A stretch of 64,000 nucleotides of DNA, taken from the NCBI RefSeq assembly GCF_001194135.2, contig NC_069008.1, forward strand, positions 17,588,723-17,652,722. The letters run 5' to 3'. This document shows positions 1-64,000 of the stretch, in pieces; the first letter of the stretch is position 1; every line of letters begins with the position of its first letter. Source of the DNA: Octopus bimaculoides. Its lineage: Eukaryota. The position numbers and the translations under genes were made by a program. Below the pieces are notes generated by a model. That model ran no database searches, was not told the DNA's origin, and saw only the letters and a program-made list of their open reading frames with translations.

Positions 1-27616: not shown

Positions 27617-30375
27617 TGTGTGCATGTCTATGTGTGTGTTTCTGTGTACCACTAAGTGCTGGTGCAAGTGAGTGCAGTGAGGGTGCATACCTCCGCCATA
27701 GATTTAGTTATGCTGTCTATCATATTGCTTACAACACCGGCCTGCGATGCAGCTTCTTCAATCATCTGAAGTAAATCTTGCAGGACATCTTTCAGACCGG
27801 TTCCTGTCTCATCAATCTGAGCATGGGCTTTCTCCGCCTGAACAGCCATTAAAAACAAGAGAAAAACAATCAATTAAAACGAGCAAATGACATTCTTTTA
27901 TTCATTTATGTCTTCATCTTTTAGTTAAGAAGGAAGGTATTCTTACTACTGTATCTGCCTGTCAGTCTCCCTTGGGCAGTGCAGCTTAAAACCTCACTTT
28001 TCTCATTTTTCCTTTGAAGAATATTTAGAGTGGAAACCGGTTGGAATTTAAATAAGTAGATTTAACATACCTAAATGAAATAAATCTGCTTTTTTCTTAA
28101 TTATTCTAAAACGGTTAAATGGTAATTGTTTTAACATATCATCACCACCAAGATCCCTTAACTGATGCAGCTAATCATTGAGGTGCCACTCTATATGCTT
28201 TCATAGTCAGCTGTTGCGAACTGGTCCCTTTTCTTCATCATGTGTAGCAGGTTTGTTGTGCTTTGACCTATCTGGGCCTTCATGTTGTCAAACCAGAATT
28301 TTCTCAGTCTGCTGCTCTTTCATCTGCAGAAATGGCTTTGGACAAGGGGTTGTGGTGGGGTACATGACCACGGCAGGCAAGCTGCCATCTTTTTACCAGC
28401 ACAAGTAGTGGCTCCCGTCTGCCAGAATATTAGCCAACTTCCTGCCAGACAAAGATGTTTATTTTGTGCTCTATGTACAGGATGTGCTGCAACCTTCTGA
28501 AGCACTTGGGCTCAAATGCCTGAATTCTTCACTGCATGTCAGCTGCAAGAGTCCAGCTCTCACACTCATGCAGAATCTTAGCAACACTTCATTGTTGATT
28601 ACCTCAATGCGAACACTTATGTTATTGAACCTAGCCATTTCTGGCATCCTACATGTTGATGTGCCTTGATTCTATTAAATCTTAATAACTAATTTATTTA
28701 GAAAACAAAGAGACGACACTGCAAAAACCAAATGTTATGTAACGAACTTCATTAGCTTACAGCTGACTTTCCCAAATCAAGTTCACTTTATCTTCAAGGC
28801 TCTGATGAAGCTATAGGGTGTTACCCTGGTACTCAACTGAGAGTCCACTGCGTTTTATAGTAGAAACAGCTATAAGCTAATGAAGTTTATTACACATAAC
28901 CATTTTCTTTCCGAATCATCTCTGTTTTCTATCACCATTCTAAACTCATTTGACAGTGTGTTCTGGCCCATACGTATATTGAGTCCTACACCAGGCTATT
29001 ATTCTTGCTATGCTTAAACAAAATGTATAGATACATTTTGAGAAAGCGGAATAAATAAAGACAAATAGAATGATAAACAGATAAGAAAATACAAATAGAG
29101 ACAGACAGCCACAGATATATAAACAGATAGAGACAAAGTCAAGGTGCTCGGTGCATAGTTACCTTTGGGTTACCTCCCCCTTCTTTGCAGGCATATATAA
29201 ACTGCAGAGCAGATTCCAGTACAGTTTTAGTAAAATCCAGCGTTGATAACAGTTGTTTAGAGTTCATCATTTTGGATGCGGCGCCAATGGCACCTTCCGC
29301 CAGAGGCCCGAGGTAATTGGTTAAGAAGGAGATCTGGAAATAGAGGCACACATAATTATAAATAATAACAATAATAACCCTTTCTACTAAATAAAGGCAC
29401 GAGGTCTGAAATTTTGTGGGGGAAGGGAGTAGTTGATTACAAGGACACCAGTGCGTAACTGGTACTTAATTTAGTGACCCCAGAAAGGAAGAAAGGCAAA
29501 GTCGACCTCGGCGGAATTTGAACTCAGAACCTAACGGCAGACGAAATACCGCTAAGCATTTCGCCCGGCGTGCTAACCACTCTGCCAGGACACCGCCTTC
29601 TTACCACACAGCCATGCCTACACCTATCATCATCATCATCATGAAACAAGAATGACAAGAAGAAGAAGAAGAATGAAGAAGACAGTTGTTGACTCACCAT
29701 GTGACCAAGATTCTGTGCTTCAGATTTCGCTACGTTACAAATATTGTCCACTTTCTCGATAATTGGACAGAGACAGTGGAGCATCTGTTCCTGATAACCT
29801 TGCAGCGTCTTCTCGTTGNNNNNNNNNNNNNNNNNNNNNNNNNNNNNNNNNNNNNNNNNNNNNNNNNNNNNNNNNNNNNNNNNNNNNNNNNNNNNNNNNN
29901 NNNNNNNNNNNNNNNNNNNNNNNNNNNNNNNNNNNNNNNNNNNNNNNNNNNNNNNNNNNNNNNNNNNNNNNNNNNNNNNNNNNNNNNNNNNNNNNNNNNN
30001 NNNNNNNNNNNNNNNNNNNNNNNNNNNNNNNNNNNNNNNNNNNNNNNNNNNNNNNNNNNNNNNNNNNNNNNNNNNNNNNNNNNNNNNNNNNNNNNNNNNN
30101 NNNNNNNNNNNNNNNNNNNNNNNNNNNNNNNNNNNNNNNNNNNNNNNNNNNNNNNNNNNNNNNNNNNNNNNNNNNNNNNNNNNNNNNNNNNNNNNNNNNN
30201 NNNNNNNNNNNNNNNNNNNNNNNNNNNNNNNNNNNNNNNNNNNNNNNNNNNNNNNNNNNNNNNNNNNNNNNNNNNNNNNNNNNNNNNNNNNNNNNNNNNN
30301 NNNNNNNNNNNNNNNNNNNNNNNNNNNNNNNNNNNNNNNNNNNNNNNNNNNNNNNNNNNNNNNNNNNNNNNNNNN

Positions 30376-30424
<49 letters not shown>

Positions 30425-32570
30425 CGAAATCATAGTCATGGCTGATGCTGGTGTCACGTAACTGTCATGTAAAAAGCCCCTTTTGAGCGCTGAGCCACAT
30501 GGGGGAAAAGTGGCTGATGCCAGTGGCACATGAAAAGCTCCTTTCGAGTGTTGGGTGTCATGAGTAATCCTCATGGTGGACTAGCATCCCATCCAGGGAG
30601 AAACCAGAAAACTGGCCCTACGCTCCATACAGAGTAATGTAGACTAACCCATCGTCTGTCATTCCTGAAACCAGCCCTGCACCACCACACACAGAAGTGA
30701 CCACAAGTGAGGTTTGGCACCAAAGAGGGAACAACACAAATACTGGAAAAAGATGAGTTTAGTGAAAGCTTCACTTACTTTATGGAAGATACCAATTTCT
30801 TCATGGCATCAGAGACACTCTTGGAATGGTTAGAATACAACTGGTAGGTTGAAGGATCTTTAGGGTTGACAGCCAGTTGTTTAGCAGCTTGAAGCATATG
30901 GCAGGCACCGTCTATCATTGACATGCCGGCCAAAGTGATCGGTTCTTGAGCTTTTTGAGCCTGTTCAAACAGAACAAACATTATTATTATTACAAATTTT
31001 CTTTATGCAAAGAAAGCATCATTAAATAAAATAAAAATGTATTTATCTCATAGCTTTGAGATTTCAACGACATTGTAGGGTAAGTTTGAGAGGCCAGACA
31101 TGGCCAGTCTGAATATAAAGCAGGTAGAACATTTGGGCCCAATATGGCTGATTTACATGTTAAAGGGTTCAAGAGAGTAGGGAGTTTGTTGAGAGGAGAT
31201 TTAGCCGTTACATTGTGCAAGGTCAAGTAACTACATAGAAGCTCTCTCATTGGTTCACGTGGTCCCTATTTTAACCCTTTAGCATTCAGATTATTCTCAG
31301 CAAATGTAATGCTTATTTTTTCACAATGTTTTCAGCTAATCCTCGATTATCTCATAGCTTTGAGATTTCAATGGTGTGATTAGAATGACATTGCAGAGTA
31401 GGTGTGAAAGGCAGGATCTGGCCAGTTTGAACATAAAACAGGGAGAATATTTGTGCTGAAGACGACTGGTTTAAATGGTAAAAGATTGAAGTAAATTTTG
31501 CTATTTCTCACAGATCAACCCCCCCTACCCCATATAGTAGCCCCTGTTGGCCCTTACCTCTGTACTGATCTTAGCGGGGACACTTGCAAAGTCAGGTGAA
31601 GAAGCAAAACAAGTCAATTCGTCAACAGCCTTGAGGAGGGGCACTGCAGCTTTTGCACAATTTTGGCGGTTTTCTTCAGTGAAATCAATGTCTAGGTTCT
31701 GTAAAGAGACACGAGAAATTGATAATGATAATTACAGCATCAGTAATAATAATAATAATTTATTCCTTTATTAGCCACAAGGGCTCACGTACAAAACATT
31801 GACATACAACAACATAAAAGACAAAAACAGGATGGTACAAAGGGTTTTACAGTGTGTAAACGATATAATTAAAAATTACATTAAACTCCCAACAGGGGAG
31901 GTGCTTTAAGGTCCTTGTGGAAAAACCCATAAAAGCCACAGGTGCCTGAACAACAGGGTAAGAGCCCTTCTTTTTTTTACAGGTACACACTGGCCATTCT
32001 TCCAACATTCACCCACCTTTCAACAAACTCAACAGGTANNNNNNNNNNNNNNNNNNNNNNNNNNNNNNNNNNNNNNNNNNNNNNNNNNNNNNNNNNNNNN
32101 NNNNNNNNNNNNNNNNNNNNNNNNNNNNNNNNNNNNNNNNNNNNNNNNNNNNNNNNNNNNNNNNNNNNNNNNNNNNNNNNNNNNNNNNNNNNNNNNNNNN
32201 NNNNNNNNNNNNNNNNNNNNNNNNNNNNNNNNNNNNNNNNNNNNNNNNNNNNNNNNNNNNNNNNNNNNNNNNNNNNNNNNNNNNNNNNNNNNNNNNNNNN
32301 NNNNNNTGACGATGCTAGTCGGCAGGCATTACATAGGGCAGATGTGTGTTTAGCAACAACAGTAGCAGCAGAGAGGACCTAGCGGAGGCACGCAAGCAGA
32401 AAGAAACAATAAGGAAACCAGTTAGGGAGAGAGAGAGATTTTAAACAAATTGATAAAAAAGGGATCACAATAAACAAAAACTGGGTTTCCTTTACAGTTG
32501 GTGGTGGTGGGCATTAGCTTCATAATTAGGGAAAAATAGAGAGCATACAGCTATACATACATCCGTATAG

Positions 32571-32602
<32 letters not shown>

Positions 32603-34845
32603 TAATCCTTTAGCATTTAGACTGACCATATTTGGCCAAAAAATCCTGCTTTATGCCCTGACTGGCCAGACCTGGCCTCTCACACCTACCCCACAATGTC
32701 ATTCTAAGAATAAACAATCATACAATGAGATAATCCATGATTGATTGATAACGATGTGAATAAGCATCACATTTAACAGATTAATGGAAAGGTTAACGAG
32801 TTAAATGTATGTCTGTTTTATATATATATATATATATCTTTTTACTTGTTTCAGTCATTTGACCACGGCCATGCTGGAGCACCACCTTTAGTCGAACAAC
32901 TCGACCCCAGGACTTAATCTTTCTAAGCCTGGTACTTATTTTATGAAAAAATTAATAAGAGAAGTATAGAAAAAATATCAAAACATCAGGACCTGGCCAT
33001 GGAATTAGAGAAATTACTCCATTACAAAAAAGACTGCAATCATCAGATGAAACAGTTTTACAAACCAAAGACAATCCCAAGAATACAGCAGGGAATCCTT
33101 ATTTTGATAAATGTATTTCTGTATATCAATGTAAGATATATGCGCATATGTGTAAGAAACATAGTGGGCCACATTCCTTTTAACACACAACTGTATGAAT
33201 ACACATACACATGTGAGTGAGTGTGCGCATGTATACGTACACACAAACATACACCAGTTATTACATTCAATATAAAATATGAGATTAAATAATGAAAAAG
33301 AAATAGGTGAATTAAAACAGCCATTACAAAACAACAAAACAATTTAATATAGAGCAAAAAACAGCAAAACAAAAAGTAAAAAAAACAAACTGAAAAACTA
33401 CAAATGGGAGAAAAAATATAAAAACTGTAAGAAAAGCAAATTTAATTCAGATATCCTATTAGGGTTCAATTCTAAGCTGCTGCAACAAACAAGGTTTGAA
33501 GCCAGTGCTTTGACCCAAAAGAAAATTTAGTTAAGTTCACAGAGCTTGGAGTGGTCGAGAAAAGGGTTAGCTGTACTGATTTTATCTAGGGACAAATTGT
33601 CACTACATACAGACATACACACATATTATATTTCTACATTTGGTTATGATTAAATTTCTGCTGTAGCTATTATGTAATATACATTACATAACACACACAA
33701 CTAAACCATTGTTATCATGCCTGGTTATGGACATGGTATTTGAGTGGGCACATTGTTTTCCCCCTACAGTTACAAAACCTGGACAATGTCCATGGCATTT
33801 GGGAGCTGCTTAAACTTCTTGTAGCTTCACAGGATGATGAACTACCACTGGTCAAATTTCCCATCCAACCAACAATGGTAGTCGGAAACTGGGATGCATC
33901 CAGTTACTTCATACACATACAACACGATTGTTCATTTATTGAATGTCTGTTTGTCCCATGTTACAATAGGTTTAAACAAGGACTTATTTCAAGGTGGGAT
34001 TCTACAGCTGGATGCTCTTCCCATCTCTAACCCTTACCATTTATTTCTTAAGTAAGGAATTTCTTAAATTCTGCAAGTCTTCAAAAACGAAAATAAAAAG
34101 ACACCACTACTACTCTTCTAAACGGTGACAAATTAAACGAGATTCGTTAATAATTTGAATTAAAGCAATATTATTGCATAATACTAAAATTAAGTACCAT
34201 TTATTTCTAATTGAAATAGAATTTCCACAAAAATTAAAAGAAACAAATACATACATACTAAAAAAAAAATAATATAATTAAATTGAAATTAAAACAAAAA
34301 CAAAATTAAAACAACAACAAAACAACGAACAAATATAATTAACAGAAATGAAATTGGTGTTAGTTTATTACTACCACTACTACTACTGCTATTATTTATT
34401 ACTGCCAAAGGTGGTAGTAGTAGCAGTAGTTTACTACAGTCAGTGTGACTACAAATAGTATATACTGTTTACTGCTGCAACCACTACCACTACTAATACT
34501 ACCACTACTACTACTACTATCATTAAAACTTGCTGCTATTACAGCTACTAGTACACTACCGCCAGCACAATCATCAATAGTTATGATGTAACTACTACCA
34601 CCATCATCAGTTGACATTTCTACTACTACTACTACTACTACTACTACAATACTTGTAGGGGTTCCTTGAATAGCCTTAGGTGGTGGTTCTAACCCCTGAC
34701 ACCCCAGTCTACTATCAAGGGGTATATATGTGTATAAATGTCAACTACTTTCATTTAATTCCTGTGTAGACCCCTATATTTTGTGTTACCTTTCTCCCCC
34801 ACAATGTTTGCTCTTACACCACTCTAAAAGAAATTATTATTATTA

Positions 34846-34883
<38 letters not shown>

Positions 34884-36544
34884 GATGTCACACAGTATCC
34901 AATGTTGTGATGTTGTTGATTGAAGATATTGTGTCTGTTGGGGGTTTGCACTGTTTGTCAAGTCACAACAAAGACCTCAGACACACAGTACTTTGGTGAG
35001 CTGGCCAGAATCATTAGCATACCACCAGGCATTTGGTCCATCTCTCTGTTCTGAGTTCAAATTCTGCCAAGGCTGACTTATTATCATTATTTTCATTAAC
35101 ATCTTTCAATTCTGTTTCCATTTCTTGCCGAGTGTCTTCCTGACACCTAGGGCAGAGAAACGCACTGTATAGAAACTATCATTATTAATATTATTATTTA
35201 AGGCAGTGAGCTGGCAGACACATTGGTGCGCCGAGCAAAATGCTCAGCAGCATTTCATCCATCTTTATGTTCCGAGTTGAAATTCTACCGAGGTAGACTT
35301 GGCCTTTCATCTTTTCACGTCCGATAAAATAAATACCTTTCTTCTCTATCTAAATGTGCTGGCACAATAGCAACAACCAATAAAAGATGTGATTTTCTCC
35401 ATTCTTGTTCTATACTTGGAATTTCTTGAAATTCTTCTAAGAGATAACTGGATCTACTTATACACAAGGAATTACTTTGGATGTTAATCCTATTTGGATT
35501 TATTTTCTGATAAAGTTAACCAAATTCTATTAATACTGAGAGCTTCCTAGATAACTGTTTGGATTTATTAATCCGTTTTACCTCCAATATATACTGTTTA
35601 TAATGTGTGTATATATGTATATACCTGTAAACTAAACAAAATATAAAAAGTTGAACAAAAACAACATAAGACATGCACTACTTATACACAAATACATGCA
35701 TCTATCTCTATGAAGACATATAAATGTTTAAAAGGGAAAGGCTGATAGTGACTTCAAAGTTTTAGTTTAGTTGCTTTCGTCAGATTGTCTTATGTGTACA
35801 AACCAGCAAAAATTTTGAGTTCACTGTCAATTTTCACTGGCCCCTTGAAATACAGGTACGACTCATTTTTACCAGTTGAGTGGACTGGAACAAAGTGAAA
35901 TGAAGTGTCTTGCTCAAGGGCACAATGCACCACAGGGAATCGAACTTGAGACCCTATAATCATGAGCCAAATACCCTAACCATTAAGCCACGTGCCTTCA
36001 CACAGACGTACTTGTATATGAAATGCCATAACTTTCAGTGCTGGCTCTAATTTCTAAAAATCTGTAGAGATAACTTTAAAAAGTGAATGTATTGCACTGC
36101 TAACACAGGCAGAATATGGTATTGACTTATAACGCCTTTAATATACTTGGTAGTATATTACAGTTGCTTAACGAAATACAATGTCCCTCCCAACAATTTG
36201 TATAAACTTTAATTTATAATATATGTGCTTGTTCTGGTCTTAGTTACTTGTATCTCAATGTGGCCCATTATAATGAGACATGTTTATACATATATATAAT
36301 GTGCAAAGAAAACCCCTATGCATGTACAAGTGATTCAAGTTCCTTAATTCTACATCATCAGGGACCTTAATATACTATAAGAGCCCCAATAAAGAATTGA
36401 GCAACTTGAAGCAGCTGTTCCATTGGTGGGGCTTATATTTGAATAAAAACTGTTTCAACTGGTATTGAGCACTCTTGATTAAGATCATCTCTTGCATACA
36501 CAGATACACTTACAGCAAGATACAATTTCATACAAAAAACATAC

Positions 36545-36580
<36 letters not shown>

Positions 36581-36929
36581 NNNNNNNNNNNNNNNNNNNN
36601 NNNNNNNNNNNNNNNNNNNNNNNNNNNNNNNNNNNNNNNNNNNNNNNNNNNNNNNNNNNNNNNNNNNNNNNNNNNNNNNNNNNNNNNNNNNNNNNNNNNN
36701 NNNNNNNNNNNNNNNNNNNNNNNNNNNNNNNNNNNNNNNNNNNNNNNNATATATATACATATATATATATACATATATATATATACATATATATATATAC
36801 ATATATATATATATACATGCGTTACAGAATGCAGTTGCATAGTACATGCATATTAATGAAAGTGCATTTTTACATCACAAAAGTTGTGTGCATGAATATA
36901 TGCAGTAGGTATTTATGTGTGGGTATATG

Positions 36930-36974
<45 letters not shown>

Positions 36975-37918
36975 TAAGATAGTTCTCTAATGAATAAATG
37001 TGAGAGCAATGAAGGAACCAATTAAAATAGCTCTAGCCCTATCCACCCTCCCCAACAATTGTTTACACTTGCAGATTCCATAGATATTTTGACAATGATG
37101 TAAAAAGTTACTTTTTACTCCAGGATTGAAATGAATGTTTGTGTTGGACCTAATGAGTTTTAAATGTCTTTGCTGTTAACCCTACATGTACCAATTACCA
37201 ATTCAATATCATACGCTGCTCTATACAGCAGACACTTTCCATCAAGGGGACAGTTAAGTTGGTTTCAGGTGGTTGTAGTCAAATCTGTGAGTGTGTGTGT
37301 ATACATTTATACACATACATGAACATGTGAAAAAAAAAGGAGTTAGTAGAGCAGAAAAAAAAAACCTCGGGTGCATGCATATGCCAGCCTTGTGCAAAAT
37401 TGTGCATATTCAGACATAAAACATGCATTTGTCAATATATATGCATATTTGTGCTTGTGTGTGTGTATGCACAGAAGTATGTGTATATTATATATATATA
37501 TATATATATATACATATGCACATACACACAAAACACATTTTGCGTAAGTATATATGTGAGATCTGTTTACACTCATATGTAATAACTATATGTGTGTGTA
37601 TGTATATATATAGATGCATATTTATATACATACACACACATACATATGCACACCTTCACATACTTATCGATATATGACAAAAGATTGTGTATGTATGTAT
37701 ATCATCTTGTGTGTGTATGTATGTACGTGTGTTATACTAAGTGTGCCCAAATTACCTCAAGTCTCATTTTTTTCTGAAACAGATATACATATACACACAT
37801 ATATATATATATACATAAACATAAATATATACAAACATATATATACATACATAACTTATTTAAGATACAGACAATTATACATACACACACATGTATATAC
37901 ATACAAACATATACATCC

Positions 37919-37959
<41 letters not shown>

Positions 37960-40900
37960 NNNNNNNNNNNNNNNNNNNNNNNNNNNNNNNNNNNNNNNNN
38001 NNNNNNNNNNNNNNNNNNNNNNNNNNNNNNNNNNNNNNNNNNNNNNNNNNNNNNNNNNNNNNNNNNNNNNNNNNNNNNNNNNNNNNNNNNNNNNNNNNNN
38101 NNNNNNNNNNNNNNNNNNNNNNNNNNNNNNNNNNNNNNNNNNNNNNNNNNNNNNNNNNNNNNNNNNNNNNNNNNNNNNNNNNNNNNNNNNNNNNNNNNNN
38201 NNNNNNNNNNNNNNNNNNNNNNNNNNNNNNNNNNNNNNNNNNNNNNNNNNNNNNNNNNNNNNNNNNNNNNNNNNNNNNNNNNNNNNNNNNNNNNNNNNNN
38301 NNNNNNNNNNNNNNNNNNNNNNNNNNNNNNNNNNNNNNNNNNNNNNNNNNNNNNNNNNNNNNNNNNNNNNNNNNNNNNNNNNNNNNNNNNNNNNNNNNNN
38401 NNNNNNNNNNNNNNNNNNNNNNNNNNNNNNNNNNNNNNNNNNNNNNNNNNNNNNNNNNNNNNNNNNNCAAAGCAAACAACAACAACAACAACAACAACAC
38501 AAAAGACAGCAACATTAACAAAAAAATTATAAAAAAACAAGAAACAAACATCAGTGAGGGAGCTACTGTGTAATCACTCAACCAGCTAGAAATAACAACC
38601 AAATAACCCTACAATCTTAAGAAATGGAAGGTCATTAAATAATGTAGTCTCAGAGGCATTATGTTTGAATAAAGATTGGGATGGGCATGGTAGGAACAGC
38701 ATTTTTTGGTCAAGACTGCCTTAAGACTAAATGATATCAACAGTAAAGACACACAAGATAATGTACTCCTTGATACACTATGTCAGAGTGTAAAATGGTA
38801 TAATAACAAAGGGTATGGCCATTTGTTACATGTCTACTGAAAGTGGAACATACAACCGGTGTTGGTATGTTTATGTCCATGTAACTTAGCAGTTTGGCAA
38901 AAGAGACTGACAGAATAAGTACCAGGTTTAAAAAAAAAAGTACTGGGGTTGATTCATTTGATTACTTAAAAAATAAGTAAGGGAGGGCATCTGGCTGTAA
39001 AACATTGCCCCAAGAACATAAGCATCTAACTGATGCCAATGTGAAAAATGGACATAAAATTAATGATGGACTGAATGAACCCAGGTCTGTCTCATCTGTG
39101 CTTACATCACAAATGGTATCTTGATTTCTGTTTGGCATTCGTTACTCCTGAAGATATGGGTAACACATCACACTCAAATTATGTACGATGATAATGTAAT
39201 TATGCATGTAATGTTTTTATTATATTGAAACAGATGTAGAGTAAAAATTTCAAATTATATATGCGAAATTTATGCCCTTCTGTCATTTATTCTAAATATG
39301 TAGGTGTATACAAACACACATGTATACAGACATCTTCAAAATATCTAATATATATACTAAAACTCACAACACATACTATCACCAGTGTTAAATATGTATA
39401 TATGTGCATATAGCACACTATATGCGTAAATATTTGGTGTTTGCTTCTAGACATGCATTCTTTGATGATAAATGTATATATGTTCATGGAGCACTGCAAT
39501 ACATGTACTTACGAGCAAAGAGAAATATGTAAAATATGTATGCTTGCATCTGTGCGCACAGCTGTGATGCATGTAAACATGCATACAGCAATGCAGAGCA
39601 TGCACATGGGCACCAATATATGTATATATGAGCACACTGCTCTAAGTTTTGCAATAATATGTAACACTGTATGAAATGACCAATACAGACAGACATGTTA
39701 AGTGCAGCATTATAAAGAGAAGTGCACAATACAGGAATTGTAGACAAATGTACAAAGATTCAAAACTTGTTGCATTAAGACATGCAAACTGTCCCTAAAT
39801 ATACAAAACATTGCACAAAATAAAATACACAATTTTATGAAATATAAGGTGGTGCAGCAGAGAGAGCACCATATTGAGAATGTAGAAATACTGCACAATC
39901 TTGAAGCTACTTAAGAGTGCACAAGGAGCGTCATACTGAAAATAAACACCACTGCACATAGTGCACTATCATGAAATTGCACATCCGCTGCAACATACTA
40001 AAACCAATAGAAAACAGCATCAATAGACTACACTGCACTAGATGAAGTGCATAGCAGCAAAAATCTGTAATTCACCATCATCATCATAAACTATATTGCT
40101 GCGATTGTTGCACATCACAGCAAAAAATCAAACCTGAACCACAACAGAGTTTAAAAACGCTGTGCACATTTAAGTGCATCATCCTCATACTATAACACTG
40201 CACTGAAAATAGATATCAAATTAAGGTGCATGGCACTGCACACAAAAATAATCTGTAGTGCATTAATTGCTGTACATCACACAGGAACTATACAATGCAC
40301 ACTGTGCATTACTGAAAAGAACCATATTACAAACAAGGCAGCACATGGAAGTGCACATACAGATAGAGTGCAGAAATGGCTGCATATCACACTGGAATGA
40401 CAACATTGCACACAGTGCATCACTAGACATGAAAGTGCTCGGCAGTGCATATACATAGAGTGCATAAACCACAATACATTATACTGGAGCTATACAAAGT
40501 AGACACACGCAGTGCATAACAGAAAGTAGGGGAACACTGCAGACATTAAAAAGGTGCAGGGCTGCACAGAAGAAAAGACTACTCCATCTACATTCAACAC
40601 ATTGCACCTTGAAGGGATGCCCGGGCACATTATCCCTACCACCACTCTTGCTCTCTGTCTCTCCCTCTCCAGCTGAGATAACCACCCATCTTCTCGACTG
40701 CAAGATGCCTGTTGCCACCCTTTTATCATAATTAAATCTCTCAGCACCTAGCAAATAGCTACCTGCCTCTCTAGTACACACAACATCAAAGGATCTTGTT
40801 CTGTGAGTTATTTGGTGGGAGGTAGGGGGAGGTAGAGGTGAGGCTGAAGGAAATAGAAGAGGGCACAGGAGGAGCTGATAAGTGACAGAAGAGGAGGATA

Positions 40901-43380
40901 GACAGCAACAGTATGATAAAACTGTATAGAGATGAGAAACAGGGACAGGATGTGAAGTGTAAAAGAGGAGGGAGTTAGGAATGCAGAATGACAGAGAAGG
41001 AGGTCAGAGGTATGTAGGGATGGATGCTCAACAAATTAGGAATCCAACTCGTGGCGATACATGTAACTGTAGTGAACAGTTTTGGAATCACTGCAGTAAG
41101 GGATGACTTTTGAGGAAAATGACAAAATCTCTGAGTTTAGTTTGCAGATTCCAAATAATATGCACCTCCCATGGAATATTAGCAGTTCCAAACCATCACA
41201 GACATTTGTAATTGCAAGATATGGTTGCTAAGATGAAGTGGTTTGACTTCATCTTTGAAATACTGTCTACTTCCCCCTACTTTTATGATTCAGACAAGGG
41301 TATTTAAGAACAAAGTTTTCTACAGCTGGATGCCCTTCTTGTCACCAACCTCTGCATTTTTTTTCCAAGTGAAGTAATACTTTTCCAGTCTATCAGACCA
41401 CAGCCCCTTATGCCTGGCCTCAATTGAGGGGTCTTGCCCTACAAGTTACTGAGAGTCCTCACTGCTTCTGGTACCACATAAGTACCCAGAAAGTGGTTGG
41501 TGTTAGGAAGTGATTGGTATGAGGATAGTTGCATAAAGAAATGCTGAGCTCTAATTGTGAAGGGAACCTGTGGAAGGGGTAGACCCAGGAAGACGTGGGA
41601 TGAAGTGGTGTGAAAGGATCTTTGGACATTGAGCCTCAATGAGGAAATGCAAAGGGACCATAAGTTGTAGCAATTTGCTGTACTTGATGTGTCAGGCCGG
41701 GTACAGGCTTGTTTGTCCTTTGCAGGTGCTGGTGCCACATAAAATACACCTGTGCCAATGTTGCACAAATGCACCTGTGCCGATGGCACATACAAAGAAC
41801 ACCCAGCATATCCTGTAAAGTAGCTAGTGTTAGGAAGGGCATCCAGCCATAGAAAGCATGCCACAACAGAGAATTGGTGTCTGGCCAGCTTCATGTCAAA
41901 CCATCCAACCCATGCCAGCATGGAAAAAATGGACGTTAAAGGATGATGATGGTGACGATGAGGATGGATGTGGTTAAAGCATGGTTGAAAAATGCTGAGG
42001 TAAAGACCGAGAGTATTGTAGTCAACATAAGAATGGGATTGGGGTAAAACGTGACAAGAAGTAATTCATTAAAATATACAGAAGATAGAAGATTGAAGAA
42101 GGGAGAGAACCCTACGGCATACTTGAATTTAAAAAAAAGCATGAGGGACACAAAGAGTTGTGATAAATAAATAAAAGAATAAATAAAATAAAAGAACATT
42201 CTGTCCGTGACTGAATTCCACCCTATGTGGAAATGAATAACGATCAATCAATCATTGATTAAATAGAGATCAGTACTCGACTGTTTTGCTGAAATGCAAA
42301 GATTCCATGCTAACATCATGCAAATTTTTTTAACTTTGCAGATCTGGATAACCCATGCTGACATCAGACAGGTAATGGAGAGTGCAAATAATGCAGACAC
42401 ACAATACATATTCTACAAACGCCACATGAATATATTTGTTTGCAAGATTCTTGATGATCATTGTTGGCAAAATGACCCTCCCAAGATACTATGTGTGTGG
42501 GTGTGTGTGTGTGTGAGTAAGTGTGTGTATGTATATATATATATATATATATATATANNNNNNNNNNNNNNNNNNNNNNNNNNNNNNNNNNNNNNNNNNN
42601 NNNNNNNNNNNNNNNNNNNNNNNNNNNNNNNNNNNNNNNNNNNNNNNNNNNNNNNNNNNNNNNNNNNNNNNNNNNNNNNNNNNNNNNNNNNNNNNNNNNN
42701 NNNNNNNNNNNNNNNNNNNNNNNNNNNNNNNNNNNNNNNNNNNNNNNNNNNNNNNNNNNNNNNNNNNNNNNNNNNNNNNNNNNNNNNNNNNNNNNNNNNN
42801 NNNNNNNNNNNNNNNNNNNNNNNNNNNNNNNNNNNNNNNNNNNNNNNNNNNNNNNNNNNNNNNNNNNNNNNNNNNNNNNNNNNNNNNNNNNNNNNNNNNN
42901 NNNNNNNNNNNNNNNNNNNNNNNNNNNNNNNNNNNNNNNNNNNNNNNNNNNNNNNNNNNNNNNNNNNNNNNNNNNNNNNNNNNNNNNNNNNNNNNNNNNN
43001 NNNNNNNNNNNNNNNNNNNNNNNNNNNNNNNNNNNNNNNNNNNNNNNNNNNNNNNNNNNNNNNNNNNNNNNNNNNNNNNNNNNNNNNNNNNNNNNNNNNN
43101 NNNNNNNNNNNNNNNNNNNNNNNNNNNNNNNNNNNNNNNNNNNNNNNNNNNNNNNNNNNNNNNNNNNNNNNNNNNNNNNNNNNNNNNNNNNNNNNNNNNN
43201 NNNNNNNNNNNNNNNNNNNNNNNNNNNNNNNNNNNNNNNNNNNNNNNNNNNNNNNNNNNNNNNNNNNNNNNNNNNNNNNNNNNNNNNNNNNNNNNNNNNN
43301 NNNNNNNNNNNNNNNNNNNNNNNNNNNNNNNNNNNNNNNNNNNNNNNNNNNNNNNNNNNNNNNNNNNNNNNNNNNNNNNN

Positions 43381-43418
<38 letters not shown>

Positions 43419-43437
43419 GCACTCACACACAATACAT

Positions 43438-43479
<42 letters not shown>

Positions 43480-44026
43480 CACACACACACATATATATAT
43501 ATATATATACTCAAATATATGTATATATACTTGTATACAACTTTATATACTCAAGCATACAAGAAAGAAAGAGGTGTATATATAAATAGCACGAGTCGGA
43601 GAAAGACGGAGGTGTGGGTGGTGGTGGATGACATGGAGGTGATGGTGAAGGTGGTGGGCAGTGATGGTGGTAGGAGGAACACACATGTAGGAGGAGGAGG
43701 AGGAGGAGGAAGTGAGCAATGCAGAGAAAGACAAACAGAAGTTCTGGTAGGGGTGGGAGGGAGAAAGAAAGAGGGAGGGAGGAACAAGGAGGGAGTGAGA
43801 GGTGGTTTATAAAAAAAAAAAAAGAAACAAACAAAACTGAAACTAAACTAATAAAAACAAAACAAATATAAATCAGGAACTCCAAACATGGAAAATATAT
43901 ATACATTGATTATGGGCAAACAAGGCAACCAATGGTTTCATGTGAAGAGATCTACACAATTGTTCAAGCATGCCTCATGGGAGTGTTGGTACACATCACC
44001 ATTTAGGATCAGAATATTAGTGTGTA

Positions 44027-44080
<54 letters not shown>

Positions 44081-46061
44081 CATACACACACACACAGCTA
44101 TATCTAAATATCTATCTATCTACCTTCCTACCTATCTATATACCATCATCATCATCATCATGAACATTGTAATCACCATCATCACCACCACAATCTCTTG
44201 TAAATATGGCACAAGGTCAGAAATTTTAAAGGAAAGGGGTCAGTTAATTATATTGACCCCATGTGCTTGACTGTCACTCTACAGTAAATATTCTGCTCAA
44301 TACCACAGATTTGCTGGTCAGTTGTTTGACCATAACCAGTTGAGCATGTCCCTTGGTGGCTGACGATATGTGCATCTCTGATCATGAGCAGAAGTAGTGG
44401 GGGAGCATCATAGCCATGTGTTGAGAGTAATTCTTTGGGGTTTGAATAATTCATCTTTGGAAACATGGGTGTTTTATTCAACAGCCTTAAACAACCCTTA
44501 TTCAGGGACCTGTTGAGCAGGATGGGCTACTCAACCTGAAGCAAATTTTGAGTCCCACCTGCAAGGTCATGCGCTGGTTATCTTGATATGAGATCACCAT
44601 GTCATGCACATGTGGTTGTGATGCATGTGCCTGGTGTGCCCTTATCAGACGGGTAGTCATGATGGGTATACTGGGCTTCGACTAATTGTACCCCAGTGTC
44701 ACTTTGATGGCATATGCTGCTCTCTCACTCAATAATAATAATGTATACAGTGAGTTTCTTTGCCCTAGGTGTTGGGAAGACACTCAGCAAGGAATGGAAA
44801 CAAAACTGAAAGAAGACAATAATAATAATTCCAAACAAAAATAATTACAAAATGCCAAACAAAAGTGTTGATAATGACAATGGTGATGACAAAAAAGAAA
44901 ACTCAACAACCAGTGATGTCAAAAACAATAATTATAGCCATGTGATTACTACAGCGTTTACTGTGGCAAGAGGGATTGTGGAAGGTGGGAGAGGAGGGAG
45001 TGACTGGCAGCAGTAGTACTAATAATAAATAAAAACAACCGAAAATAAGTAAACAAACAAAAGGAAGAGGTAAAACAGGAATGGAGAAAGGAAGGAAAGG
45101 AGGCACAAAAGATGGGAGGAGTAAAAAAAAGGGAGGAGAGAGAACTAAAGTAGAGGAGGACAAAAGAGAGGTAGAGAGAGGTAGAGAGAGAGGTAGAGAG
45201 AGAGAGGTAGAGAGAGAGAGGTAGAGAGAGAGAGAGAGAGAGACGTAGAGATGAAATCTTACCATGGCACGGCTGTTCCAGGAAGCGTAATACTTAAGAG
45301 AAGAATTAAGAAGTTTAATTAGAAGTTAGAGACTGCGAGGATTAAGACGACAGGGGACAGAACAGGACGGAACCGGTCGACTGACATTGACGTACAGGTT
45401 ATATATACACACACACACAAATACATATGTATGTAAAAATATATATACACACACAAATATGTACACACATATATATTACTACACATACAGAGATATATGC
45501 ACAATTATACACATACATAGACACACATATACATACATATATATACAAACACATATACATAGAAATATATGTATATACACACATATACATACATATTTAT
45601 CTACACATAACTACATATACGTGTACACATATACATAACCTTACATAATGTACAAATGTAACATACACATAGCCATATACACATATATACACATATGTAT
45701 ACATATACACATACATTGACTTATACACACAGATACATACATTAAAAGAGAAATGGGGTGGCTGGATTAGAACCGCTGCAAGCAGCACCTTAGCATAGCT
45801 GGTTGCAAGCTTGGCATTGTTGGTTTTATGTGTGTGTGTGTGTGTGTGGATCCTTGTATTGTAAACAAGAGTAAACGATATTCAAGTGGTGTTATTTGTT
45901 TGCAGTCTTCTGCGTAAACATGTCCAGGCATTGAGCTGTTTAGGGCTGAAAGAATTGAGGGGAACATTACCCAGCTTGGAAACAGGTGGCCGTTGATGGT
46001 GCATCTGTATGTATGTATTCTGCATATTCATGTACTTGCATGTCCGTGTTTTTGTGTATTT

Positions 46062-46095
<34 letters not shown>

Positions 46096-49000
46096 CACCT
46101 CTGTCTCCTTGTGTGTGCATGTCTGAGTGTGTGGATGTGCATCTCCATATGTGTCCTTGTGTGAAGCAAAGTGTGTGTGCGTATACATGGTCGTGTTTCA
46201 GTCTTCATTTGCGTATGTGTGCTTGTCTGTTCATATAACCTATATACCTATCTGTCTGTATGTTGATCAACACACAGACGGATAGGTACATAGGTTATAT
46301 AAACAGACAAGCACACATACGCAAATGGAGACTGAAACACATGACCATATATACACACACATTTTATATATATNNNNNNNNNNNNNNNNNNNNNNNNNNN
46401 NNNNNNNNNNNNNNNNNNNNNNNNNNNNNNNNNNNNNNNNNNNNNNNNNNNNNNNNNNNNNNNNNNNNNNNNNNNNNNNNNNNNNNNNNNNNNNNNNNNN
46501 NNNNNNNNNNNNNNNNNNNNNNNNNNNNNNNNNNNNNNNNNNNNNNNNNNNNNNNNNNNNNNNNNNNNNNNNNNNNNNNNNNNNNNNNNNNNNNNNNNNN
46601 NNNNNNNNNNNNNNNNNNNNNNNNNNNNNNNNNNNNNNNNNNNNNNNNNNNNNNNNNNNNNNNNNNNNNNNNNNNNNNNNNNNNNNNNNNNNNNNNNNNN
46701 NNNNNNNNNNNNNNNNNNNNNNNNNNNNNNNNNNNNNNNNNNNNNNNNNNNNNNNNNNNNNNNNNNNNNNNNNNNNNNNNNNNNNNNNNNNNNNNNNNNN
46801 NNNNNNNNNNNNNNNNNNNNNNNNNNNNNNNNNNNNNNNNNNNNNNNNNNNNNNNNNNNNNNNNNNNNNNGGCACATAAAAGACACCATTTCGAGTGTGG
46901 CCGTTTTCGTGCGGGTGACACGTAAAAGCACCCACTACACTCTCTGAGTGGTTGGCGTTAGGAAGGGCATCCAGCTGTAGAAACTCTGCCAAATTAGACT
47001 GGAGCCTGGTGTTGCCATCCGGTTTCACCAGTCCTCAGTCAAATCGTCCAACCCATGCTAGCATGGAGGGCGAACGTTAAATGATGATGATGATGATGAT
47101 GATACATATATAATAATGGACTAGCCCGTCGTAAGACGATGTATGAGGGTTCGACAATTCCTCACCAAACAACCACACAGATGATTTGTTTAGAGTGATC
47201 AAATGTTTGTGCAGACATAAGCTCACTCCCTCCATCAGATTGACATTACCTGTACAGGTGTAACTGAGTGCCACATGTCAGGTGTAACTGAGCGCCACAT
47301 GTCAGGTGTAACTGAGCGCCACATGTCAGGTGTCAAAATGATCGCAGAGCAACGTGAAATGAAGTGCTTTGCTCAAGAATACAACGCAATGCCTGGGCTG
47401 GGAATCGAACCCACGATCTTGCAATCGTGAGAGCAACACCCTAACCACGAAACCTTATGTGCACATATGTTTCCACACCTACCCAAAGGCTGGAAGAATG
47501 GAGATGTAAAGAAACCAGACCTGTAACAAAGCTTCAGAGCCAATAACAAAAACAACACAAATATAAAACAACAAAAAACAACCACAACAACGAAAACAAC
47601 CCCTGCCCCCAACACACACACTTCTAACCCCTCAGCAAAGTAAAAAAAAACATTAGACACTCTTGTGCCAATATTAATATTATTCCAGTTTAATTAAATA
47701 TTTGTTTAATTAATGGATTAATGAATTAATTATGCAGGAAATTATTAAAGAGAGTCTTACCTCTGAATGGGATCGTGCTGGATAAGTGAGGTTCTGGCAC
47801 GCTGTCTGGATCGCTTGGTTTGCTCGAGCAAACTGGGATTGGTCAACAAGACCAGCGTGTCCAGGCTCAGAGGCCGGGTCAGCTATACCTACCAAGTAGG
47901 CAGACTAGAGAGANNNNNNNNNNTATGCATCTTTTACTCTCAAAATACAAGGATCTGGAAATTAGAGGTAACTCGAATGTGGAGTCTAAAAACAGAAACG
48001 GTTCCCATCATTCTTTACTTGTTTCAATCATTTGACTGCGGCCATGCTGGAGCATCGCCTTTATTCAAGCAAATCGACCCCAGGACTTATTCTTTGTAAG
48101 CCTAGTACTTATCCTATCGGTCTCTTTTGCCGAACCGCTAAGTTACGGGGACGTAATCACACCAGCATCAGTTGTCAAGCGATGGTGGGGGGACAAACAG
48201 ACACACACACACATATATATATATATATACGATGGGGTTTCAGTTTCCGCCTACCAAATCCACTCACAAAGCTTTGGTCGGCTCTAGGCTATAGTGGAAG
48301 ACACTTGCCCAAGGTGCCACGCAGTGGGACTGAACCCAGAACCATGTGGTTAGGAAGCAAGCTACTTACCACACAGCCACTCCTGCACTTATTGAGGCTT
48401 TTATAGGGACTTTTTAAGGAGAGGCTGTTATAAGTGTCCTAGATTATTGTCATTTTAGTTTATCATTACTATGCATCTAATAAGCTGACCTGCCAACCTT
48501 TTGTTAGTCCAAATTGAAGGGGACAACAGTGAATGAGACAAGCTACTAAACATTGCTGGTCCCAATTCCATCTTGGAAACCAACAACTTGGCAGAGGTGG
48601 GCATCACAAATGGCCCGCAGCCTTCCTCCAGACCAGACCTTGCTTTCGGTGCCTCTTGGTTGTTCCTCAAGCTGAAGGAAGTTGTGACAAGGATCTTGGA
48701 CACCTTCCCTCTGGAGGACTTCTGTGGGGCCTTCGCAAAGTGGCTGGAACACTACAGCAAGGGCACTGAAGGTGAGAGGAACCTACTTTGAAGGAGACCA
48801 GAGTTTCGTACTTCTTTGGAATTAATGTCTCCCTTGAAAAAGTAACAAAACTTCTGGAATGTATCGGTCCCAGGGTCGTGGATGTAAGACCCACAAAAGT
48901 TACCTTGGTATTTGGTTACGATTAAACAAAATGAATCCTAAGGGTTCTTACCTGAGCAGCTGCTTCAGTCAGACCATTAATGGATGACGAGAAATTTCTG

Positions 49001-49384
49001 ACGGCCTCGCAGAACCCATCCGTGTCAGCTTTCTTGGCATCGTTTGATATTCCTGTCATTGCATCGCCAAGAGACTGCAGATTGGATGCGAGAGAGAGAG
49101 AGAGAGAAAGAGAGAAACAGAGATGAGACTAGGAATAAGGGAATACAGTAAAGAACACACACGTACATACAAGGAAGTGCTGAAAGGTTCCTGGCTTTGG
49201 GTAAAAGAAAATCCAAGTGGATCAGTTAGTTATGGTTTTATCCAACATATTCCCCTCTCAGATTCACACACTTATTGCAGGGGTCCCTTCAGTTTTTCTA
49301 AGCCCTGTAAAAGAATCCGGAAGCTTGGGCCTCCAACCAGGCCGTTTGGGAAACCCTTAAAGCCAGGAGCTTTTCAGCACCTTC

Positions 49385-49419
<35 letters not shown>

Positions 49420-49820
49420 GAGAGANNNNNNNNNNNNNNNNNNNNNNNNNNNNNNNNNNNNNNNNNNNNNNNNNNNNNNNNNNNNNNNNNNNNNNNNNNN
49501 NNNNNNNNNNNNNNNNNNNNNNNNNNNNNNNNNNNNNNNNNNNNNNNNNNNNNNNNNNNNNNNNNNNNNNNNNNNNNNNNNNNNNNNNNNNNNNNNNNNN
49601 NNNNNNNNNNNNNNNNNNNNNNNNNNNNNNNNNNNNNNNNNNNNNNNNNNNNNNNNNNNNNNNNNNNNNNNNNNNNNNNNNNNNNNNNNNNNNNNNNNNN
49701 NNNNNNNNNNNNNNNNNNNNNNNNNNNNNNNNNNNNNNNNNNNNNNNNNNNNNNNNNNNNNNNNNNNNNNNNNNNNNNNNNNNNNNNNNNNNNNNNNNNN
49801 NNNNNNNNNNNNNNNNNNNN

Positions 49821-49869
<49 letters not shown>

Positions 49870-51367
49870 AAGAGTAGTCCAAAAGTCAAAATGCATCCAA
49901 ATGCTGTTTATTATATTAGTCAGATTTGTTGTCTCCATCTTGGTTTCACTACATTTTGGCTGTTTTAAGGTCACAACCATCACATGATCCCCAGGCCAAG
50001 GTAAGTACGTGCACACACACACACACACACATATGCACACACTAACTGACACTCTGTTGGTTATGATGATGACCCTCCTAGTTGATCCAGTCAATGGAAC
50101 AGCTGGCTCCTGAAATTAATGTGCAAGTCGCTGAGTACTCCACAGACACAATGTACGCTTCATGTAGTTTTCGGAGAATGATAATAATATTGGCACAAGG
50201 CACTAGGAATTTCAAGAGAAGAGGATAAATTGATGCCATCAGACTCCGTTCTTGTCTGGTATAATATTTTATCGGCCCAGGATGGAAGAAAGGCAAAACT
50301 GACCTTGGTGAGATTTGAACTCAGAATGTAAAGAGACACATATCGGTCAACACTGAGAACCTGTTTATTGTAGAAGACGTTTGCCCAAGATGCATTGTAA
50401 CGAGCAGTGAGATTGAACTTGCAACCAAGTGGTTGTGAATTTAATTTCCTACCCACACATCCTTGTCTGTATTAACACGTTGACTATTTTTATTTTGTTT
50501 CATGCTTTTTTTTTTTTTTTTTTTTTTNNNNNNNNNNNNNNNNNNNNNNNNNNNNNNNNNNNNNNNNNNNNNNNNNNNNNNNNNNNNNNNNNNNNNNNNN
50601 NNNNNNNNNNNNNNNNNNNNNNNNNNNNNNNNNNNNNNNNNNNNNNNNNNNNNNNNNNNNNNNNNNNNNNNNNNNNNNNNNNNNNNNNNNNNNNNNNNNN
50701 NNNNNNNNNNNNNNNNNNNNNNNNNNNNNNNNNNNNNNNNNNNNNNNNNNNNNNNNNNNNNNNNNNNNNNNNNNNNNNNNNNNNNNNNNNAAAAAAAAAA
50801 AAAAAAAAAAAAGTAGCCATTTCATATTCTCACGAAAATTTATAAAATTTTTATGATGTCAACATACAATTCTTGCCAGTTAGAATTAATCTCCTAAAAT
50901 GGTAAGAGAAATTCGAAGGAGTGTTTTGGTCCAATGGTAGAACATCTCTCATATCCACAGAGGATGTGGGTTCATTCTCAACAAACAGTCTTTGATTTTC
51001 TATCCAGAAAAAAATCCTAAATCCATGATGTTATTTATAGGTTTGTGAGGTGCTTCAAGGTATTTCAAGAAAGAACATACATAATAATATATATATATAA
51101 ATATATATTGTGCATTAAGGCTACCATTGGTTTCATGTTAAGAAAATATATTAACAATTCTTCCAGCCAATCACATAGAAAAATTAGTGTCCATCTCCAT
51201 TTTAATCCAAAATGGAGACAAACACCAATTTCTCTATGTGACCGGCTGGAGGATTGCTAAGATATTTCCTTAACATGAAACCAATGGTAGCCTTAATACA
51301 CAAATAAAGGATCTTTATCCATCAATGCAGAGCTGAGCACCCATTCTTACCATCCAATATTTACGTG

Positions 51368-51414
<47 letters not shown>

Positions 51415-51529
51415 ATATATATGCACATTGCTTCATGTCAAACAAATGAGTGAGAAGTGCTCAATACATGTTGCAGAGAGTGCAGTCCTTTATTGAAAGT
51501 GAAGTCAAGAGTATCTTGCNNNNNNNNNN

Positions 51530-51595
<66 letters not shown>

Positions 51596-52832
51596 CATGA
51601 AAGGATGAGTAGAAAAGATATGAAGAGGACAAAATAGTAAAGAATATACAATCACTTGACATGCAACTAATAAAATAATATATATACATATATATTATAT
51701 ATATATATATATAAAACAAAAAAAACCAGTACAGATAATTTAGATAAAAGAAACAAAAGTGATAATGTTGAAAAAAAGAAAGAAAAAAAAAAACCCATTC
51801 ATATACACACAAGTGCGTTTACATACGTAAATATATACATCCATATGTAGATATATGTATGTATAATTAATGATCACCTGACAGAGACTTACCTGGAGTT
51901 CCTTAGTTGAGACAGTCTGTACAGGGGAAACAGAAGAGAATCAATGAGAGCGCGAACACAGCAGGTGAAGCTTAGAGGTTAAAGGCTGGAGGTCGGGGTC
52001 AAAGGTTAGAGTTTAGGGTCAAAGGTTAAAGTTCAAGATTGTAGGCATGAAGCAGGATTGAAATTTAGTGCGGACGTTTAGCTTTTAATTGTTTGTGTTC
52101 AACAAATTTGGAAAGTGTGGTTGTAGCGATGGTGGTCATAGTGGTTATTTAACCCTGGGTCATATTTGATGCAGTAGGCCTATGGTGATCAAAAGTGTTC
52201 CAGCTGTGACCATCCCATCTTTATTCAGACATAGTATATCTAGGACTACATTATCTAATGTGTCCTTTGCTGCTGTTGTTAAACCCCGGGTCAGTACTGC
52301 TACAACTGACCTATGATCAAGGGTGTTCCAGCCATGACCCATTGTGTTTTTTATTCAGGCACAGTATATCTAGGACTACATTATATAATAATGTATCTTT
52401 CTATGTTGTTGTTTAACCCCAGGTCATTCCTGATCCAGTAGACCAAGGATGAAAAAATGGCGTTCTAGCTGGAAAATATGTTGACAAAGGGGAAAAGGGC
52501 CCAAATTGTTAAGCTTAAAATGAAAACCTTTAAAGGTATTGGCAATAATAGAGATCTTCTTACATTCCAGACATGGCTCTCACTATCAACCAACTGAAGT
52601 GAAGTTGGTACAAAAGAGGCGCTTCACTGCAGTCAACCACAAAAGCCAAGTGTTTTAGTGAAGACAAGGAGATTAGTGGGAAAGATTAGCAAGTGGGATT
52701 AGGAAGAGAGTGATTAAGGACACAGATATATATTAGCAAGAAAGAGAGGAGGAGAGATTAGCAAGAGAGAAAGAGGGAGAAATTGGGAGACAGAGCAAGA
52801 AAGAGAGAGATTAACAAGAGAGAGGGAGAGAT

Positions 52833-52871
<39 letters not shown>

Positions 52872-61100: not shown

Positions 61101-63455
61101 TTTGATCTCGGAATGCAAAGATGGACAAAATACCACAAAACATTTTGCCAGCTTGTCATCATAATAATAATAATAATAACAACAATGTTAATAATATTTT
61201 ATAAAGATTGCCATGACTCTTCACAAAGGTAAATAGACAAAAAGAACAACAGGATGTGATTTGTAATGGATTGTTTATTTAATGATTTGAATGATATTTC
61301 GTGAGATCGTCTGTCTTCTTCAGGTTGAAAATGTAAAATGAAAACAACTGCAGAAACACAGAAATTCAAAATAGAAACGAGGAAATCCTGCGTTCCTATT
61401 TTGATAGGAAGACAATAATAATAATAGCTTACTTTTGCAGCCTCCACCATTTTGGCTGTGGCATCTGCTAGTTGCTTAGCGGCAGCCAACAGTCTTTTCT
61501 GGATGTCTGTGTCTTGGTATGATTCCGCTTGGGATCGGATGGCACAGACCAGTTGAGAAGTTGCCTATATACGAAAGAGAAAGAGAGAAAATTGAAAATA
61601 GGTAAAAATTGAGTAAAACAACTCATTGTTAAGTTTGATGTTTGGAATGTCAATTAACAAAGAATTTTGCTGGAAGAAGGTTTTAATTCAGGTCACTTTA
61701 AAACGAAGTTTGTATCGCGTGCATGGATGTGTATGACTTGTTATGCCTATGTAAGTACAGAATTTCTGGACGTTACCTGTGCCAACATTTTCGCTTGTTT
61801 AACCATCTCGTGTGCATCACCGACACTGCTGAAAAGTCGGTCTGTTGCTGTTAGTATGGTGTCAACAGCTTGTTCATTCTGGCCACCCTGAAATACAGAG
61901 ATCATTACATTAAACAATGGGTACTCAATAGGGGCACACACAGCTAGAGGGGTTTGTATGAAGGGAACTAATAAGAGGGACCCTGATGGATGGATCTGCA
62001 GGAAGGGATCTGTTAGAGGGGCTTAAAAGAGGAACCCAGCTAGAGGGGTCTAAAAGAGGAACCCAACTAGAGGGATCCAATAAGAGGAGTCAGCAAGACA
62101 GGACCCAGATAGATGGATCTGCAGGAAAGAGACCTAGCTGGAAGGGTTTATATGATGGGACCCAGCTAGAGGGACTTGCAAGAGGAGTCTAAAGGAAGGT
62201 CCCCCAGCTAGCAGGATCTGTATGAAAGGACCCAGCTAGAGGAGTCTAAAGGAGGTGACCCAACTGGGGGATTTACAGGAAGGGACCCAGCTAGAGGGGT
62301 CTAAAAGAGGGGACCCAGCTGGAGGATTCTGCAGGAAAGGACTCATTAGAGCGGTCTAAAGTGGGGGGGGGGACACAGCTGGATGGGTCTATAAAAATTT
62401 TACTAATGTCTTATCTTTCCTTTTTTTTGGTGGTTGTGGGTCCCTGGTATTTGTAACTTTGAAAAACCACTGACCCTTACAAGAGGTTTTTGACAATGGG
62501 GAAAGAGTAATACAAAAACAGACGCAAACAAGGAATGAGAGAGAAAGAGTAGTAGTAGTAGTAGTGGTGGTGGTGGTGGTAGAAGTAAGAGTAGTATTGG
62601 TACTAACCTCACCACTGCCTGTCCCCATCTTGACATGTTGAAGGAGATCATTAAGTGCCTTGGTAACTGCTGTTGCTGCTTCTCCTAAATCGCTCAGCAG
62701 ATGCTCATCTTTGCAGGCAAACTGGAAATGAAAAAAAGAAAGCAAACAGGTTTAACAGATTTAATGATAACCCCACCCATGGATGGATCATATGATATCT
62801 GGCTACAAAGCTTCATTAAGAGCTTTTATTGTGACATTACATAGTACTTTCAGTTACGCAAGATGTGCAATATCTACAAGATTATGAAATACATTACAAT
62901 ACAATAGTCTCCCAAATCATCAGGCTATCACATACAGGTCAGTATTTGATATCTTGTTAGACTGCATTTAATAAATCCAAGCAAACACTTCTTTAAGCGC
63001 TCTGTGGGAAAAGAACTCCACCAGCTAAATTGTTGAGTTTGTGCCATGGAAACCCATATATGTTGGTCATTTCTTGTGATAAATACAATTTGTAAATCCA
63101 GGGTAGATCACTATTTATTTTCGGTGTTTTAATCAGAAAAGATGACAGAACAAACATAAATAAATCACTGATGCTGCATTAGTTATACACAGGGTTAGAC
63201 AAAAATGTTTACATACATGTGCACAGTTATACAGTTACAAGTGTATATACACATTTAAACACACAACTATACATATTTACATGAGAGTGTTTTTACACAC
63301 ACATACGCACACACACACACACACTGAGTTCCAGACCAAATTGCAATTCTTACCATTGCAGCCTCAACGATTCCATCCACAGAATTTGCAACTTGTTTCG
63401 CTGCATCAAACAGCTGGTCACGGCAGGCTGGGTTACTGATTGTTGGTGCAACAAC
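19926..63455 (-). CDS. TLN: Talin (rod R2-R11), multi-exon gene; partial at both ends within this window
   Basis: 27 GT-AG exons join in one frame. Translation gives talin-specific motifs (VVAPTISNP, LADATAKMVEAAK, PGQKECDNALR, FARANQAIQ, VLSAATVVAKHT, GGGNPK, GTQACINAAS, LINAVKDVA) in the same order as vertebrate talin as recalled. Confidence 0.98.
20500..20850. repeat. Degenerate cactccaataccact repeat cluster
   Basis: Repeated cactcc(a)a(c/t)accact and ataaaagtac blocks. Confidence 0.6.
20969..21152 (-). CDS. TLN: Talin exon 26/27 (R11), 184 nt, ENILKT...QPEAQ
   Basis: atccag acceptor, CAG|GTCAGT donor. Confidence 0.95.
21883..22049 (-). CDS. TLN: Talin exon 25/27 (R10/R11), 167 nt, ASYVLA...NFTDH(K)
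   Basis: ttccag acceptor, AA|GTACGT phase-2 donor; motif GTQACINAASTVSGIIGDL. Confidence 0.95.
22820..22966 (-). CDS. TLN: Talin exon 24/27 (R10), 147 nt, VTNRIK...EVTEK
   Basis: tttcag acceptor, AAG|GTGAGC donor. Confidence 0.95.
23118..23237 (-). CDS. TLN: Talin exon 23/27 (R10), 120 nt, LGKNET...ANSPE
   Basis: ttgcag acceptor, GAG|GTAAG donor. Confidence 0.95.
23515..23635 (+). mobile_element. Family A SINE 5' part, plus orientation
   Basis: ggcagaacggtcagcac...ttctgagttcaaattcc; other plus copies at ~34995-35090 and ~35198-35335. Confidence 0.75.
23690..24010. repeat. GA-rich compound repeat (gactttagatggagagaga units)
   Basis: Directly visible; one example of the (TA)n, (CA)n, (GA)n, (AAT)n and (AGT)n microsatellites found throughout, often at gap edges. 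Confidence 0.85.
24101..24202 (-). CDS. TLN: Talin exon 22/27 (R10), 102 nt, TDLNLD...SAQDM
   Basis: caacag acceptor, ATG|GTAAG donor; motif SYVDYQTSMVR. Confidence 0.95.
27691..27837 (-). CDS. TLN: Talin exon 21/27 (R9/R10), 147 nt, AEKAHA...KSMAE
   Basis: gttcag acceptor, GAG|GTATGC donor. Confidence 0.95.
28200..28670 (-). pseudogene. RTE-clade LINE 3' relic
   Basis: ILHECESWTLAADMQ*RIQAFEPKCFRRLQHILYIEHK matches the RTE post-RT motif LYGCESWT...RIQAFEMKCxRR; contains stops and frameshifts. Confidence 0.8.
28739..28893. mobile_element. MITE with 27-bp TIRs
   Basis: gtaacgaacttcattagcttacagctg / cagctataagctaatgaagtttattac. Confidence 0.75.
29163..29333 (-). CDS. TLN: Talin exon 20/27 (R9), 171 nt, ISFLTN...GGGNPK
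   Basis: ttccag acceptor, AAG|GTAACT donor. Confidence 0.95.
29381..29600 (-). mobile_element. Family A SINE
   Basis: Same consensus as 57161-57370; further minus copies at ~18387-18535, ~21630-21765, ~50215-50340. Confidence 0.8.
29698..29818 (-). CDS. TLN: Talin exon 19/27 (R9), partial; 5' part lost in gap 29819-30375
   Basis: ...NEKTLQGYQEQML...EAQNLGHM, ATG|GTGAGT donor. Confidence 0.9.
30779..30960 (-). CDS. TLN: Talin exon 18/27 (last two R7 helices), 182 nt, AQKAQEP...LVSSI(K)
   Basis: gaacag acceptor, AA|GTAAGT phase-2 donor. Confidence 0.95.
31558..31698 (-). CDS. TLN: Talin exon 17/27 (R8), 141 nt, NLDIDF...AKISTE
   Basis: ttacag acceptor, GAG|GTAAG donor. Confidence 0.95.
32307..32378 (-). 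CDS. TLN: Talin exon 16/27 (start of R8), partial; 3' part lost in gap 32039-32306
   Basis: cgctag acceptor, then VLSAATVVAKHTSALCNACRLASS running into Ns. Confidence 0.93.
37065..37260 (-). pseudogene. Penelope-like GIY-YIG endonuclease relic
   Basis: NCPLDGKCLLYRA...IGT...TSLSKYLWNL matches the CPLDGKCL and TxLSKYIWxL motifs. Confidence 0.7.
45263..45407 (-). promoter_or_regulatory. Candidate internal promoter and alternative first exon ending in ATG (alternatively a 30-nt cassette exon at 45263-45292)
   Basis: TATATATAA at 45407-45399; TCAGTC Inr-like motif at 45384-45379; ATG-free pyrimidine-rich leader; gtgccATG|GTAAG donor at 45263; locally CpG-rich. Confidence 0.55.
46871..47100. mobile_element. 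Interspersed repeat family C (agctggatgcccttcctaacgccaaccact core) with (GAT)n end
   Basis: Copies in both orientations at ~16098-16250, 24945-25270, 26113-26310, 41760-41945, 59600-59855. Confidence 0.75.
47255..47333. repeat. 24-bp tandem repeat, 3 copies plus a partial, inside a SINE
   Basis: caggtgtaactgagcgccacatgt. Confidence 0.9.
47761..47904 (-). CDS. TLN: Talin exon 15/27 (R7), 144 nt, SAYLVG...RSHSE
   Basis: tctag acceptor, GAG|GTAAG donor; motif QFARANQAIQ. Confidence 0.95.
47925..48012 (+). pseudogene. RLE-type LINE fragment
   Basis: SKYKDLEI / EVTRMWSLKTETVPII across a 1-nt frameshift. Confidence 0.7.
48012..48386 (-). mobile_element. tRNA-derived SINE, family B (near full length)
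   Basis: Minus head gcaggagtggctgtgtggtaagtagc...gggttcagtcccactgcg; other copies at ~17200-17480, 24360-24735, 24740-24900, 32838-32945, 59875-59940. Confidence 0.8.
48560..48830 (+). pseudogene. Mariner transposase C-terminal relic
   Basis: PQPSSRPDLAFGASWLFLKLKE...LEDFCGAFAKWLEHYSK resembles the mariner HPPYSPDLAPxDFxLF and downstream motifs. Confidence 0.8.
48952..49074 (-). CDS. TLN: Talin exon 14/27 (R7), 123 nt, SLGDAM...EAAAQ
   Basis: ctgcag acceptor, CAG|GTAAG donor. Confidence 0.95.
51893..51916 (-). CDS. TLN: Candidate 24-nt talin cassette microexon (TVSTKELQ)
   Basis: ttctcttctgtttcccctgtacag|ACTGTCTCAACTAAGGAACTCCAG|gtaagt; phase 0-0, no stop. Confidence 0.65.
52140..52445. 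repeat. Degenerate ~125-130-bp tandem repeat, about 2.3 copies
   Basis: Recurring ttaaccc(c/t)gggtca...gatcaa...gtgttccagc...tatatctaggactacattat. Confidence 0.7.
53390..53911 (-). CDS. TLN: Talin exon 13/27 (R6/R7), 522 nt, IPETNR...VMQISR
   Basis: cttcag acceptor. Donor AGG|GTTTAT is weak, but it is the GT that gives phase 0 and aligns MQISR|SLGD with vertebrate MENSK|VLGE. Confidence 0.9.
54025..54225 (+). mobile_element. tRNA-derived SINE, family D
   Basis: ggtgcatggctcagt...gtgagttcgattccc head; reverse copies at ~6480-6770, 26635-26905, 35860-36000, 47130-47460. Confidence 0.7.
54300..54585. mobile_element. Duplicated hAT-like element end
   Basis: Two diverged copies; the first ends ggttgagaacccctg (reverse = CAGGGGTTCTCAACC, a Charlie/MER5-like TIR); a related TIR lies at ~55744. 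Confidence 0.55.
54684..54803 (-). CDS. TLN: Talin exon 12/27 (R5/R6), 120 nt, VAKSVS...LSTSQ
   Basis: ttgcag acceptor, CAG|GTCAGT donor; motif CLPGQRDVD. Confidence 0.95.
54985..55212 (-). CDS. TLN: Talin exon 11/27 (R5), 228 nt, GNENHT...QRLAQ
   Basis: gaacag acceptor, CAG|GTAAC donor. Confidence 0.95.
55355..55438 (-). CDS. TLN: Talin exon 10/27 (R5), 84 nt, AESAVA...LTATVQ
   Basis: cttcag acceptor, CAG|GTAAG donor; motif LGSTSKTVGSSMAQLL. Confidence 0.95.
56173..56301 (-). CDS. TLN: Talin exon 9/27 (R4/R5), 129 nt, ATDMCR...PLPGET
   Basis: ccctag acceptor, ACG|GTAAGT donor. Confidence 0.95.
56701..56835 (-). CDS. TLN: Talin exon 8/27 (R4), 135 nt, PCAKLI...SCTGK
   Basis: caacag acceptor, AAG|GTGAGT donor. 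Confidence 0.95.
57161..57370 (-). mobile_element. tRNA-derived SINE, family A (best copy)
   Basis: Minus strand reads taaggcggcgagctggcggaatcgttagc...ttctgagttcaaattcc, with A-box-like and B-box-like motifs; many similar copies in the window. Confidence 0.85.
58482..58595 (-). CDS. TLN: Talin exon 7/27 (R4), 114 nt, AVSDQM...CQNFIQ
   Basis: ttccag acceptor, CAG|GTAAC donor. Confidence 0.95.
59180..59293 (-). CDS. TLN: Talin exon 6/27 (R4), 114 nt, NAAKQT...HFECK
   Basis: ccccag acceptor, AAG|GTATGG donor. Confidence 0.95.
59945..60180. repeat. Degenerate ~24-bp minisatellite (ctgggctaacatctagagatacac)
   Basis: About 10 diverged units just downstream of the exon 5 donor. Confidence 0.7.
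60205..60333 (-). CDS. TLN: Talin exon 5/27 (R3/R4), 129 nt, GCASNP...LINRLE
   Basis: ttcag acceptor, GAA|GTAAAT donor; not in the ORF track. Confidence 0.95.
61433..61564 (-). CDS. TLN: Talin exon 4/27 (R3), 132 nt, ATSQLV...MVEAAK
   Basis: tatag acceptor, AAA|GTAAGC donor. Confidence 0.95.
61777..61887 (-). CDS. TLN: Talin exon 3/27 (R3), 111 nt, GGQNEQAVDT...KMLAQ
   Basis: tttcag acceptor, CAG|GTAAC donor. Confidence 0.95.
61945..62390. repeat. Degenerate ~26-bp minisatellite (acccagctagaggggtctaaaagagg)
   Basis: Recurrent acccagctagaggg units. Confidence 0.8.
62608..62721 (-). CDS. TLN: Talin exon 2/27 (R2), 114 nt, FACKDEH...GTGSGE
   Basis: tttccag acceptor, GAG|GTTAGT donor chosen because it keeps phase 0 with the next exon. 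Confidence 0.92.
63354..63455 (-). CDS. TLN: Talin exon 1/27 (R2), 102 nt, VVAPTISNP...IVEAAM
   Basis: ttcag acceptor, ATG|GTAAG donor, open frame, talin homology. Confidence 0.95.
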
Positions 63456-64000
63456 CTGAAGATAAAAGCAGCGATTGAAAGAGTGGAAACGGATGAAGGG
63501 GGGCTGCACTCAATAAAAGTGATGACGATGATGATGATGATTGTTATGAGGTGGTCATGGTGGTAACAACGGGGCACAGAGGATAATAAAGACAATGATG
63601 TGGATAATTAATTTTTTAGTCGTAGCAAAGACGAAGGGATGGTCTTAAGTGGATTGGTATCATAAGAATTTATCCCAGGTTGACCCCTTTCTTTATCATA
63701 TTTCTCCTAAAATCCTGACTTTGTCTTAATTTGAAAAGTAACGAAGAATTTAGTAGAATAAATTTGTCGTTATTAAAAATGGTGTTTGGAAGATCAATTA
63801 ACATGGAATCTTGATGGAAAAAGGTTTTAATTTCGATCAGCTTTGGAAAAGGAAGTTTGTATCATGGAAGCAGGAGGGTTGGTCACAGGTGGGTTGGTGT
63901 CAAAAGGGTTAACGATGATGATGATGATAATGTTGATGACTTGAGAAATAAACAAAAGTATGAGAGAGATGGGGAGAGAGAGCGAGATGGGGGGAGAGAG

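What the first reader, a model, noticed from the sequence alone, without database searches (positions are those of the whole stretch)
51893..51916. 24-nt microexon predicted to hit the KANK-binding helix of R7
Seen: a textbook acceptor (ttctcttctgtttcccctgtacag) and donor (CAG|GTAAGT) enclose 24 nt that read TVSTKELQ in phase 0-0. It lies between MQISR (exon 13) and SLGDAM (exon 14). Known: this junction aligns with vertebrate MENSK|VLGEAM, whose glycine is G1404, and G1404L blocks KANK binding to talin R7 (from memory). Inference: 8 residues (about two helical turns) inserted three residues before that glycine could switch the talin-KANK-cortical microtubule link on or off in a tissue-specific way, for example neural or muscle. 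The ORF track and ordinary gene finders would miss it.
Basis: partly seen in the sequence, partly recalled or inferred. Interest (0 to 1): 0.78.

Follow-up and report, generated by a model that had tools for sequence, protein, structure and literature searches.

The report
Conserved 24-base microexon in talin
A 24-base mini-exon hidden in an intron of a mollusc talin gene is very probably real, because a distant relative keeps it, and it would add eight residues in the middle of the surface where talin binds KANK; whether and where it is expressed is untested.

Summary
On the minus strand, 51916..51893 reads ACTGTCTCAACTAAGGAACTCCAG (TVSTKELQ). It has a pyrimidine-rich acceptor and a perfect CAG|GTAAGT donor, and it sits in a phase-0 intron of a talin gene.

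It is not chance. It is the only segment of 60 nt or less in the 64 kb, on either strand, that passes strict splice-site criteria (0.135 expected per window). A distant relative (L002, exon DNA 77-80% identical) has a 24-nt AG...GTAAG cassette, TFSSKEMQ, in the same intron. It matches at 19/24 nt, and none of 2000 shuffled introns reached that. The rest of the intron does not align.

The placement is also correct. The junction aligns with K1401|V1402 of talin-1 helix 29, between the KANK-groove residues S1400/K1401 and G1404/S1411. All of these are kept here.

Other molluscs carry different cassettes at the same junction: 24 nt (SS[SQ]EDFSK), and 12 nt in oyster (GQVW, in XP_034319992.1).

Not shown: any transcript, tissue specificity, whether the exon is alternative or constitutive, or its effect on KANK binding.

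Verdict: a genuine conserved coding microexon and a new member of a known kind. The KANK-switch idea is plausible but unproven.

The parts
51893..51916 (-). 24-nt phase 0-0 microexon, ACTGTCTCAACTAAGGAACTCCAG = TVSTKELQ
   Evidence: Sequence. Only strict splice-flanked segment of 60 nt or less in the window. Ortholog at L002 6711-6734 = TFSSKEMQ, 19/24 nt identical, 0 of 2000 shuffles reach this.
51917..51945 (-). 3' splice region: candidate branch points (CTCAT and TTGAT, A at -29 and -25), pyrimidine tract ttctcttctgtttcccctgt (17/20 pyrimidines) and the acceptor cag
   Evidence: The tacag acceptor is conserved in L002.
51884..51892 (-). 5' splice site gtaagtctc. With the exon's last 3 nt it matches CAG|GTAAGT 9/9.
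   Evidence: L002 has CAG|gtaagc.
49075..53389 (-). Host intron, phase 0. It contains several N-run assembly gaps, so its true length is unknown.
   Evidence: The same intron position is seen in all mollusc loci examined and in vertebrate read-through ORFs.
53390..53911 (-). Upstream talin exon (end of R6 and start of R7: ...SDHSYYECLESVMQISR). It carries the equivalents of Y1389, S1400 and K1401 (R here). Its donor AGG|gtttat is weak.
48952..49074 (-). Downstream talin exon (SLGDAMTGISNDAKK...TEAAAQ). It carries the equivalents of G1404 and S1411.
30778..30963 (-). Talin exon encoding R7 helix 36 (alpha9), the other wall of the KANK groove. W1630 is Y here; S1637 = S; R1638 is K; S1641 = S; K1645 = K; T1649 is S; R1652 is K.

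Best explanation
The 24 nt are a genuine, evolutionarily maintained coding microexon of the talin gene. Shown: it has consensus splice signals, and its length, frame and peptide pattern (T-hydrophobic-S-[ST]-K-E-[LM]-Q) are kept in a distant relative, while the surrounding intron has diverged beyond alignment. Shown by alignment: when spliced in, it adds eight residues between the equivalents of K1401 and V1402 of talin-1. That is inside helix 29 (alpha2 of R7), between the two halves of the small-residue stripe (Y1389, S1400 | G1404, S1411) that lines the KANK KN-motif groove. Inferred: eight residues in a continuous helix move everything after the insert by about 12 A and +80 degrees, so both halves of the stripe cannot face helix 36 at once. 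If the N-terminal half keeps its register, G1404 becomes S, M1407 becomes E and S1411 becomes L. If the C-terminal half keeps its register, S1400 becomes L/M, K1401 becomes Q, and the core residues V1396 and M1397 become S and T. If the insert loops out, it bulges beside the groove. In each case the KN docking site is remodelled and R7 is probably less stable. The most likely effect of inclusion is therefore weakened or abolished KANK docking, possibly with easier force-induced opening of R7 and R8. Whether the exon is a regulated cassette or is always included in this lineage is unknown. Component confidences: real conserved coding exon about 0.85; inclusion substantially alters KANK binding about 0.5; regulated alternative use about 0.5.
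For: Sequence and frame. Uniqueness under strict splice criteria and the null expectation. Ortholog in L002 (ENA ERZ21867824), same intron: cag|ACATTCTCATCTAAGGAAATGCAG|gtaagc, 19/24 nt identical. This is the best match in the whole 14.7-kb locus on both strands; 0 of 2000 shuffled introns reach 19. Conservation is limited to the exon and its splice sites. Of the 5 nt differences, one is synonymous and the others give V/F, T/S and L/M. A positive control supports the approach: a second microexon (window 45292-45263, YYASWNSRAM) has the identical peptide in L002 and appears in Biomphalaria UniRef isoforms. The same junction holds other cassettes in other molluscs. L004 and L005-7 have a 24-nt SS[SQ]EDFSK cassette that is the only sizeable conserved island in their intron. 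Oyster has a 12-nt GQV[WL] cassette, present in XP_034319992.1. Placement: the junction aligns with K1401|V1402, and the groove residues are conserved. Role of these residues: PMC4995097 and PMC10281804. Precedent for a talin cassette exon inside a rod helix that changes stability and ligand binding: TLN1 exon 17b, PMC9997659.
Against: There is no transcript or protein evidence for inclusion in this lineage. None of 53 talin fragments that span the junction carries an 8-residue insert. However, no protein more than 70% identical to the window's talin spans the junction, so the collection is uninformative for this lineage. Only one comparison species was available for the cephalopod-type cassette. 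Other molluscs either lack a recognisable ortholog (L012, L008/9) or have an unrelated sequence, so the exon is not ancient in its present form. The structural consequences are helical arithmetic, not a model. A KANK gene and KN motif in this organism were not examined. W1630, whose mutation to Ala abolishes binding, is Tyr here.
Confidence: 0.6

Rival explanations
1. The exon is real but constitutive in this lineage. The eight residues would then be a fixed cephalopod-type lengthening of helix 29, not a switch, and the R7 fold and its partner have adapted to it.
For: The splice signals are as strong as or stronger than those of neighbouring constitutive exons: a 9/9 donor and 17/20 pyrimidines. 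No skipped cephalopod-type transcript was seen either.
Against: All other talins sampled, including bivalve and gastropod transcripts and models, join the two flanking exons directly. Oyster models exist both with and without a cassette at this junction, but possibly from different gene copies. A permanent 8-residue insertion inside a core helix that otherwise keeps every groove residue would be odd.
Confidence: 0.22
2. It is a real cassette, but its main effect is mechanical. It destabilises the R7 bundle, so that R7 and the inserted R8 open at lower force and expose vinculin-binding helices. Any effect on KANK would be secondary.
For: Either helical register puts polar or charged residues into core positions (inference). 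R7 stability is reported to protect R8 (PMC4995097). TLN1 exon 17b works this way (PMC9997659).
Against: The site is not just anywhere in the rod. It falls exactly between KANK-groove residues, and other molluscs place cassettes at the same junction, which suggests the surface matters. The two effects are not mutually exclusive.
Confidence: 0.2
3. It is a chance pseudo-exon that is never spliced into mRNA.
For: There is no expression evidence. Introns do contain decoy sites.
Against: Chance expectation is about 1e-3 for this intron (my scaling). The element is a 19/24-nt conserved island with retained AG and GTAAG, the same length and an open frame in a species whose intron is otherwise unalignable.
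Confidence: 0.05
4. It is a conserved non-coding intronic element: a splicing decoy or recursive-splicing element, or a small RNA.
For: Conservation of splice-site-like motifs alone could reflect a role in intron removal.
Against: The acceptor is not followed by GT, so it is not a zero-length recursive site. The conserved block is only about 35 nt. Rfam gives only far-sub-threshold hits in the adjacent TA/CA repeat, none over the element. The substitutions are conservative at the protein level, and frame and length are kept.
Confidence: 0.05

Closest known systems
TLN1 exon 17b (human; Gallego-Paez et al. 2023, PMC9997659)
   Same: It was an unannotated, in-frame cassette exon of a talin gene that inserts residues into a rod-domain helix. 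It changes bundle stability and ligand (vinculin) binding.
   Different: It is 51 nt / 17 aa in the first helix of R2 in a vertebrate. The exon here is 24 nt / 8 aa in helix 29 of R7, at the KANK groove, in a mollusc. Exon 17b has transcript and biochemical evidence; this exon has none.
Talin-1 G1404L point mutant and the R7-KANK1 KN complex (PMC4995097; PMC10281804)
   Same: Same helix and same groove. The insert lies two residues before the equivalent glycine, between S1400/K1401 and G1404.
   Different: That is an engineered single substitution with measured loss of binding. This is a natural 8-residue insertion whose effect is only inferred.
Oyster 12-nt cassette GQVW at the same junction (XP_034319992.1, talin-2-like, Crassostrea gigas)
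   Same: Same phase-0 intron and same junction (EKSK|...|LLGDSM), and it is frame-preserving. The genomic copy cag|GGCCAAGTCTTG|gtaaat lies in L001.
   Different: It is 12 nt rather than 24, with an unrelated peptide. It occurs in short 'talin-2-like' models from what look like partial, partly degenerate gene copies. A newer model (XP_065937877.1) lacks it.
Mollusc talin 30-nt microexon YYASWN[LS]R[SA]M at the R7-R8 linker junction (Biomphalaria UniRef isoforms A0A2C9KDD9 and A0A2C9KDC2)
   Same: Same gene. It is a tiny frame-preserving cassette, conserved between the window (45292-45263) and L002.
   Different: It sits at a different junction (..SSQQQ|VLSAAT), is far more conserved (10/10 aa between the window and L002, 8/10 to the snail), and is already present in annotated isoforms.

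Membership tests
Talin (rod domain R7) | Sequence homology to talin R6-R8 with colinear exons | tested here: met
   Hits carry Pfam Talin_IBS2B and TLN1-like_RS domains, and the named hits are talins. tblastn gives a colinear exon series. The PDB alignment to talin-1 residues 1341-1485 has E=1.5e-52, and the alignment to 1593-1651 has E=1.3e-16.
KANK-binding-competent R7 groove | Groove residues on helices 29 and 36 are conserved (Y1389, S1400, K1401, G1404, S1411; W1630, S1637, R1638, S1641, K1645, T1649, R1652) | tested here: met
   Helix 29: Y, S, R, G, S. Helix 36: Y, S, K, S, K, S, K. All are identical or conservative; W1630 is Tyr.
KANK-binding-competent R7 groove | Physical binding of a KANK KN motif, and a KANK gene in this organism | not testable with these tools
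Cassette microexon | Very short exon (27 nt or less) with canonical AG/GT, frame-preserving, no stop | tested here: met
   24 nt, cag|...|gtaagt, phase 0-0, TVSTKELQ.
Cassette microexon | Exon and splice sites conserved across species against a diverged intron | tested here: met
   L002 6711-6734 matches 19/24 nt with 0 of 2000 shuffles reaching that, and the flanks are unaligned. Only one comparison species was available.
Cassette microexon | Inclusion seen in transcripts or proteins | tested here: inconclusive
   Three protein searches found no insert of this type, but also no protein more than 70% identical to the window's talin across the junction.
Cassette microexon | Alternative use (both inclusion and skipping) | not testable with these tools
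   No RNA-seq access.
SRRM3/4 (eMIC)-dependent neural microexon | UGC enhancer close upstream of the 3' splice site; neural-specific inclusion | tested here: inconclusive
   There is one UGC at -47 (window) and one at -33 (L002). That is about what chance gives in 50 nt. Tissue data are absent.
Recursive splice site / RS exon | The acceptor AG is immediately followed by a GTAAGT-like donor | tested here: not met
   The acceptor is cag|ACTGTC. The donor lies 24 nt downstream.

The most novel reading that the evidence does not exclude
The K1401|V1402 junction in helix 29 of talin R7 is a recurrent microexon hot spot in molluscs. Different lineages carry different tiny cassettes there: 24 nt T[VF]S[TS]KE[LM]Q, 24 nt SS[SQ]EDFSK, 12 nt GQVW, and possibly 21 nt KPSPLTQ. 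These cassettes would toggle the talin-KANK link, so the coupling between adhesions and cortical microtubules would be regulated by splicing in these animals rather than only by protein abundance or force.
Probability: 0.25. Interest if true: 0.75.

Novelty: new member of a known kind. Interest (0 to 1): 0.55.

Why it matters
Talin was long treated as a near-single-isoform protein, and the one well-studied cassette exon (TLN1 17b) changes its mechanics. A conserved microexon placed exactly in the KANK groove would be the first natural variant that targets the adhesion-microtubule link. It would act like a built-in G1404L-type perturbation. That makes the idea directly testable: count junction reads per tissue, and measure KN-peptide binding to R7R8 with and without the insert. 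The finding also shows that ORF-based and standard gene models miss real coding exons in this gene. Finally, one junction appears to have gained cassettes repeatedly in molluscs.

Tried and rejected
1. I looked for proteins with the insert in three searches of the 5.8-billion-protein collection, and a regex survey checked 53 fragments that span the junction. None has an 8-residue insert. The collection returned only short fragments and nothing more than 70% identical to the window's talin across this junction, so this says nothing about inclusion in this lineage.

The full R7R8 cannot be assembled from the window anyway, because the exon that starts at 32378 runs into an N gap at 32039-32306.

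3. Two JGI metagenome scans, one for the microexon and one for the downstream exon, returned no hits.

4. The oyster locus L001 has no 24-nt ortholog. It does hold a 12-nt cassette.

5. I could not establish homology between the cephalopod-type and the SS[SQ]EDFSK cassettes. Only a one-codon-shifted TCT[AG]AGGA core is shared, so this stays unresolved.

6. Regulatory motifs (UGC, GCAUG) occur at chance level.

7. I rejected a small-RNA explanation, a repeat explanation and a recursive-splice-site explanation.

8. Literature searches for a talin microexon or for the assembly and run accessions found nothing relevant. The species of the window and of L002-L012 therefore remain unnamed. Calling them 'cephalopod', 'bivalve-like' or 'gastropod-like' is my inference from protein similarity and genome style, not a tested result.

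Full report
**1. Observation**

The minus strand at 51916..51893 reads ACTGTCTCAACTAAGGAACTCCAG. It is preceded by ttctcttctgtttcccctgtacag and followed by gtaagt, and it translates to TVSTKELQ.
- The upstream exon ends at 53390 with ...VMQISR, followed by gt.
- The downstream exon begins at 49074 with SLGDAM, after ctgcag.
- Both boundaries are phase 0, so inclusion keeps the frame.

The gene is talin on the minus strand.
- Talin fragments from other animals map as a colinear exon series from about 56.3 kb down to 30.8 kb.
- Hits carry talin Pfam domains.
- The region aligns with talin-1 residues 1341-1485 at E=1.5e-52.

**2. More than chance**

I scanned the window with a strict filter: YAG acceptor, at least 16/20 pyrimidines upstream, donor at least 8/9 to CAGGTAAGT, and exon length 3-60 nt.
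- The filter returns one hit on both strands of the whole 64 kb, and it is this element.
- Markov-randomised windows give 0.135 hits per window.
- I scaled that to the gene strand, this 4.3-kb intron, and a frame-preserving, stop-free segment. The expectation is then about 1e-3.
- The element is single-copy in the window.
- Rfam gives only far-sub-threshold hits in the neighbouring TA/CA repeat.

**3. Cross-species evidence**

One database hit, P0104, is the downstream exon of a related animal on a 220-kb ENA contig. I fetched that contig as L002.
- Its talin exons are 77-80% identical to the window at the DNA level. The introns align only at simple repeats.
- In the orthologous intron, L002 6711-6734 reads ccatccattccatttgtctacag|ACATTCTCATCTAAGGAAATGCAG|gtaagc, which translates to TFSSKEMQ.
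- It has the same length and phase, with AG and GTAAG retained.
- It matches the window at 19/24 nt. This is the best match to the window's 24-mer anywhere in the 14.7-kb locus on either strand. None of 2000 shuffled introns reached 19.
- Conservation stops at the splice sites.
- Of the five nucleotide differences, one is synonymous. The others give V/F, T/S and L/M. The peptide pattern is therefore T-hydrophobic-S-[ST]-K-E-[LM]-Q.

This is the signature of a coding exon under selection.

A positive control supports the approach. A 30-nt microexon at window 45292-45263 (ttctcttaag|TATTACGCTTCCTGGAACAGCCGTGCCATG|gtaaga, YYASWNSRAM) encodes the identical peptide in L002 13791-13820, with only synonymous differences. 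It corresponds to the cassette YYASWNLRSM in Biomphalaria UniRef isoforms.

**4. The same junction in other molluscs**

Eight distinct genomic versions of this intron were examined.
- **L004 and L005-7.** These ENA contigs are bivalve-like by protein similarity. Both carry a different 24-nt cassette: SSSEDFSK in L004 and SSQEDFSK in L005-7, flanked by AG and GTAAGA. It is the only sizeable conserved island (42 nt, 81%) between their otherwise unalignable introns.
- **Oyster.** The locus L001 has cag|GGCCAAGTCTTG|gtaaat (GQVL). The NCBI model XP_034319992.1 contains GQVW at exactly this junction, while XP_065937877.1 lacks it.
- **L011.** There is a single-species 21-nt candidate, KPSPLTQ.
- **L012 and L008/9.** Neither has a convincing cassette.
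- **Very short introns.** In several vertebrate-like and other fragments, ORF read-through of about 20-40 codons shows a very short intron at this position, probably too short to hold a cassette.

The intron position is therefore old. The cassettes are lineage-specific and patchy, and homology between them is unresolved.

**5. Where the insert lands**

The alignment to PDB 6r9t places the final R of MQISR at K1401 and the G of SLG at G1404.
- Bouchet et al. [quoted passage not shown] It is held open by Y1389 and W1630, has pockets made by the small residues S1400, G1404, S1411, S1637 and S1641, and has K1401 and R1652 as LD-recognition charges. G1404L and W1630A abolish binding.
- The crystal structure paper (PMC10281804) confirms docking between alpha2 and alpha9, with KANK1 L43 beside G1404.
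- The window's talin keeps Y, S, R, G, S on helix 29 and Y, S, K, S, K, S, K on helix 36.

The insert therefore splits an otherwise intact KANK groove.

**6. Mechanism (inference)**

At 100 degrees and 1.5 A per residue, Y1389, S1400, G1404 and S1411 lie within about 40 degrees of one another on one face of the helix. Eight added helical residues move everything downstream by +80 degrees and 12 A. There are three ways the bundle could accommodate this.
- **The N-terminal half stays in register.** The groove positions of G1404, M1407 and S1411 become S, E and L.
- **The C-terminal half stays in register.** S1400 becomes L/M and K1401 becomes Q. The core positions V1396 and M1397 become S and T.
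- **The insert loops out.** The bulge then sits beside the groove.

Every option changes the KN docking surface and probably weakens the bundle. The literature says the R7 bundle protects R8 from force. The closest precedent is TLN1 exon 17b: 17 residues inserted into an R2 helix lower the unfolding force and raise vinculin binding (PMC9997659).

I rate loss or weakening of KANK binding at about 0.5. A purely mechanical role and constitutive inclusion are the main rivals.

**7. What is missing**
- There is no transcript evidence. The protein collection returned only short fragments, and none more than 70% identical to the window's talin spans the junction.
- Part of R8 is lost in an assembly gap.
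- Metagenome scans found no further relatives.
- No paper in the library mentions a talin microexon.
- The species were not identified.

**8. Verdict**

This is a genuine, conserved coding microexon of talin. It is a new member of a known kind: frame-preserving microexons on interaction surfaces, and talin cassette exons. Its position in the KANK groove is striking. The functional switch is a well-posed but untested hypothesis.

Noticed in passing
window 45263-45292 (-): There is a second talin microexon of 30 nt: ttctcttaag|TATTACGCTTCCTGGAACAGCCGTGCCATG|gtaaga = YYASWNSRAM. It lies in the 15-kb intron between ..SHSE (47758) and VLSAAT (32378), at the R7-to-R8 linker. L002 13791-13820 encodes the identical peptide with only synonymous changes. 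It matches the cassette YYASWNLRSM of Biomphalaria UniRef isoforms A0A2C9KDD9 and A0A2C9KDC2.
   Followed up: yes
Biomphalaria proteins P0077-P0079, P0179, P0180; window 37449-37466: The snail isoforms also differ by the cassettes GTNTQAQ (7 aa) and ICYQ (4 aa) at the same R7-R8 junction. The only window match to the first (THTQAQ at 37466-37449) lies in a CA repeat and in the wrong order, so it is probably chance. ICYQ was not searched for.
   Followed up: partly
window 51893-51901 (-); L002 6726-6734: An internal AAG|GAA is conserved inside the microexon (ctaag|GAACTCCAG here, ctaag|GAAATGCAG in L002). It could act as an alternative acceptor giving a 9-nt version (ELQ / EMQ). Alternatively, the conserved CTAAGGAA core may be a purine-rich splicing enhancer.
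   Followed up: no
window 53390-53911 (-) vs L002 1336-1685, 4608-4698, 5578-5674: The window's single 522-nt exon is split into three exons in L002. It is also split at equivalent positions in the bivalve- and gastropod-like loci, after ..AQAAR and after ..RQIQ/E. This implies two intron losses in the window's lineage.
   Followed up: partly
window 32039-32306, 30001-30375, and N runs inside 49.4-49.9, 50.5-50.8, 46.3-46.9 and 57.5-57.9 kb: Assembly gaps interrupt the gene. The exon that starts at 32378 (VLSAATVVAKHTSALCNACRLASS) runs straight into a gap, so part of R8 is missing. The host intron of the microexon also contains gaps, so its true length is unknown.
   Followed up: partly
L001 10000-12820 (Magallana gigas OY970745.1): The oyster 'talin-2-like' locus holds 30 or more tandem copies of an approximately 81-nt unit that repeats part of the exon (GQKECDNALRQIQVSNTL). 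Neighbouring talin-like exons have in-frame stops. It looks like a degenerate partial duplicate of talin, not the main gene.
   Followed up: no
L011 9657-9677: A gastropod-like contig has a well-flanked 21-nt candidate cassette at the same junction: ccccttctttgacag|AAACCCTCTCCACTTACTCAG|gtcaga = KPSPLTQ. It is seen in a single species, so it is unverified.
   Followed up: no
window 53382-53392 (-): The donor of the exon upstream of the microexon is weak (AGG|gtttat, 4/9 to consensus). The L002 ortholog has AAG|gtgagt. A weak upstream donor beside a perfect microexon donor may matter for regulation.
   Followed up: no
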